From the NCBI GenBank assembly GCA_964428395.1, contig CAYRYB010000006.1, positions 8,453-72,452 of the forward strand: DNA of 64,000 nt, in the 5' to 3' direction. The position numbers and the translations under genes are program-made. This document shows, piece by piece, positions 1 through 64,000 of this stretch (positions are counted from its first letter, which is position 1; each line of letters starts with the position of its first letter). The notes beneath the pieces were generated by a model. It was not told the DNA's origin. It worked only from the letters and a program-made list of their open reading frames with translations, and ran no database searches. The DNA is from an uncultured Methanosarcinales archaeon. GTDB taxonomy: Archaea; Nanobdellota; Nanobdellia; Woesearchaeales; SKGA01.

Positions 1-261
1 TCAGTCAACCTGAACACCTCTTACTTCAGATTCATGGCTGGGAACGCCTCTGGAGAACCAGGATCGTTTGACTGGGCGAACTCCTTAACATCATGGGAAA
101 ACGTTCAATCATCTTATTTGAACACGGTCATTGCCCGTCTCAACTATTCTGACAGCGCCGACGAGGCAGAGGTAGAGATCGCCATCGAAGTACCTGCTAC
201 CGAAGATTCTGGCACGAAGACGTCAACGATGACCTTCACGTGGAGGGCTGCAGAAGAATGA
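1..261 (+). CDS. 3' end of a CDS that continues upstream of the window (hypothetical secreted protein; N-x-S/T sequons)
   Basis: Frame 1 is open from base 1 to the stop at 259-261, so the gene probably starts upstream of the window. GC-rich codon usage, unlike the rest of the window. Confidence 0.3.
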   Translation, partial: SVNLNTSYFRFMAGNASGEPGSFDWANSLTSWENVQSSYLNTVIARLNYSDSADEAEVEIAIEVPATEDSGTKTSTMTFTWRAAEE

Positions 262-1439
262 TTGCCACCCTAAAAAAAGGATTGTTGTTCTTCTTCCTAT
301 TCCTCTTACTCCTTTCATCAGTGAGTGCATGGGGCATCAACCCTGCACGGCAACGAGCTACTTACACGACGGAACAACAAGAGCTCTTCGTGACCATTAA
401 GAACAACGAACACCTCGAAGGATATTTCAAGGTCGAGTTCACCGGCCCACTCGCGCCGTACGCTCACTATGCCACAAAGATAATCTACCTTGATAAGGAC
501 ATCGCCAGCGTCACGGTGCCTTTCAGCCTTAAGCTTACTGATGACCTACTACCAGGCACGAACAAGCTCGCCGTAGAGTTCCACCAACTACCAGCACAGG
601 ACCAATCAACGGTGAGCAGCCTCATCGTCCTTGTCGCTGACGTCATGGTCGACGTGCCGATGAACGGGAATCACATCACCGCGAAGCTCACCATTGGCCA
701 GGGAACAACAACGAAGCCAACCCCTATCACGATTAGCATCGCAAACAAAGGGAAAGGTGATGTCGCTGTCTGGGCTGATATCATCATCAAGGGACCAACG
801 AACAAGGAATTGTCATCGTGGAAGACACCAAAACAAGTCATCGCCTATCAAAGAACGGGAAAGATAGAAACCGCTTGGGAAGAGCTAAAAGAGCCGGGGT
901 TGTACACCATCGAAGCGACACTTCACTATGATGACAAGGTCATCGTACTCAGGGACACATTCACCATCGGTAGCAAGGAAGTCATCCCAGAGAGCATCAG
1001 CTCCTCACGATTCTCGCTCGGAAGCATCGTACCCGTCGAGATCACAGTGAGGAACAAGTGGAACAAGCCCATCAAGGACGTCTTTGCGGACGTGTACGTG
1101 TTGAGCAAGAGCGGTACTATTCTGCAATCATTCAAAACCGCCTCAGAAGACGTCGATACGTTGAGCAGGAACGTGTTAACAGGCTACTGGGACACGGAGA
1201 AACTCGTCGTCGGCTCTTATGATATGAACGTTGTCGTCAACTATGATGGAGAGCAATCTCAGAAAACCTTCTCCGTTGTAGTGAAGATGAACGAGTTCAA
1301 GATGAATGAAACGACGGGCAACGTCGTTGCGCCGAGAAACGATGTAAAGAACACCTCACTCCTTGTCATCCTCATCTTCGTGCTCATCATCACGAACATC
1401 ATCATCATCGTCCACTTCAAGAGGATAAAAAAGAAATGA
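258..1439 (+). CDS. Surface or secreted protein with an N-terminal signal peptide and a C-terminal TM anchor followed by a basic tail
   Basis: ORF 240-1439. The likely start is the internal Met giving MIATLKKGLLFFFLFLLLLSSVSAWG (signal-peptide-like). The C-terminus LLVILIFVLIITNIIIIVHFKRIKKK is a TM helix plus basic tail. About 50% GC, versus about 33% for the window. Confidence 0.5.
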   Translation: MIATLKKGLLFFFLFLLLLSSVSAWGINPARQRATYTTEQQELFVTIKNNEHLEGYFKVEFTGPLAPYAHYATKIIYLDKDIASVTVPFSLKLTDDLLPGTNKLAVEFHQLPAQDQSTVSSLIVLVADVMVDVPMNGNHITAKLTIGQGTTTKPTPITISIANKGKGDVAVWADIIIKGPTNKELSSWKTPKQVIAYQRTGKIETAWEELKEPGLYTIEATLHYDDKVIVLRDTFTIGSKEVIPESISSSRFSLGSIVPVEITVRNKWNKPIKDVFADVYVLSKSGTILQSFKTASEDVDTLSRNVLTGYWDTEKLVVGSYDMNVVVNYDGEQSQKTFSVVVKMNEFKMNETTGNVVAPRNDVKNTSLLVILIFVLIITNIIIIVHFKRIKKK

Positions 1440-1602
1440 ACGCTCACATTCTTCTGGAGGAGTTTCTCCAGAGGACCCAAATACCTCAAATCTGGAACTG
1501 AGCGTCCGTGTCCTTACCCAAAGAATGCGGGTCTCACTCTTTTTTTCTTTTTCTTTAGGCACAACTATTAAATAGAATTGTCTCCTGATCATTCTTTATG
1601 AA

Positions 1603-2184
1603 ATGTTATATTGCTGGTTTTTGGTTGTTGTTCTTGTTAGTTCCTGTGAGAATTATGCAACATGGACCAGTGGCACAATGCGAGGAGTAAATTGCACTGT
1701 TGCAATGGAATACTACGATGCACCAGGAGCATGGAACATAAGTGTTCAAGCACAAGACAGCACGCCAACAGTTGCAACAAGCATTGACGCAGCAACAATG
1801 ACATACGGAACATTATATGCCTTCCAACTTACTAAAGCAACAATTACGTTCACCTCATCAGGCGCTGGAACAAACAATGTAAATGTATCAAACGACCCTC
1901 AAGTACTCAACAATACAGGGAATGGATATTTTGGAAATATCAATGTAACAGGCTATGAACTAAGCAATGGCGTAGATACTATTGGAGCAGGAAACTTTAC
2001 TATAAATGCAACTAACGATGCAAAAGGAGTTAGTATAGGTACTAACACGCATATTCCAAGTGCAACATTAAGCAGAAACAACACACAAGACTTATACGTA
2101 TGGGTAGATGTTCCTAGTGGCATCAGCAACGGTACGTACGTAACAAACAGCAGCACACAATGGATTGTTGAAGCATACACCTAA
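1603..2184 (+). CDS. Hypothetical secreted protein rich in N-glycosylation sequons
   Basis: 193-aa ORF with a hydrophobic N-terminus and many N-x-T/S motifs. A T-rich tract follows the stop. Confidence 0.35.
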   Translation: MLYCWFLVVVLVSSCENYATWTSGTMRGVNCTVAMEYYDAPGAWNISVQAQDSTPTVATSIDAATMTYGTLYAFQLTKATITFTSSGAGTNNVNVSNDPQVLNNTGNGYFGNINVTGYELSNGVDTIGAGNFTINATNDAKGVSIGTNTHIPSATLSRNNTQDLYVWVDVPSGISNGTYVTNSSTQWIVEAYT

Positions 2185-2323
2185 ATAGATTAGTTTTTTC
2201 TTTTTTCTTTTTACTTAATTTTTCTTTTTTTAATCACGTATACCTATTCGTACTCCTCTTTTTCTTTTTAAGTAATACTTTTAGCAGCTATCGTTTTTTA
2301 AAAGAAGTCGTAAATAAAGAAAG

Positions 2324-2456
2324 TGGGGACATGGGGATTTGAACCCCAATCTGCCGGTGTCTTCCACAGGAATAATCATTGCCAAACACATAACGTGTCG
2401 ACTCATCGCTCCAATGACTGGAGCCGGCCATTCTAGCCGGATTATACTATGCCCCC
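2324..2456 (-). tRNA. Intron-containing tRNA gene (133 nt), anticodon probably CCA (Trp) with an intron of about 60 nt after position 37
   Basis: Minus-strand sequence GGGGGCA...TGGGG-TTCAAAT-CCCCA-TGTCCCC-A. The 7-bp acceptor stem pairs, with one G-U. The T-arm GGGG/TTCAAAT/CCCC is canonical. An anticodon stem GCCGG/CCGGC encloses CTCCAG followed by a long insert. The insert contains TGGAG, which can pair with CTCCA as in a bulge-helix-bulge intron. The D-arm could not be folded cleanly by eye. Confidence 0.55.
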
Positions 2457-2723
2457 AAAATAAGACCTGTTTAAAACTAGAACAGAAAGTCCCTTTATAA
2501 AAATTACCCTCAAGAGGTCCTGTTTAAACTAGTAAACGTGCTCATACTGCGAAACAGAATTCTCACGTTGTTGCGATACAACTAACCGTGAAACAGAAGT
2601 ATTTTGATGCTTCAACCAACATGAATTTTACATAAAACTATTCTATAACAAATAACTATTTTATAACAAATAAACAAACTCTTTTGGACCTTTAAAAGGA
2701 GAAATAAAAGAAAAAAGAGAGAA

Positions 2724-5300
2724 TTAGTTCTTTGGAGATTGAGATTTCTTTTCTACACTCTTAAACAAGGTTTTTGAAGGAAATTTTGATGAAGATTTTA
2801 CTATTAACTTTTTTGGTCTTGCTGATGCTCTTGCCTTTTCTTTTCTTTTTGCTTCTCGCTCTTTTGCTTTTCTTTCTCGTTCTTCTTCTCGTTTCTTTTT
2901 TGCCGCTTCTTGATTTGCTTTTGCCAACTCTTTTCTATAAAGAAGTTCTTTTTTTCTTTCTCGCAAAGAAAAAGTAACAAAAATAAGAATTGCTAAAAAT
3001 AATAATAAAAGCAAGTCAAAATAAACACAAGTCTTTTTGAAAAACTGCACTAACGTATAATCCTCAACAGGTAATACCTCAACGAAAACATCTGGACTTT
3101 GCGCAACTACATCATAGCTATCAACAGCAAAAAGATGCAGAATAGTTGTTCCAGACCAATCCTTTGCAGGAATAAGTTTTAATGTACTACCACGAAGCTT
3201 ATACGTAAGAACATCAGTAGAAATGTTACTTACACCAAAAGAAACTATATCATTATCAGGATCAGAAAAGAAATTATTTAAATCATAGGTTGCAGGTGTA
3301 TCCTCTGCTAATCGCAAATACGTAGTGGAATTCGTATTAAGATTATACGTCGTATAATAATTACTGTACTGAGGAATACCCCAAATTAAAAACACCAACA
3401 CCGATGCAACAATCATCAAGCCTAACAAAATAAAACCGCTCGTTTTCCTTGAGCGAAAAATTCTTCTTAACGATAAGCGAATAATAAAAAGCAATAAGAA
3501 AACAACAACTGCTAACGCCAAAATAAAAAACAATAGTGTGCAACGAGATTGTGCTTTAATAGCATCCCAAGAATACTTAAACCAAGAATAATCTGTAAAG
3601 GTGATTTGAAGAGGATAAGTAAATGTTAATCCAGAACCCAAATGAGTAAGCGTTATTGAAGTATTTAGCGTATACCCAATTAAAGATTTGTTTTCTTGTG
3701 CTAGCTTTAAAAATAAAGCTTCTTTGTTAATGAGAAACGAAACTGGTTTAGATTCTGATCTGCCCAAATCAATACGTGATTCTTGTGCTTGCACTATTGG
3801 CGATGAAATATTTATAGCATACCAACCATACCGTGTACCATCATTTCGAATCATCAAATCAAAATTATCGTTTGTATAACGAAGAGCAAGACTTTCACGT
3901 TCTGGTGCTGCCACATAACATTCTTGAGCAGTTGTAACGTGAACATTAAATGATTGTTTTGCAACAACGTCGCCACGAAAATAAGAGGTAAGCGTTATAG
4001 GATAACGTTCCGTCTTGTTATACACATCATGAAATAAAATATACTCTGAAACACGGTCTTTTGGAGCTAACACGGGCATTGAATTGTTCAGTTGCATAAA
4101 ATCAGGTGCTGTTAATACGAGTTCCACTTGAACAGGTGCTTCGCCATTGTTTTGCAATGCAAACGGACGAGCATCATTATCTAAACCACAAAGATAAATG
4201 TCCTTGTAAGGCACGTCCAAATGATTTTTAAAATTATAACAATCAAGAACAGTAATTGAAGTAGTTAATTCTTTACTTACACCGCCATTTAAAGACGTTG
4301 CAGTAAGAGTAAATGTGTGATTTCCAAAAGATTTTTTTCCTTTAGGCATTACGTGAACAATAACTTCTTTTGATTGATGAGGAGGAACTTGCAATGCATC
4401 CAAAGACGCGTTTGACAAATTGGCAAGTGATAACGTAACAAAAGAAGGCCCGTCTAAAGAAAGTTTAAATGAGTCAGTAAAATTATTATTGTTTGTTACT
4501 ACAACAGCATATTGCGAATCTTCTTTCTCACACATATTCTTTACTGCTTGCTTTGCTACTAAAGAGAAATTATATGATTGATTAATAAACAATTTTTGAG
4601 AAAAGCGCGCTTCTTGATTATTTTTTCTTGCAGTAACGCTATAATCAAGCACTTGGTTTCCATACACGTTGCAAGGAAGCGCATAATGAACAGATATTTT
4701 AGCACTTGTTCCTGCTGGAAGTGTTATTGCATTCGCATCACTTGTTGCAAACTCAGAGAAAGAATTAACATGCACATCATATGTTTCTGTAAAACTTCCA
4801 ACATTAGTTATGTTAAACGATGTTACAAAAGGTTCACAGACTCCAGTGGATACTACAGAATCAAATAATTCTACTTTAGTATTTTTACAATCAGTAAATA
4901 CAACACGTTGCTCAATTGTTTTTGTCACACCATATATGGACGAAACGGTTACTTGCAATACATCAGAACCTCCTTTGTTACAAGGTGCTGTAATATATAA
5001 GGGGATAGAAGTTGTTTTTCCAGATTCTAGTTGTAGAGAACTTGCACCCAACAGCACATAGGGTTTGTTTACTGCCAACGAATACTTAGCAGTAAAACTT
5101 CCTGTATTAGTTAGCGTTAACAAATCAGCAGTTGTTCCGCATTGACAAACAGAAAGACTTTGCGTTGGAAGTGTTGCGACAAAATCATTTGAAGTATTAA
5201 CTACTGTAATAATCATAGTTTGCTCTGCTAGGGCAACGGAAGACACTAAAAGAATAATTGCTGCTATAAAGACGATGCTTACTACTATTTTATTCATCAT
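2724..5300 (-). CDS. Large surface or membrane protein (858 aa) with a signal peptide, a C-proximal TM segment and a Lys/Glu/Arg-rich cytoplasmic tail
   Basis: N-terminus MMNKIVVSIVFIAAIILLVSSVALAEQ. An internal TM stretch LLFFILALAVVVFLLLFIIRL. A tail rich in KKKREEERERKAKEREAKRKEK. Many N-x-S/T sequons. Confidence 0.5.
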   Translation of the reverse strand: MMNKIVVSIVFIAAIILLVSSVALAEQTMIITVVNTSNDFVATLPTQSLSVCQCGTTADLLTLTNTGSFTAKYSLAVNKPYVLLGASSLQLESGKTTSIPLYITAPCNKGGSDVLQVTVSSIYGVTKTIEQRVVFTDCKNTKVELFDSVVSTGVCEPFVTSFNITNVGSFTETYDVHVNSFSEFATSDANAITLPAGTSAKISVHYALPCNVYGNQVLDYSVTARKNNQEARFSQKLFINQSYNFSLVAKQAVKNMCEKEDSQYAVVVTNNNNFTDSFKLSLDGPSFVTLSLANLSNASLDALQVPPHQSKEVIVHVMPKGKKSFGNHTFTLTATSLNGGVSKELTTSITVLDCYNFKNHLDVPYKDIYLCGLDNDARPFALQNNGEAPVQVELVLTAPDFMQLNNSMPVLAPKDRVSEYILFHDVYNKTERYPITLTSYFRGDVVAKQSFNVHVTTAQECYVAAPERESLALRYTNDNFDLMIRNDGTRYGWYAINISSPIVQAQESRIDLGRSESKPVSFLINKEALFLKLAQENKSLIGYTLNTSITLTHLGSGLTFTYPLQITFTDYSWFKYSWDAIKAQSRCTLLFFILALAVVVFLLLFIIRLSLRRIFRSRKTSGFILLGLMIVASVLVFLIWGIPQYSNYYTTYNLNTNSTTYLRLAEDTPATYDLNNFFSDPDNDIVSFGVSNISTDVLTYKLRGSTLKLIPAKDWSGTTILHLFAVDSYDVVAQSPDVFVEVLPVEDYTLVQFFKKTCVYFDLLLLLFLAILIFVTFSLRERKKELLYRKELAKANQEAAKKKREEERERKAKEREAKRKEKARASARPKKLIVKSSSKFPSKTLFKSVEKKSQSPKN

Positions 5301-5337
5301 TTTCCCCCATCAAGACATAGGTAACAGCTATATATTT

Positions 5338-5364
5338 AAAAAAAAATAAAAAAAATAAAAAACC
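5338..5364 (-). terminator. Oligo-T terminator (minus strand) with a short hairpin, downstream of gene 5365-6678
   Basis: The plus-strand A-run AAAAAAATAAAAAAAATAAAAAA is a minus-strand T-run. The adjacent AACCT...AGGTT can form a hairpin. Archaeal terminators are oligo-T tracts. Confidence 0.4.
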
Positions 5365-6678
5365 TTAGTAGTAGGTTTTTGCATCTTCGTCATCATCATC
5401 GCCAGAGCCACGTAGTTTATTAAAACCAACTACAAGACCAATGAGGATTAAGATAATAACCAAAATGATTAAACCAATTTCAAGAGTTTTCTTCAAACCA
5501 TCCCATTCTTTAACGTTCGTATTTCCTTGTGAGACAACAGCTGTTAAAGGAACTTGTTTTGACATATTATCACTAACTATGGATAATTGAAACACCTTAC
5601 TACCAGCTTGAACGTCATCATTTGCATTTACGTAAAGAAAGACGGTCTGTGATTCTCCAGGTTGCACAATAACTGATGCACTTGGATCAACACGTGCGGT
5701 TCCCCAACCATCAACACCTTGAACGCTAATCATATATGATTTTGCACTTTTACCAGCGTTGTTAATCATAATAGGGTATACTGCTCCTGAATCTCCTGCG
5801 ATATTTTGTGTACTAGGAACCGTGATAAATGATTTATCATTGTCCTTTGCCGCACAACCATCTGCACAAGGATCTGCCTTAACTTCTACAGTGTCTGTTT
5901 TAACAACACTATAATAATTATCGAATGTTACCTTATATTGAATGGTATATGTTCCAGGAATTGTACTTGCAGGGAAACGTAAAACTGTTTCTTCAAACGT
6001 AGCTTTTTCTCCAGCATCTAAACTATCAAGCGTTTCTGTATCTTGGATGTGTAGTTTTGGAACACTAACAATTAATGTTGCATCATCAAGATCATAATCA
6101 CCAACATTTTCAACTTTAACAAGTGCTGAAAGTGCTCGACCAGCTAATACTTCATTTGAAGGATTAAGATATGCTTCTTTAATAACAACTGCATGTTCTC
6201 GTTCTACGCCTTGCACATCTAGATTGTACTCAAACACTTTTACAAGATCTGCACGGTCTGTAACAAAAATACGAAGTTTTGTTGGAACTGCGCCCGTTGC
6301 ATCGTTTTTCATATCAACAGGAATTTGCAAAGACATATCAACATTTTCTTCTCGTCCTGCTTCTAAATCAAACGTTTTCGTTTGCTGAAGAACTTTATTC
6401 GTTTCAAATTGGCTGTATTGATAACCAGAAATGGTTGCAACAATTTGTGCATCCTTCACATCGCTGTCTGCTGCTATGCGAACTCTGATTGGCAATGTTT
6501 CGCCACGTCGTACTTGTAAGACGTTTTCAGTTACATCATTGTACACATTATGAACTTCACCATCAATTTTGATGTAAAGAACATTAAGGTCTACAGGATT
6601 TTCTGCCGCGACAAAGCTTGGAAGCATTGCTACTGCTAACAGAACAACCACTAAAATACTCAAAAATTTTATTTTCAT
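5365..6678 (-). CDS. Surface protein (437 aa) with a signal peptide, a C-terminal TM anchor and an acidic tail
   Basis: N-terminus MKIKFLSILVVVLLAVAMLPSFVAAENP. C-terminus LIILVIILILIGLVVGFNKLRGSGDDDDEDAKTYY. Confidence 0.5.
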   Translation of the reverse strand: MKIKFLSILVVVLLAVAMLPSFVAAENPVDLNVLYIKIDGEVHNVYNDVTENVLQVRRGETLPIRVRIAADSDVKDAQIVATISGYQYSQFETNKVLQQTKTFDLEAGREENVDMSLQIPVDMKNDATGAVPTKLRIFVTDRADLVKVFEYNLDVQGVEREHAVVIKEAYLNPSNEVLAGRALSALVKVENVGDYDLDDATLIVSVPKLHIQDTETLDSLDAGEKATFEETVLRFPASTIPGTYTIQYKVTFDNYYSVVKTDTVEVKADPCADGCAAKDNDKSFITVPSTQNIAGDSGAVYPIMINNAGKSAKSYMISVQGVDGWGTARVDPSASVIVQPGESQTVFLYVNANDDVQAGSKVFQLSIVSDNMSKQVPLTAVVSQGNTNVKEWDGLKKTLEIGLIILVIILILIGLVVGFNKLRGSGDDDDEDAKTYY

Positions 6679-6803
6679 GATTCATTCCTCCCCATATTTA
6701 TAGAGCTTTAATTTACAATTCCGAAAAAACAAACAATTTATTTAAATGTTTCGGATAAATAACCATTTTTAAGTAAAAACAAAGAGTTTTCCCTCTATAA
6801 TCC

Positions 6804-9656
6804 TTACTTTTCTGTCACCTCTAAGTAACCAATTTTTACTCGATGAATATCGTTATTAGAGACTGAAATTTCTGGATAATACACACCAGACATAATGTAA
6901 TTAGGTACGTAAGCAAGTATTCGCAACGTAGTTTTCTCACCATCAGCAATATCTACTTCTGCACTCTTAAAGCGAATACCAAAGTCCGGAAGTGAGAATG
7001 TTGCATGAACATCCTTAACATCATATCCCATTGTGTTTGTAATAGTAACATAGATACGGATGTCTTCTCCTACTCTCGCTTTTTCATAACCCGAATTACT
7101 AATAATTTGAACACTGTTCACCTGCAAATTTCTGTTTGTAGCTGTCTGCTCATTACTGCACGTGCCATTAGTAATACGTAATGAAGCAGTCTTTTTATCA
7201 AAGCGACCATCCTCATCAGCAACAAGAAGCGTTACCGAATAAGAACCTTCATCATGCAATGAAGTGGAAATAGTTTTTCCATAAAGCATCTGCACAATAG
7301 TTCCATGAACATCTTTGATAGTCCATTGATATTTTACAATATGCTTTTCTGGATCTGCAGTTGATTGACTTGCATCAAAAGAGAATGTTTCGCATGCGCT
7401 TGCCGTGTCCGGTCCAGAGATAACTGCAACAGGAGTAGCAATGGTGTGAAGAACATGCACAATTATTTTTGCTTTGGATTCATACATTCCATCACTAACA
7501 ACAAGCGTAACACTTGTTGTACCAATACCTTGCAACATGCACGTAAGAGCATTATTATCTAAAGCGCACGTAACGATGTTGTTATCCGTTTCGCTTGTAT
7601 CCAAACCGTATGTAAGCGCGTCACCATCAGGATCATATCCATACGTAGTGACATCAGTAAGCAACACTTTTACAAGAGAAGGAACATACTCATACGTAAA
7701 AGATGAAGGAACATTTCTTAGTTCTGGCGCGCGGTTAGCAGGAACATCAGTTACAACATGAACAACAATCTGAGCAGTAGCAACAGCCTTCCCATCAGAA
7801 ACCTCAACAACAGCAGAAGTAAAACCAACACGATGAGGAACACAAGAAAACAAAGAATCAGCACCAACACGACAAGAAGCAACACCATCAGCACTATTAC
7901 TAACCAAACGAAAAGAAAGACCATCAGAATCAACATCAAAAGCATACCTATCAAGATACACCAACGAAGCAATACCATCCTCCAAACGAATAGTAAACGA
8001 ATCAGCCAAACCAGAAAAATAAGGAGGATGATTAGGAAGAATATTTGTAATAACCTGAATAGTAACAGCACCATTTGCAGATAACTTGCCATCACTTACA
8101 CGCAAAGAAATATTTGTTACACCAACCTTAAAAGGAGAACAAACGAGAACGTTAGATGAGGCATCAATAGAGCAATCAGCAACAGATGGTTCTTCATTAC
8201 CTGTTATTGAAAAGTGAAGTGTGTCATCATCAGGGTCCGTTGCTATTGTATCTAAATCAACAAGTGATTGCGTTCCATTTTCTAAAACCATAACATATTT
8301 TGGTGTTGCGGTAAAGTAAGGTGCGCGATTACAAGGCACATCAGTTACAACATGAACAACAATCTGAGCAGTAGCAACAGCCTTCCCATCAGAAACCTCA
8401 ACAACAGCAGAAGTAAAACCAACACGATGAGGAACACAAGAAAACAAAGAATCAGCACCAACACGACAAGAAGCAACACCATCAGCACTATTACTAACCA
8501 AACGAAAAGAAAGACCATCAGAATCAACATCAAAAGCATACCTATCAAGATACACCAACGAAGCAATACCATCCTCCAAACGAATAGTAAACGAATCAGC
8601 CAAACCAGAAAAATAAGGAGGATGATTCTGTGGAGTGTCATTATACACTGTAATGTACAGCGTTGCGCGTCTTGTAAATTCGTTGTCACTTACAAGAACA
8701 TCAAGTTGTGTTTGCCCAACAGATAAAAGATTACAATGTAATGTTGTCTGCTCTAATGAACAGTCGATGATGTTTGGATTTGTTAATGAAGTGTCCAATG
8801 AGAATGATAACGCATCACCATCAGGGTCCTTTGCAAAATTTGCAAGATTTACAACATCAACACTACGCGCATCATCAATATCATAACGATAATGATCTTG
8901 TAGATTATCAAAATAAGGCGGATGATTTGTTGGCGTTGTCATATTTATTACAGTAATAAAAACCTGAATAGGCACTGGAAATTCTCCATCACTTGCAATA
9001 AGCGTTACATAGGTTCTTCCAACTGCGTAAAACTCACAAGCAAGGGTGCCTTCTTTATTATTATACACGTCACAATCAAGAATTGAAGAATTCATGCCGG
9101 ACTTATCAAGTGTAAACGTTAATGAATCATTATCAGGATCTCTTGCATAGTCTGCAGCGTTAAGCACATTCGCTTGCGTTTGATGAGCAATATCAAACGT
9201 GAACTCATCCATCGCTAAAAAATAAGGAGGGTGATTTGTCGTATCTGTTTTGTTGCTTTTTACAAAAAACTCAAGAAGAGATGTCCAATTTGCGCCGTTG
9301 ATTAAGTCATATGCCGTTCCTTGAATAATATAATGTCCTTGTGTCAAATGACTGGTATCAATAGTATATATTCCACTTGTTCCTTGCATACTTACATTCC
9401 AAACAAGATTAGCAACAGGATTGTCTGCTTCACCTCGAAAGAGGAGATTAATATCTGTCTCAACCATGTGTGTTGCTTTGTGATCATAACTTTCGTATGT
9501 GAAAGAAAGAGGTTGTCCTGCAGTAACTTCTCTGTAACGAACGGTGCCATCAGTCCATGACTGCGTATAGTACACTGTTGCAGATGCTATTGACGCACTT
9601 ACAAAAAGAAGTGCTAAAGCCATAAAAACAAAAAGTAATTTGTTCATTTTGTCCAC
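6804..9656 (-). CDS. Adhesin-like surface protein (950 aa) with at least six tandem ~99-aa He_PIG/cadherin-like domains and a signal peptide
   Basis: Repeated NHPPYF / NRAPYF domain starts. Recurrent D-P-D-G-D-x-L-T/S-F/Y-x-L motifs (DPDNDSLTFTLD, DPDGDALSFSLD, DVDSDGLSFRL, DPDDDTLHFSI, DPDGDALTYGLD) typical of He_PIG/cadherin-like Ca-binding Ig-like domains. N-terminal signal MDKMNKLLFVFMALALLFVSASIASA. Confidence 0.6.
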   Translation of the reverse strand: MDKMNKLLFVFMALALLFVSASIASATVYYTQSWTDGTVRYREVTAGQPLSFTYESYDHKATHMVETDINLLFRGEADNPVANLVWNVSMQGTSGIYTIDTSHLTQGHYIIQGTAYDLINGANWTSLLEFFVKSNKTDTTNHPPYFLAMDEFTFDIAHQTQANVLNAADYARDPDNDSLTFTLDKSGMNSSILDCDVYNNKEGTLACEFYAVGRTYVTLIASDGEFPVPIQVFITVINMTTPTNHPPYFDNLQDHYRYDIDDARSVDVVNLANFAKDPDGDALSFSLDTSLTNPNIIDCSLEQTTLHCNLLSVGQTQLDVLVSDNEFTRRATLYITVYNDTPQNHPPYFSGLADSFTIRLEDGIASLVYLDRYAFDVDSDGLSFRLVSNSADGVASCRVGADSLFSCVPHRVGFTSAVVEVSDGKAVATAQIVVHVVTDVPCNRAPYFTATPKYVMVLENGTQSLVDLDTIATDPDDDTLHFSITGNEEPSVADCSIDASSNVLVCSPFKVGVTNISLRVSDGKLSANGAVTIQVITNILPNHPPYFSGLADSFTIRLEDGIASLVYLDRYAFDVDSDGLSFRLVSNSADGVASCRVGADSLFSCVPHRVGFTSAVVEVSDGKAVATAQIVVHVVTDVPANRAPELRNVPSSFTYEYVPSLVKVLLTDVTTYGYDPDGDALTYGLDTSETDNNIVTCALDNNALTCMLQGIGTTSVTLVVSDGMYESKAKIIVHVLHTIATPVAVISGPDTASACETFSFDASQSTADPEKHIVKYQWTIKDVHGTIVQMLYGKTISTSLHDEGSYSVTLLVADEDGRFDKKTASLRITNGTCSNEQTATNRNLQVNSVQIISNSGYEKARVGEDIRIYVTITNTMGYDVKDVHATFSLPDFGIRFKSAEVDIADGEKTTLRILAYVPNYIMSGVYYPEISVSNNDIHRVKIGYLEVTEK
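7744..8627. repeat. Two copies of a 290-bp perfectly identical segment (7744-8033 and 8338-8627), exactly 594 bp apart, inside the adhesin gene
   Basis: The identical 98-aa stretch NHPPYFSGLADSFTIRLEDG...AQIVVHVVTDVP occurs twice in the protein. Antisense ORFs 7751-8095 and 8345-8689 translate identically. The flanking domains have diverged. Confidence 0.9.
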
Positions 9657-10781
9657 CTAAAACTCGTATGTGAAGGTTACATTTCCCGTATTAAAACCCT
9701 TCATAATATCGTATGCTCCTGCTCGCAAGCCAACACGATTTTTGTTTTTTAACTGATACGTTAAGCCTGCACTTGCATCTATACCGCCATACTTAACTGT
9801 TGAAGAAGTTTCTAATTCATTGGAACGATCAGATGGTTGACGACCTAAAAAGTCACCAGATTCAACGCTATTAAAACGAATTTCATATTCCTTTTGCGTA
9901 TTCTCACTTAACTTTTCAAAGAATGGTCCTGCTGCAACTGTTGCAAAAAAGTTCTTTTTTTTATTAAGAGGAAGAGAGTATGTTGCAGCTGTAGAAAACA
10001 ACGGCATTTCTTCATTGTTTTTTGTTGTAGTAACATATTCTTGAGAACTTATTTTTCCACTTGGAGAAAGACTTTTTCTTCCCATTGGATTTTTTGTTTG
10101 TCCAAGAGATTCTTGTGATGATGGCGCGTTAAGAAAATATTCTCCTTCCACTCCAAAATTTCCAACAGAAGCTCGAAGACCTAAACCATACATGTCATTA
10201 GTAAAGTAAGAAATAACTGGTCCTAAACCAAAACCTTTTTTTGCTATAGGCTCTTTTAATTTATTTTTTTTGCTTTCGTTTGTTACTGCACCATTTTTTA
10301 ACGAGTCAATAACTTGCTCGTATAACGTTTTTTTGATTACAAGACCCATAATTGTTGAGTCGCAGTACGCAGCATCATCATTAACATAGGCTCGCAAATC
10401 TCCTTCTGTTTTATCAACAGCAATTCTTTCGCGATAAATGTCAATTGAACCATCTTTTTTGAATTCCACACCAACAAGTTTTGTTCCACCAATCGCGCTT
10501 TTTTTTGGAAGTTTTGTTTTTTCAAAAAAAGCATCTACATTTTTTGTTGCAATATCTTTTGCTGAAACTACATACGTGTCCCGTGTTGCCGTTGTATCCA
10601 CTGGTTTGACAACATAAACGCCGGGTTTTGTTGGCGCTTGACCAACTTCAAGTGTTTGTAATTTGTTTTCTAAATCTTGCTTGGTTGTCGCTGCATTTTT
10701 TGAAGTTGCACAACTGTGCAAACTAAGTGCGCCAAGACCAGCGAAAATATAAGGTAAAATCATTTGATTGAGTTTTTTCAT
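9657..10781 (-). CDS. Hypothetical lipoprotein-like or beta-strand-rich protein with a C-terminal aromatic residue (OMP-like signature), probably co-transcribed with the adhesin gene
   Basis: The probable start is the internal Met MKKLNQMILPYIFAGLGALSLHSCATSKN (signal plus Cys). The C-terminus ...GLRAGAYDIMKGFNTGNVTFTYEF has alternating hydrophobic residues and a terminal Phe. Its stop codon abuts the start of the 6804-9656 gene. Confidence 0.4.
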   Translation of the reverse strand: MKKLNQMILPYIFAGLGALSLHSCATSKNAATTKQDLENKLQTLEVGQAPTKPGVYVVKPVDTTATRDTYVVSAKDIATKNVDAFFEKTKLPKKSAIGGTKLVGVEFKKDGSIDIYRERIAVDKTEGDLRAYVNDDAAYCDSTIMGLVIKKTLYEQVIDSLKNGAVTNESKKNKLKEPIAKKGFGLGPVISYFTNDMYGLGLRASVGNFGVEGEYFLNAPSSQESLGQTKNPMGRKSLSPSGKISSQEYVTTTKNNEEMPLFSTAATYSLPLNKKKNFFATVAAGPFFEKLSENTQKEYEIRFNSVESGDFLGRQPSDRSNELETSSTVKYGGIDASAGLTYQLKNKNRVGLRAGAYDIMKGFNTGNVTFTYEF

Positions 10782-10792
10782 TTTCAAAGACC

Positions 10793-11347
10793 TCATTTGT
10801 TGTTGCATGGTTTTTTTATTTTCATGCTTCTTGTTTTGTAATGATGATCGACAAAGTTTGGTTTCACTTTTGTAGTATAATAGTTTTTTACACCTTGCCA
10901 TTCCTTTATTAATGCAGGATCCGTGGTCGCATCGTTTAATGCTCCCGGTACATTTTTTGATGATGTAATTGTTTTATCAATTGAATCAACAGCAGGCGTT
11001 AATGAATTGTGCAAAGAAGAAGAAACAACTTGTTCTTGAAGAGATGTTTTTTTTGTAGAATGCTCTTGCGCGTTTTTTCTTTGATTTGTAGAAATGTTAG
11101 GAGAAGCTTCTTTTTTTTGATAGTTTTTGTTTTCTGTAACAGATGTTCTTATGTGATTATTGTAAATAACATTTGTTTGAGGCATGTTTGCTTTGTTAGC
11201 GCAATCATGCTTCTTTGTTGCAAAGTAAGCTATTCCTGCTCCAGCAAACAATGCTGCTAACGCCCAAGGCAAAACAGTATTGCTCTTTTGTGTAGTATAG
11301 AGTGTTGCATATGATTTTTTAGGTTTTTTTGATTGTGAGTGTTTCAT
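10793..11347 (-). CDS. Hypothetical single-pass membrane protein (184 aa)
   Basis: Basic N-terminus followed by a TM helix PWALAALFAGAGIAYFA. The remainder is polar and low-complexity. Confidence 0.35.
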   Translation of the reverse strand: MKHSQSKKPKKSYATLYTTQKSNTVLPWALAALFAGAGIAYFATKKHDCANKANMPQTNVIYNNHIRTSVTENKNYQKKEASPNISTNQRKNAQEHSTKKTSLQEQVVSSSLHNSLTPAVDSIDKTITSSKNVPGALNDATTDPALIKEWQGVKNYYTTKVKPNFVDHHYKTRSMKIKKPCNNK

Positions 11348-11510
11348 TCTTTATTATCCTCCAATACATAAAGAGTTGTTCCTTTAAAGTAATAACTCTA
11401 AGTGAGCGAAATACATCATCATTTATAAACATTATTGTTTGTTGTTCCTTTTGAATGAAAACAATTTGTTCTTCAAAGGTTTTAAAAAAGAAATAAGGGA
11501 AGAAAAAAGC

Positions 11511-12593
11511 ATGGAGAGAATACTTGTAGGAGGAGGACCTATAGGCCTGTATGCTGCTTCCAGGGGCTCTAACATGGCTGTTTTTGATCAAAAAAAGCAA
11601 ATTGGATCGCCCATTCAATGCACAGGACTACTTTCTCATCAAGCACAAAAACTCCTTGATAAAAAACTTCTCAAAGAAATAACACAAAACACCATTACAA
11701 AAACAGAAATTATTGGACCAACAGCACGAGCAACCATTACGTTACGTAAAAATTATGTTATTAATAATCAATTATTCGAAGAACGCTTAGCAGATAACGT
11801 GTTACGTCAAGGCAACAAAATTCACTTAAACAAACGCTACGAAGGCTCAAAAAGCGGAAAACATCTATTTAAGGATTTAAAGACAGGTAAAAAAGAGACA
11901 TATAAAACACAAGAGCTTTTGGGAATTGACGGACCAAACTCAAACGTCAGACGCATTCATCATTGGCCCGCACAAGAACAATATATAGGTATGCAAGCAA
12001 GACTGCGCGTCAAAAAACAAGAAAATAGCATTCAATTCTTTCCTCACATAGGAGTCTACGCATGGAGCGTTCCTGAAAGCGACACCGTCGTGCGCGTTGG
12101 ACTTGCAACAAAAGGAAACGCTCAAAGACTCTTTCATGACTTTCTTAAGCGTTTTTCTGGGAAAATACTAGAGCGCTCAGGAGGACGAATTCCCCTGTAC
12201 AAACCACGATCAAAAACAGTAAAACAGCTCGCATCTTATCGCGTTGTCCTTTTGGGAGATGCCGGCGGACAAATAAAAAATACAACGGGAGGAGGATTAC
12301 TTCCCGGAATAACTGCAACAAACGAATATATCCAAAAACAAAATACGTACACGGGATTATCTCGCACACTTAGGCAAGAATTATACACCCATTTCCTGGT
12401 GCATAACCTTTTGAAAACGGCAACACGCACACAATGGGATAAAATCATTCTTTCAGCACAAAAACAACAACAATTGTTCAAAGAAATTAATAGAGATGAA
12501 ACCAGAAAAATGATAAAAACCTTTGCGAGCAACAAGACCTTTCTCTCCTATAGTCTTCTCAAACTCATAACCGGAAAAGTAAAACTATTTTGA
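11511..12593 (+). CDS. FAD-dependent geranylgeranyl reductase family oxidoreductase (candidate dolichol/polyprenol reductase)
   Basis: MERILVGGGPIGLYAASRG is a GxGxxG FAD-binding motif. Length and overall pattern match the archaeal geranylgeranyl reductase family. It sits immediately upstream of aglB. Confidence 0.55.
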   Translation: MERILVGGGPIGLYAASRGSNMAVFDQKKQIGSPIQCTGLLSHQAQKLLDKKLLKEITQNTITKTEIIGPTARATITLRKNYVINNQLFEERLADNVLRQGNKIHLNKRYEGSKSGKHLFKDLKTGKKETYKTQELLGIDGPNSNVRRIHHWPAQEQYIGMQARLRVKKQENSIQFFPHIGVYAWSVPESDTVVRVGLATKGNAQRLFHDFLKRFSGKILERSGGRIPLYKPRSKTVKQLASYRVVLLGDAGGQIKNTTGGGLLPGITATNEYIQKQNTYTGLSRTLRQELYTHFLVHNLLKTATRTQWDKIILSAQKQQQLFKEINRDETRKMIKTFASNKTFLSYSLLKLITGKVKLF

Positions 12594-12651
12594 GAAATTA
12601 TATAAAGAGAAGCAGAGTCTTCTCACAAGCAAAGAAAAGGCGAAATAACAA

Positions 12652-15459
12652 ATGAGCAAAAAACATTATTCACAGCATAAAAAAGAAATAACTCATAAAA
12701 AAGAAATAGCGCCAGAAGAAACAACACAACAGCCCATTCTTAAAGAAAAACAACACAAGAAAACGAGTTGGAAACATCTACTCTTCTCAGAAACCACCTT
12801 AATTGTTCTCTTACTCCTTATCGCAATCACGATAAGTACTGTCTTTCGCATGTATCCTTCATCATTACAAACAACCAATACATGGGCACAAGCAACAATT
12901 GAAAATCAAATTAAAAGTAACGTTGCACAACAAGTAGCGCAACAATTTCCTCATTTACCACAAACGCAACGTGATGAATATGTCAATAAACAACTACAAG
13001 ATGTGTTGCAAACACAAAAAGCAACAATAGACACGCAACAAAAGCAACTTGCAACGCAATTTAAATCACGAATGCAAGATGAGCACAACAACACCTACCT
13101 TTTAGCAATAGACCCCTATGTTTGGTTATCCTACGCAAGAAATCTAGAAACCTATGGTCATTTTGGTAACGAGATTGTGAACAACACAGATTGGTATACC
13201 CTGCGAAATGGTCGATTCGGTTCAAAAGCAAATTTTCACCTTCATCCCTATCTCACCGTTCAAGTTCATAAATTTCTACGAATATTTAATCCAGATATTA
13301 CTTTAGAACGAGCAGCATTTCTTATGCCCGTTCTTATTATTATTTTAGCAATTATTGCAGCATTCTTTTTAGGAAGAAAAATATCAGGCAACGTTGCAGG
13401 ATTTGTTGCAGGACTTATTATTGCACTTAATACCGCATTATTAGGACGAACTCCTGCGGGTTTTTCAGATACTGACGCATACCTCATCTTTTTTCCCTTA
13501 CTTATCTCATGGATGTATTTAGAAGTTTTAACCAGTAAAACATGGAAACGAAGAACAATATTTTTATTACTCTCAACAGCATTTACTGTCCTCTTTTCAA
13601 AAGCATGGACGAAATGGTGGTATATTGTTAGTATTCTTATGGCCATGACAGCAATATACTTTGTGTACACCTTATACATTGAAAGGAAGAAACTCAAAAA
13701 ATTGCTGCGCAAACCAAAACAATTATTCACACAAACAAGAAGTGGACAAACTATTATAGATGTTTTAGCGTTCTTTGCAATACTACTCGTGCTCGCAAGC
13801 ATATTTTATAGCAGTGTTGGCAGTCCACAAGGATTTTTTAAACCTCTACGAGATATCATAATAAGCCCTTTGGGCGTTCTTAATGTGAAAAGCGTTGCAA
13901 CAGCAAATATTTGGCCAAACGTCTTAACAACCGTAGCAGAACTTAACGCGGGCAGTTGGGGACAAATAATAGGCTCGTTAGGTGGAAGACTATTCTTTAT
14001 CATAGGTGCTTTAGGAGTGCTTCTCACCTTCTTTTTACGAACAAAAGAAGATACTTTTGAAATACGTTACGCTGCATTACTTGTTATCTGGTTTTTTGGG
14101 TTAAGCCTTGTTGGTGTTATGAGTTCTCGATTCATAGCACTTCTTGCAGCACCGTTTGCCATTGCCTTTGGCGTATTCTTTGGCATACTTTGGACAAAGG
14201 GGTCTGAATTATTAAGTAGAGAAGTGAGCGTTCCAATGCTCGCAACAAAAATAGGAATTGCAATTATTATATTGCTCTTATTTATTGCACCAATAAAAGC
14301 AGCACATACTGTTGCATTAAACGAAGTTCCTAGCATGAATGATGGATGGTATACTAGTCTTATAACCATACAACAAAATTGTAGTGATGGCATCATTACC
14401 AGTTGGTGGGATTTTGGTCATTGGTTTACCAACATCGCGCAACGTCGCGTCACGTTTGATGGTGGTGACCAAGGAAAGAGAATTTATTGGGTTGGAAAAA
14501 GTCTCATGACCGACAATGCAACAGAAAACAAAGATATTCTTCGCATGCTTAATTGCGGACAAAACAAAGGATATGAAATACTCGCTAAAAAACTTAATGA
14601 TAGCTATCAAGCAACACAACTCATTAACAAAATTGCATACGAGACAAAATCAGAAGCAAAAGCAACATTACAACACGCTGCTCTTTCAGACAACGTTATT
14701 GTCAGCATACTCAATTATACTCATTGTAGTAATGAAGATTTACTAGATCAATATTACATTGTGTCACAAGATATGATAGGAAAATCCAACGTATGGGCAC
14801 ATTTTGGTGATTGGAATTTTAGCAAAGCATACATTTACTATTTATCAAAACATGACACCTATGATGAAGCAGTCAAGAAAATGCAAGATGAAATAGGAAT
14901 AAGTAAAGATACAGCAAACAAACTATACTTTGATGCAACCAGTTTAAACACGAACAGAGAAGTTGATACATGGATTAGTCCTTGGCCATCATACATCACC
15001 ATAAACTCTAAAGCTTGTGAAAAAGGAAACGAAACAATAACTTGCACCATTAATCAAAAAATTGGTGAACAACAAGGTCAAAGCATAATTATTGATAAAG
15101 CAATTGTACCATTGCAAAACGTTAATGAAACAAAACTTACCGTCATAGCAAGTGCTAATGGTATTGCAAGAAGTGTTGATCCCATCATTCCAAAAGCAGT
15201 TAATCTTCCTGCCAAAGATAATTTTGTGCAAACAAGGATGCCAAAAACAACTTTTCCTTATGAACTTACTATTGGAAAAACTGCAGATGGAACATATCGC
15301 GCAATACTCTCAGATAGCATTTTAGCCCGCTCAACATTCACAAAACTATTTTATTTTGATGGATTATACATGAATGACTACACAAAATTAAGTGATATAA
15401 CAACATTTAGAGGCGAGCGCATTATTGTCTATAAGGTAAACTTAACAAACAAATATTAA
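12652..15459 (+). CDS. aglB: Archaeal oligosaccharyltransferase AglB (STT3 family)
   Basis: 935 aa. A polytopic N-terminal membrane domain and a large C-terminal soluble domain. The WWDFGHW motif is the WWDYG signature of STT3/AglB/PglB. Confidence 0.8.
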   Translation: MSKKHYSQHKKEITHKKEIAPEETTQQPILKEKQHKKTSWKHLLFSETTLIVLLLLIAITISTVFRMYPSSLQTTNTWAQATIENQIKSNVAQQVAQQFPHLPQTQRDEYVNKQLQDVLQTQKATIDTQQKQLATQFKSRMQDEHNNTYLLAIDPYVWLSYARNLETYGHFGNEIVNNTDWYTLRNGRFGSKANFHLHPYLTVQVHKFLRIFNPDITLERAAFLMPVLIIILAIIAAFFLGRKISGNVAGFVAGLIIALNTALLGRTPAGFSDTDAYLIFFPLLISWMYLEVLTSKTWKRRTIFLLLSTAFTVLFSKAWTKWWYIVSILMAMTAIYFVYTLYIERKKLKKLLRKPKQLFTQTRSGQTIIDVLAFFAILLVLASIFYSSVGSPQGFFKPLRDIIISPLGVLNVKSVATANIWPNVLTTVAELNAGSWGQIIGSLGGRLFFIIGALGVLLTFFLRTKEDTFEIRYAALLVIWFFGLSLVGVMSSRFIALLAAPFAIAFGVFFGILWTKGSELLSREVSVPMLATKIGIAIIILLLFIAPIKAAHTVALNEVPSMNDGWYTSLITIQQNCSDGIITSWWDFGHWFTNIAQRRVTFDGGDQGKRIYWVGKSLMTDNATENKDILRMLNCGQNKGYEILAKKLNDSYQATQLINKIAYETKSEAKATLQHAALSDNVIVSILNYTHCSNEDLLDQYYIVSQDMIGKSNVWAHFGDWNFSKAYIYYLSKHDTYDEAVKKMQDEIGISKDTANKLYFDATSLNTNREVDTWISPWPSYITINSKACEKGNETITCTINQKIGEQQGQSIIIDKAIVPLQNVNETKLTVIASANGIARSVDPIIPKAVNLPAKDNFVQTRMPKTTFPYELTIGKTADGTYRAILSDSILARSTFTKLFYFDGLYMNDYTKLSDITTFRGERIIVYKVNLTNKY

Positions 15460-15470
15460 TGGCTTGAGCA

Positions 15471-15845
15471 ATGCGACGAAAACATAGACCCATTACAACG
15501 TCAAAGAAGAAACCATATATCTTATTAATGATTCTAAGCACTCTTTTTATTGCAAGTGGACAGTTATTATTTTCTCATGCATACAGCACACCCTCATCTC
15601 TTATTTTTTCTCTTTTACCAGTAAACATTTTTTCTCTTAGCGCAATACTTGCGTATGGGCTGGGCGCAATACTCTTTGTTCTTGCAATAGGTAAAGGCGC
15701 AGTAAGTAGCGTGTATCCTTTAAGTTCACTTTCCTATGTTTGGGCAACACTTGGCGCAATACTATTATTACATGAGCACGCCAGCATACAAAAACTTTCT
15801 ATACTTCTTATTCTTGGAGGCATCGTGCTTATCACGAGGGAATAA
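15471..15845 (+). CDS. SMR/EamA-like 4-TM half-transporter (ArnF/ArnE-like; candidate lipid-linked sugar flippase subunit)
   Basis: 124 aa with four predicted TM helices and a DMT/SMR-like pattern. Paired with the adjacent 112-aa paralogue, as in the ArnE/ArnF heterodimer. Confidence 0.45.
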   Translation: MRRKHRPITTSKKKPYILLMILSTLFIASGQLLFSHAYSTPSSLIFSLLPVNIFSLSAILAYGLGAILFVLAIGKGAVSSVYPLSSLSYVWATLGAILLLHEHASIQKLSILLILGGIVLITRE

Positions 15846-15848
15846 AAA

Positions 15849-16187
15849 ATGATGAGCATATACATAGGATTATTTTTAGCACTTCTTTCAACATTATTTG
15901 GTGCAAGCTCATCAATTATCATAAAAAAAAGTTTACAAAAAGGAATACAAAATAGCTGGAAAGCAAAAATAACACTCCTTGCTGGTTTAGGAATTATGGG
16001 AATCGGTGTTCTTATGGTTTTTATCGCGTTAAAATTTGGGGAAGTAAGTATTATTTATCCTGTCACTGCAATAACCTTTGTTTGGACAACCCTTTTTGGA
16101 AAAAAATATTTACAAGAAACAATTACCACAACAAAAATTATCGGCGTTGCTATCATAATTATCGGCGTTGCTTTGCTTACCATATAA
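15849..16187 (+). CDS. SMR/EamA-like 4-TM half-transporter (ArnE/ArnF-like; second subunit)
   Basis: 112 aa with four TM helices. Adjacent to its paralogue and to the GT2 and GT-C genes. Confidence 0.45.
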   Translation: MMSIYIGLFLALLSTLFGASSSIIIKKSLQKGIQNSWKAKITLLAGLGIMGIGVLMVFIALKFGEVSIIYPVTAITFVWTTLFGKKYLQETITTTKIIGVAIIIIGVALLTI

Positions 16188-16254
16188 CAATTACAATTAG
16201 TAATAATTAAGAAATAAATGCATAGAAAAGGTCTTGAAAAATGAGCGATAAAAA

Positions 16255-17034
16255 ATGAATAAAGAAAAAAAAGAAGATGTTTATTATAGTGTCTTTATGC
16301 CGTTTTATAATGAGGAAACGATTGTCAAAAAAAATGCGCAACGAGTGATAAAAGAATTACGCGCACTTAAAAGAACGTTCGAACTTGTCCTCATCGACGA
16401 TAACTCTACAGATGATAGTTTGCAACAAGCAACAGAGCTTGCAAAAAAAGAAAAAGAAGTAAAAATACTACACTACGAAAAAGGACCGAGTAGGCGAGAA
16501 AATCTTGCAAAAAGTTTCCTGCAAGCAAGAGGAAAAATTGTTGCGTATATGGATTATGATTTAGCAACAAGCTTAACGCATCTAAAAAGACTCTTAAACG
16601 AAGCAGAAACCTGCGATGTAGTCATAGGATCTCGCTATAAAAAAGAATCGCACTTACAACGTGAATGGTGGCGACTACTCATTAGCAAAGTGTATAACTT
16701 TACTATCCGCCTGCTTTTTGGTACACAAATAAGTGATCATCAATGCGGGTTTAAAGCGTTTCAACAAAAAACTATCAGAAAACTTGTTCGCAAATTAGGA
16801 TATGATTCCAAATTTCAACGAGGATGGTTTTGGGATGTTTCATTATTAGTATATGCAAAAAAAATGCAATTTTGTATAAAAGAAATTCCCGTGACATGGC
16901 AACCAGGGGAAAAAACAAGTTTTAGTTTTAAACGAGAACTTAAAATGATACCTCAAATACTACGTTTATACTGGCAAACAAGAAAATTATCATTTAAAAA
17001 AGTGCGAGAAAACCACTATGAAAACCATTACTAA
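16255..17034 (+). CDS. GT2 polyprenol/dolichol-phosphate sugar synthase (DPM1/ArnC/GtrB-like)
   Basis: VFMPFYNEE...LVLIDDNSTDDS...YMDYD are GT2 (GT-A) motifs. 259 aa, soluble. Confidence 0.7.
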   Translation: MNKEKKEDVYYSVFMPFYNEETIVKKNAQRVIKELRALKRTFELVLIDDNSTDDSLQQATELAKKEKEVKILHYEKGPSRRENLAKSFLQARGKIVAYMDYDLATSLTHLKRLLNEAETCDVVIGSRYKKESHLQREWWRLLISKVYNFTIRLLFGTQISDHQCGFKAFQQKTIRKLVRKLGYDSKFQRGWFWDVSLLVYAKKMQFCIKEIPVTWQPGEKTSFSFKRELKMIPQILRLYWQTRKLSFKKVRENHYENHY

Positions 17035-18517
17035 AGTAACAAAAAAGAAAACAAAAAAGACAAATAAGATTGGTCTAAGCATTACTTCTCAACAAAAAAA
17101 AACACTCAATATCCTGCTCCTTGCAGGAATCATCGTTCTCTTACTTGTGTACATAGGTAGTATTCAAAAGTTTCCTTACACGTGGGTTGATGAAGGATGG
17201 GCTGCTGAACCAGCATATAATCTCGTATATCATCATAGTTTTACCATGCCTAGTCAAACAGGATGGGCCGGTCAAGAAATTGCAACATACTCATGGCCTC
17301 CTTTCACCTATCTGGCTATTGCAAGTTCTTATCTGCTCTTTGGATTTGGCATCGTGCAAACAAGACTCGTGAGTCATGTTGCGTTACTTGCGCTTCTTTT
17401 CTTTAGCTACCTTTTTGGCAAGAAAATAACGGGCAAAAAAGAAACGGGACTTCTTACTGCGTTTCTTTTACTTGTTAATCATCTCGTCTTTTACATCTTT
17501 CACTCTCCACGACCAGACGTGTTTGCAGGACTTTTCATCCTCTTAGGCACATATGAATATTATCTTTGGAAACAAAAGCCAACCAGAAAAAATATTTTTT
17601 TATCAGGATTATTCTTTGGATTAAGCGTAGCTAGTCATGCCATTGGCGCTATCAGTGCCGTGGGAGTTGGTATTTTACTTCTTGTGCAAAAAACAAACTA
17701 TACTAAAAAGTTGCAATCACTTGGTTGGTATATTTTAGGAGGTTTGCTTATTGCACTTCCTTATGGAGCATATATCCTTAAACATCCAAAACTGTTCTTA
17801 CTACAACTCTTTGGCATGCACGAAACAACATCTGCATCTTTTCTAAAAGAACATCTCTTAAGAGAGTATGTACGATATGCTAACACATTACATTTTTATT
17901 GGCATTTTTTTCTCCTCCTTTTCATCATCGGTATTGTTGCTTTATTTCTACAAAAAAAAACAAAAGAGCTCGGCTATCTTGCTGTACTCAATATTATCGG
18001 TCTTGCCATCCTGCTTCCTAACAAATCAGCAAGTCAATATCTCATAGCAATACTTCCGTTGGCAACTCTTGGATTTGTACTGCTTTTTGACAAACAAATA
18101 ATTCAGAAAAAATTTCTACGCGTTGGAATATATATCGTTTTAGCTGGTTGCATTATTACAGGACTCGGAGCGCAAACGTTCATTGTTTATCAGCATCATA
18201 GCTATCAACCGTATACTGTACAAGAATCCTTTTTGCCAATCATACAAAACGCAAGCGTTATTGCACCATTAACCTATTATTATTACTTTCCTAAGCAACT
18301 CATATCACTTGATAATATTGAAACGCAAATGAAACTATTTAATAAGACGCCAGGATACCTTGCTCGAGAGTTTAATGCAACATACATAATTATAGACTCG
18401 CAAAATCCAGAAAAAACAACACCTATACAAACATTTCTTGAAACGCATACAACAAAAGTCAAAGAAATAAAAGAAGGATACAATATCTCACTTTATAAAA
18501 TAGAAGAAAAGACATAA
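17018..18517 (+). CDS. GT-C fold glycosyltransferase of the ArnT/PMT (GT39/GT83) type, a lipid-phosphate-sugar-dependent transferase
   Basis: 499 aa with about 11 TM helices. The first extracytoplasmic loop carries YTWVDEGW (a DE motif like PMT/ArnT). It overlaps the GT2 gene's stop. Confidence 0.6.
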   Translation: MKTITKVTKKKTKKTNKIGLSITSQQKKTLNILLLAGIIVLLLVYIGSIQKFPYTWVDEGWAAEPAYNLVYHHSFTMPSQTGWAGQEIATYSWPPFTYLAIASSYLLFGFGIVQTRLVSHVALLALLFFSYLFGKKITGKKETGLLTAFLLLVNHLVFYIFHSPRPDVFAGLFILLGTYEYYLWKQKPTRKNIFLSGLFFGLSVASHAIGAISAVGVGILLLVQKTNYTKKLQSLGWYILGGLLIALPYGAYILKHPKLFLLQLFGMHETTSASFLKEHLLREYVRYANTLHFYWHFFLLLFIIGIVALFLQKKTKELGYLAVLNIIGLAILLPNKSASQYLIAILPLATLGFVLLFDKQIIQKKFLRVGIYIVLAGCIITGLGAQTFIVYQHHSYQPYTVQESFLPIIQNASVIAPLTYYYYFPKQLISLDNIETQMKLFNKTPGYLAREFNATYIIIDSQNPEKTTPIQTFLETHTTKVKEIKEGYNISLYKIEEKT

Positions 18518-18565
18518 GTTTTATTAAGAACAGCAACATTTAACCTTTAAGAGGAGAAAATTACA

Positions 18566-19219
18566 TTGAACGTCGCTGTCATCATTCCAGCTTATAATGA
18601 AGCAAAACATATTTCTGCTATTGTAGAGCGAACGAAAAAGATAATTTCTGATGTTATTGTCGTAGATGATGGTAGTATTGATGATACTGCAGAACTCGCT
18701 TACAAAGAAGGAGCAATAATACTTCGTCATCTTGTGAACTTAGGTAAGGGCGCAGCAGCAAAAACGGGGTGTGATTATGCCTACAAAACCAATCATGATG
18801 TTCTTATACTCATGGATGCAGACGGACAACACTTACCTGAAGATATTCCTCGATTTCTTAGCGCGCTACAAAACAAGGACATTGTTTTTAGTTATAGAAC
18901 CTCAAAACAACAAGCACCATTTCTTTTACGCGTTGGAAACTGGGGATTAAGTTTTCTGAGCAACATTCTTTTTCACATAGCAATTTATGACACTCAATCA
19001 GGGTTTCGCGCGTTCACAAAAAAAGCATATCGACAAATTCGTTGGAGCGCAACAGATTATGCTATGGAATCAGAAATGATTTATAGATCAAGAGGTTTGC
19101 GATTTACACAAATAGCTATTGAGCGCATCTATTTAGATAATGTGAAAGGAACAACCGTTCCTCTTGGATTCTCAATTGGCTGGCAAATGATAAAGTGGAA
19201 ATTCTTTGGAGGTATATAA
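18566..19219 (+). CDS. GT2 glycosyltransferase (GtrB/DPM1-like), probable TTG start
   Basis: VAVIIPAYNEAKHI...VVDDGSIDDT...LMDADGQH. GT2 with the DXD motif. Confidence 0.65.
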   Translation: MNVAVIIPAYNEAKHISAIVERTKKIISDVIVVDDGSIDDTAELAYKEGAIILRHLVNLGKGAAAKTGCDYAYKTNHDVLILMDADGQHLPEDIPRFLSALQNKDIVFSYRTSKQQAPFLLRVGNWGLSFLSNILFHIAIYDTQSGFRAFTKKAYRQIRWSATDYAMESEMIYRSRGLRFTQIAIERIYLDNVKGTTVPLGFSIGWQMIKWKFFGGI

Positions 19220-19222
19220 AAA

Positions 19223-19600
19223 ATGATTATAGGCATACAATTATTAGGAATTCTCTTTGGTATCATTATGATATATTTTTCAATTCTTTATTATAAAAAG
19301 AAAAATTACAATAAAAAATCACTTACGCTTTGGCTCATAACATGGTTTGCAGTAATTATCATTTTTGCAATACCAGAAATCATTTATCGGTTTATGGACT
19401 TGTTAGCAATACAGCGAACAGCAGATTTTTTTACTGCAGGAGCAATCATTTTTCTCACAACTATCGTCTTTTATCTTTATACTGTTGTTAAAAAAACTCA
19501 ATATAAAATGGAACATCTTGTTAGAGAACTTGCCATCAAAGAAGCAAAACAACAACCTATTGCAAAAAGGAACACTAAGAGAACAACAACTAAAAAATGA
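19223..19600 (+). CDS. Small membrane protein (3-4 TM) partnered with GT2 genes, possibly DUF2304/GtrA-like
   Basis: 125 aa, hydrophobic, with a basic C-terminal tail. Sandwiched between two GT2 genes with ATGA-type overlaps. Confidence 0.35.
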   Translation: MIIGIQLLGILFGIIMIYFSILYYKKKNYNKKSLTLWLITWFAVIIIFAIPEIIYRFMDLLAIQRTADFFTAGAIIFLTTIVFYLYTVVKKTQYKMEHLVRELAIKEAKQQPIAKRNTKRTTTKK

Positions 19601-20637
19601 ATAAAAAACGCAAACAAGAAGTTCTCGTGTCTATTATTGTTGCTGTTCGCAACGAAGAAGAACACATAGAAGAATGCATACAATCACTTCTAAAGCAAAC
19701 CTTTACCGATTTTGAGATACTTCTTATTGATGGAGAAAGCAATGATAAAACGCTTCAAATACTACAACAATACGCTAAAAAATATCCTCTCAAAATTCGC
19801 TCGTTTAGCAATAGAGAACAAAAAGTTGCGCAAGGAAGAAACATTGGCTTTGCCCATGCAAAAGGAGTATACATTGGATTTCTTGACGGCCATAGCTATG
19901 CCAATAAAAATTGGCTTAAAACACTTATAGATGCCTTAGAATCCTCTAATGAAACTGTTGGTGGAATTGGCAGTGTTCATTATAATGCCGATAAAAAACT
20001 TTTCACCATAGCAACAACACTTGTTATGAGTAGCATACTTGGCGGAGGAGGAACAAGCTATAAACCAGGAAAGAAACTAAGAGAAGTGCCAACAGCTTAT
20101 GCCTGTTTGTATAAAAAAGAAGCACTCTTAGCAATAAAAAAAGGAGAAGAATATTATAATCCTTATTTTATTAAAGGGCAAGATGCGGAAATGAACATTC
20201 GCCTTAAGAAAGCAGGCTATAAAATCCTTCGGCATCCAAAAGCCAAAACATATTACTACAAACGACCAAATCTTAAAGCATTCTGGCGACAAATGGTCAA
20301 TGCAGGATTCTGGCGAGTAAAAATCATAAAGCATCATCCTGATACTATAAGAAAAACATGGACTGTGTTTGCACCAGCAATATTCTTTACAATTAGCGTT
20401 CTATTACTCTTGTTTGGATTTATTCATCCTCTTTTTGCAATAGGTGGAATTGGATTATTAGGAACATATATTGGAATTAGTATTTTATTTGGTTTAAGTC
20501 AAATAATTAAAAAAAGAAAAGTATATTATGGTATAACAACAATATTACTTTTAGCTTTACATGTAAGCTATACTATAGGACTCATCAAAGGAATTTTTAA
20601 ACGAAATATAAACATAATTGACCGGGTGAAACAATGA
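19597..20637 (+). CDS. GT2 glycosyltransferase with a C-terminal membrane anchor
   Basis: VSIIVAVRNEEEHIEECIQSLLKQTF...ILLIDGESND. GT2. The C-terminal ~90 aa are hydrophobic. Confidence 0.65.
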   Translation: MNKKRKQEVLVSIIVAVRNEEEHIEECIQSLLKQTFTDFEILLIDGESNDKTLQILQQYAKKYPLKIRSFSNREQKVAQGRNIGFAHAKGVYIGFLDGHSYANKNWLKTLIDALESSNETVGGIGSVHYNADKKLFTIATTLVMSSILGGGGTSYKPGKKLREVPTAYACLYKKEALLAIKKGEEYYNPYFIKGQDAEMNIRLKKAGYKILRHPKAKTYYYKRPNLKAFWRQMVNAGFWRVKIIKHHPDTIRKTWTVFAPAIFFTISVLLLLFGFIHPLFAIGGIGLLGTYIGISILFGLSQIIKKRKVYYGITTILLLALHVSYTIGLIKGIFKRNINIIDRVKQ

Positions 20638-21674
20638 ATATCTACAATTTCTTAGGATTTTTTCTTAGACAAAAAAAAACAAAGCATCAAAAGATTACCC
20701 ACTTAAAAAAGATCTTAGTTATTAATCTGCAAGGTATGGGCGATGTATTAATGACCACGCCAATCATTCATTCTCTAGCAAAACACGCAACAATAGATGT
20801 TTTGGTTTTTGGGAAGCTAAAATCAATCATACTTAAAGAAAATAAGGATGTTAACAAAACTATTTTGTTTCAAGGTCTAAAAACCATCAAAACAATTAAC
20901 AAGAAAAGCTACGATCTTATATTTTTAGCCCATGGAGCAGGACTTAAATCAGGAATTTTTTTCAAATTTCTTAAAGCTAAACATAAAGCAAGTCATCATT
21001 ATACCTTAGGTGGATGGAAAACAGCTTTTGGTGCAGATATTGTGCTACCATTAAGTCCAAAAATGCATCGAATAGATGAAAATAAAAAATTATTACAAGA
21101 ATTAAACTTTCCTTTAGAAAAACAAAAATATCAATATACTATTCCAACAAAAAGTAAGCAACAAATTGAAGAATTTATACAAAAAAATAACTTAACACAT
21201 AAAAAAATAATCTGTATTCATCCTGGAGGAGACAAAAACAATCCTCAAAAAAGATTTTCACTCAAAGAATACGTACGACTTTCTAATTCACTTCCAGAAA
21301 TATATGAAATAATTTTCTTATTGGGGCCTGATGAAATTGAATTACAAGAAAAACTTAAAAAACTCATTAGCAAAAATAATCAACAAATTTTTACTGATAA
21401 CATCCAAAATACTGCTGCATTAATTGCCCGTAGCGAGCTTCTCATTCATTCAGATTCAGGCTTAGGTCATCTCGCGGCAGCTGTTGGAACACCAACAAGA
21501 ACAATAGTTGGACCAACTAATTGGTATAGAACAAGACCATATGGACCAAAAGATGTGCTAATTAAAAGTAAATATTGTCCAGAGCCAAAAGAAGAATATA
21601 TGGAAAAAGGATTTATTAGAAAGAAAAATTACTTTCCAAAAAAAATCAATAGTGAAGACATTCTCCTTAATTAA
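20634..21674 (+). CDS. GT9 family glycosyltransferase (heptosyltransferase-like)
   Basis: LVINLQGMGDVLMTTPIIHSL and HSDSGLGHLAAAVGTPTRTIVGPT match the conserved GT9 motifs. Confidence 0.6.
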   Translation: MNIYNFLGFFLRQKKTKHQKITHLKKILVINLQGMGDVLMTTPIIHSLAKHATIDVLVFGKLKSIILKENKDVNKTILFQGLKTIKTINKKSYDLIFLAHGAGLKSGIFFKFLKAKHKASHHYTLGGWKTAFGADIVLPLSPKMHRIDENKKLLQELNFPLEKQKYQYTIPTKSKQQIEEFIQKNNLTHKKIICIHPGGDKNNPQKRFSLKEYVRLSNSLPEIYEIIFLLGPDEIELQEKLKKLISKNNQQIFTDNIQNTAALIARSELLIHSDSGLGHLAAAVGTPTRTIVGPTNWYRTRPYGPKDVLIKSKYCPEPKEEYMEKGFIRKKNYFPKKINSEDILLN

Positions 21675-22819
21675 AAGAAATCAGTTGGTTTCTTTTTTTG
21701 TAAAACTTTAGGGGTGAAAGGCTCAAGTGTTTGAAATTGACGCGGATCAAGACCTATTTTTGTTCGCTCAAATTGTTTAAATTTTTTAAATTTAGGATTT
21801 CTTCTAATAGCCAAGAGTAATGCAACATTAAAATACCAATCAGAATGAATATATAATTTATTTCTAAAACCCTTTTTGATTAACCAAACACCATATTCTA
21901 AAGCACTGTTAAGAATTGACTCATCTAAAGAAGAATATTGATGAATAACTTCTAAATATAACCAATTGCAAAAATGATAATGCGGTCCAGGTTGATGTAG
22001 CGCTCGTTTTAGAAATCCTCTTTTTGTTAGAAATGAAGCTTGTTTAGCCATTTTTCTAAATGAGAAAAAAGCCATCGGCGTCGGTAAACATCCTAATAAG
22101 CGAGGACGGCCAATTAGGTATCTATCAAAACAAAAATAGTTGTTCTTGTCCTTTTTTTCAAAAAGATAGTTTAAGTACGCAACGCCTTTTTTAGCTCCTT
22201 CTGCATACTTATTTATTTTTGTATATTGACTAACAAGAAAAAGAGCCACAATTGTTGATGCATGTGTATTTAATACGAACTCATTTTTTCCTGAATTTAG
22301 TTCCAAAGTATCATGAGGAAACCAAAATAATGTTTCTCCTCTGATTTTTTCTTCAAAACGAGATGCTAAAAGAAAATCAGCAGCCTTTTTTGCTGCTGTA
22401 AGAAATTTTTGCTCCTTGAATAAATTGTAGGCGTTAATGAGAGTAAAAATTGCGGCATCGTGAAGCGCGAATTGATCTTCATTATTGTGCTCATTATGAT
22501 TATATTTTCCGTTTTTCTCAAGAGAATTCACGCAAAATAAAGCCGCTCGGTATGCAAGTTCTTTTGCCTGTTCATTTTTCTTGTTTTTGAGATATTCTAC
22601 TTGTGCAATATTGAATATGCTTTCTGCTAAATTATGATTAGCAACAGCCCGATACGGCTTTCTAAAGAAGAATTTATGAAAAATATGAAGCAGAGGATTG
22701 TTAATTATAGATTTCACATAATCAGGAGGCATACGAACAAAGCCTTTATCGTCAAAATACCGCTCAAGCTCATCAAGAGAAGAAATCTTTTTGTAGGAAT
22801 GAAGAAAATAAGAGTTCAT
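21671..22819 (-). CDS. Hypothetical protein (382 aa) in the glycan locus
   Basis: Long ORF convergent with the GT9 gene. No motif recognised. Confidence 0.35.
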   Translation of the reverse strand: MNSYFLHSYKKISSLDELERYFDDKGFVRMPPDYVKSIINNPLLHIFHKFFFRKPYRAVANHNLAESIFNIAQVEYLKNKKNEQAKELAYRAALFCVNSLEKNGKYNHNEHNNEDQFALHDAAIFTLINAYNLFKEQKFLTAAKKAADFLLASRFEEKIRGETLFWFPHDTLELNSGKNEFVLNTHASTIVALFLVSQYTKINKYAEGAKKGVAYLNYLFEKKDKNNYFCFDRYLIGRPRLLGCLPTPMAFFSFRKMAKQASFLTKRGFLKRALHQPGPHYHFCNWLYLEVIHQYSSLDESILNSALEYGVWLIKKGFRNKLYIHSDWYFNVALLLAIRRNPKFKKFKQFERTKIGLDPRQFQTLEPFTPKVLQKKKPTDFF

Positions 22820-22872
22820 AACAGGAAGAAAAATTCAGCAAGTTTATAAATATTAAGGAAAGCAGAAAAGAC

Positions 22873-23628
22873 ATGACCCGTACTCTTGGTAGAGTCCGAC
22901 TTGCTTATCAATGGATTCCAAAAAATACAAACAAACTCTTGGATGCAGGATGTGCCAGCGGAGAAGGAACTAATCTATTTTCACAAAAAGCAAAAGACAC
23001 TGTTGGCATTGACATTAGTGAAAAGCTTCTTAACGTTGCAAAGGAAAACTACCCTTCTATAACATTTAAGAAACGATTAATTGAGAAAACTGACTTCACA
23101 AAAGATACTTTTGATGTAATTATACTTAATGATATATTAGAACACACCCAAAATGAAATAGATACCTTAAATGAAATGTTCAGAATTTTAAAACCGAATG
23201 GAACAATAATAATTACCACACCCCATAAAGGATTATTTTCTTTTTTAGATGTTGATAATTATACATACTATGCAAAAAAGTTTTTCCCAAGGGTCTATGA
23301 AAAAATATTTAAAATAAGAACAGGGAAGAAGCCAGAACAACGGACTGGATACACGAATAAGCATCATCATTATTCAAAAAAAAATTTTATAAAGTTCCTT
23401 AACGATTCTTCATTTAAAAAAAGTTATCAAATTGAAAAAGTGTTTAGATCTGGTTTTTTAATAGGGCCTCTTGTTAACAATATTAACTTTATATTAGAAG
23501 TTTTTATTGGCAGAAAAATAGCGAGAAAAACAACTAACATATTAAATATTTTCAAGAATCTGGAATATCAAATTCCTTTTTGGATATTATCATATAATAT
23601 TGCAATAAAAATTAAGAAGACAAAATGA
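22873..23628 (+). CDS. Class I SAM-dependent methyltransferase
   Basis: LLDAGCASGEGT (motif I) and DVIILNDILEHT...LKPNGTIIITTP (motifs II/III). Confidence 0.6.
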   Translation: MTRTLGRVRLAYQWIPKNTNKLLDAGCASGEGTNLFSQKAKDTVGIDISEKLLNVAKENYPSITFKKRLIEKTDFTKDTFDVIILNDILEHTQNEIDTLNEMFRILKPNGTIIITTPHKGLFSFLDVDNYTYYAKKFFPRVYEKIFKIRTGKKPEQRTGYTNKHHHYSKKNFIKFLNDSSFKKSYQIEKVFRSGFLIGPLVNNINFILEVFIGRKIARKTTNILNIFKNLEYQIPFWILSYNIAIKIKKTK

Positions 23629-24506
23629 AAGAAAAACTTGTTTCCATTGTCATCCCTTCTTGGGATGGTTCTCGAGGAGGGAAAACACAAAAGCTCCTTA
23701 AACAACTAAAAGAACAAAGTTACAAGAAAAAGGAAGTTATCGTAGTAAAACACGTCAAACCTGTTGGAAAAGCAAGAAATATTGGAACAAAAAAAGCAAA
23801 AGGAGATATCATTATCTATATGGATGATGATATTGAATTTGGACATAAAGATGTCCTAAAGAATCTTGTTGAGGGAATCAATAAAGATAAAAAAAGAGGT
23901 ATCGTTGGTTGTTCTTACATTCCTCCAAAAAATGCTAACGCTTTCCAAAAAAAAATTGCAAAGCAATCACGTATGAGCGTTTCTATTAAAAAAAAAGATG
24001 AAGAAACTGATGAAGTCTGCTCTATGTGTTTTGCAATGAGAAAGGAAGTAATTAAACAAATTGGGTTTTGGAACGAAAAAATAACTTCAGCCACAGATAC
24101 AGAACTTCGATTTCTTGTAAAAAAGTTTGGATATAAAACAATTATTCCTGCAAACACATGGATATATCATCCTCCGCCAGAAAACTTAAAAGCCTATTTA
24201 AGAAAAGCATACTGGTACGGTTTAGGATCTGTGCAAGTTGTTAGAACAAATCGTGTTGAGATTCCTAGTCTTGGCTTTCTAAAGGATAGAGTAATTTTAT
24301 TTTACATTTTCTTTCGATTCATAACGATTCCATTAGAACTTTTTTTCCCAAGAGCAAGAAAAATCGCAGAAAAGAAAAGAATCACATTTAAAGATTTTTT
24401 CAGGTTTGATTTTCTACTTGCATTAAGTCAATATTACAGTCTTTTTGGAGTAGTTGAAGGATTTTTGAAAAAAAATAACAAAAAAACGTTCAGAAGAATC
24501 GTATAA
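23625..24506 (+). CDS. GT2 glycosyltransferase
   Basis: VSIVIPSWDG...IYMDDDIEF. GT-A fold with the DXD motif. Confidence 0.6.
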   Translation: MKEKLVSIVIPSWDGSRGGKTQKLLKQLKEQSYKKKEVIVVKHVKPVGKARNIGTKKAKGDIIIYMDDDIEFGHKDVLKNLVEGINKDKKRGIVGCSYIPPKNANAFQKKIAKQSRMSVSIKKKDEETDEVCSMCFAMRKEVIKQIGFWNEKITSATDTELRFLVKKFGYKTIIPANTWIYHPPPENLKAYLRKAYWYGLGSVQVVRTNRVEIPSLGFLKDRVILFYIFFRFITIPLELFFPRARKIAEKKRITFKDFFRFDFLLALSQYYSLFGVVEGFLKKNNKKTFRRIV

Positions 24507-24527
24507 AAAAAAATATGAGCATCAATC

Positions 24528-25301
24528 ATGACAGCCCAGTTTAAACATCTACTAATCACTCGATTTAACCTCTTATTTGATGACCCCTTATTTCAAAAAA
24601 CAAAAAAAGAAAGAGAAAAATGGTTAGTAAATAGAATAGCAAAATTTAGACCTTGCTATGAAAGTGTCAAGAATCAAAATAACAAAAACTTTGAATGGTT
24701 GCTTTACTTAGATGACAGTACACCTGTAACAATAAGAAACATTTTAAAAGAAATGTTAAAAACTCATAAAAACTTTAGAACAATTTATATAAACAAGAAA
24801 GGTGCAAAAAAAAATAGTTTTTTTTGCTACGATTTTAATAGGGACTTTATACAAAGAATCGGGAAATTACCACCTTTCTTAATAACAACAAGATTGGACT
24901 CAGACGATGTTGTTTTTCCAGATTTCATCGATAGAATACAAAAAGAGTTTAAACAACAAGACAACGTCGCGATAAACCTTTCTAGAGGAATTATCTATAA
25001 TATTAAAAAGAACAAAAAAAGACAAATCATCGAGCTGAGCAACCCATTTATTAGTTTCATTGAAGAAACAAATAAAAACATCAAAACAGTTTATCATTGG
25101 CAGCACCCAGACGTTAGATTTAAAGTTCCAACAAAACAAATAATATATAAACCCCACTGGATTCAAATTGTTCATGGAGGAAATGTTGGAAATCATATAA
25201 AAAAAATACACAAATACATGCATTTTTTCCTTAACATCATAACAAGTAAAAATACAAAAAAAACAGTAAAAACAATACTAAATAAAGATAATAAAAAATG
25301 A
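24528..25301 (+). CDS. Hypothetical protein, possible DXD-motif glycosyltransferase
   Basis: ITTRLDSDDVVFPDF resembles a sugar-transferase DXD motif. Otherwise unassigned. Confidence 0.3.
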   Translation: MTAQFKHLLITRFNLLFDDPLFQKTKKEREKWLVNRIAKFRPCYESVKNQNNKNFEWLLYLDDSTPVTIRNILKEMLKTHKNFRTIYINKKGAKKNSFFCYDFNRDFIQRIGKLPPFLITTRLDSDDVVFPDFIDRIQKEFKQQDNVAINLSRGIIYNIKKNKKRQIIELSNPFISFIEETNKNIKTVYHWQHPDVRFKVPTKQIIYKPHWIQIVHGGNVGNHIKKIHKYMHFFLNIITSKNTKKTVKTILNKDNKK

Positions 25302-25960
25302 GAAAAAAGAAATCAGAAATAAAAGACCTGAATAAACAATCTTCTAAAAAAATATATTATGAAGATTATGATGGGTTACTTAGATTTATATCATACTTTT
25401 ATCAAATAGATTTAGTAAAAAAAATAAAACCAAAAAAAGTTCTAGAAATTGGCGTTGGAAATAAAACAACTAGCAATTATTTAAAACAAAGAGGTATAAA
25501 CATTACAACATGTGATTTTGATGAAAAATTGAAACCCGATTTTGTCGCAGATATTAGAAATCTTCCTTTTAAAAATAATTCTTATGATTTAGTTATGGCC
25601 TGCGAAATTATTGAACATATACCTTGGAAAGATATTCCTAAAGCATTAAGTGAACTTCAAAGAGTTTCTAAAAAAAATGTTTTGATTTCAATTCCCTATT
25701 CTTCAGCAGGATTTGAACTCATTCTTCGTGTTCCTAGAACACACAAAATAACAAAAAAAGGATTTTTTAGCTTCTTTTTTAGAATTCCGTACTTTTTTAT
25801 GAAAATGAGATTTGATGGATATCATTATTGGGAAATGGGACGTAAAAACTATTCAATAAAAAAAATCAGGAGAACCTTCAGAAAATATTTTAAAATAATT
25901 AAAGAAGTAAGGCCTGCGCTAGATCATTATCATCATTTTTTTGTTCTTAAAAAAAAGTGA
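25298..25960 (+). CDS. Class I SAM-dependent methyltransferase
   Basis: VLEIGVGNKTT (motif I) and YDLVMACEIIEHIPWKD (motif II). Confidence 0.55.
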   Translation: MRKKKSEIKDLNKQSSKKIYYEDYDGLLRFISYFYQIDLVKKIKPKKVLEIGVGNKTTSNYLKQRGINITTCDFDEKLKPDFVADIRNLPFKNNSYDLVMACEIIEHIPWKDIPKALSELQRVSKKNVLISIPYSSAGFELILRVPRTHKITKKGFFSFFFRIPYFFMKMRFDGYHYWEMGRKNYSIKKIRRTFRKYFKIIKEVRPALDHYHHFFVLKKK

Positions 25961-26207
25961 ATAATGGTTCAAGATTTTCTTTTTAAAATTCGGTTAAACA
26001 AATCGTTTATTTCTGAAAAGTCAAACAAACCAAGTAAAAAAGAAACGCCTAAATAAATTAAAAAAGATATCGCTAAAATAACAAAAATCTTTGGAAAGAG
26101 AGATAAATCAATAACTTTCCGTAGTAAAAAAATAAGTCCTTCAAAAGCGTTAAACTCCAAAAAAGAAGATATATTTAAATAACTTAATTAATTTCAAAAA
26201 AACAAGC

Positions 26208-26687
26208 ATGAAAAAATTGAATTTGGGAGCTCAATCAGGTTTGCAAAACAAAGGTTGGGATACTATTGATTTTTTTAAATCATACAATCCTACCATACTA
26301 CACAACTTAGAAAAAATTCCATATCCTATAAAAGATAAAACGTATGATTTAATAACGGGCTTTGATGTCTTAGAACACTTGAACAATCCGATAGACGTTC
26401 TAAAAGAATTACATAGAATAACAAAGCAAGAAGGAAAAATACATTTAAAAGTTCCCTTTTGGAACCACGCTTTTGCACACGGCAATTGCCAACACGTGAC
26501 TTATTTTGGATACGGTTGGTTCGAGCACTTTGTAAAAACATACAATATATATGAAATAAAAAAGATAAAATATGTTCCTTTCAGTATCTTTTCTTGGTTG
26601 TTGCCACACCCAAGAATTAGGAAATACGCATCATACTTTTTTGGAAGCATAATACGAGAAATAGATGTTATTCTTGTCAAAAAATAA
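26208..26687 (+). CDS. Methyltransferase-domain protein (Methyltransf_11-like)
   Basis: YDLITGFDVLEHLNNPIDVLKELHRITKQEGKIHLKVP is a class I MTase motif II / post-II region. The N-terminus LNLGAQSG stands in place of the glycine-rich motif I. Confidence 0.45.
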   Translation: MKKLNLGAQSGLQNKGWDTIDFFKSYNPTILHNLEKIPYPIKDKTYDLITGFDVLEHLNNPIDVLKELHRITKQEGKIHLKVPFWNHAFAHGNCQHVTYFGYGWFEHFVKTYNIYEIKKIKYVPFSIFSWLLPHPRIRKYASYFFGSIIREIDVILVKK

Positions 26688-26717
26688 CAAAAAGAAGAGT
26701 TTATAAAGTAAATTCTT

Positions 26718-27349
26718 TTGCTAAAAGAAAAAAGAGAAAAAATGTTTAAGAAAAAAATAAGTTATACTACAAAACCATACACTTACAAAGGATTTCACAA
26801 CATCGTCAGCAACGATGTCAATAAACATATAAACTTAAAGACAATATACCTTTCATTAAAGCAGATCTCAACAAAGACTTTTCTAAAAAATTTAAAGATA
26901 CATACGATGTTGTAGTAGCATTAGAACTCATAGAACATTTATATTCCCCATTTCATTTTCTTGTGGAAATAAGAAAACTTGTAAAACCAAAAGGTATCGT
27001 AATAGTTTCTACGCCGAATTTGCAAAGTTATCAATCTAGAATTACTTATGCATTATTTGGATTCCCAAACACCTTCAATGAAGAAATAAAAAAATACGGT
27101 CATGTTAGTCCTATTTTTAAAAATACATTTAGATTTATATCTAAAGAAACGAAGTTTAGTATAGTAAAAAGAGAAGGTGTCGGAACATACATACAATTCT
27201 TTTGGTGGCGTCCTTTTCATATTATGGTTCCTTATTTTCTCATTCGCATGCTCTTTTCCATTCTTTTATTTTCAACAAGAGTATTTAATAGAAAGTTGTT
27301 AAAAGGTTTTAGCGCCGTTTATGTTCTTAAAAAGAAAATAAATAAATGA
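26718..27349 (+). pseudogene. Methyltransferase-domain gene split across two frames (frameshift near 26825-26915), a paralogue of 26208-26687
   Basis: Frame A (26718-26915) encodes MFKKK...NDVNKHINLKTIYL. Frame B (from about 26825) encodes ...KADLNKDFSKKFKDTYDVVVALELIEHLYSPFHFLVEIRKLVKPKGIVIVSTPN... through to 27349 and has no ATG of its own. Together they align to the neighbouring MTase-like protein. Confidence 0.35.
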
Positions 27350-27368
27350 TAGTTCTATAAACAATTAT

Positions 27369-28859
27369 TTAGAAGTCAACAGACCTTCTAATAAATTCTT
27401 TTGCTTCTTTTAAATCAAAAAGACCTAAGAAATAACAAACAAGTAAATAGAAAGCATATGCCAAAATCAGAATAAATGTTACTTCAAAAAATAAAGGAAA
27501 GTGAAATACTTGTTTTAAGAAAAAAATTGTCAACAAGAAAAAAGTCCCTGCAAAAAAAGCTTTCAACCAAGAAAACCAAGGCAAGCGAACCTTAGTTAAA
27601 AAAGAAAGTTTTTTTGCAGAAAGAATCAAAAGAATAAAATAAGATATTGCTGTTGTTAGAGCTGCACCTACTAAGCCCCAAACAGGAATTAAAAAAACAT
27701 TTGCGATTGCATTAAAAGTTGCCGCTATAAGAAAAATCTTCATGATGAAACGAGGATGACCGAGCGCAATAAGAATATTATTTATGATGTGTGCAATAAT
27801 AAAAAAGAGAATACCAATTAGTAGTATCCTAAAAGGAACAACGCCTGAAACATATTTTCTGCCAAAAGTTAGAACCAAGAACTGATTTGCAAAAGCAAAA
27901 AACGTAAGCATCAAAGGGAGTGTCAAGACAAGAATATATTTGTAAATCAACTGAATTCCTTTTTTTATCTCGAAGAGTTTTTTTTCTGCATGCAACTCTG
28001 AGAACAAAGGAAAAAGAATTGTTGATACGCTTGACCCAAGAATAAGAAATATCATTGCTGTTGGGAGCACTACATTGTAAATTCCAACGGCCGTTAGACC
28101 CATAAAAAAAGTTATGAGTAAAACATCAAGTTGATTTATTACCATGTTTCCAAATCCCCCAAACATAATGGGCGCTCCAAAGGAAACAAGTTTTTTTAGA
28201 GTAAACCAAACTTTGTTTGTTCTATACTTAAAAATAAACCAAAATTTTCTAGAAAAAAATACCATCACAAAAAAGGATAAAAGAGAACCAAAACCAAAGC
28301 CCCAAACAGGAGCAAGAATTCCTGCATGAAGATGAAAAAATAGCAACGTAAATACTAAAACACCAGAAACTCTTATTGGCTCTGCCCAAGAATATGCTTT
28401 TTCTTTTTGAAAACCCCTTAATAAGAGCAATGGAATAGCTCCCAACATGTGCACTACAAAATAGAAAAGGAAAGAAACAATCACTTTTTTAGCCAAAATA
28501 CTTGAAAAGTAATGCACCGAAAGAAATTGAGCGCTAAAAAACAATACTAACGAAAGAAAGGTGGTTGTAAATAAAAAGAATATAAATTGAGCAACAATAA
28601 TTGTTTTTACTTGATTATAATCTTTCTTGGTGACTGAAGCAACAACAAATCGAACAGAAGCTTCAGAAACTCCTAAAACTCGAAAAACATTAACAAAGAG
28701 AAGCAAAGAAAGCACTGCAAAAACAAGGCCATACTCAGCGACAGATAACTCTCTTGCAACATAAATTCTGAAAGCATAAGTGACTATACTTGCAATAAGA
28801 CCTGTCAAAAATATCAAAAATGATCCCCGTATTACTTTTCTGATATAATCAACCATCAC
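27369..28859 (-). CDS. Wzx-like oligosaccharide/polysaccharide flippase (MOP superfamily)
   Basis: 496 aa, with about 12-14 TM helices throughout. Lies within the glycosyltransferase locus. Confidence 0.55.
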   Translation of the reverse strand: MMVDYIRKVIRGSFLIFLTGLIASIVTYAFRIYVARELSVAEYGLVFAVLSLLLFVNVFRVLGVSEASVRFVVASVTKKDYNQVKTIIVAQFIFFLFTTTFLSLVLFFSAQFLSVHYFSSILAKKVIVSFLFYFVVHMLGAIPLLLLRGFQKEKAYSWAEPIRVSGVLVFTLLFFHLHAGILAPVWGFGFGSLLSFFVMVFFSRKFWFIFKYRTNKVWFTLKKLVSFGAPIMFGGFGNMVINQLDVLLITFFMGLTAVGIYNVVLPTAMIFLILGSSVSTILFPLFSELHAEKKLFEIKKGIQLIYKYILVLTLPLMLTFFAFANQFLVLTFGRKYVSGVVPFRILLIGILFFIIAHIINNILIALGHPRFIMKIFLIAATFNAIANVFLIPVWGLVGAALTTAISYFILLILSAKKLSFLTKVRLPWFSWLKAFFAGTFFLLTIFFLKQVFHFPLFFEVTFILILAYAFYLLVCYFLGLFDLKEAKEFIRRSVDF

Positions 28860-28969
28860 TTACTTTGTTAGTGTTGTTCTTTAAAAAGTTTCGCAAGGAT
28901 ACTATCAGAATTTTTTGAACAAACAAGAAATAAGGATAACAAAACTATCACAAAGAAGCATTCTTAAAG

Positions 28970-30034
28970 CTATCTAAGAAACATATAAATTTTTTTTACT
29001 AAAGTTTCCCAGCTATGATTCTTCAAAATTGTTCTTTTTGTCTCATCTTGATCTTTCTTTAACTTGGAAGGGTTATTTACGTAAGAAAGAATGGCTTTTT
29101 TCATAGTAGAAGGATCATCAACAGCACATAAACCCCCATGTTTTCCTTCTTGCGTTATTTCTCTTGCACCACCGACATTAGTACTTATAAGAACATTATG
29201 AAAGTACCCTGCCTCAGAGAAGACATTAGGAAATCCTTCTTCATTAGAATTGAAAAGGAAAATTTTGCTCTCTAGGAAAAGTTTGTACAGTTTTTCGCGA
29301 TTATAAATTTGTCCTGTAAACTTGACAAGCGAATCTACATTGTTTTCACGTATAATCTGTTCCACTTCAGATTGGATTTCTTTATAATTTCCTACGAACA
29401 GCATTTTCCAACCGCGCAAATCTGACTTTAATGCTATTAGAAGTTTTAGTAATTGCAAAGTTCTTTTTCTTGGCTGACTCAAATTAGAAACAGTTAGCAT
29501 TTGTTTTTTTTCATTCACAGAAGGAAGCTGCTTTTTTAGAGAAAAACCATTGGGAATATGAAGTATTCTATTCTTACAACACAAATTCTTAGACATAAAC
29601 GCAAATATTTCCTTATCTTCAAAACTTAGTAAGTCTATCAATCTTAATAAGAAATTTATTTTCATGAAATGCAAGTATTTTTTAAATTTCCTTTTCTTTT
29701 TTATTTTTTCTACCTGACAAAGGCCATAATCTGCTTTCACATAAATTTTCTTTTTATAAGGAAGCAAGCGCATCAGAAAAACATTAAAAAAAGTTTTTCT
29801 ATTTATATGAAAGAACATTATTCGCTCAGGTCTTGTTTTCCAAGCATAAAAAAAGAAATTTTTTACCGTTACAATCTTTATAGAATTTATTTTTAAGTCA
29901 GGAAAAGACGTATCTTTTGTTTTTGTTGCTATTTCGCATGTGTAAAATTTTTCTAAGAATGCAGGTATATAGCCAACATCTTTTGTAAGATGAATGTTTT
30001 TTAAGTCCCTAAAATATAAACAAAATCGTTTCAT
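28970..30034 (-). CDS. GT4 (GT-B fold) glycosyltransferase
   Basis: C-terminal EEGFPNVFSEAGYFHNVLISTNVGGAREI matches the GT4 E-x7-E sugar-nucleotide-binding motif. Confidence 0.6.
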   Translation of the reverse strand: MKRFCLYFRDLKNIHLTKDVGYIPAFLEKFYTCEIATKTKDTSFPDLKINSIKIVTVKNFFFYAWKTRPERIMFFHINRKTFFNVFLMRLLPYKKKIYVKADYGLCQVEKIKKKRKFKKYLHFMKINFLLRLIDLLSFEDKEIFAFMSKNLCCKNRILHIPNGFSLKKQLPSVNEKKQMLTVSNLSQPRKRTLQLLKLLIALKSDLRGWKMLFVGNYKEIQSEVEQIIRENNVDSLVKFTGQIYNREKLYKLFLESKIFLFNSNEEGFPNVFSEAGYFHNVLISTNVGGAREITQEGKHGGLCAVDDPSTMKKAILSYVNNPSKLKKDQDETKRTILKNHSWETLVKKIYMFLR

Positions 30035-30103
30035 AATTATCTACATAGTAAACAACTATGAGGATTTAAAAACATTTGTAAAAGAAAATAAAAAAGTAGA
30101 CCT

Positions 30104-30337
30104 CTAAGCGAGGTCTTCAGCTTCTACAACCATTGGGTCGTCTGCTAATGTCTTTTGTACTTCAGCATCATCAACAGATCCTACGCTTGCAGCTATTTTT
30201 TCAAAATACGCTGTCGGACGAATCGTTGTAATGGTCGTTTTATGAACGATGTATTTTCCGTCCTTACTTTTTCTAAACTTCGTTTCAATAAGCGGCATTC
30301 GCCGCAACTGTTCTTCTTTTTTATTGGTTAAACCCAT
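30104..30337 (-). CDS. Small hypothetical protein (77 aa)
   Basis: ORF only. Basic N-terminus and acidic C-terminus. Confidence 0.25.
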   Translation of the reverse strand: MGLTNKKEEQLRRMPLIETKFRKSKDGKYIVHKTTITTIRPTAYFEKIAASVGSVDDAEVQKTLADDPMVVEAEDLA

Positions 30338-30414
30338 TATGTATCACCAAAAAGTATCTTGCAGAAAGCCTTTAAAGAAACTAACGCAAAAAAAACCGAA
30401 ATTTTTTCGGAAAG

Positions 30415-31584
30415 TCACTTTTTTTGAAGAACTAAAAGAGTCTCCACGTGACTTGTTTGTGGAAACATATCATACCCTTGCAGAAAAACTTCTCTATAAT
30501 TTTCTTGAAAAAACTCCATATCTATTTTTTGTGTTTTCGGATTACACGACATGTAAATAATTGTTTCTGGAGTACTGGCAATAATTTTTTCTGCAACCTT
30601 TCTGCCTAAGCCACTTCTGGGTGGATCAACGATAATTGTGTTTACTTCTAAAGGCGCGACATCGGTAAACTTTTTCATGGGCGCTGTAAAAAACAATGCT
30701 TTCTTCTTATTTATCTTCGCGTTCTCTCTTGCTAAAAGTACTGCTTGCTCAACTTCTTCAACACCTATGACTGATGTTGCTTTATCAGCGACAAAAAGGG
30801 TTATTGCGCCAACACCTGAACATAAATCAACGGTATTGCCATGCACAAACTCTTTAATCTTTTCAAAAATTATAGTTACCATTTTACTATTTGCTTGAAA
30901 GAAACTTTGTGGCGCAATAGCTAAAGAAATATCGTTAAGCTGCTCTGTTATTGTTTTTTTACCAAGCACAAAATATGGCTTTGTAAAAGGCACGGACACA
31001 TCAGTAATACTGTCATTAACAAACCAGTATATGCTTACTGCCTCTGCTTGCAATTGTGAGAACACCTTACGCAAGGATTCTTCCTGCATGGCAGTTGGTG
31101 TTGTTGAAGTAAAAATTACCATGAGTTCTTTTGAAGAAGGCGCAAAGCGAAACGTAACATAACGCAAAAACCCACTATGTTCTAAAAAATCATAAGAAGC
31201 AATGTTGTGTTCTTGTAATACTTCTTTTACATGAGAAAATACTTTGCGAGGAAATGAAGGCAGTAAAAGACATTCATCAATAGCAACGACTTCTCGAAAA
31301 TTGCCTCTTTTGCGAAGACCTAATTTGCCAAAAGCGTACACAAAATCCATACGATTGCGATACCCTAAACCTGAAGGCGCCATCGTTACCACAACCTTTT
31401 TCTTAAACAAGTCTTGTAAGTAAGCTTCCTTTAATGCAATTTGACTCTCACACGCAACATCTTGAAATCTACAACCACCACACGCAGGAAAATGCTTACA
31501 CGCAGGAGACCTAAGCTGTAATGCCTCTTTATTTATTGCATCAAAGAAATCCTTTTTCTTATGTTTTTTTGGTCTTCTAGACAT
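30415..31584 (-). CDS. RNA (uracil-5)-methyltransferase of the TrmA/RlmD (RumA) family with an Fe-S cysteine cluster
   Basis: N-terminal C-x5-CGGC (ACKHFPACGGCRFQ) cluster. A class I MTase core (VDLCSGVGAITL) and a C-terminal IYMSCNPKT motif typical of m5U methyltransferases. Confidence 0.7.
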   Translation of the reverse strand: MSRRPKKHKKKDFFDAINKEALQLRSPACKHFPACGGCRFQDVACESQIALKEAYLQDLFKKKVVVTMAPSGLGYRNRMDFVYAFGKLGLRKRGNFREVVAIDECLLLPSFPRKVFSHVKEVLQEHNIASYDFLEHSGFLRYVTFRFAPSSKELMVIFTSTTPTAMQEESLRKVFSQLQAEAVSIYWFVNDSITDVSVPFTKPYFVLGKKTITEQLNDISLAIAPQSFFQANSKMVTIIFEKIKEFVHGNTVDLCSGVGAITLFVADKATSVIGVEEVEQAVLLARENAKINKKKALFFTAPMKKFTDVAPLEVNTIIVDPPRSGLGRKVAEKIIASTPETIIYMSCNPKTQKIDMEFFQENYREVFLQGYDMFPQTSHVETLLVLQKK

Positions 31585-31608
31585 AATACCTATAGAACTA
31601 ATACCTGC

Positions 31609-32520
31609 TTATAAGCGTTTCTTGAGTTTTGCAATAAAAAATCCTTGCGTTCCTGTTTTATGTGACCAAAAACGCTTAGTCAAAGAAAGCTCCTTAGAAA
31701 GTTTTTTACCAAAAACGTCTGTATATCCTGCGTCACCAATTTGAAGAGAAATCGGTTCTAGCTTTAAATCAGCATATTTTTGCAATGCCCAATCAATGAT
31801 AAATTCATCTTCTTCAGGCTCTAAAGAACATGTCGAATAAACAAGCGTACCGCCCTTTTTAAGCACTCTATACGCAGATTTGAGTAATTCCTTTTGCAAA
31901 TTAGCTCGCTCCTTAAAATCAAGAGGCATCCTTTTTGTAAAAAAGTCTTTCTCAACACAAAAATTTCCAGAACAAGGTGCGTCTAAAAGAACATAATCAA
32001 ATAAGAGTCCAATATCATCGGCGAATCGAGCATCTTTTTTAAAAACAACAACGGACGTGATACCTAATCGTTCCACATTACTCTTAAGCGCATCAAGACG
32101 AGGCATGTTATTATCAAGAGCAATAATTGTTGCTTTATCATCAGTGAGCGCTGCGAGTTGTGTTGTTTTTGAACCAGGAGCGGCACACATATCAAGAATA
32201 GTTATAGAAGTCAATGGAATAGTTTTTGTTAGAACATCAGATAATAATATGTGAGCAGGAATCTGACTTGCTACTTCTTGCAGATAAAAGAGTCCTGAAA
32301 GGTATTCAATAGTTGATGCAAGGGAGAAGTCTGCCTCATAAAAAAACGCGTCAGGAAGAAAAGAAACGGGCTCTAAACGAATACCTTTCGCGGAGAGTTT
32401 TTTATGCAACTCTGCAACAGATATTTTTAACGTATTTACACGCAAGGACGGTTTAAGCAGAACATCTTCTGGAAGAAAATGTTCTCCAAGGTTCTCGTAC
32501 CGTTTTAAAAAAAAATTCAT
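31609..32520 (-). CDS. NOL1/NOP2/Sun family RNA (cytosine-C5)-methyltransferase
   Basis: ILDMCAAPGSKT (motif I), LLDAPCSGNF (motif IV with the catalytic Cys) and TLVYSTCSLEPEEDE (motif VI TC-S). Start taken at the internal Met MNFFLKRY. Confidence 0.7.
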   Translation of the reverse strand: MNFFLKRYENLGEHFLPEDVLLKPSLRVNTLKISVAELHKKLSAKGIRLEPVSFLPDAFFYEADFSLASTIEYLSGLFYLQEVASQIPAHILLSDVLTKTIPLTSITILDMCAAPGSKTTQLAALTDDKATIIALDNNMPRLDALKSNVERLGITSVVVFKKDARFADDIGLLFDYVLLDAPCSGNFCVEKDFFTKRMPLDFKERANLQKELLKSAYRVLKKGGTLVYSTCSLEPEEDEFIIDWALQKYADLKLEPISLQIGDAGYTDVFGKKLSKELSLTKRFWSHKTGTQGFFIAKLKKRL

Positions 32521-32524
32521 TTTT

Positions 32525-33646
32525 TCACTCCACATTAACAAAAATAGAGCCTGTTTTCTCATCAATGCGCTCAATTATGTCAATGTCTTTAGTTAATTCT
32601 TTAATCTCGCTCCAAGAAGCAACTTTTCGAAGCTGGGTAACCTTATCCAAAACAAGTTTTATTTCAGCGTAATGAGTATACAAAAGCTCTCCCTTATGCT
32701 GATTTTCTTTTTCTTTTCTTTCTAATCCTTGCAGAGCTTGCTCTTGCAGAGCAATAATTTTTCCTGTTTTAGAAAGTTGCGATGTTGCCTCTTTATTAGC
32801 AGTTTCCTTTTCCTGACTTGTTAAATCTGCAAGCGCAATTTGCGCTACTGCCTCATTAAACGACCCTTTAAACGCATTCTCTTGACTTAATCCCGCAAGA
32901 GCTAAAGGAAATGCTTCATTATTAAAAATAAAAGCTTCCGTTTTTTGAGCAAAAAGCTCGTGTAATGCAGCGTATACTTTTTGAGTGTTTTCATCGCTAA
33001 GCTTTGCAGGTGATTGATTTTTTTCAACACCTGCACGATGCACAACTTCCTCAGCATAGACTCCTCCTAAACTACATTCTATTGCCAAAAACTTCACTAA
33101 AGATTCTTTTTTACTTTGCTTTATTAATTCTGTAAACTGCAAAAGAGAAAGAGCTGCAGGATCGAGTTGTTGTGGAGGAAAAGCATATTGTTTTGCAGGC
33201 AAGAGTCTTCTTTGCTCACTCCAAATCTTGGGATGAAGCACAGAAAGAATTTTGTTTTCCTCATTTACTAAAATAATATTCCCTGGAGAAAGAAACTCTA
33301 TAATTAGCGTGCTTGGTCCTTGCTTTGTCATCAAACCAATTTTTACAATTCTTTCAAAATGATGTTGAGAAATAGCAGTGATACGCGCATTAGTTATTTT
33401 CCTTCGCAAGCCCGTACAAAAACCCGGTGGCGCAAGAGGAAACACTGGTTTAAAAGAACTTAAACAGATAACTTTTGGAAGTGAGAGGAAAAGATATTGT
33501 TTTCCCTTACCAGGAATATGCAAACTAAAAAGAAAATCATCAATAGGCTTTTCCTGTTGAAAAATTTTTTCTATTTTTCCTCCTACCAAGAATTGTAGTT
33601 CTTCTATCACGCGACGCAATTCAAAAGAAGATAAAGAGCCTTTCAT
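32525..33646 (-). CDS. NFACT-N domain protein (Rqc2/FbpA-like), short form
   Basis: N-terminus MKGSLSSFELRRVIEELQFLVGGKIEKIFQ matches the NFACT-N start. 373 aa, shorter than typical archaeal NFACT proteins. Confidence 0.45.
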   Translation of the reverse strand: MKGSLSSFELRRVIEELQFLVGGKIEKIFQQEKPIDDFLFSLHIPGKGKQYLFLSLPKVICLSSFKPVFPLAPPGFCTGLRRKITNARITAISQHHFERIVKIGLMTKQGPSTLIIEFLSPGNIILVNEENKILSVLHPKIWSEQRRLLPAKQYAFPPQQLDPAALSLLQFTELIKQSKKESLVKFLAIECSLGGVYAEEVVHRAGVEKNQSPAKLSDENTQKVYAALHELFAQKTEAFIFNNEAFPLALAGLSQENAFKGSFNEAVAQIALADLTSQEKETANKEATSQLSKTGKIIALQEQALQGLERKEKENQHKGELLYTHYAEIKLVLDKVTQLRKVASWSEIKELTKDIDIIERIDEKTGSIFVNVE

Positions 33647-33909
33647 ATATGTAGTAGAACACTTTGCTTCTTTTTATACATTTGCGTCAAAAACTATGCA
33701 AAAGGGAACATATGCTCAAAACAAAAACAGATGTAACAGTATATCCTAACAAAATCCTAACAAAACATCCTTAGAAGAACACAGAGAACGTGCTTTCAAT
33801 AGTATATCATCTATATGACTACAAGAATATCTATATTAAAAAACAATATGTTCTAACATCATATATGACGCAACACAAATATATTTAAAGAAATCAACCT
33901 ATAGCAAAT

Positions 33910-33957
33910 ACACTACATATAGTGTTGTGTGAACAAATAGAACACTACCCGTAGTGT
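33910..33957. promoter_or_regulatory. Pair of NrdR-box-like 16-bp palindromes (ACACTACATATAGTGT at 33910-33925 and ACACTACCCGTAGTGT at 33942-33957), centres 32 bp apart, upstream of the adenosyltransferase gene
   Basis: Two imperfect ACACTA-N4-TAGTGT palindromes directly upstream of the 33980 GTG start. The same motif and the same spacing recur upstream of nrdJ at 37115-37162. Confidence 0.6.
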
Positions 33958-33979
33958 TTTTTCAAAAAAGAGAATACGA

Positions 33980-34561
33980 GTGATTAAGGCGTTAAAAGTG
34001 GCAATAACAACTAAAATCGGCGACAAAGGAAAAACGAACATTCTTTTTGGTCATCAAATAGACAAAACAAGTCCAATTTTAGAAGTAACGGGAACAGTAG
34101 ATGAACTTAACGCAGCTATTGGTATTGCTCGCTCATCAGTAACCGCTCCAGGTCTCAAAGAAGAATTACTCTCCTTACAACATTCCCTTTTTGTCATTGG
34201 TGCTGAAGTTGCCACATTACCAGAAGATTTTTCAAAACTCAAAAGAACTATCACAAAAGAAAATATCAATATGATTGAGAAGAGCATTACACAACTTGAG
34301 AAATATAATGACATAGATAACTGGTTTATTCCCGGAGAATCGCCAAGTTCAGCACATCTGGAATTAGCAAGAACCATTGCAAGAAGACTAGAACGACGAT
34401 TGCTTCAGATTCAACACCATAACGAGCACACAAGAATATTTGTCAACAGACTTTCAGATTATCTTTGGCTCCTCAGTCAAAAAGAAGAATATTACATACG
34501 CGGTATTGAACGAAAAAGCACAGAAGAAACAAGTATTACAGAACAACAAACAACCATTTAA
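33980..34561 (+). CDS. ATP:cob(I)alamin adenosyltransferase, PduO/MMAB type
   Basis: VAITTKIGDKGKTNILFGHQIDKTSPILEVTGTVDELNAAIG matches the PduO-type ATR N-terminal signature (TGDxGxT...GTVDELN). 193 aa. GTG start. Confidence 0.75.
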   Translation: MIKALKVAITTKIGDKGKTNILFGHQIDKTSPILEVTGTVDELNAAIGIARSSVTAPGLKEELLSLQHSLFVIGAEVATLPEDFSKLKRTITKENINMIEKSITQLEKYNDIDNWFIPGESPSSAHLELARTIARRLERRLLQIQHHNEHTRIFVNRLSDYLWLLSQKEEYYIRGIERKSTEETSITEQQTTI

Positions 34562-34707
34562 TGATTTCTTAACGCGACTAAAAAAACTGTTAATAAACGT
34601 AAAACGAATTTTTCTTAGAACAAACAAGATATTTTTAAAACAACTTTTCTTTAAAGAAATACAAAGAAAAAATAAAGAAAAATAGAAAAAATAAAGAAAA
34701 ACTTCAC

Positions 34708-37083
34708 TTAATGCATATCGCAGCCACCAGTAAAACCACAACCAGCATCACACTCGGTGCAACCGCCAACCTTAATCATTGTACCTTTCTTACACATCGG
34801 ACAACGATTGCCAACTTCAGAACCATACACAACACCTTCTTCGTCTTCCTCATCATTTTCACCTTTTACAGAAGATGAATCTTCTACAGGTAAATCTTTC
34901 ATAGACGAAGAATCCTGCGACGTTGTCTCAGCTGGTGGAGCTGATTGCTTATTAGACGAAGCGTTAGGTGTGTGATCTGCAACGTTTTTTTCTCCGGTTG
35001 TAACGTCCGTTGATAAAATTTGTTCATCTCTGGAACCATCACGATAAATAGTTACTCCCTTGCAACCCAAATCAAAAGCGTACTCATACAATTTCATCGT
35101 TTGTTCTACTGTAAAATCCGCAGGAACATTCGCCGTCTTTGAAATTGAAGAATCAGTCCAGCGCTGAATGGTTGCCTGCAATTTTACATGATCTTCTGGA
35201 CCCATGCTCATCGCACTCACAAAAAAAGAAGGTAGTGAGCCATCTGGATTTTTCTTATATTCTTTCACCAAATCAATTTCGACCTCATGAAAACCAAGAC
35301 GACTCTGCTGATAATATTTAAACGCATAAAAAGGTTCAATACCTGTTGATGTTCCCAGCATAGAACCAACCGTACCTGTTGGTGCCTGTGTTAAAAGGGC
35401 AACATTACGAATACCTTTTTTTCGAATAGCTTCATGCACTTGAACAGGCATATGCTTCATAAAACCGCTTTGTAAAAACTTGTCTGTGACAAATTCAGGA
35501 AAGGAACCTTTCTCCTCAGCAATATCTGTTGAGGTTAAATACGCCCGAACAGCAATACGTTTGTAAAGCTTATCAACAAACTCGTTTGCCTTATCACTAC
35601 CAAACGGCAAACGCATACGCACTAAGACTTCAGCAAGGCCAAGCGTTCCGCAACCAACACGACGCTCTTTTAACTGATTCTGTTTAATCTCATCAAAAAT
35701 GTATGGTGTTAAATCAATAATATCATCTAAGAAACGAACAAGTGTTGCTGTTGCATCCTCAAGCGCATCCCAATCAAAGTCAAACAAAGGACCAATCTCA
35801 TCCTCGCCTGTCTTATATACAAAATTATTCAATGCCAAATGCGCAAGATTACAAACACCCCATGCGGGAAGACCTTGTTCTCCACAAGGATTTGTACAAA
35901 TAATATTATTATAATAATAAGAATTACTTAAGTCATTATACCTTCCTGAAAAAACAACGCCTGGCTCAGCACTTTTCCACGCAGAACTAATAAGTCTACT
36001 CCATAAATCCTTTGCGCGAACTGATTTATGCACAACTGTTTTACGCCCTTTTTTCTTCCAGCCAAGTAAGTCGCCATCCCATTCTTTATCATAAATCTCT
36101 TTTGTTTTCTTATCGGCAATGTCAGGAAATTCTAACTGCCATTCCCTGTCCTGTTTTACTGCATCCATAAACTCATTAGAAACCAGAACAGAAAGATTCG
36201 CATTATCTAAAAAACCTATTTGATGCTTCGCGTCAATAAATTCTTCAATATCAGGATGCCAATCAGCAAGCATGAGCATGAGCGCACCTCTACGCGAACC
36301 CCCCTGCTCTATAAGACCTGTTGCGTTAGAATATAAATTTCCCCACGAAACAGAACCACTCGATTTACCATTTACTCCTTTAATGTATGCATACCGAGGA
36401 CGAAGTGTACTTAAATTAATACCAACACCACCCCCACGACTAAAAATTTCTACCATTTGATACAGTGTATCTTTAATAATTGATTTTCTTGAATCACCAG
36501 GAGAAGGAATAACAAAACAATTATACAATGTTAAATTAGATGTGTAGTTTCCCGTCTCATCAACATTGGCTCCCGCCATTATCCGTCCAGCTGGCTGAAT
36601 ATAACCCTTTAAAAGCGTTTGCGTAAATTTTTCTTTATAGAAGGCAGAGTCTTTTTCCACGCTTGCTGTGGCTCGGCCAACTCGTTCATATGCATCATAA
36701 ATGCTCTCTGTAGGTTTATCACATTGTAACTTACTTACCAAAAGAGGTTCTTTACTTTCAGCATACACGCCAGTAATCATGCGAAGTTTCCACTCAGAAC
36801 CCTGACTTGCAACAATAATTCCCAAATCCTTTTTTGGATACTTAGGATGCATTTTTGAAACTACAACAACCAAATCGCCAATAGCAATATTTTCTCGCAA
36901 ATCCTTAATGGCATATCTATCCATAAAAATAATAAGACCCATTTCCTTTAGGAATGTTGAGTTGTTAAGAATATCAATTGCCTTGGCGTTTAATAAAACA
37001 CCTTCCTTTTTTAGTTGACGAACTAAGGGAGCATCAGTTGTTGCTCGCTGTAAATTTGATCCAGAATGTTCATTTGGTTTCAT
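34708..37083 (-). CDS. nrdJ: Class II (adenosylcobalamin-dependent) ribonucleotide reductase NrdJ, catalytically canonical, with a C-terminal zinc ribbon
   Basis: TNPCGEQGLPAWGVCNLAHL (N-x-C-x-E thiyl-radical motif and second redox Cys). NCFVIPSPGDS (first redox Cys). GGGVG. C-terminal CPMCKK...CTECDAGCG after an acidic, Ser-rich linker. Confidence 0.85.
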   Translation of the reverse strand: MKPNEHSGSNLQRATTDAPLVRQLKKEGVLLNAKAIDILNNSTFLKEMGLIIFMDRYAIKDLRENIAIGDLVVVVSKMHPKYPKKDLGIIVASQGSEWKLRMITGVYAESKEPLLVSKLQCDKPTESIYDAYERVGRATASVEKDSAFYKEKFTQTLLKGYIQPAGRIMAGANVDETGNYTSNLTLYNCFVIPSPGDSRKSIIKDTLYQMVEIFSRGGGVGINLSTLRPRYAYIKGVNGKSSGSVSWGNLYSNATGLIEQGGSRRGALMLMLADWHPDIEEFIDAKHQIGFLDNANLSVLVSNEFMDAVKQDREWQLEFPDIADKKTKEIYDKEWDGDLLGWKKKGRKTVVHKSVRAKDLWSRLISSAWKSAEPGVVFSGRYNDLSNSYYYNNIICTNPCGEQGLPAWGVCNLAHLALNNFVYKTGEDEIGPLFDFDWDALEDATATLVRFLDDIIDLTPYIFDEIKQNQLKERRVGCGTLGLAEVLVRMRLPFGSDKANEFVDKLYKRIAVRAYLTSTDIAEEKGSFPEFVTDKFLQSGFMKHMPVQVHEAIRKKGIRNVALLTQAPTGTVGSMLGTSTGIEPFYAFKYYQQSRLGFHEVEIDLVKEYKKNPDGSLPSFFVSAMSMGPEDHVKLQATIQRWTDSSISKTANVPADFTVEQTMKLYEYAFDLGCKGVTIYRDGSRDEQILSTDVTTGEKNVADHTPNASSNKQSAPPAETTSQDSSSMKDLPVEDSSSVKGENDEEDEEGVVYGSEVGNRCPMCKKGTMIKVGGCTECDAGCGFTGGCDMH

Positions 37084-37114
37084 AGTATCACTTCAAACAG
37101 TATAAGTAGTGTAA

Positions 37115-37162
37115 ACACTATATGTAGTGTTTTTTCTTTTCCTCACACACTACATCTAGCTT
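37115..37162. promoter_or_regulatory. Pair of NrdR-box-like palindromes (ACACTATATGTAGTGT at 37115-37130, degenerate ACACTACATCTAGCTT at 37147-37162), centres 32 bp apart, immediately upstream of nrdJ
   Basis: Box 1 matches the bacterial NrdR-box consensus acaCwAtATaTwGtgt at 15 of 16 positions. It overlaps a second palindrome, TAGTGT-AA-ACACTA, at 37107-37124. Confidence 0.6.
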
Positions 37163-37244
37163 TTTGAAAGGTAACTGTTTAAATAATTAACGTGCGTAAA
37201 ATACAACTATCAGAACATAGATACTTTAAAGCATAGACTAAAAA

Positions 37245-39035
37245 CTACTCTTTTGATTCTTGAAATGCAGAAAGTCTCGTTTGTTTTTTTATAGCAAGCG
37301 CTTGATCCTCTCGACAACCATCCCTATAAAGAGTAATACCCTTACAATGAAGCTCATGCGCCAAGAAAATAATGGACGCTACATCCTCTCTTGTTGCATC
37401 ATTAGGAAGATTAATTGTTTTAGAAATAGAATTATCTACAAACTCCTGAAAGGCCGCCATGACCGCAAGGTGCTCTTTAGCACTAATATCCATCGCTGTT
37501 CTATACACTCTTTTAAAATCGTCATCAAGCCAAGAAATGTTTTGTACTGAGTCAACAAATTGTAATTGAATCTTTGCTGTTCTGTCAATAGGTAACGCAT
37601 CAATTGCCTCTTTGAACGATTGATTAAGAATGGTAAACTGTTCTCCCTCACTTGTTTTCGTAGTAAAAGAAAATGCATACACTGGTTCAATAGATTGAGA
37701 TGCACCAGCAATAATACTTGTACTGCCTGTTGGTGCAATAGACGTTATAGAAGCATGACGCATTTGTTTTTTGAAAACAGAATCATGAAAATCGGGAAAA
37801 GGTCCTCGTTGCAAAGCCAGTGCGTGCGATACACTTTGCGATTCTTCCTGAATAATACTCATCAATTTACGAATCACCACCAACGATTTGTCAGAACCGT
37901 ACGCAATATCCATCTTAAAAAGCATATCCGCAAAACCTAAAACGCCCAACCCTATCTTTCTTGAGGCCTTCGTCTTTTTTTCTAAAACGTCATTGATATA
38001 CCTATGCATATCAATACAATTATCAAGAAAATGAACAATGGTGCGAACAAGAGAACGAAGCTTTGTCTCATCGATAACATAAGCACCATTTTTTTGCACG
38101 AGAATCTTTAATAAATTAAGATGTGCATAAGGAACGCCCTCAAAAGATTCTAATTCATACTGACCACATGAGCCTGTACAAAGCACGCGTCTATTCTTAA
38201 AAGGATATTTCTTATTCATTTCATCAATAAAAATTACTCCTGGATCGCCTGTCTGCCAAGATTGCTCAACAATTGCATCAAACAACAATTTAGCTTGAAC
38301 AGAACGCACAACTTTACCATTACGAGGATTGATAAGAGGAAATTCTTTGTTATTCTCAACCGCTTGCATGAACTCATCTGTTACGGCAACAGAAAGATTA
38401 AAATTTTGCAGGGCGCGTAAATCTTGTTTTGCCTCAATAAAAGACATTATGTCTGGATGAGAAATATGCAATACTGCCATGTTCGCACCATTACGACGAC
38501 CGCCTTGAATGATAGCGCTAAAAGAGGTATCGAAAATTTTCATTACACTCATAGGACCAAAAGCAACATTTTTCATTCCAGAAACAGAATCCTTTCGGGG
38601 ACGAATTTTTGAGAAACTAAAGCCGACACCGCCACCTTGCTGTTGAATAGTTGCGCCAAGTTTAAGCACATCAAAAATTTCCTCAACAGAATCAGGCACG
38701 TCAAGAGCATGATCTGAAAATAAGAATTGAAACGTGTTACCTGCATTCATAAGAATAGGAGATGCAGGAATAAAATCCAAATTCACTAAGTGATTAAAAA
38801 AAACTTGCTCAGTTCCCTTCACATTGCCACCGTATTTCTTGTCAGCTAATGCAATGTTTTTTGCAACACGATACAGCATGCCAACACAATCTTCAACAAT
38901 CTCTCCGTCATTATTTCGTCGTAAATAACGCATACGAAGCAAATCCTGAGCAATAGGACTGAGTGTTAAACGTCTCTTATATTCCTTATAATGAGGAATG
39001 CTTGCTTCGTAGTCCGGTGGTAAAACATCCTCCAT
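37245..39035 (-). CDS. Class II RNR-like paralogue (596 aa) lacking the canonical catalytic residues (candidate pseudo-enzyme)
   Basis: Full-length similarity to NrdJ (LRMRYL..., GGGVGFSFSKIRPR, ITLYRDG). The active-site region reads CTGSCGQYELESFEGVPYAHL instead of TNPCGEQ...CNL. The first redox Cys is absent (LFSDHALDVPDS) and there is no C-terminal Zn ribbon. Confidence 0.7.
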   Translation of the reverse strand: MEDVLPPDYEASIPHYKEYKRRLTLSPIAQDLLRMRYLRRNNDGEIVEDCVGMLYRVAKNIALADKKYGGNVKGTEQVFFNHLVNLDFIPASPILMNAGNTFQFLFSDHALDVPDSVEEIFDVLKLGATIQQQGGGVGFSFSKIRPRKDSVSGMKNVAFGPMSVMKIFDTSFSAIIQGGRRNGANMAVLHISHPDIMSFIEAKQDLRALQNFNLSVAVTDEFMQAVENNKEFPLINPRNGKVVRSVQAKLLFDAIVEQSWQTGDPGVIFIDEMNKKYPFKNRRVLCTGSCGQYELESFEGVPYAHLNLLKILVQKNGAYVIDETKLRSLVRTIVHFLDNCIDMHRYINDVLEKKTKASRKIGLGVLGFADMLFKMDIAYGSDKSLVVIRKLMSIIQEESQSVSHALALQRGPFPDFHDSVFKKQMRHASITSIAPTGSTSIIAGASQSIEPVYAFSFTTKTSEGEQFTILNQSFKEAIDALPIDRTAKIQLQFVDSVQNISWLDDDFKRVYRTAMDISAKEHLAVMAAFQEFVDNSISKTINLPNDATREDVASIIFLAHELHCKGITLYRDGCREDQALAIKKQTRLSAFQESKE

Positions 39036-39256
39036 ACAGTATCTAAAGAGAGCAGAATATAAAAATATTTGTAAAGATTAACCGAAAATGCTGGCTTTTT
39101 CCCATAAAAGAGGAGCATATTAACTCAATGTTGCTCACACTTACTAAATTGCCATCAGAGATGCGCAAAGTAACTTGCTTAGAAAGATTTCTTCGTTTCA
39201 ATGATACTATACAATCTTTTCCATCGGCCATAACTAAAGAAAAGTTTTCTACTGAA

Positions 39257-39676
39257 TCACTCGCCAATAATCTTAATGATAACGCGTTTACTGCGTCTGC
39301 CATCAAACTCAGCATAAAATATCTGCTCCCAAGGACCCAAATCTAATTTTCCTTTTGTTATTGCCATCGTTACCTGGTGGCCTAATAATTGGCGCTTTAA
39401 GTGAGCATCAGCATTGTCCTCGCCAGTTAAATGATGTTTATAATCAGATTTTTTTGGAGCAAGAGTTTCAAGTAAGTCAGAAAAATCCTGCAATAATCCA
39501 CTTTCTGCATCATTAACAAATACCGCAGCAGTAATATGCATTGGATTAATAAGAACTAGACCTTCTTTTATTGCAGATTCTTGCACAGCAGATTCAACAT
39601 CGGAAGTAATATTTACAAAATCATAACGATCTTTTGTATGCATAACAAGATAGTGTGTGTAAGATTTCACGTTCAA
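39257..39676 (-). CDS. YjbQ/UPF0047 family protein
   Basis: 139 aa. [18 protein letters not shown]...[15 protein letters not shown] matches the YjbQ family. Confidence 0.65.
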
Positions 39677-39715
39677 TCACCTCAAAAAAAGTTTAACAAA
39701 ACAGATAAAAAAAAT

Positions 39716-40456
39716 TTAATCATTATCTACTCGTGGTGCAAGAACAAAAGAAAGCTCTAACTTGTTTTGCACGAGATACTCTAAGCGAAGAGGATAATCA
39801 CGACTAAATTTTATTTGCACAACATCAGCAAGCTTTGCACCTTGCATCATCTTTTTTAGGTACTCGATAGAATATTTTGCTTTAATACCGTCTTCTTGAC
39901 AAACAATTTTTGTGCTTTTATCTGCAGGAATGTCAACGGCTGCCTTCGTTAAATCCCCTTTGCTGCTAATAGAAAACGTATCGCTGGATACTGCAAAGTT
40001 TACACTCTCGCCAACAACATCAACATCATCAATAGCATCAATTAACAAACTAGATTGCGCAACAATAGTTGCTGCAAAGGAAAGGTCTGGAACGCGTTGC
40101 TCTTTATCCTCAATGTCAATAAGTGGCAAATGAAATGTTCTTTTGCTTGTCGATTGCAATGTTATCTTAAGTTTATTTTCTTCAAGCTCCAATGTTAATA
40201 CATCGTTGCTTTTCACGCGACGAAGAACTTGCTTTAGATTATTCAAATTGATGGTGATGTTTGTTGGTCCATCAAGCTCATACGTCACAAACGAAGAAGA
40301 TAATAATTTGAAAATGACTAGCGCAACATTTGCTGGATCCATCGCTACAAGCTCAACAGCTTCTGAAGTAATCTTTAATGTAGCCTCCGTAACAATTTCA
40401 GAAATAATTGCGACACTTTCCTTAAGATATTTTGGCTCTGCCAGTGTTAATTTCAT
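39716..40456 (-). CDS. pcn: DNA polymerase sliding clamp PCNA
   Basis: 246 aa. The N-terminal MKLTL...AIISEIV...ATLKITSEAVEL...MDPANVALV pattern and the C-terminal LAPRV box are typical of archaeal PCNA. Confidence 0.8.
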   Translation of the reverse strand: MKLTLAEPKYLKESVAIISEIVTEATLKITSEAVELVAMDPANVALVIFKLLSSSFVTYELDGPTNITINLNNLKQVLRRVKSNDVLTLELEENKLKITLQSTSKRTFHLPLIDIEDKEQRVPDLSFAATIVAQSSLLIDAIDDVDVVGESVNFAVSSDTFSISSKGDLTKAAVDIPADKSTKIVCQEDGIKAKYSIEYLKKMMQGAKLADVVQIKFSRDYPLRLEYLVQNKLELSFVLAPRVDND

Positions 40457-40570
40457 CCACGTAACCCCCTTAGTAGTACAAAAAAGAAAATAGACCCTGC
40501 GTATATAAATATTGTGCTCTAATGTGCTCTAGAGTTTATAAAACGAGTGTAAACGACTATAAGAGAGCCT

Positions 40571-41884
40571 TTATGAGAACGTTTTGCGCTCACCAACAGA
40601 AAGCACAACTACCTTGCTTCCTGCTTGCATCAAGACAATTTCTTTCATTGCAGCAGTCATGTTTGGCTCTCCGTGAACAGGAAGAACAAAAGATGGTTGC
40701 AAAAGCGCAAGTAATACCTTATGATCTTTAGCAAAAGCGTGACCAGAAACATGAATGTTAGTAAATAATTTTACTTTTTTTAAAATCAGTTTATCCTCCA
40801 AGATTTTTCTATTCTTAATAGATGTTGGAACCGGAATTGTTTGACAAGAAAAAACGACCACGTCATTTTCAGTAAAAGAAAATAAGCCATCAGCCATTCT
40901 ATTTAACACTGCTCGTGGTTCTCCTTGATGGCCAGTCACTATAAAAAAATATTCTTCGGGATGCAAAAGCTTTGCAAAAAATCTTCGTGCTTCTCCTGAA
41001 TATTTTAAAAGTGTGCCTCGCTGTGTTAAGTCAATAACTCCTGCATTTTTTGCTGCATCAATATATTTTGCTAAAGATCGTCCAACAAAAACAACTTTTC
41101 TTTGAAGCGTGTCTGCAACATCACATAACTCTTGCAAGCGATAAAGATGCGATGAAAACGTAGAAGCAATGATTGCTCTGTGAACAGATAAGTCTGGAAT
41201 TAACGTTGCTAGTTTTTCTTGCGCAATACGTTCAGAAGGAGAGTACTCATCTCTTGGCGCATAAAGCGAGTCAAGTAACAATAATTTTACTTTTCCCTTT
41301 AATTCTGCAAGTCGAGTCATATCTGTTGGCGCTTGAAAAAGAGGAGTTTGATCATTTTTAAAATCGTTTGCATAAAGAACAATACCATTTGGCGTGTATA
41401 CTGCAACAACAACACTTTGTGGTGTTGAGTGCGCAACAGGAATAAATTCTATCTTAATATCTGCAATAAAAAAAGTGCTTTTTTGCGCATGTTCAACTAC
41501 AGAAACATTGCTATTTCTCTCTTTTACTAATGAGCGAATAAGATGTGCTGTAAAAGGCGTTGCATGCACCTTACAAGAAAACTGTTTTGCAAGAAAAGGA
41601 ATCGCCCCAACGTGATCAAGATGCGCATGAGAGCAAACAATACCAACAACATCTTTTTTTCTTTTGCGAAGAAGACGAATATCGGGCAATGCGCCAGAAG
41701 ATACTAATTTTCTTAATGAATGCTTTTTAGTTGGAAAGTCTGTTTCTGTCACTTTAATAAAACGTTCTAAGTGAAAACCCATATCAAGAATGATAATTTT
41801 TCCATCAACATCTAGTGCAAAAGAATTTCTACCAACTTCTTGAACACCTCCGAGAGGAATAAGTGTGCATGTCATATTTTTCAC
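40571..41884 (-). CDS. Metallo-beta-lactamase/beta-CASP ribonuclease (RNase J / aCPSF-like)
   Basis: HAHLDHVGAIP (HxHxDH motif). 437 aa, the length typical of archaeal RNase J. Confidence 0.65.
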   Translation of the reverse strand: MKNMTCTLIPLGGVQEVGRNSFALDVDGKIIILDMGFHLERFIKVTETDFPTKKHSLRKLVSSGALPDIRLLRKRKKDVVGIVCSHAHLDHVGAIPFLAKQFSCKVHATPFTAHLIRSLVKERNSNVSVVEHAQKSTFFIADIKIEFIPVAHSTPQSVVVAVYTPNGIVLYANDFKNDQTPLFQAPTDMTRLAELKGKVKLLLLDSLYAPRDEYSPSERIAQEKLATLIPDLSVHRAIIASTFSSHLYRLQELCDVADTLQRKVVFVGRSLAKYIDAAKNAGVIDLTQRGTLLKYSGEARRFFAKLLHPEEYFFIVTGHQGEPRAVLNRMADGLFSFTENDVVVFSCQTIPVPTSIKNRKILEDKLILKKVKLFTNIHVSGHAFAKDHKVLLALLQPSFVLPVHGEPNMTAAMKEIVLMQAGSKVVVLSVGERKTFS

Positions 41885-41939
41885 AATACTGCTAAACAGA
41901 GAAAAACCTCTGCTTTACTGGATTTCTTTATAAGAAACC

Positions 41940-42023
41940 TGCGGGGAAAGGGATTCGAACCCATGTAGGCACTAAGCCAACAGATTTTGAGTCTGCCCCG
42001 TTTGTCCACTCCGGCATCCCCGC
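41940..42023 (-). tRNA. tRNA-Leu (anticodon CAA), class II long variable arm
   Basis: Minus strand GCGGGGA-TG-CCGGAGTGGACAAACGG-GGCAGACTCAAAATCTGTT-GGCTTAGTGCCTAC-ATGGGTTCGAATCCCTT-TCCCCGC-A. Canonical stems throughout. Anticodon loop CT-CAA-AA. Confidence 0.8.
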
Positions 42024-42118
42024 AAAATTAAGCAAATAAGAAGAAAGAATAAGAAATTGTTTATAAAAACTTCTACGAAACCTATGAAATGAAAACGTGA
42101 GAAAGAAAACTATTATAC

Positions 42119-42496
42119 CTATAAATCCAAACTCTGAATTTTCTTTTCAATAAGAGACAATGCCTCTTGCAATTTATCCATCTTATGAGATGATGCCGAT
42201 ATAGGAGCTATTGGTTCATGCACCACCTTTGCAGAAGCAGAAGCGTCCGGCGACTGAGAAGGCGCCCTTTTTGAAAGCAATTCTTGGTGAGGAAGAACTT
42301 TTTCTAATTGATGAAAAAGCTGCTCAATAGATTTCATTTGATCTTTAAGGTGCGCAGTGTAGTTTGCTTTTCTTAAACGAACATCGTTTAGGGTGATATA
42401 TGCAGCAGAAGAAAGAAGTATGTGTTGAGCAGTTTGTAATCGACGTAGTTCTATACTTTTCGCGTCATCAATTCTTACAAAATAATCTTCTGTCAT
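42119..42496 (-). CDS. Hypothetical coiled-coil protein (125 aa)
   Basis: Heptad-rich sequence. The last gene of a three-gene minus-strand run. Confidence 0.3.
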   Translation of the reverse strand: MTEDYFVRIDDAKSIELRRLQTAQHILLSSAAYITLNDVRLRKANYTAHLKDQMKSIEQLFHQLEKVLPHQELLSKRAPSQSPDASASAKVVHEPIAPISASSHKMDKLQEALSLIEKKIQSLDL

Positions 42497-42516
42497 TATT
42501 TATACGACCATCTTTA

Positions 42517-42753
42517 CTATGCTTCTGGTTCAAACAAGGACTTATCCAATTCAAGAAGTTTAGATTCTGCTTCTTGAACATTCTTTTCCCAATTTGAAAG
42601 CGTTTGTTCTTCTTCATTTCGAAGTTTCTTTATTTCTTCAAGAGTATTGCGAACATCACCTAACTCGGTTTTTAGGTTGTCAATAGTTTCCAATACTTGT
42701 TTGTACTCCTCAATTTTGATAAATACTGGTGATTTTTCATTCATTCTTAACAC
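42517..42753 (-). CDS. Hypothetical small coiled-coil protein (78 aa)
   Basis: Charged heptads (LEEIKKLRNEEEQTLSNWEKNVQEAESKLLELDK). Confidence 0.3.
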   Translation of the reverse strand: MLRMNEKSPVFIKIEEYKQVLETIDNLKTELGDVRNTLEEIKKLRNEEEQTLSNWEKNVQEAESKLLELDKSLFEPEA

Positions 42754-43601
42754 CTTTTATGCAACACATCTATCGTCATAACTTGCTTAAACAGCTCGCT
42801 TAACAGCGTTTCTTCTTTTTCTAAGTTATGAACAATGCTCTCTTGCACTTGCAAGAGTCGTTCTTCATTTGATAATTGTACGTGTAATCCTTCACGATTC
42901 TCCTTTAGCATAGTTAACAATTCAACGTAGCGTTCCTTTCGTACGTAAATTCCTTCAAATATTTTACCTGAACCGGGAGCACCAGGATATGCAACCACAT
43001 CAGGAATTTCTTCTTGACGTGAAGAAACACTGTTTTTAATATTTTTTACTTCTTGTCGAACATCAACCACATCAGGTCTTCGTATTGGTTCTGATGGTGG
43101 TGTTGGTGGTGCTTGAGATTGTATTTTTTGAAATTCTTTTTTTTCAGGTTTTTTTTCTGGCAATATATTTGAATTTGACATAACAACATTGTGCTTTGTA
43201 GGAGAAGAAGGAATTTCTTGCTTTAAAGACGAAGAATCCTTAGGCATGAAAGAATGAAATAATTTTTGTACAGGTGAAGGGGGTGCAGAAGATGTTGTTA
43301 TTTGTTCTGACTGGGAAACGGGATCTACTGAAGAGTGTGAGAAAGATGTATTTAAAGAAGATGAAGCAGAAACGGGAGCATTGGAAGTGGATTCTAGTAA
43401 AGAAGCTTCTTCATCCTCTGCTTGCAATTGTGATGCTTCATTGGAAACCGGCCGAGACGAAGGAATAGGATTAGGTGCGGCTTCTTGTGGCAAAGAAACA
43501 CTAGAAGAAGTGGGAGGAATATCTGGCAGAGGAGCAATGATTTGCTCGTTTACAACGGGCTCGACTTCTTTTTTATTGAATAATTGTTTGAGAAATGACA
43601 T
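42747..43601 (-). CDS. Hypothetical Ser/Pro-rich protein with a C-terminal coiled coil (284 aa)
   Basis: The N-terminal 190 aa are low-complexity S/P/T-rich. The C-terminal ~90 aa are helical. Its start overlaps the next ORF. Confidence 0.3.
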   Translation of the reverse strand: MSFLKQLFNKKEVEPVVNEQIIAPLPDIPPTSSSVSLPQEAAPNPIPSSRPVSNEASQLQAEDEEASLLESTSNAPVSASSSLNTSFSHSSVDPVSQSEQITTSSAPPSPVQKLFHSFMPKDSSSLKQEIPSSPTKHNVVMSNSNILPEKKPEKKEFQKIQSQAPPTPPSEPIRRPDVVDVRQEVKNIKNSVSSRQEEIPDVVAYPGAPGSGKIFEGIYVRKERYVELLTMLKENREGLHVQLSNEERLLQVQESIVHNLEKEETLLSELFKQVMTIDVLHKRC

Positions 43602-43748
43602 GTTAACGTCCTCTTTTTAAATAGAAAAAAGCCCAACAGAGTATTAAAAGTTTTTTCACCCCTTAAAAGAAACAAATGAAAGTATCTTCGGAAATTTTTC
43701 GGAAAAAAGACCTTAAGAGATTTTAAGAGAGAATAAAAAAGAACTTGT

Positions 43749-45341
43749 ATGAAAAATATGTTGTCAAAAAAGAGTGCATTTTTTGTTATAAGCGTACTTC
43801 TTTTTCTTATTCTCATGCATTCTAGTAAAGCAGTACTTTTTTACGAAGAAAACGAAACAATTAATATTTCTTTACTTAATCAACGGGTTTGTGGCACTTT
43901 AGAAAACATTTATCATATCCAAAGACTTAATTACACAACGGGTAACGCGTCATTAACTATAACCTATCAACACATAATCAAATTACAAAATAAGACTCTT
44001 TCTAATAAAACAATAACAAAAACCATACATAAATACAGTTCTACGAAAACAGGATTCCTTAACATTACAACAAATAAAACGTACGAAAGCATCATTGTTT
44101 TTAACAATCAAACAACAAGCTGGACTCTTTTTGGAAACTGCACCTATGACGATACTATGAGCATAAATTCTACTAGTACATCAAGAGAAAATAATAGCTC
44201 ACACGATAGTATTATTATTTCAAACAATACTTCTTTAAACAATACATTAGCGAATAGCTCAAGCGATACGAATTATACTAGCTTGCCCAACGTTACCATT
44301 TCAAACACTTCTTTACAAAACTTCTCAAAAAACAACACACAAAATAATTCTTTAGCAAACAATATAACTATTGAAAACAAGAGTGCATCTAAAAGAAATG
44401 AAGAAAAAAAGTGTGCTACTATTTTTAAAATATATATAAATAAAGAAGTGTTTTCGCCTCAAGAACAAATAAGAATTCAATTTTACATAAGTCCTATAAA
44501 CAATAACTTTAGCATCAATTATTGGATTGAAGATTTGCAAGGAACTATTGTTAAAAAAAAGCATGTCACTACCAATTTGCTTAAAAAAACATACACCTTT
44601 AAAACAATCACTCAAAAAGAAAAAGCATATTTTATTAAGGCAACATATAATGATTCTTGCGGTAAAAAGCAACAACAAAAACTCGTGGTCGTAAAGAATT
44701 CTCAAAATACAAGCCAGAAAAGTCTTGAAGAAAAATTATTTGTGGATAAAATTGAAATAAAAAATGATTTGGCACTTGTCACCCTTTTTGCAGAAAAAGG
44801 AAGCACCACTAAAAGTGTTGTTACTTGCAACTACCTTGATGAAAAAAGAAAGAAGTTAAAGAATGAACTAAAATTTAAATTGCTTTCTTCACAGCAAGAA
44901 ATAAGAATTATACTTCCATTAGAACGCCATGATAAAAATGAAACAGTTCTTATTTGCGATGGATTGGGAAAGCATATTCAAAAAGAGATTGTTTTTCCAT
45001 ACAAAAAAACAGCTCAAAAAAAAGTAACTAAAAAAACAGCAATGAACAAAAGTAAAACAGAAAAAACAGAAATAAAAACAGAGCAAGAAAAAATAATCGA
45101 TGAAAAAAATAAATTAAATACAAAAAAAGAAGTTAACAGCAGTTATCTTTTAGAAAGAGCAAAAAACATTCAAGAGCCACAACAAAGAATAACTGGAATG
45201 AGTATTTTAAGCAATATGCAAAAGAAACAAACAGTGGTTAAAAACGGCGTTGCCCTATTTATTGGACTTTTTAGCATCGCTTTTATACTAAAGCAAGCTT
45301 ATGAGCACAGCATAAAACGAAAAAAGAAAGCAGACCAATAG
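43749..45341 (+). CDS. Secreted/membrane glycoprotein (530 aa) with an extreme density of N-x-S/T sequons
   Basis: Signal peptide MLSKKSAFFVISVLLFLILMHSSKA. More than 40 N-x-S/T motifs. A C-terminal TM helix (GVALFIGLFSIAFIL) and a basic tail. Confidence 0.45.
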   Translation: MKNMLSKKSAFFVISVLLFLILMHSSKAVLFYEENETINISLLNQRVCGTLENIYHIQRLNYTTGNASLTITYQHIIKLQNKTLSNKTITKTIHKYSSTKTGFLNITTNKTYESIIVFNNQTTSWTLFGNCTYDDTMSINSTSTSRENNSSHDSIIISNNTSLNNTLANSSSDTNYTSLPNVTISNTSLQNFSKNNTQNNSLANNITIENKSASKRNEEKKCATIFKIYINKEVFSPQEQIRIQFYISPINNNFSINYWIEDLQGTIVKKKHVTTNLLKKTYTFKTITQKEKAYFIKATYNDSCGKKQQQKLVVVKNSQNTSQKSLEEKLFVDKIEIKNDLALVTLFAEKGSTTKSVVTCNYLDEKRKKLKNELKFKLLSSQQEIRIILPLERHDKNETVLICDGLGKHIQKEIVFPYKKTAQKKVTKKTAMNKSKTEKTEIKTEQEKIIDEKNKLNTKKEVNSSYLLERAKNIQEPQQRITGMSILSNMQKKQTVVKNGVALFIGLFSIAFILKQAYEHSIKRKKKADQ

Positions 45342-45365
45342 GTTTATAAAAACCAAGTTATTAGA

Positions 45366-45968
45366 GTGGCCAATATGAAAGATAAGGAAATTAAGGAATA
45401 TTTGGACAAAAAATACTTACACACACGCATCATGTTTGAAGTTGTTGGCAGACCAAAAGAACACATTCAGACAACAATAAAGCAATATATTGAACGTATA
45501 AAACAGGATAAGGAACTTGTTTTTATTGCAGAAGAATTCGATGACGCAGAAGAGGTCGAAGAAGGAGTTTTTGGAGCTGTTGCAGAAGTTGAAATTTTAA
45601 TAAAAGATACTACAAAACTCACTTGGCTCTGTATTAACTTTTCTCCTGCATCAGTAGAAATCTTGGATCCACCACAATTGCTCATTCAACAAAAAGAAAT
45701 TACTGACTGGTATAACGATTTACTAGCACGACTTCATGAGATAGGTATTGCTCAAAAAACACTTAGCAGTCAACAAGAGGGACTTATTAGAAATTTTAAT
45801 GCGATGACAAGAAATGCTATACTTCTTGTCCTTAAAGAACCTGCGGAAATGGATCAAATATCCAAACGAATAGGTATGACAAACGAACATACAGAAAAGT
45901 TTCTTGAGGCACTCATAAAAGAGAAAAAAATTAAAAAGGACAAAAATAAATATCACCTTATAGTATGA
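45366..45968 (+). CDS. Hypothetical protein upstream of scpB, possibly a divergent ScpA-like kleisin partner
   Basis: 200 aa. The C-terminal region resembles a winged helix. Sits immediately 5' of scpB with an 8-bp gap. No direct motif match. Confidence 0.3.
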   Translation: MANMKDKEIKEYLDKKYLHTRIMFEVVGRPKEHIQTTIKQYIERIKQDKELVFIAEEFDDAEEVEEGVFGAVAEVEILIKDTTKLTWLCINFSPASVEILDPPQLLIQQKEITDWYNDLLARLHEIGIAQKTLSSQQEGLIRNFNAMTRNAILLVLKEPAEMDQISKRIGMTNEHTEKFLEALIKEKKIKKDKNKYHLIV

Positions 45969-45975
45969 GATTACG

Positions 45976-46797
45976 ATGAATGAATTATGCAATCGTGTTG
46001 AAGCAATCCTTTTTGCATCAGGCAAGGGTGTCACAGAAGAAGAACTCATTAATTATTGTCAAGTAAAACCACAGGCAATAAAAAAAGCATTAGCAACACT
46101 ACAACAAAACATGGAAGACCGAGAGGGAAGCCTCATTATTTCTTTACACAACAATCGTTGGAAAATGACTGTTAAAGGAAAATATCTTAAAGATGTTGAG
46201 AGTATTGTAAGTGAAACTGAATTGCCCTCAACCATTCTTAAAACATTAGCAATGATTGCTTATAAAAGTCCCGTTCTTCAGTCAGACATTATTCGTATGC
46301 GAGGACAAAGTGCATACGAACACATTAAAGAACTCGTTAAACAAAAATTTGTTACAAAAGAAGAAAGAGGAAGAAGTTTTCTTTTAAAAATCACCGATAA
46401 ATTTTACACCTATTTTGATGTTAAAGGCGATGAAGAAATACAAGAAGTTTTTTCAAAACTTCGTGAAAAGCAAAAAACGTTGGGAAACTTATTGATAGTT
46501 GATACAACAACGCAAGAAAAGTCTTCTACTACATCAAAAGAAGATAAAGAACAATTAGGTGAACTAGATATTGTGAATGTTGCCCCTAAAACAAAAGAAA
46601 GAACAAAAGAGGATGAAGAAAAAGAAAAAGAATTCTTAAATCATATTGATACTAAAATAAACGCTCTTAGTAAGCGAGTTATTGCTCAAGAACTTCCGAA
46701 AAGAGAACAAACAAAGCCAGAAGAAGAAGACCCCTTAAAAGTTATAGAAAAACTTGCTAAAGAACATAAAGAAAAAGAAAAAGATGACTATTTATGA
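45976..46797 (+). CDS. scpB: Segregation and condensation protein B (ScpB) with a Lys/Glu-rich C-terminal extension
   Basis: VEAILFASGKGVTEEEL...SETELPSTILKTLAMIAYKSPVLQSDIIRMRGQSAYEHIKELV is the tandem winged-helix ScpB pattern. Confidence 0.65.
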   Translation: MNELCNRVEAILFASGKGVTEEELINYCQVKPQAIKKALATLQQNMEDREGSLIISLHNNRWKMTVKGKYLKDVESIVSETELPSTILKTLAMIAYKSPVLQSDIIRMRGQSAYEHIKELVKQKFVTKEERGRSFLLKITDKFYTYFDVKGDEEIQEVFSKLREKQKTLGNLLIVDTTTQEKSSTTSKEDKEQLGELDIVNVAPKTKERTKEDEEKEKEFLNHIDTKINALSKRVIAQELPKREQTKPEEEDPLKVIEKLAKEHKEKEKDDYL

Positions 46798-46943
46798 TTA
46801 TTCTTGTGCGCTGTCCACATTGCAAACAACGTATGCGATACCAACCGCAAAATAACCTTATTTCTAAAAGGAAAACATGTGTATATTGTGGACGTAGTTT
46901 TGCAATAAATGAGGACACGGTAATAAAAATTGAGAAACCTTGA
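46794..46943 (+). CDS. Small zinc-ribbon protein (49 aa), start overlapping the scpB stop (ATGA)
   Basis: MIILVRCPHCKQRMRYQ...KTCVYCGRSF has a CxxC-N18-CxxC arrangement. Not in the ORF track because it is under 60 aa. Confidence 0.35.
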   Translation: MIILVRCPHCKQRMRYQPQNNLISKRKTCVYCGRSFAINEDTVIKIEKP

Positions 46944-47014
46944 AAGCAGTCAAGAAAAGCTTCTGAAAGGGTCTATCCGCAACACTTATAAAGACCTTCT
47001 TATTCTGTTTTCAT

Positions 47015-49480
47015 GTGAAAAAAGACCAGCAAACAGCAGATAAAAACAACCTATTCGGTGATGAAAAGCAAGAACACATTCGTCCTGTAATCATTGAAAA
47101 TGAAATGAAAACAGCATACTTAGATTATGCAATGTCTGTTATTGTCGGTCGAGCATTACCTGATGTCCGAGACGGCTTAAAACCAGTTCATCGACGTATA
47201 CTTTTTGCTATGAATGAAATGGGTATTACGTTTTCTAAGTCAACGAAAAAATCAGCAAGAATAGTTGGAGAAGTATTGGGTAAATATCATCCTCACGGCG
47301 ATAGCGCAGTTTATGAAAGTTTAGTTCGTATGGCACAAGATTTTTCTCTACGATATCCTCTCATTAAAGGACAAGGAAACTTTGGAAGTGTCGATGGTGA
47401 TAGTGCAGCAGCAATGAGATACACTGAAGCAAAACTTGCCAAAATTAGCACTAGCATGCTTGCAGATATTGAAAAAGAAACTGTTGATTTTCGACCAAAC
47501 TTTGATGATAGTTTAAAAGAACCTGTTGTTTTACCAGCAGGATTACCAAATCTTTTAGTTAATGGATCAAACGGTATTGCCGTAGGAATGGCAACAAACA
47601 TGCCTCCACACAATCTTAATGAAATTAGCGATGCAATAATTGCACTTATTGATGATGAAAGCATTGGTATAACAGAACTTTGCACATACGTACAAGGTCC
47701 TGACTTTCCAACCGGAGCAAATATCATTGGAATTGCAGGAGCACAACGAGCATATCATACGGGACGAGGAAAGGTTCTTGTCCGAGCAAGTCTACATATC
47801 GAAGAAGTTCGTGGACGACAAGCAGTTATCATTACAGAAATACCTTATCAAGTTAATAAAACTGCATTAATTGAACAAATTGCAGAAGCTGTTCGTGATG
47901 GACGTATAGAATACGTTAGTGACATTAGAGATGAATCAGACAGAACGGGCATGCGTATCGTTATTGAACTTAAAAAAAATGCAAACCTTGACGTCGTGCA
48001 AAATCAACTTCTTAAACATTCCAGACTACAGACAACGTTGAGCATGATTTCCTTAGCAATTGTTGATGAGCAGCCAAGAGTACTTAATCTTAAAGAACTC
48101 ATGCAACAATTCATTGCTCATCGAAAAGAAGTTATTACAAGAAGAACAACATTCGATCTTCGCAAAGCAGAAAAAAAAGTACACCTCTTAGAAGGTCTAA
48201 CAAAAGCGCTTGATAACATTGATGCAATTATTTCACTTATTAAAAAAGCAAAGGCTGCTCAAGACGCAAAAGAGCAATTGATACGCAATTATTCTTTTAG
48301 TGATGAACAAGCACAAGCAATCTTAGATATGAAATTACAACGACTCACCAATCTTGAACAAGGAAAGATTAGAGAAGACTATAAAGCAACAATAGAACTC
48401 ATTAAAGAATTTAAAAATATTTTAGCAAGTGAAGAAAAAATAAAGAATATTGTTAAAGAAGAGCTTCAAATAATTAAAGGACAGTATGGTGATGCCCGAA
48501 GAACAAAAATAGAACTTGTTGAAGACGAAGAGATAGATGATGAGGACCTTATTCCAAAAGAGGATCAAATAATCACCATCACCAATTCTGGTTATGCAAA
48601 ACGCTCACCAATAGACACCTATAAAGTTCAAAATAGAGGGGGAAAAGGAGTAATAGGAGCCAGTATGAAAGAAGAAGATGTTATTGAGCACCTCTTTATT
48701 GCAAACACACATTCACACTTACTTATTTTTACCGATAAAGGAAAGGTATATTGGCTTAAAGTATATCGCATACCTGAAAGTTCACGACAAGCGAAAGGAA
48801 AAGCCATTGTTAACTTGGTACAACTATCATCAGAAGAAAAAATAGCCGCGGTTATACCTGTAAAAGAATTTTTAGCAACTAATTACTTACTGCTTGTCAC
48901 AAAAAAAGGCGTCATAAAAAAAACAAGCCTTGAAGCATATTCTCATCCTCGACAAACAGGAATTATTGGAATTACACTTGATGAAGGTGATCGAGTCATA
49001 CGCGTTCTTAAAACAAATGGTTCACAAAATATTCTTTTAGCAAGCAGACAAGGTCAAGCAATACGATTCAACGAACAAGATGCGCGACCAATCGGGCGTA
49101 CAAGTAGAGGAGTACGAGGAATGCTATTGAAAAAAGATGATAGTATCATAGGTGCAGTCATTGCTAAAGACGAAAATACCCTATTAACCGTTACCGAAAA
49201 TGGATATGGAAAAAGAACACCTGTTACTGATTACAGACTCATCAATCGAGGGGGAAAAGGAGTACGCAATATTATTTGTAATGCGCGTAATGGAAATGTA
49301 GCCAGCATTCGTACAGTGGCTGGCGATGAAGAAATGCTACTTATTTCGCGAAAAGGAATTATTATCAGAACATCAGTAAATCAAATTAGCATTATCGGTC
49401 GAAATACACAAGGTCTGCGCGTTATGAGACTCACAGAAGGCGATCAAGTAAAGGCAACAGCACTTGTACAGCTTGAATAA
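47015..49480 (+). CDS. gyrA: DNA gyrase subunit A
   Basis: [26 protein letters not shown], the AAMRYTEA active-site Tyr region, and a C-terminal beta-pinwheel repeat region. 821 aa. Confidence 0.9.
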
Positions 49481-49544
49481 AACTTACAAAGAAAAAAGTC
49501 CTTTTAAAAGAAAGTTTTTTAAATTCTAAGAAAAAATATATACT

Positions 49545-50057
49545 ATGCGATTACAAGAGAAGAAACTTCGGGAAAAAGGATGGACTGAAGAAGAAATAGA
49601 ACAAACCAGAGAAATTCTTGTACAAGCCGAAGAAAAAAGGCATCCCCAAAAAATTGCTCTTGAAAAAACACTTTATTGGTTCATGTTGCTTATAACCGTC
49701 ATAGGAACCATTGCTGGTGCTTGGGCTATTGAACCCATACTTCTTGTTGCAACAACAATTCAAGCAGTCATTGCAATGGTTGTTTTTGGATTATTATTTG
49801 GAAGTTTAGCAACAATTCTGTTTAGAGATATAGATGAGTTAACAATACAACATCATATCATCACATCAATTATTATTCCTTTGACAGCAATTATTACAGG
49901 TAGCATCATCACTCGTCAAGCAGCAAGACTAGCAACAGCATTGACATTAAAGACAGCGCACAATCCTCTGCTCTTGGGTATTGTATATAGTGTTGGTGCG
50001 CTATTGCCTTATTTGATTTTTATTAGCATACAGAGGAAAGAACATGCAACTTCGTGA
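49545..50057 (+). CDS. Hypothetical membrane protein (4 TM)
   Basis: 170 aa with four hydrophobic helices. Confidence 0.35.
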   Translation: MRLQEKKLREKGWTEEEIEQTREILVQAEEKRHPQKIALEKTLYWFMLLITVIGTIAGAWAIEPILLVATTIQAVIAMVVFGLLFGSLATILFRDIDELTIQHHIITSIIIPLTAIITGSIITRQAARLATALTLKTAHNPLLLGIVYSVGALLPYLIFISIQRKEHATS

Positions 50058-50439
50058 GTGGATTTCTCATTATATTGTTTTTAAAGACGCCATAAAAAAG
50101 CAAATTGTAGATATTCAAGAAAAACAAGACGTTATTTTGGTAAGAGAAAAAGGAGGAGAAAAAACATATTACATCAATACGGACCTCACGCAGCTTCTTA
50201 AGAAAAAAAATAAGGGAAAGACATATTATGTGTGCCTTAACAATAAACATAATGTTGGCGTACTCCTGCGTTATTGGGAAACACTTATAGATAATAAGCA
50301 ACTTACAATTTTATTCGTGCATCCTTCTCTAAATGAAGTGTGGATGATTAGCCCTACAACGCATGAACTCATCAGCGAAAAAGAAAGTCTAAAAGAAGGA
50401 ATACTGACTTTACATAAGAGTATTACAGTTATGGATTAA
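50044..50439 (+). CDS. Hypothetical protein (131 aa)
   Basis: ORF overlapping the previous stop by 14 nt. No motif recognised. Confidence 0.3.
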   Translation: MQLREWISHYIVFKDAIKKQIVDIQEKQDVILVREKGGEKTYYINTDLTQLLKKKNKGKTYYVCLNNKHNVGVLLRYWETLIDNKQLTILFVHPSLNEVWMISPTTHELISEKESLKEGILTLHKSITVMD

Positions 50440-50441
50440 AA

Positions 50442-51155
50442 ATGGAAACTAAAGTAAGTACGGGAACAGAAGCATTTGATTGGCTTTTAGAAGGTGGATA
50501 TGAAAAAGAGGTCATAACAACCATATACGGTCCTGCCGGTTGTGGAAAAACAAACCTTTGCTTGCTTTATACATGCACGTTTAAAAATAAAAAAGTCATT
50601 TATGTTGATACTGAAGGGTCGTTCTCTCTCTCACGATTTCGCCAAATTAGCGATAATTACAAAGAAGCATTAAAGAACATACTTTTGCTTAAACCAACAA
50701 CATTTCAAGAACAAAAGAAAGCTTTTGAGAAGCTTCGTTTACTCGTAAACAAAAATGTTGGTGCAATAATCGTTGACAGTATTGCTATGCTTTATCGATT
50801 AGAGATGGGAAAAACAAAAAATGTCTATGAAGTAAACAAACAACTCGGAATTCAACTATCCTTTTTAACAGAAATTGCAAGAAAAAACGGCATACCTGTT
50901 CTTATTACCAATCAAGTTTATCAAGACTTTGACAACAAAGAGAAAGTCAACATTGTAGGGGGAGACTTATTAAAGTATCAAAGTAAATGCCTTATTGAGT
51001 TACAAAAAAATAATGATGGAACCCGAACGGCGATCATTCGTAAACACCGATCAATAGAAGAAGATAAACAAATCAAATTCAAAATAACCGATTTAGGAAT
51101 AGAACAAGTACCTGAGGAAGCATCACAAAAAAACGATGATACTGAAATCAATTAA
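50442..51155 (+). CDS. radB: RadB (RadA paralogue, KaiC/RecA-like ATPase)
   Basis: 237 aa. Walker A GPAGCGKTNLCL and Walker B-like IIVDSIA. The short RecA-core-only architecture is typical of RadB. Confidence 0.65.
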   Translation: METKVSTGTEAFDWLLEGGYEKEVITTIYGPAGCGKTNLCLLYTCTFKNKKVIYVDTEGSFSLSRFRQISDNYKEALKNILLLKPTTFQEQKKAFEKLRLLVNKNVGAIIVDSIAMLYRLEMGKTKNVYEVNKQLGIQLSFLTEIARKNGIPVLITNQVYQDFDNKEKVNIVGGDLLKYQSKCLIELQKNNDGTRTAIIRKHRSIEEDKQIKFKITDLGIEQVPEEASQKNDDTEIN

Positions 51156-51252
51156 CAACGATTTAGAGCAAATCGTTGAATGTTGACATAATGTCAACAT
51201 AACAACAAGTAAGAATAAAAAAAATAAAAATTATTTCTTTAAAACATTACGT

Positions 51253-51852
51253 TTACTCTTCAGTAAATTGATCAACATCATATTCGAAAGCTTGACCTTT
51301 ATTTTTTAAACCTTTAAGTTCTAAAAAAGTTTTTGCAAGTAACCAAAAAACAAGACCTAAACTCTTCTTGCCTTTGTTATTACAAGGAATGACAAAATCA
51401 ATATTATTCACTTGATTATTTGTATCACAAAGTGCAACAATAGGAATACCAACACTTAATGCATCTTTTACTGCGTTTTTATCAGGACCTGCATCCGTTA
51501 TGATTATTATTTTCGCTTGCGTGAAATTTTTTAATTGCACATTAGTGAGAATGCCTGGCGGATAACGCCCTGGAAAACAGTTTGCACCTGTCGCTTTTGC
51601 AAACATTCGAATAGGTCTCCAACCATTTTCTCGACGAGAAACAATCAAAATATCTTCTGGTTCATAATAGGAAAGTAAATTTGCTGCAATTCTAATTCGA
51701 TTATCAATCTGTTTGATGTTAAGAACAGAAAGTCCATCAGGACGAGTTTTATAAATAAAGTTTTCCATATATTTTGTGCGAAATTTTGTTCCAATGTGAA
51801 TTCCACTCTTTAGATATTCTTCGTTTGAAATTAATAATTCTTCTTCTGACAT
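51253..51852 (-). CDS. rps2: 30S ribosomal protein uS2
   Basis: LLKSGIHIGTKFRTKYMENFIY...GLSVLNI...IIITDAGPDKNAVKDALSVGIPIVALCDTNN is the uS2 pattern. Confidence 0.85.
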   Translation of the reverse strand: MSEEELLISNEEYLKSGIHIGTKFRTKYMENFIYKTRPDGLSVLNIKQIDNRIRIAANLLSYYEPEDILIVSRRENGWRPIRMFAKATGANCFPGRYPPGILTNVQLKNFTQAKIIIITDAGPDKNAVKDALSVGIPIVALCDTNNQVNNIDFVIPCNNKGKKSLGLVFWLLAKTFLELKGLKNKGQAFEYDVDQFTEE

Positions 51853-52090
51853 ACTACTCCCTCAGTTTGCACAGAAAACGTAATTCTCTGCACTTTTTTA
51901 TTACCCAGCGCAAAACCATTTGGTTTTTTTGTGAACCACTTAAACGACTTAAAACGTCGCCAAAACCATTGTCTTTAAAGCTCACAAATAGGTATTGGTT
52001 GAGAAGAATCAAAGTTCATTTATAAAGATTGTTGTAAAACAACACAAATCACATTTTTCTACGTTAGTTCTTCTTTAAAAGCGAGCAGTA

Positions 52091-52429
52091 TTATTGTTCG
52101 TCTTCTTCTCCAAAATCCTCAGAATCCCCTTCAGTAGTTAAGAAATGTGAAACATCTTCTTTTTGCTTTTGAACTTTTGGCTTTGGTGCAAAATCTTCCT
52201 TTGTAGGCTCTTTTAATTTTTCAATCAGTTCGCCAAAAGATACTTTTGCCAAAACTTTTGTTATTCTAACCTTTACAAATTCTCCTTTTTTTACTCCAGG
52301 GACGAACACAACAAAACCTTTTATTCGAAGAACACCATCACCTTTTTCACCAACTGCATCAATGATACCAGTATACTCTCCTCCTGCATTAATTGGTGGA
52401 GATTGGTTTTGAGAAAATTTTGATTTCAT
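52091..52429 (-). CDS. TRAM-domain protein with an acidic tail
   Basis: GEYTGIIDAVGEKGDGVLRIKGFVVFVPGVKKGEFVKVRITKV is a stand-alone TRAM domain. Confidence 0.6.
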   Translation of the reverse strand: MKSKFSQNQSPPINAGGEYTGIIDAVGEKGDGVLRIKGFVVFVPGVKKGEFVKVRITKVLAKVSFGELIEKLKEPTKEDFAPKPKVQKQKEDVSHFLTTEGDSEDFGEEDEQ

Positions 52430-52493
52430 TAGTATTCACAAAGAGAGGATTGTTTTGTTTAAATAATTTTGCTTCATAGAAGCACAAAATGGT

Positions 52494-52521
52494 AAAAAAA
52501 TAAAAAAAAATAAAAAATAAT
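52494..52521 (-). terminator. Oligo-T tract terminator (minus strand) downstream of the TrmB-like gene
   Basis: The plus-strand A-run AAAAAAATAAAAAAAAATAAAAAATAAT is a minus-strand T-run. Nearly identical to the tract at 5338-5364. Confidence 0.35.
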
Positions 52522-52523
52522 AT

Positions 52524-53333
52524 TTATGCCTTCAATTTAAGCGTTTTCCAGGCTAACTCGAAGAGTTGCTCAAGAGCTGCAGAAAAGAACGGTGTATTTA
52601 CCCAAATACCAATATCATATGTTGGGTGTACTTCTTCATCGTTCATCACCATAAAAATTACTTCAGCACCATCAACAATAATAAATCGTGCAGAAATACT
52701 CTCTAGATTACGAACCTCAGCAATTCCTTCTAAATCTTTTGCAGCTGCCTTTGCTTCATCAGATTTTAACGGTGCTGCAATGCGAATTTTCACGCCTCGC
52801 TTTACTAGCTCTTCAAACAAGGGACGAAGACCCTCTGCTTTTCGCACAAGACCCTGCGTTGTTGTTATCATCGTTACTGACTTTTCCGCGCTTCGAATGG
52901 TAAACTCAATATGGTTGTACAAATTAAGACGTCCTTTCAAAGAACCCGAAAGATCTGTTGGCTCAACAAGTTCAACACCTTGTGTATGCAATGAATTTAA
53001 TTCATTAATAAGATCTGTTCCCTTAAGCTCATCAAGTTTCTTTATATGTGAGTCTGTTGCCGTTATTAAGTTCTTTTTTACTCGCTCTAAAACTTCTTTT
53101 GGTGGCACTGCAATATACTTGATTGGTTTTCCAATCTTCATTACTACAAAACCCTTTTTTTCCAGCGACTCTAAGACATCATAGCTTCGTGACCTTGGCA
53201 CGTTAGCAATATCTGAAAGTTCACCAGCGGTACTCACCCCTCTAGAAAGAAGAGCTGTCCACACTTTAGCTTCATATAAATTTAATGAGAAGTAGCGTCG
53301 TAGCTTGCTCAAAAACTCTTCCTTAACTATCAT
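52524..53333 (-). CDS. TrmB family transcriptional regulator
   Basis: N-terminal wHTH LNLYEAKVWTALLSRGVSTAGELSDIANVPRSRSYDVLESLEKKGFV, followed by a coiled coil and a C-terminal sensor-like domain. Start taken at the internal Met MIVKEEF. Confidence 0.6.
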   Translation of the reverse strand: MIVKEEFLSKLRRYFSLNLYEAKVWTALLSRGVSTAGELSDIANVPRSRSYDVLESLEKKGFVVMKIGKPIKYIAVPPKEVLERVKKNLITATDSHIKKLDELKGTDLINELNSLHTQGVELVEPTDLSGSLKGRLNLYNHIEFTIRSAEKSVTMITTTQGLVRKAEGLRPLFEELVKRGVKIRIAAPLKSDEAKAAAKDLEGIAEVRNLESISARFIIVDGAEVIFMVMNDEEVHPTYDIGIWVNTPFFSAALEQLFELAWKTLKLKA

Positions 53334-53545
53334 ATTTACCCTCCAAAAAAGGAACCTCACCCTTTTCAATTGTTCAATGGTGATTAACTACTATTTATAT
53401 GTTACTATTGTTTATCTCACAAAAATGGTTACACACAAAAAACCATACTGGCTTCTAAAACAAGTGAAAACAAGGAATAGAGAGAACGAATAATTACTTC
53501 TGACAAGGTAGAAAAAGAGAGAAGAACTCGCGAGTAACAAGTCAT

Positions 53546-54373
53546 TTACTTCTTAACAACAAGATAAAATAGTTCATTGGGAATTTGTATGGTCTGAAAA
53601 GTCCAACCCTGTTTAACACAAAATTTTTCAAACCAAGAACGCCTTGACACCGCAATAATTTTCTTGCCTCCAAGAGTACGAAGTGCAAAAGAAACTACCA
53701 AAAAACGCGAGGGAATAGCGGTGAGAATTGCTTTTGAACTGTTTCTCTTCCGCAGTTCAAACGAATCAAGAGCTTTAAACAGAAAAGATACATCTGTTTT
53801 TTGTAAAACAACCCAACTTAAGAACTCTTCACTAAGAACATCAATAGCTTTTACAGAGCCAATTTGTTTTTCTTTCTTAAAAAAAGCTAAAATGAGTTGC
53901 ATATCCAAAGAAGACAAATCGCAAGCCGTATACTTTTTTGGACGCACAGGAAAATAAGAAAGTGAAAAAGGTGTAAAACCGCACGCAACATCCAATAAAG
54001 AAAAATCCTTTGTTAGACCTAAGGCAAAAAGTTTATCAAAAAGTAAAGCATAAACAGAGGGTAAATAATCAAACCGTTCTTGTGTTGATTGGTGTGACTG
54101 TAAAATTGTATCAATAGGACTATCACATACTTTAGCAAGTGGTCTTTTAATAAAAACGCCATAAACTTCACGAAGTTCTTTTCGCGTGCGAGAAACTATT
54201 TTTTTACAAAGAGCACTTTTTTTAAACTGAGCGAAAGATGCGTACTTTTCAGGAATAGCGGGATTAAATTTAATAATCATCTTGCGCACAAAAGCATCAT
54301 CAAGAGAGGATAACTCTGGTTTTTCTTTAACAAGAGAAATTAAATCTTCAAAAAAGTTCACTCTGTTTTCCAT
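53546..54373 (-). CDS. Putative SAM-dependent methyltransferase-like protein
   Basis: LLDVACGFTPFSL resembles a degenerate motif I. Otherwise unassigned. Confidence 0.3.
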   Translation of the reverse strand: MENRVNFFEDLISLVKEKPELSSLDDAFVRKMIIKFNPAIPEKYASFAQFKKSALCKKIVSRTRKELREVYGVFIKRPLAKVCDSPIDTILQSHQSTQERFDYLPSVYALLFDKLFALGLTKDFSLLDVACGFTPFSLSYFPVRPKKYTACDLSSLDMQLILAFFKKEKQIGSVKAIDVLSEEFLSWVVLQKTDVSFLFKALDSFELRKRNSSKAILTAIPSRFLVVSFALRTLGGKKIIAVSRRSWFEKFCVKQGWTFQTIQIPNELFYLVVKK

Positions 54374-55404
54374 CGTAATATTCCTACAATCCCGCCAAGT
54401 CCATTTATTATTTTTGTCGCTTCTTCTGTGTGAAGGAATAACACCTTTCCTTTTGCAGCATGCACTGTTTTAAGCATGTCATCTAGTTGGTTATATGATT
54501 CATCTTGTTTGGATTGGTCAAGAAATTTTTCTGTTACACCAAGTTCTTGAATAGCGCCTGCTTTAGATGCCTTTTGTACATCAGAAAATCCATATGAAAC
54601 GAAATCAGCATCTAATTTTTTAAGAACAAGGGCAACAAATGCTTGCTCCTTTTGCAATCGCTGATTTGCGAAAAGTTGATGTAATTCTGGGCGCATGAGA
54701 AGTTTTCTCACACTTGATTTTGCAACCTCTGGAGTTGAAATAAATGTGCTTATGCGTTTTAGCGTTGCAGGTAATTTTTCTTGTACATAAGGTCTCCAAA
54801 AATCAGCACTCGCAAAAACTATTCCACTTATTTTGTGCGTTTGCAAATAATCATTTACTTTTACGAGAATTTGTTCATATAAAGAAGTATTAGCAGACTG
54901 AACATATTGTTTTTTTGGAACAGTCACTTTGAGTTCTGCAACATGTTTTATTCCTGTTTGCTTAATAAGGGAAAATAATGCGTGTTCTCTATCATATTGG
55001 ACTACTAGTGTTGTTTGCGCACTGTTGGTGAGTGCCTCATTAAGTCTGTCGATAAGTAATGGTGACCAAACATTTTTGTGTAAAGTAAATGAGTCATTGA
55101 TACGAATGCCAAATGTGTGATAAACACCGTGAGGTACTTCTTCTGGTCCTGATAAAACTATTCCTTTTGTACGTAATTCTTCTGCCTCAGATAAGTCAAT
55201 TGATTCAATACGAAGTGTTAGCACCATTTGTTTTCGTACATTTTTTGCGTTCGTCTCGGAACTACCAATTTTTAGCTTTCGCTCAGTCTTCATGGTCATC
55301 TCATCACCTGGCGCGATGAGGTGAGTTAAGTACCATAAGTCATCTGAGAGAGTAACTTTTAAAGAGACATTTCCGTGCTGAAAATCCTTTTTCAGAGGTA
55401 TCAT
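54358..55404 (-). CDS. pelA: Pelota/Dom34 mRNA surveillance protein
   Basis: 348 aa, the typical three-domain length. The N-terminal beta-rich domain and a central/C-terminal eRF1-like fold pattern. Confidence 0.7.
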   Translation of the reverse strand: MIPLKKDFQHGNVSLKVTLSDDLWYLTHLIAPGDEMTMKTERKLKIGSSETNAKNVRKQMVLTLRIESIDLSEAEELRTKGIVLSGPEEVPHGVYHTFGIRINDSFTLHKNVWSPLLIDRLNEALTNSAQTTLVVQYDREHALFSLIKQTGIKHVAELKVTVPKKQYVQSANTSLYEQILVKVNDYLQTHKISGIVFASADFWRPYVQEKLPATLKRISTFISTPEVAKSSVRKLLMRPELHQLFANQRLQKEQAFVALVLKKLDADFVSYGFSDVQKASKAGAIQELGVTEKFLDQSKQDESYNQLDDMLKTVHAAKGKVLFLHTEEATKIINGLGGIVGILRWKTE

Positions 55405-55457
55405 ACTAAAAGAAAAAGAAAGAAGAAGTATAAAAATGTAAGTAAAAAAAAGAAAAA

Positions 55458-56390
55458 TTAAACGTCTTGAAGACCCTCATTTGTTACCTGATAAATACAT
55501 TCTGCATCAGCTAAGTTTGGCGCATCAACAAGTTTAGCAACACGAGTTCCTTTTTTCCCCTTTCGCAAATAAATGCGAAAAGTACTATTATGCGCGACAA
55601 TGTTTCCGCCAATTGCTTCTGTAGGATCACCAAAAAACGCGTCTGGCTTTGACATTACCTGATTTGTTACAAATACACAAAGATTGTGCAAATCCGCAAG
55701 TTTCGCTAAGACATGCATGTGTTTATTGAGTTTTTGCTGGCGTTCTGCAAGGGTTCCTCGACCAACAAACTCTGCTCTAAAATGAGCTGTTAATGAGTCG
55801 ACTACAACAAGACGAACATTATCTCCTTCTTTTACTAAATCATCAACTTTCTCTGCAAGAAGCATTTGATGATCTGAATTAAAAGCTCGTGCTACACGAA
55901 TGTTTTTAAGAACAAGCTCTGGTTCAAGGCCAAATCCTTTTGCAATTTGAATTATTCGTTCTGGTCGAAACGTGTTTTCAGTATCAATGTAAACAGCAAT
56001 TGCATCGGGCGTGTCAACCTGACAACTCACACAAAGAACGTGAGCAATTTGTGTCTTAGAACTACCATACTGTCCAAAACATTCACTAATAGCACCCGTC
56101 TCAAAACCGCCATCAAGCATATCATCAAAGCCCTTTGCACCAGTAGATATTTTAATAACTTTTTCTCGTTTAGCAAGCAAGTCTTCGCCGGACTGAAAAC
56201 CCATATCCATCATACTACGCGCAGCCTGAATCATCTTTCTTGCAGCAGTTTCTGTAACACCACTAGCATTCACTAACTCTGCAGGTGTCGCAACAGCAAT
56301 CGCCATAAGATTGTCAAAACCTCCAGCCTGTAATTTCTCAACTGTGGCTGCACCAACGCCAGGCAAGTCCTCTATTTTTGGGTCTCCCAT
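55458..56390 (-). CDS. radA: DNA repair and recombination protein RadA
   Basis: N-terminal HhH (LPGVGAATVEKLQAGGF), Walker A GQYGSSKTQ, and Walker B LVVVDSLTAHFRAEF. 310 aa. Confidence 0.9.
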   Translation of the reverse strand: MGDPKIEDLPGVGAATVEKLQAGGFDNLMAIAVATPAELVNASGVTETAARKMIQAARSMMDMGFQSGEDLLAKREKVIKISTGAKGFDDMLDGGFETGAISECFGQYGSSKTQIAHVLCVSCQVDTPDAIAVYIDTENTFRPERIIQIAKGFGLEPELVLKNIRVARAFNSDHQMLLAEKVDDLVKEGDNVRLVVVDSLTAHFRAEFVGRGTLAERQQKLNKHMHVLAKLADLHNLCVFVTNQVMSKPDAFFGDPTEAIGGNIVAHNSTFRIYLRKGKKGTRVAKLVDAPNLADAECIYQVTNEGLQDV

Positions 56391-56392
56391 TT

Positions 56393-56716
56393 TCAGTCTT
56401 CTCCTATAATTTCTCCTTCTTCTTTGATATTTACATATTCAAATGCTTTGTTTAGCACTAAAACTGCTTTTGGCAAATCATTTACTCGCAAAGAATTCGT
56501 TGTTTTCCAAGCATCTTGCTTGTCTTTATAGGTGCGCTCTAACGTTATAGTGCGAAATAAGTTTGTTGCACCATCTTTTCCTTTTGCTTCATTTGTCCAA
56601 ATCGTTGCTGTTATTGGACTTGCTCGAAATTTTCGCTCGGGTGTATTCTTATTCACGTTTATGTTTTCCATGGTAATAACCTCCTTGGTTTCCCTTTTTA
56701 TTTCACTCATCGACAC
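56393..56716 (-). CDS. Hypothetical protein immediately upstream of radA and co-oriented with it
   Basis: 107-aa ORF. Its stop lies 2 bp from the radA start. No motif recognised. Confidence 0.3.
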   Translation of the reverse strand: MSMSEIKRETKEVITMENINVNKNTPERKFRASPITATIWTNEAKGKDGATNLFRTITLERTYKDKQDAWKTTNSLRVNDLPKAVLVLNKAFEYVNIKEEGEIIGED

Positions 56717-56805
56717 GTTTGATGAGGGGGTTTGTTAAAAGAGAGATTGACGGAGATGTTTATATACGTTATGTGAACTTGACCAGTGCACACCCTTTTT
56801 AGAAC

Positions 56806-56993
56806 CGTAGTCTCAAAGTAGTCTCAATACAGTCTCAGTCTCAAAAAGGTCAGTCTCAAAGGTAAAAACTGAGACTGACGCATACCCCCTTGTTTCCTGT
56901 GGAAACAAATATTTTACAGTCTCAAAAATCAAAAACCGTCTCAAAAACAGTCTCAAGACAGTCTCAAGACAGACTCTGAGACTCTGAGACTGG
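56806..56993. repeat. Array of about 9 direct GTCTCA(A/G)A and 3 inverted TGAGAC short repeats flanking an ORB-like dyad
   Basis: gtagtctcaaa / gtagtctcaata / cagtctcagtctcaaaaa / cagtctcaaag / ctgagactgacg / cagtctcaaaaa / ccgtctcaaaaa / cagtctcaagaca x2 / ctctgagactctgagactgg. The central 56890-56908 is TTGTTTCC-TGT-GGAAACAA (perfect 8-bp inverted repeat), with CCCCC adjacent. Confidence 0.85.
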
Positions 56994-57031
56994 AGAAAAT
57001 TTTAAATAAAGAAGAAGATTTCTTACACCTA

Positions 57032-57532
57032 ATGAAAGATTTGTTTCTTCGAAAAGAATTAAAACAACCTGCAAGTAAAGAACTTCATAAGCTCGTAAAA
57101 CGCGTAGAACAGCTTAAAAAAACACTTCTAGAGCTTGAACAAACAACAGCAAACGAACCGGAATCTAATGAAAGCGCATTAGAACTTCCTCTTGAAGAAC
57201 CAATACTCATGGAAGAAGAACCAGAATATATTGTTCTAAAAAGCCCAAAACAAAAGCAAAACACTCACACAGCTAGTTTAGAGCAAGAAGCTATTGCAAC
57301 AGTTACAAAAAACAAGAAACACATTATTAAACAAAAAATCATTGGCGTTATCAGTAAAAACAAGGTTACCACAAAACAACTAAAAGAAATTATTGTAGAT
57401 AAACATCGTTATTGCTCAAAAGCAACATATTATCGTTATGTACATGAACTAAAAGCAGAAAATCTGTTAGAATCAATTATTGTTAATCAAAAAGAATACT
57501 TATATGGTATTCAAAAAGAATACCATATCTAA
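57032..57532 (+). CDS. Hypothetical protein with a C-terminal HTH-like region
   Basis: 166 aa with a charged N-terminal half. The C-terminus KATYYRYVHELKAENLLESIIVNQKEY suggests a wHTH. Lies immediately downstream of the repeat array. Confidence 0.35.
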   Translation: MKDLFLRKELKQPASKELHKLVKRVEQLKKTLLELEQTTANEPESNESALELPLEEPILMEEEPEYIVLKSPKQKQNTHTASLEQEAIATVTKNKKHIIKQKIIGVISKNKVTTKQLKEIIVDKHRYCSKATYYRYVHELKAENLLESIIVNQKEYLYGIQKEYHI

Positions 57533-57981
57533 GCTTGAACTGTTTTTACTGCTTTTTCTGTAGATTTCTTCTTTAATGAAACACTCTTGCTCTTGCTTTT
57601 TTTCTGTTTAGACATTGTTCTCTTAGCAACCGGTTTTGCTGTTGCCTTTTTTGGTGTAGATGAGAGTATCTTAATATTTATTGCGTCAAACTCTTTTACT
57701 ACAGCGTCATGGCTCGCATTCTTCTTTAGAGGAAGCGATGTTGTAAGGGGTTCTAGATGAGCAACATTGCACTTTCTTCTTCTCGTTTCTCCATCAATAA
57801 GAACATAGACATCATCAAGAACATCAACAATGACGCATTTTTTACCAGCATCTCTGCCCGCTAGTTTTACACAAATTCGTCCAATCTCATATAACATTTT
57901 AACTTCTCCTTCACCTAAAAACACAGAGTTGGTCGCCCATAAACTCTTGTGATGGATGAAAACTTGTTTACTGCGTTTCAC
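57529..57981 (-). CDS. rpl14e: 50S ribosomal protein eL14 with a Lys-rich C-terminal extension
   Basis: EIGRICVKLAGRDAGKKCVIVDVLDDVYVLIDG is the eL14 KOW region. The C-terminal ~50 aa are K/S/A-rich. Confidence 0.75.
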   Translation of the reverse strand: MKRSKQVFIHHKSLWATNSVFLGEGEVKMLYEIGRICVKLAGRDAGKKCVIVDVLDDVYVLIDGETRRRKCNVAHLEPLTTSLPLKKNASHDAVVKEFDAINIKILSSTPKKATAKPVAKRTMSKQKKSKSKSVSLKKKSTEKAVKTVQA

Positions 57982-58240
57982 GCGCTTCTTCCTTAATAAC
58001 CTGTCGTGAAGCTTTACTTCCTAAAACGCCGCCATAAGGTCTTTGAGGTCGTCTCTTTGTCTTAGATAACTTTGCTACATCTGAAGGTAATTTACGGGGA
58101 ATACCATGTAATGGCTCACCAGTTATGGCGCAATGGGCTACACGCGGCTTCCGCTGCTCGTAACGCTTTACCGTAGTTCCTCCAGGTACGCGTTTAGTTA
58201 CGCGACGAAGTGTTTTTGATCTAAACATTCCTCTTGGCAT
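57968..58240 (-). CDS. rpl34e: 50S ribosomal protein eL34
   Basis: MPRGMFRSKTLRRVTKRVPGGTTVKRYEQRKPRVAHCAITGEPLHG is the eL34 pattern, including the C-x2-... zinc-site remnant. Confidence 0.8.
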   Translation of the reverse strand: MPRGMFRSKTLRRVTKRVPGGTTVKRYEQRKPRVAHCAITGEPLHGIPRKLPSDVAKLSKTKRRPQRPYGGVLGSKASRQVIKEEARETQ

Positions 58241-58348
58241 AGAAAAGGAGAAACAAAGATTCCTTTATAAAGGTTGTCTTCGGGACAAACTGCTTATCAG
58301 GCACTCTTGGAACAAAAAATGAGTCTACGGCGCATAGGAGAAATACTC

Positions 58349-59134
58349 TTAAGCCAATTTAAGCGCTTTTCTAAGTGACATTGAAAAAATCAATGAGAAA
58401 ATAATGTATGCACCTAACCAACCCATATTTTTTATGATGGGTAATTCTTTAAAAAAGAAAATGTTCTTGAACATATAGAGTTTCTTATTACCAATATGTA
58501 CTTGCTTAAAAACATCTGAGTCAAAAGAAACAAGAGGTTCTTTATACGCATAATTTTTAGTAATTATAATAGGGAAAAATTGTTCTTCGCCAGAAGGTTC
58601 ATGACGGACTGATAACTCATATGTTCCAACAGGACCCTCTACACCTTTCCATTCAACAGAATTATTAGAAATTTGCTGCGAAACATTACTTAAGAGAGTA
58701 AAATTTTCAGGAAGAATTAATGAAACGGAACCTGAGACATTATTTTGCGTAGTTAGCGAAATTGAAAATGGTTCTCCTGGAAGAAGCGGTAAAAAAGCAA
58801 GATTTGCTCCCAACCAACCAAAAAAAATGAGTAAAGGAATAATAGTATAAAAAGTTGTTTTGAAAGATGATTTCATAAATTCTCCATTAAGTTTCATTAG
58901 GTCTTTTTGTACCTTCATCGCTTTCTCAGGATTATCTTTTAACGTCTTAAGTTTGTTTTGATACCGTTTCATATCCGCTTTAAGATGCTTTAATCTCTCT
59001 TGATTTGTAGCATACTTGTAAATTAATGTTGTAAAAATAGAAACAATAAGACTTACAATAAGTAACGTAAGAAAGGGACCTGTACTTTGAAGTAATGGCC
59101 CAAACAAAGGATCAAGAATATGTTGTAGCGTCAT
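58349..59134 (-). CDS. DUF106/EMC3/TMCO1-like membrane protein (archaeal Oxa1/YidC-superfamily insertase homologue)
   Basis: 261 aa. TM1 is followed by a charged coiled coil (KHLKADMKRYQNKLKTLKDNPEKAMKVQKDLMKL), then TM2-3. Lies directly downstream of secY, the conserved position of the archaeal DUF106 genes. Confidence 0.55.
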   Translation of the reverse strand: MTLQHILDPLFGPLLQSTGPFLTLLIVSLIVSIFTTLIYKYATNQERLKHLKADMKRYQNKLKTLKDNPEKAMKVQKDLMKLNGEFMKSSFKTTFYTIIPLLIFFGWLGANLAFLPLLPGEPFSISLTTQNNVSGSVSLILPENFTLLSNVSQQISNNSVEWKGVEGPVGTYELSVRHEPSGEEQFFPIIITKNYAYKEPLVSFDSDVFKQVHIGNKKLYMFKNIFFFKELPIIKNMGWLGAYIIFSLIFSMSLRKALKLA

Positions 59135-59138
59135 CGTG

Positions 59139-60485
59139 TTATTTTCCCATCATTTTGCGAAGCATCGGATTCATATCTTCCATATGTTGCTTAGCAATGT
59201 CTTCATATAATTTATAGATTATCATAACGGTAAGAAGTAAACCTGTTCCACTACCAAATGTTCCTGCCATATTTGCAATAGCCGCAAGAAAACCAATGAA
59301 AAGTCCACCCATGATAGTTAAAGGGTAAATATATTTTTTAAGTAAGCGCTCAAGCACTCGCTGATCTTTTCTAAAGCCAGGAATCTGCAAACCAGACGCC
59401 ATCATTTGTTTAGCTTGTGAACGTGGATCAAGACCTGACGTCTGCATCCAAAACCAACTAAAGAGCATAGAAGCGGCCATGAAGAAAATGAGATAGCTCA
59501 CGCTCTGCGCAATGAGTAAACCGGTCGTGTTTCCTTCAATAATGTGCTGTAAAAGATTGGTATTTGTTAAAAAAGGAATAATGTGTGAACTAAACCAGCT
59601 TGTTCCTCCACCAAGTGAACTAAACAATCGCAAATTTGCAACAAGTGCAGAAACAAGTATTACAGGTAAAACATTTGTGTACACAAAATTTAATGGCCAA
59701 CGAATACCTTGCCCTCTTATACGACCAAACGATAAGGGAATTTCTACTTTCATCGCTTGCGCATAAACGACAATCGCAAAAACGAGTAATGTTGCAACAA
59801 GAGCACCAATTTCAAGACCTGCCGTTGTTGCCTGCCCGCTTGACAATGCTTGTAATAACTTTGGAATTGCACCTACATAGGCATCATGATTTACAATACC
59901 TGTTGCTTCTATTGGGTGCAAGGGACTTAATGCTTGAATAAAAATTCGTTGAGATACGCCTGCAGCAATGAAAAGTGAAACACCACTTCCAAAACCCCAC
60001 TTATTAAGAAGGTCATCTAAAAACACAATAATGGTTCCACCAATAAACAATTGCAGTATAACTGCTCCAGCATAACCAGAGACTGGTTGCAAACCACCCA
60101 TCTTCACATAAATAATTCCTTCTAGCAAAATAAAAAAATAGGTTAAAAGTTTTTGTGTACCTTGAAACAAAACTTTTCCTTCAGAGGTTGAAGTGTCAAT
60201 ACCTATGAGACCAGAACCAGCCAGTAATTGTAAGACGATGGATGCTGTTACAATAGGTCCAATACCTAGAGAAATAATTGAACCAAAACTTGCCCCAAGC
60301 ACAACAGAAAGAAATTGAAAATTACGTAAAGGAGCAGCGTCTAAACCAAAAATAGGAACTGCACCCAAGATAAAAAAAATAAGCAGAACAAGACCTGTCC
60401 AAATGAGCTTCTGCTTAAAAGAGAGATGCTTTTGTGTTGGCGATTTTACTTCCGGAAGGAAGCGAAGTAAGTCTTTATAACCCAT
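59139..60485 (-). CDS. secY: Preprotein translocase subunit SecY
   Basis: 448 aa with 10 TM helices and a SecY/Sec61alpha pattern. Lies at the end of the uL15 operon. Confidence 0.9.
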   Translation of the reverse strand: MGYKDLLRFLPEVKSPTQKHLSFKQKLIWTGLVLLIFFILGAVPIFGLDAAPLRNFQFLSVVLGASFGSIISLGIGPIVTASIVLQLLAGSGLIGIDTSTSEGKVLFQGTQKLLTYFFILLEGIIYVKMGGLQPVSGYAGAVILQLFIGGTIIVFLDDLLNKWGFGSGVSLFIAAGVSQRIFIQALSPLHPIEATGIVNHDAYVGAIPKLLQALSSGQATTAGLEIGALVATLLVFAIVVYAQAMKVEIPLSFGRIRGQGIRWPLNFVYTNVLPVILVSALVANLRLFSSLGGGTSWFSSHIIPFLTNTNLLQHIIEGNTTGLLIAQSVSYLIFFMAASMLFSWFWMQTSGLDPRSQAKQMMASGLQIPGFRKDQRVLERLLKKYIYPLTIMGGLFIGFLAAIANMAGTFGSGTGLLLTVMIIYKLYEDIAKQHMEDMNPMLRKMMGK

Positions 60486-60553
60486 CCTGTTATCCCTTAT
60501 TATACTTCAGTTAAAAAAACTTCCCATTCAACAAACGCTTACTTAAATGGCGT

Positions 60554-61072
60554 TTAGTCTACTTTTTTTGAACTAGGAATTATTTTTTCTACTGAAGCTG
60601 ATTCTTTAACTAACTCTTTAGCTTTATGTATAACAACAGTTCCTTTTGCTGATTCTATCTTTTTAATTGCACCGGGCGTAGCAACCGCAATAATAATATC
60701 ATACGCTACCAATGGTTTACCCGTTCCTAAAAGCTTATTGTACTTTGTTGTTGTGAAATCAACACTGAATTTGTTTGGACTGTTTTTATCTTGCTTTGCA
60801 ACACCTAACCTAACAAATTTTTCAATAGAAACATTAAGTTGAGCGATAGATATTGCAGTAACTTTTTTTGTTGTTGGATTAGTAAAACCAAACTTGCCTG
60901 CCATACGCTTGTCTTTCCAAAAGGAAGGCTTTTTTGCATCCCCTCGCTTACCAGAACCTGCATTACCTCGACCACCGCGATGACCAGCTCCACGATGCTT
61001 TTTCTTTTCACCGTGACCGTGAGTCCAAGATCCTCTTTGCCTACTGTTTTTTTTACGAAGATTATCAGTCAT
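60554..61072 (-). CDS. rpl15: 50S ribosomal protein uL15
   Basis: Gly/Arg/His-rich N-terminus (GHGEKKKHRGAGHRGGRGNAGSGKRG), typical of uL15. Confidence 0.8.
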   Translation of the reverse strand: MTDNLRKKNSRQRGSWTHGHGEKKKHRGAGHRGGRGNAGSGKRGDAKKPSFWKDKRMAGKFGFTNPTTKKVTAISIAQLNVSIEKFVRLGVAKQDKNSPNKFSVDFTTTKYNKLLGTGKPLVAYDIIIAVATPGAIKKIESAKGTVVIHKAKELVKESASVEKIIPSSKKVD

Positions 61073-61084
61073 TATGTATCACAT

Positions 61085-61447
61085 TCACATCATTTTTTTA
61101 AGTAATTCATTAATTGCTTCCTTACGGTTACCTAAAACACCACCAGTAACAAAAGATTTTTTAATACCCTTTCTTTCAAAGCCACCAATAGGAGGAGCTA
61201 GAAAAAATATTCTATTCTCTTTGCTTTTTTTCCCTCGCTTTGTAATAAGTTCTTTAAGCACTTCTTCGGATATGGGCCCAAACGTAATGTAATCTTGCGA
61301 CTTCTTGAGCATACCACGAATAGTTGGTGAGTCTTCTACAATTACACAAGCATGTTTTTTTCTAAGATTGAGAAATGCAAGTGTTTCTTTGATGTTCCTA
61401 TTTATTCCTACAAGACCGCGAATGAGAATTACTGCTAATTTACTCAT
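61085..61447 (-). CDS. rpl30: 50S ribosomal protein uL30
   Basis: MSKLAVILIRGLVGINRNIKETLAFLNLRKKHACVIVEDSPTIRGML is the uL30 pattern. Confidence 0.8.
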   Translation of the reverse strand: MSKLAVILIRGLVGINRNIKETLAFLNLRKKHACVIVEDSPTIRGMLKKSQDYITFGPISEEVLKELITKRGKKSKENRIFFLAPPIGGFERKGIKKSFVTGGVLGNRKEAINELLKKMM

Positions 61448-62429
61448 CCTGCTTCACCTCTTTAGAAGTAGATTGTTTTTTAATTGTAGACGAAACAACC
61501 TTTTTTTTGGTACTTGCTTTTTTTGCAACTTTGCCTTTTGTTTTCCCCAAGTCTTTTTTCGTTTCTTTTTTGGAAGCGCTTTTGGAAGTCCCTTTGGCTT
61601 TTTCTTTAGCATTCTCTTTAGCATTTTCTTCTTTTGCTTCTTTTTCTGTTGAAACAGGGACTGCTGCTAAATTCTCTTCTACTTCAATAAACAAAGGTTT
61701 TTCTGTTTCACCATAAGAACCATCTACAACTGCCAACACGTCTCTTTGTGAAGGTTGCACGGTTACTTGTGAAAGCTTTCGCAGTGCTTGCATTGTTGCT
61801 TTAATAACATTGATTTTATTTTTCTTTTGACCAAAGCTTTTTGACCAAACATTTTGGATACCAGCTAGCTTGAGAATCTTCGCAACTTCTTTATCGCAAA
61901 TAAGCCCTTTACCTTTTGGCGCAGGAAGAAGTTTAATAATATATGAACCACACTTCCCCTCGACAGCAAAGGGAATAGAATGGGGTTCTACACTTTGATC
62001 TTCCCAAGAACCAGTTCCACGTCTAATGAGCATGATATTTAATTTTGCTTGACGAAACGCTTTTTCTCTTGCGGGAACAGTTTCTTTTGACTTGCCATAA
62101 CCAACACCCACATGTCCATTGCCATCCCCTGCAACAGCAAAAGTTGCAAATTTTGGTCTATTTCCTTCTCTCGTCTTTTTTTGCGTTTGACGAAAAACTC
62201 TTCGTTGACCACCACCAAATTTTCCTTTGGCCTGACCAATAAGTAAAAGTTCTGATTCTGTCTTGAGTAAGGCGTCAACAATCTCTGTTTCTAAAATTCT
62301 TTTACCACTACCCAGAATTTCATCAATGTCTTTTATTTCTCCTGATTTTACTTTTCTACCTATCTCTGTTTTTGGTTGCCAAGAAGTGATATCAAATATT
62401 TTTTTTAAGTTTTCAGCCATGAAAGTCAC
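61440..62429 (-). CDS. rps5: 30S ribosomal protein uS5 with a ~100-aa Lys/Glu-rich C-terminal extension
   Basis: FATFAVAGDGNGHVGVGYGKSKETVPAREKA...KLLPAPKGKGLICDKEVAKILKLAGIQNVWSKSFG is the uS5 core. The tail EKEAKEENAKENAKEKAKGTSKSASKKETKKD... Confidence 0.8.
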   Translation of the reverse strand: MTFMAENLKKIFDITSWQPKTEIGRKVKSGEIKDIDEILGSGKRILETEIVDALLKTESELLLIGQAKGKFGGGQRRVFRQTQKKTREGNRPKFATFAVAGDGNGHVGVGYGKSKETVPAREKAFRQAKLNIMLIRRGTGSWEDQSVEPHSIPFAVEGKCGSYIIKLLPAPKGKGLICDKEVAKILKLAGIQNVWSKSFGQKKNKINVIKATMQALRKLSQVTVQPSQRDVLAVVDGSYGETEKPLFIEVEENLAAVPVSTEKEAKEENAKENAKEKAKGTSKSASKKETKKDLGKTKGKVAKKASTKKKVVSSTIKKQSTSKEVKQDE

Positions 62430-62978
62430 CTATGATACTATTTTTTTCTTTACTCCATCGATTGTTTGAGAAAGCTTTTTTACATCAAGTTTCTTTTTTT
62501 CGTATCCTGAGAAATCAGCTTTCGTGTTTTCTTGAATGTGCTTGCCACTTAAGCGGTCTTCTGATGGAAAAATCTCTTTTGAACTAGGAACAATGATACC
62601 TGCATCAATAACTCCTTTTAATGCAGCATAAATTCTAGACCCTGCTTTTGGTGTTTGCAAACCAATATCTAAAATCGCTTCTTTAATATTTTTCTTGACT
62701 GCTTGGGATCCTGCAACAAGACCTGCTAAATAGCAGGCGGGCAATGAATTTTTAGAATATGACCAACCAAAGTCTTCTAGTTTTTTAGAGTGAAACGTTA
62801 AAAGCACTTTATCTCCATTTGGATGATAATTGATAAATTGAATAATAACAGCGGTATTTGAACGACGAATAACAAGACGGGTCTTTTTACTTTTCAGTAA
62901 TTCAAGACGCTTTTTATAATTAGTTTTGCCTTCTCTTTTTCTCCTAAATGCTAATGTGTAAATAGCGTTCTTTGCCAT
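62430..62978 (-). CDS. rpl18: 50S ribosomal protein uL18
   Basis: FRRKREGKTNYKKRLELLKSKKTRLVIRRSNTAVIIQFI is the archaeal uL18/eL5-type N-terminus. Confidence 0.8.
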   Translation of the reverse strand: MAKNAIYTLAFRRKREGKTNYKKRLELLKSKKTRLVIRRSNTAVIIQFINYHPNGDKVLLTFHSKKLEDFGWSYSKNSLPACYLAGLVAGSQAVKKNIKEAILDIGLQTPKAGSRIYAALKGVIDAGIIVPSSKEIFPSEDRLSGKHIQENTKADFSGYEKKKLDVKKLSQTIDGVKKKIVS

Positions 62979-62979
62979 T

Positions 62980-63438
62980 TTATTGCTCCTTTTTCCTCGT
63001 GAGATTCTGTTCTTTTATGTAAACTTTAATGTGACGGCGATTACGAAAGAAACCGCCCTTTGCTTTTCTGTAAAGTGATTTGTATACTTTTTCTGTTACT
63101 ACTTTTCCTTCACGCAGACTTGCTAATAACAAACGTTGTGCTCGTATCTTAGCAATCCAAGATTCCTTTCTGGAAATAATTGCTGTTTTTTTTCCTTTCC
63201 GTTTTCCCGGACCTCGTTGCAAACCCTTACCTCTTTGAATTGCACGATGATTTGCTCTTACTCGAGAGATTCCTTTTTTTTGTTCTTTTGCAATGACGCC
63301 CTCACTTATCAATGCTCTAATATCTGCTTTTGTGATTGCCTCTTTAATATCTGCTAATCTATTAGGTGCAAACCACACTCTTTTAAGTGAACACTTAAGT
63401 ATGCTCGCTGCCAGTCGTTTTTGTACGTTTAGTTTCAT
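62980..63438 (-). CDS. rpl19e: 50S ribosomal protein eL19
   Basis: MKLNVQKRLAASILKCSLKRVWF...RGKGLQRGPGKRKGKK is the eL19 pattern. Confidence 0.85.
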   Translation of the reverse strand: MKLNVQKRLAASILKCSLKRVWFAPNRLADIKEAITKADIRALISEGVIAKEQKKGISRVRANHRAIQRGKGLQRGPGKRKGKKTAIISRKESWIAKIRAQRLLLASLREGKVVTEKVYKSLYRKAKGGFFRNRRHIKVYIKEQNLTRKKEQ

Positions 63439-63449
63439 CTCTTAAGCAC

Positions 63450-63962
63450 CTATTCTTTCTTTGTAAGAACTTTATCATGTTCTTTTTTCTCTTCTAGCTT
63501 AACATCTTTTTTTGTGTTCTCTTTATCTGAAGGCAAGACTTTGTCTGCTAGTTCTGCTTTTACAGTCTTAGCAGTTTCTGCTTTTTTCTCATCTGCTTTT
63601 TTAGCTTCTGCTTTCGCCGCCTTCGCCTTTGCCCTTTTTGATTCTTTTCGCTTTAAGATATCCTTTTTCCTAGCCTTTTTACTAAGAAGTTTTTTACTAA
63701 TGGAATCTCTTACTTTTTTTATGTCAAGATTTAAAATAGTAAATTTGTTTTTTTCTGCGAAAGCAACTAAGCTCAAACGCTTTTTGTCGCCAACAGTACC
63801 TGCAATAATTATGCCATCTTTTGTTGCATCTAACGATGAAAAATCTTTAAGATTGGCAACAATGTTTTGCGAAAGACCCTGTATTGAAAGATTTCTTACT
63901 GCTACTGGTGAACCATAACCTGTTGATCTGCCTCTAGCGTACCCTTTTTTGTGAAGACGCAT
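63450..63962 (-). CDS. rpl32e: 50S ribosomal protein eL32 with a Lys/Ala/Glu-rich C-terminal extension
   Basis: HKKGYARGRSTGYGSPVAVRN...IIIAGTVGDKKRLSLVAFAEKNKFTILN is the eL32 core. The C-terminal ~80 aa are KAKAAKAEAKKADEKK-like. Confidence 0.75.
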   Translation of the reverse strand: MRLHKKGYARGRSTGYGSPVAVRNLSIQGLSQNIVANLKDFSSLDATKDGIIIAGTVGDKKRLSLVAFAEKNKFTILNLDIKKVRDSISKKLLSKKARKKDILKRKESKRAKAKAAKAEAKKADEKKAETAKTVKAELADKVLPSDKENTKKDVKLEEKKEHDKVLTKKE

Positions 63963-64000
63963 CTTGTTTTGTCTTCCCGTCGGTCTTCTCCAGACCGTTC

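Follow-up and report, generated by a model that had tools for sequence, protein, structure and literature searches.

In iteron plasmids such as pPS10, pSC101 and P1, direct iterons are accompanied by inverted copies at the promoter of the binder's gene, through which the gene represses itself, and the host initiator has a box of its own among these repeats. Phased short direct repeats are also found in the ParR/parC and TubR/tubC systems, where they lie upstream of the gene of the coating protein, which autoregulates its synthesis; TubR is a winged-helix protein. The datA and DARS loci of Escherichia coli carry initiator boxes but are not origins, and they regulate initiation.

In archaea, initiator boxes have been described both at and away from origins. 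The two inverted origin recognition boxes (ORBs) of Sulfolobus islandicus oriC1 are both required (PMC12141716). In Haloarcula hispanica, a non-origin cluster of ORBs downstream of oriC2 has been proposed to act as a negative regulator (PMC4010727), and Orc1/Cdc6 proteins appear to act in transcriptional regulation as well (PMC3607249). A different arrangement is found at Sulfolobus oriC3, which works without Orc1; its protein WhiP has tandem winged helices and is related to Cdt1, and oriC3/WhiP has been proposed to stem from the capture of an extrachromosomal replicon (PMC3607249). UBP, which also acts at Sulfolobus origins, is a small and abundant nucleoid protein; its sites number in the hundreds, and each origin has one ucm (PMC12141716). 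The DPANN archaea have genomes of 0.7-1.4 Mb and a single Orc1/Cdc6 (bioRxiv 10.64898/2026.05.13.725050). The start and control of replication are almost unstudied in this group, and that their origins lie at orc1 is no more than an assumption.

The locus described here is a divergent intergenic region of 360 bp in a 64-kb window from a Woesearchaeota (DPANN) archaeon, the window being the whole stretch of DNA that was analysed. As stated in the initial annotation, radA lies on the left, and an open reading frame, here termed ORF166, lies on the right, followed by ribosomal-protein genes. The genes to the right of ORF166 are a KOW/L14e-like gene, L34e, an EMC3/YidC-like gene, SecY and further ribosomal-protein genes; the ORF166 gene is monocistronic, and it and the L14e-like gene converge. 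The features of the region are as follows.

55458-56390, minus strand: radA (left flank)
56393-56671, minus strand: small ORF in an operon with radA (left flank)
56759-56766, minus strand: putative TATA box of the divergent small ORF-radA operon, some 45 bp outside the left arm
56810-56858, plus strand: left arm, five direct GTCTCA copies with spacings of 11, 11, 6 and 15 bp
56870-56875, minus strand: terminal inverted TGAGAC of the left arm, 9 bp from the G-string
56885-56905, minus strand: ORB, reading TTTCCACAGGAAACAAGGGGG on the minus strand and CCCCCTTGTTTCCTGTGGAAA on the plus strand
56885-56889 and 56893-56905, minus strand: G-string and dyad core, respectively, of the ORB
56906-56918, no strand: A/T-rich 13-bp spacer that separates the ORB dyad from the first hexamer of the right arm
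56919-56966, plus strand: right arm, four direct GTCTCA copies (56919, 56938, 56950, 56961)
56977-56990, minus strand: pair of terminal inverted TGAGAC copies of the right arm (56977, 56985), immediately upstream of the ORF166 promoter
56992-57008, plus strand: putative ORF166 promoter with a purine-rich BRE, GGAGAAAA, and a TATA box, TTTTAAATA
57032-57532, plus strand: ORF166, 166 amino acids, the proposed GTCTCA-binding protein (right flank)

The segment 56810-56990 (181 bp) contains nine GTCTCA and three TGAGAC copies, and the claim of a dense repeat array made from the sequence at the outset is borne out. Direct copies start at 56810, 56821, 56832, 56838, 56853, 56919, 56938, 56950 and 56961 on the plus strand, and TGAGAC starts at 56870, 56977 and 56985. 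These twelve are part of 26 matches in the entire window. As 26 matches are no excess over the 22.6 found in shuffled sequences, GTCTCA is not a generic genome repeat at the scale of the 64-kb window, and the enrichment is local. With the rest of the window as background, 0.04 copies are expected per 181 bp, and the Poisson probability of at least 12 copies is 3e-26. No second dense GTCTCA array is present in the 64-kb window.

Each direct copy of the right arm has an A-tract behind it, and the inverted copies of this arm stop 2 bp short of the conserved BRE/TATA. The ORF166 promoter was assigned by its match to the known archaeal BRE/TATA consensus. The centre of its TATA box is 28 nt before the ATG, which suggests that the ORF166 mRNA is leaderless. 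On the other side, an alignment of the window with its relatives (five-way) shows a conserved TTTAWATA with an adjoining TTGWCCAGTG, and the orientation and function assigned to this element as the TATA box of the divergent operon are putative. The small ORF and radA may be co-regulated.

At the centre of the array is a perfect dyad (56890-56908), TTGTTTCC-TGT-GGAAACAA, which is preceded by CCCCC at 56885-56889. Both elements had been pointed out previously and are present. Relatives keep the core TTTCC-TRT-GGAAA together with CCCCCTT, but the outer TTG/CAA of the 8-bp arms is not kept, and that part of the original dyad does not stand as a conserved feature. The conserved portion was analysed by an exact-match scan for the 21-mer TTTCCAYAGGAAAYAAGGGGG in 185,579 species genomes, with one genome per species. 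Fifty-four loci were found, every one archaeal; the chance expectation is approximately one match in 596 Gb (4^-19 x 2^-2 x 1.2e12). Four matches in Methanococcoides are a coding coincidence inside RtcA.

An Orc1/Cdc6 gene is found within the 8 kb fetched at 18 of the 54 exact-ORB loci. Clustering of flanking open reading frames showed a Walker-A protein of ∼400 amino acids adjoining the box in 15 loci, and tblastn raised this number to 18. The gene beside the box is usually followed by that of the PolD small subunit. A database search with one of these Walker-A proteins gave matches named Orc1/Cdc6 that carry Pfam PF09079, presumably Cdc6_C. When the ORB pattern is relaxed, many orc1-adjacent loci display two inverted ORBs with dyads facing inward and G-strings outward. 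Perfect solo ORBs also occur immediately ahead of orc1 start codons and upstream of tbp-mcm, and these positions hint at an Orc1 regulon. A Woesearchaeal Orc1 query gives thousands of near-equidistant matches, at 75-79% identity, among which the orc1 locus of a cassette-bearing genome does not stand out.

The likeness to an ORB that was originally proposed from the dyad and G-string can therefore be stated more firmly: the exact 21-mer lies beside orc1/cdc6 in other DPANN archaea, and by this identity the 21-mer of the window is a genuine archaeal ORB. The same sequence is thus used by the conserved Orc1/Cdc6 of those lineages at orc1-linked origins, and there is a strong inference that Orc1 binds the ORB of the window. 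A conserved GAGGGGG at 56726-56732 was considered as a second, inverted ORB and rejected because no dyad precedes the G-string.

Close homologues of ORF166, with 63-70% identity, are present in five syntenic genomes. In these, the hexamers, the central box and the GGAAAATTTTAAATAA promoter motif of ORF166 are all invariant, and the spacers have diverged; in the left arm in particular, invariant hexamers are set between variable spacers. Distant loci were gathered by DNA scan, by look-ups of family members and with a family profile. Together with the window this gave 18 distinct loci, and the array, the ORB and an ORF166-family gene are present in 18 of 18. The co-occurrence of the repeats and the gene at 57032 in relatives, which had been suggested as a check, is thus complete in this set. 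As the arrangement is kept in 17 further loci, it is not a chance feature. The ORF166 alignment was also run against metagenome contigs and gave a single locus, a duplicate of one already in the set (L002).

The layout is also constant across the 18 loci. Before the ORB there are three to six direct hexamers followed by one to three inverted copies; after the ORB and a spacer there are three to five direct and one to three inverted hexamers, the BRE/TATA and then the gene. Spacings between direct hexamers peak at 6, 11 and 12 bp. In several relatives the terminal inverted copy of the left arm directly touches the G-string (GGGGGTGTCTCA). The ORB is single in 15 of the 18 loci, and the other three (L024, L048 and L065) have two tandem direct copies. 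The spacer after the ORB is kept in length, not in sequence. The distance from the ORB to the first right-arm hexamer is 11-13 bp in 11 of these loci, which argues for a stereospecific link to Orc1.

Four cassette loci have unrelated neighbours, among them an M50 peptidase together with SpoU, an S-layer-like protein, Cbf5 and a membrane protein that resembles glycosyltransferases. The radA neighbourhood is therefore incidental, and a DNA-damage regulon, considered on account of the link to radA, was rejected since the cassette is also found without radA.

The ORF166 protein has been modelled from a 27-sequence alignment. It begins with an MKDLF motif, which is invariant across the nine closest homologues, and in the model residues 14-40 form a coiled coil and residues 41-76 a disordered acidic linker, ahead of a C-terminal winged helix with the helix-turn-helix signature IVDxxxYCSKATYYRY. 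The winged-helix fold, modelled at a pLDDT above 90, is assigned on this basis. Its structural neighbours are PadR, ArsR/NolR/SqrR, Fur/PerR and MarR regulators and SSV1 F-93; the winged helices of Rep, Cdt1 or Orc are not among the best of them. Pfam, NCBIfam and PHROG have no family for ORF166, only a sub-threshold FUR match, and no homologues were found on plasmids or viral contigs. A full HMM search showed that the family comprises 425 clusters at 50% identity. In the best 150 of the 425 representatives, the predicted recognition helix, IVDxxxYCSKA[TS]FYRY, is nearly invariant. Neither the family nor the combination of ORB, array and gene is described in the curated libraries and literature searched.

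Enrichment of GTCTCA is found only where an ORF166-family gene adjoins. Within the set of 54 exact ORBs, nine of the ten cassette loci with an ORF166-family gene have 5-12 copies of GTCTCA, and none of the orc1-adjacent ORBs has the hexamer nearby. In the same set, Pacearchaeal loci have CAGACA, in up to 14 copies, together with the gene of a coiled-coil winged-helix protein. Profile-profile comparison of ORF166 with these Pacearchaeal proteins is not significant (E 0.015-0.2), and they are therefore treated as analogous, not homologous. Apart from these two kinds of locus, only L053 shows hexamer enrichment around its box, with nine copies of TGTGAA.

The near-invariance of the helix CSKA[TS]FYRY parallels that of the hexamer GTCTCA. 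Where the helix differs, the repeat can differ also. A distant family member, P0136, has the helix CSKSSFYRL and ∼17 direct TTCCCA/GTCCCA copies upstream, with inverted TGGGAA/TGGGAC copies adjoining the promoter and no ORB in its upstream region. A further variant, P0114 (helix CGRTTFYDY), shows no array in the 318 nt of sequence. Since the arrays occur only beside ORF166 homologues and the hexamer has shifted in P0136, the GTCTCA arrays are most likely the binding sites of ORF166 itself. The same design with another repeat and another helix is the best available evidence that each protein of the family would bind the array upstream of its own gene. The initial annotation had offered an iteron-type operator for the adjacent helix-turn-helix protein as one possible role, and the pairing of array and gene in all 18 loci, with a changed hexamer in P0136, agrees with that suggestion. 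The position of the inverted copies next to the promoter suggests that ORF166 is autoregulated.

The reading preferred here, which is given about an even chance of being correct, is that the locus is an Orc1-linked, self-regulated nucleoprotein cassette that consists of the ORB, the flanking arrays and ORF166, and that it is not the main origin. The single, high-affinity ORB would be the site for the Orc1/Cdc6 initiator of the genome. It is flanked by two arrays of the same polarity, each with three to six direct copies, for the most part spaced at 11-12 or 6 bp, and each closed by one to three inverted copies, and the product of ORF166 would bind the hexamers of both. The coiled coil may form an ORF166 dimer, and the flexible linker would allow its two winged helices to reach neighbouring hexamers in either orientation. 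Helical phasing would place all bound ORF166 on one face of the DNA, such that a cooperative complex forms on both sides of one Orc1 monomer. Occupation of the inverted copies at the BRE/TATA would feed back on ORF166 transcription. As there is no other array in the 64 kb, the protein-DNA complex itself, Orc1 included, is probably the functional product.

By this reading the cassette would be a replication-linked control or landmark site, which ties ORF166 expression to Orc1 or, alternatively, couples the availability or state of Orc1 to the cassette. Candidate cellular roles are ORF166 expression timed by Orc1, control or titration of Orc1, and a chromosomal landmark. A more far-reaching interpretation, possible but held tentatively, is that the cassette represents a second class of chromosomal replicator in Woesearchaeales, with a parallel form in Pacearchaeales, or else the first archaeal counterpart of datA/DARS. 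Such a class would comprise a single Orc1 box, hexamer iterons and a dedicated coiled-coil winged-helix co-factor encoded beside or around the site. It could act in two modes, as an iteron-type origin or by controlling the availability or nucleotide state of the initiator.

Among the alternatives, an unusual origin built of iterons and an ORB survives best, although it is considered unlikely. Such an origin might be accessory, dormant or lineage-specific, with Orc1 on the ORB and ORF166 on the iterons opening the DNA and loading MCM. It would be akin to iteron plasmids in which Rep iterons are joined by a DnaA box, or to Sulfolobus oriC3, where WhiP is the dedicated winged-helix initiator. The perfect ORB is identical to those of orc1-linked origins, and the proposal also fits the helically phased direct repeats and the inverted copies that lie at the promoter of the neighbouring DNA-binding gene. 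The cassette also travels as a unit across gene neighbourhoods, as would a replicator-initiator pair, and WhiP provides a precedent (PMC3607249). In the exact-ORB scan, no genome has matches both at a cassette and beside orc1. In the Pacearchaeal locus L041, a module of ORB and CAGACA repeats is 1.9 kb from orc1, with no other ORB there.

Several observations stand against an origin, and the suggestion of an origin-like element in the initial annotation is not supported by the tests made. The ORB stands alone: no further ORB was found in the 64-kb window at up to four mismatches, and the inverted pair that is needed at S. islandicus oriC1 is lacking (PMC12141716). Homologues of Orc1, MCM, PolD and PolB are absent from the window by tblastn with Woesearchaeal queries, and no Orc1 gene was found within any cassette locus. 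Unlike all the canonical pairs examined, the ORB of the window has no AT-rich unwinding element beside it. Its flanks have AT contents of 0.59 and 0.68, against 0.65 for the locus, and no 40-bp stretch exceeds 0.75; in canonical inter-ORB regions the AT content is 0.70-0.81, which is 0.07-0.21 over the locus average, and the 40-bp peaks are 0.78-0.97.

The asymmetry of the strands does not switch at the site either. In all five segments of the window, plus-strand genes have a coding GC3 skew of -0.22 and minus-strand genes one of +0.21, a strong asymmetry that extends over the entire window independently of gene orientation. Minus-strand genes have a skew of +0.197 +/- 0.05 to the left of the site and +0.191 +/- 0.045 to the right, where the test has 7 kb only. 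As controls, 8-kb loci with orc1-adjacent ORB pairs gave noisy results, with a flip in two (L034 and L044) and none in two others (L046 and L039). Furthermore, any fork leaving the site would meet transcription of the long ribosomal-protein operon on the right head-on. ORF166 has the single winged helix of a regulator, not a Rep, Cdt1 or Orc fold, and the lack of plasmid or viral-contig homologues also weighs against the origin proposal. The cassette thus does not look like the main origin of the chromosome, an assessment that leans on the skew, which carries moderate weight.

A centromere-like or chromosome-organizing site is an improbable alternative. Here ORF166 would coat the arrays, and a partner whose gene lies elsewhere would be recruited by the MKDLF motif and the acidic linker. 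At least ten short repeats with phasing of ∼11 bp lie upstream of the gene of the putative binder in an autoregulatory geometry, apparently with no other targets in the 64 kb, and the invariance of the N-terminal motif in the nine closest homologues is in keeping with a recruiting function. The partition role raised in the initial annotation, however, finds no partner NTPase gene: ORF166 is monocistronic, and no ParA, ParM, TubZ or SegA-like gene shares an operon with it. Nor would this alternative account for the perfect, conserved Orc1 box in the middle.

The locus might instead be the ordinary operator of an autoregulated transcription factor, where the ORB serves as a repressor site for Orc1 and there is no higher-order role; this is regarded as distinctly improbable. 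The winged helix is of the regulator type, the sites touch the promoter, and an Orc1 regulon of the kind suggested by the solo ORBs would accommodate a repressor site. Yet an operator needs far fewer than the 12-14 sites that extend to either side of the ORB over 180 bp, and it would be odd for a plain regulator to have its own upstream region as its only dense target in 64 kb. A structured RNA, either a leader or a small RNA with GUCUCA paired to UGAGAC, can practically be dismissed: the plus strand does fold better than shuffled sequences (z = -3.7), but the predicted pairs all come from invariant hexamers with an unfavourable covariation term (+1.64), most direct copies are unpaired and yet equally conserved, the copy number differs among relatives, and an Rfam search gave nothing above noise.

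The nucleoprotein cassette reading makes several predictions, namely that ORF166 binds GTCTCA, that the box is bound by Orc1, and that the two cooperate at the fixed 13-bp distance. The outcome would be of consequence either way, as it would reveal a new specification of archaeal origins or a non-origin site that controls the initiator. The best Orc1 box of the whole clade sits away from orc1, fixed in a conserved cassette whose partner is an uncharacterized protein family together with its arrays. The components are of known kinds, i.e., an ORB, iteron-like arrays and an autoregulated winged-helix protein; their combination is undescribed in the literature searched.

A comparison with the described systems shows partial likeness to each. 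With Orc1/Cdc6-ORB origins, both of the Sulfolobus oriC1 type and the orc1-adjacent pairs of DPANN archaea, the cassette shares an identical ORB of dyad and G-string, and presumably also the binding of this box by the single Orc1/Cdc6. Those origins have an inverted pair, an AT-rich unwinding element and an adjacent orc1, whereas the cassette is without these and without an asymmetry switch; conversely, a second motif, which the orc1-adjacent origins lack, forms arrays on both sides of its ORB. Sulfolobus oriC3 with WhiP is similar in that a chromosomal site lies by a winged-helix gene with repeats beside or inside that gene (PMC3607249). In contrast to WhiP, ORF166 has one PadR/ArsR-like winged helix and a coiled coil, and its site has a perfect ORB; the cassette is known from sequence, and its origin activity is only hypothetical.

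With iteron-type replicons the cassette has in common the direct repeats, the inverted copies on the promoter side and the box for the host initiator. Rep, however, has a WH1-WH2 architecture that ORF166 does not, and the repeat unit of 17-22 bp compares with 6 bp here. The cassette is also chromosomal, with neither an AT-rich region nor plasmid or viral homologues. By analogy with ParR/parC and TubR/tubC, a phased array lies upstream of the gene of its putative binder, but the cassette has no partner NTPase gene and has an Orc1 box at its centre.

The datA/DARS loci and the oriC2 ORB cluster resemble the cassette in having initiator boxes off the origin together with sites for accessory DNA-binding proteins. 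They differ from it in that the cassette, as known from its sequence, has a single box and a dedicated accessory protein that it encodes itself. UBP and ucm at Sulfolobus origins offer a further parallel, a second, small sequence-specific protein beside ORBs bound by Orc1 (PMC12141716). UBP has hundreds of sites; the motif of ORF166 is concentrated in one array by its own gene.

In all segments of window 1-64000, plus-strand genes show a third-codon-position GC skew in coding sequence of -0.22, and minus-strand genes one of +0.21. This strong strand asymmetry, which holds regardless of gene orientation, implies that the entire window lies within one replichore. Window 1-2000 has a GC content of 0.47, vs ~0.35 in the remainder. 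Pfam gives no match for the ORF at 240-1439, and Rfam detected no rRNA.

A small ORF is co-oriented with radA, and its stop codon is 2 nt ahead of that gene.

window 56393-56671 (-), 92-aa ORF; leader 56672-56735

The ORF is kept in all syntenic loci and is without a match in Pfam, NCBIfam or PDB. Two elements of its leader are invariant, GGGAAACCAAGGAGGT in the Shine-Dalgarno region and GAGGGGG; next to the TATA box there is also TTGWCCAGTG, which is conserved. The ORF may encode an unknown partner of RadA and have a regulatory site of its own.

Upstream of the gene for P0136, a distant member of the ORF166 family, there are ~17 direct TTCCCA/GTCCCA and inverted TGGGAA/TGGGAC copies (L068:2100-2500; same in L070:80-440). 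The origin recognition box (ORB), a predicted Orc1/Cdc6 site, is absent from these segments, and a perfect internal dyad, ATTTATCG-T-CGATAAAT, occupies its would-be position. At three loci, ORBs that lie between genes for PolB and a membrane protein come with copies of TTCACA/TGTGAA, a third ORB-associated hexamer that is lineage-specific.

L053:5380-5700, ORB with TTCACA/TGTGAA
L031:2150-2420, the same
L050:1740-2030, the same

The layout in L053 is a mirror one: one side has TTCACA, the other TGTGAA.

Single exact ORBs are also found ~70-350 bp upstream of a TBP gene at four loci; MCM is seen after TBP in three of these.

L042:5625-5645, solo exact ORB upstream of TBP
L047:5201-5221, the same
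L007:4818-4838, the same
L058:4798-4818, the same

These could be a further kind of origin, or could belong to an Orc1 regulon that comprises replication and transcription genes. In Methanococcoides, the 21-mer matches are within an RNA 3'-phosphate cyclase (RtcA-like) coding sequence (FFPQEIRGG); they are probably no ORBs but a coding coincidence.

L013:5400-5420, 21-mer match in RtcA-like CDS
L025:6476-6496, the same
L051:1300-1320, the same
L052:1582-1602, the same

Two contigs from a single MAG, MAG274, stop exactly at the ORB (L023:2-22, L035:2-22) with identical flanking sequence, which suggests that the assembly broke at a repeated segment containing it.

Pacearchaeota-type genomes carry the exact ORB, often in two tandem copies, together with CAGACA/TGTCTG arrays inside one open ORF of ~228 aa that comprises a coiled coil, a linker and a winged helix.

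L011:274-960, ORF with internal ORB and CAGACA array
L012:4724-5434, the same
L017:1832-2515, the same
L020:1968-2654, the same
L029:3049-3717, the same
L037:6035-6769, the same
L040:7212-7877, the same
L041:3136-3846, the same
L054:4899-5597, the same

An orc1 gene is situated at a distance of 1.9 kb in L041 and 5.3 kb in L040. Because the two in-ORF ORBs are translated in different frames (VPQEIRG vs STGNKGVPTD), the constraint on them is one on DNA. The arrangement is reminiscent of WhiP, which binds repeats located in its own ORF (PMC3607249).
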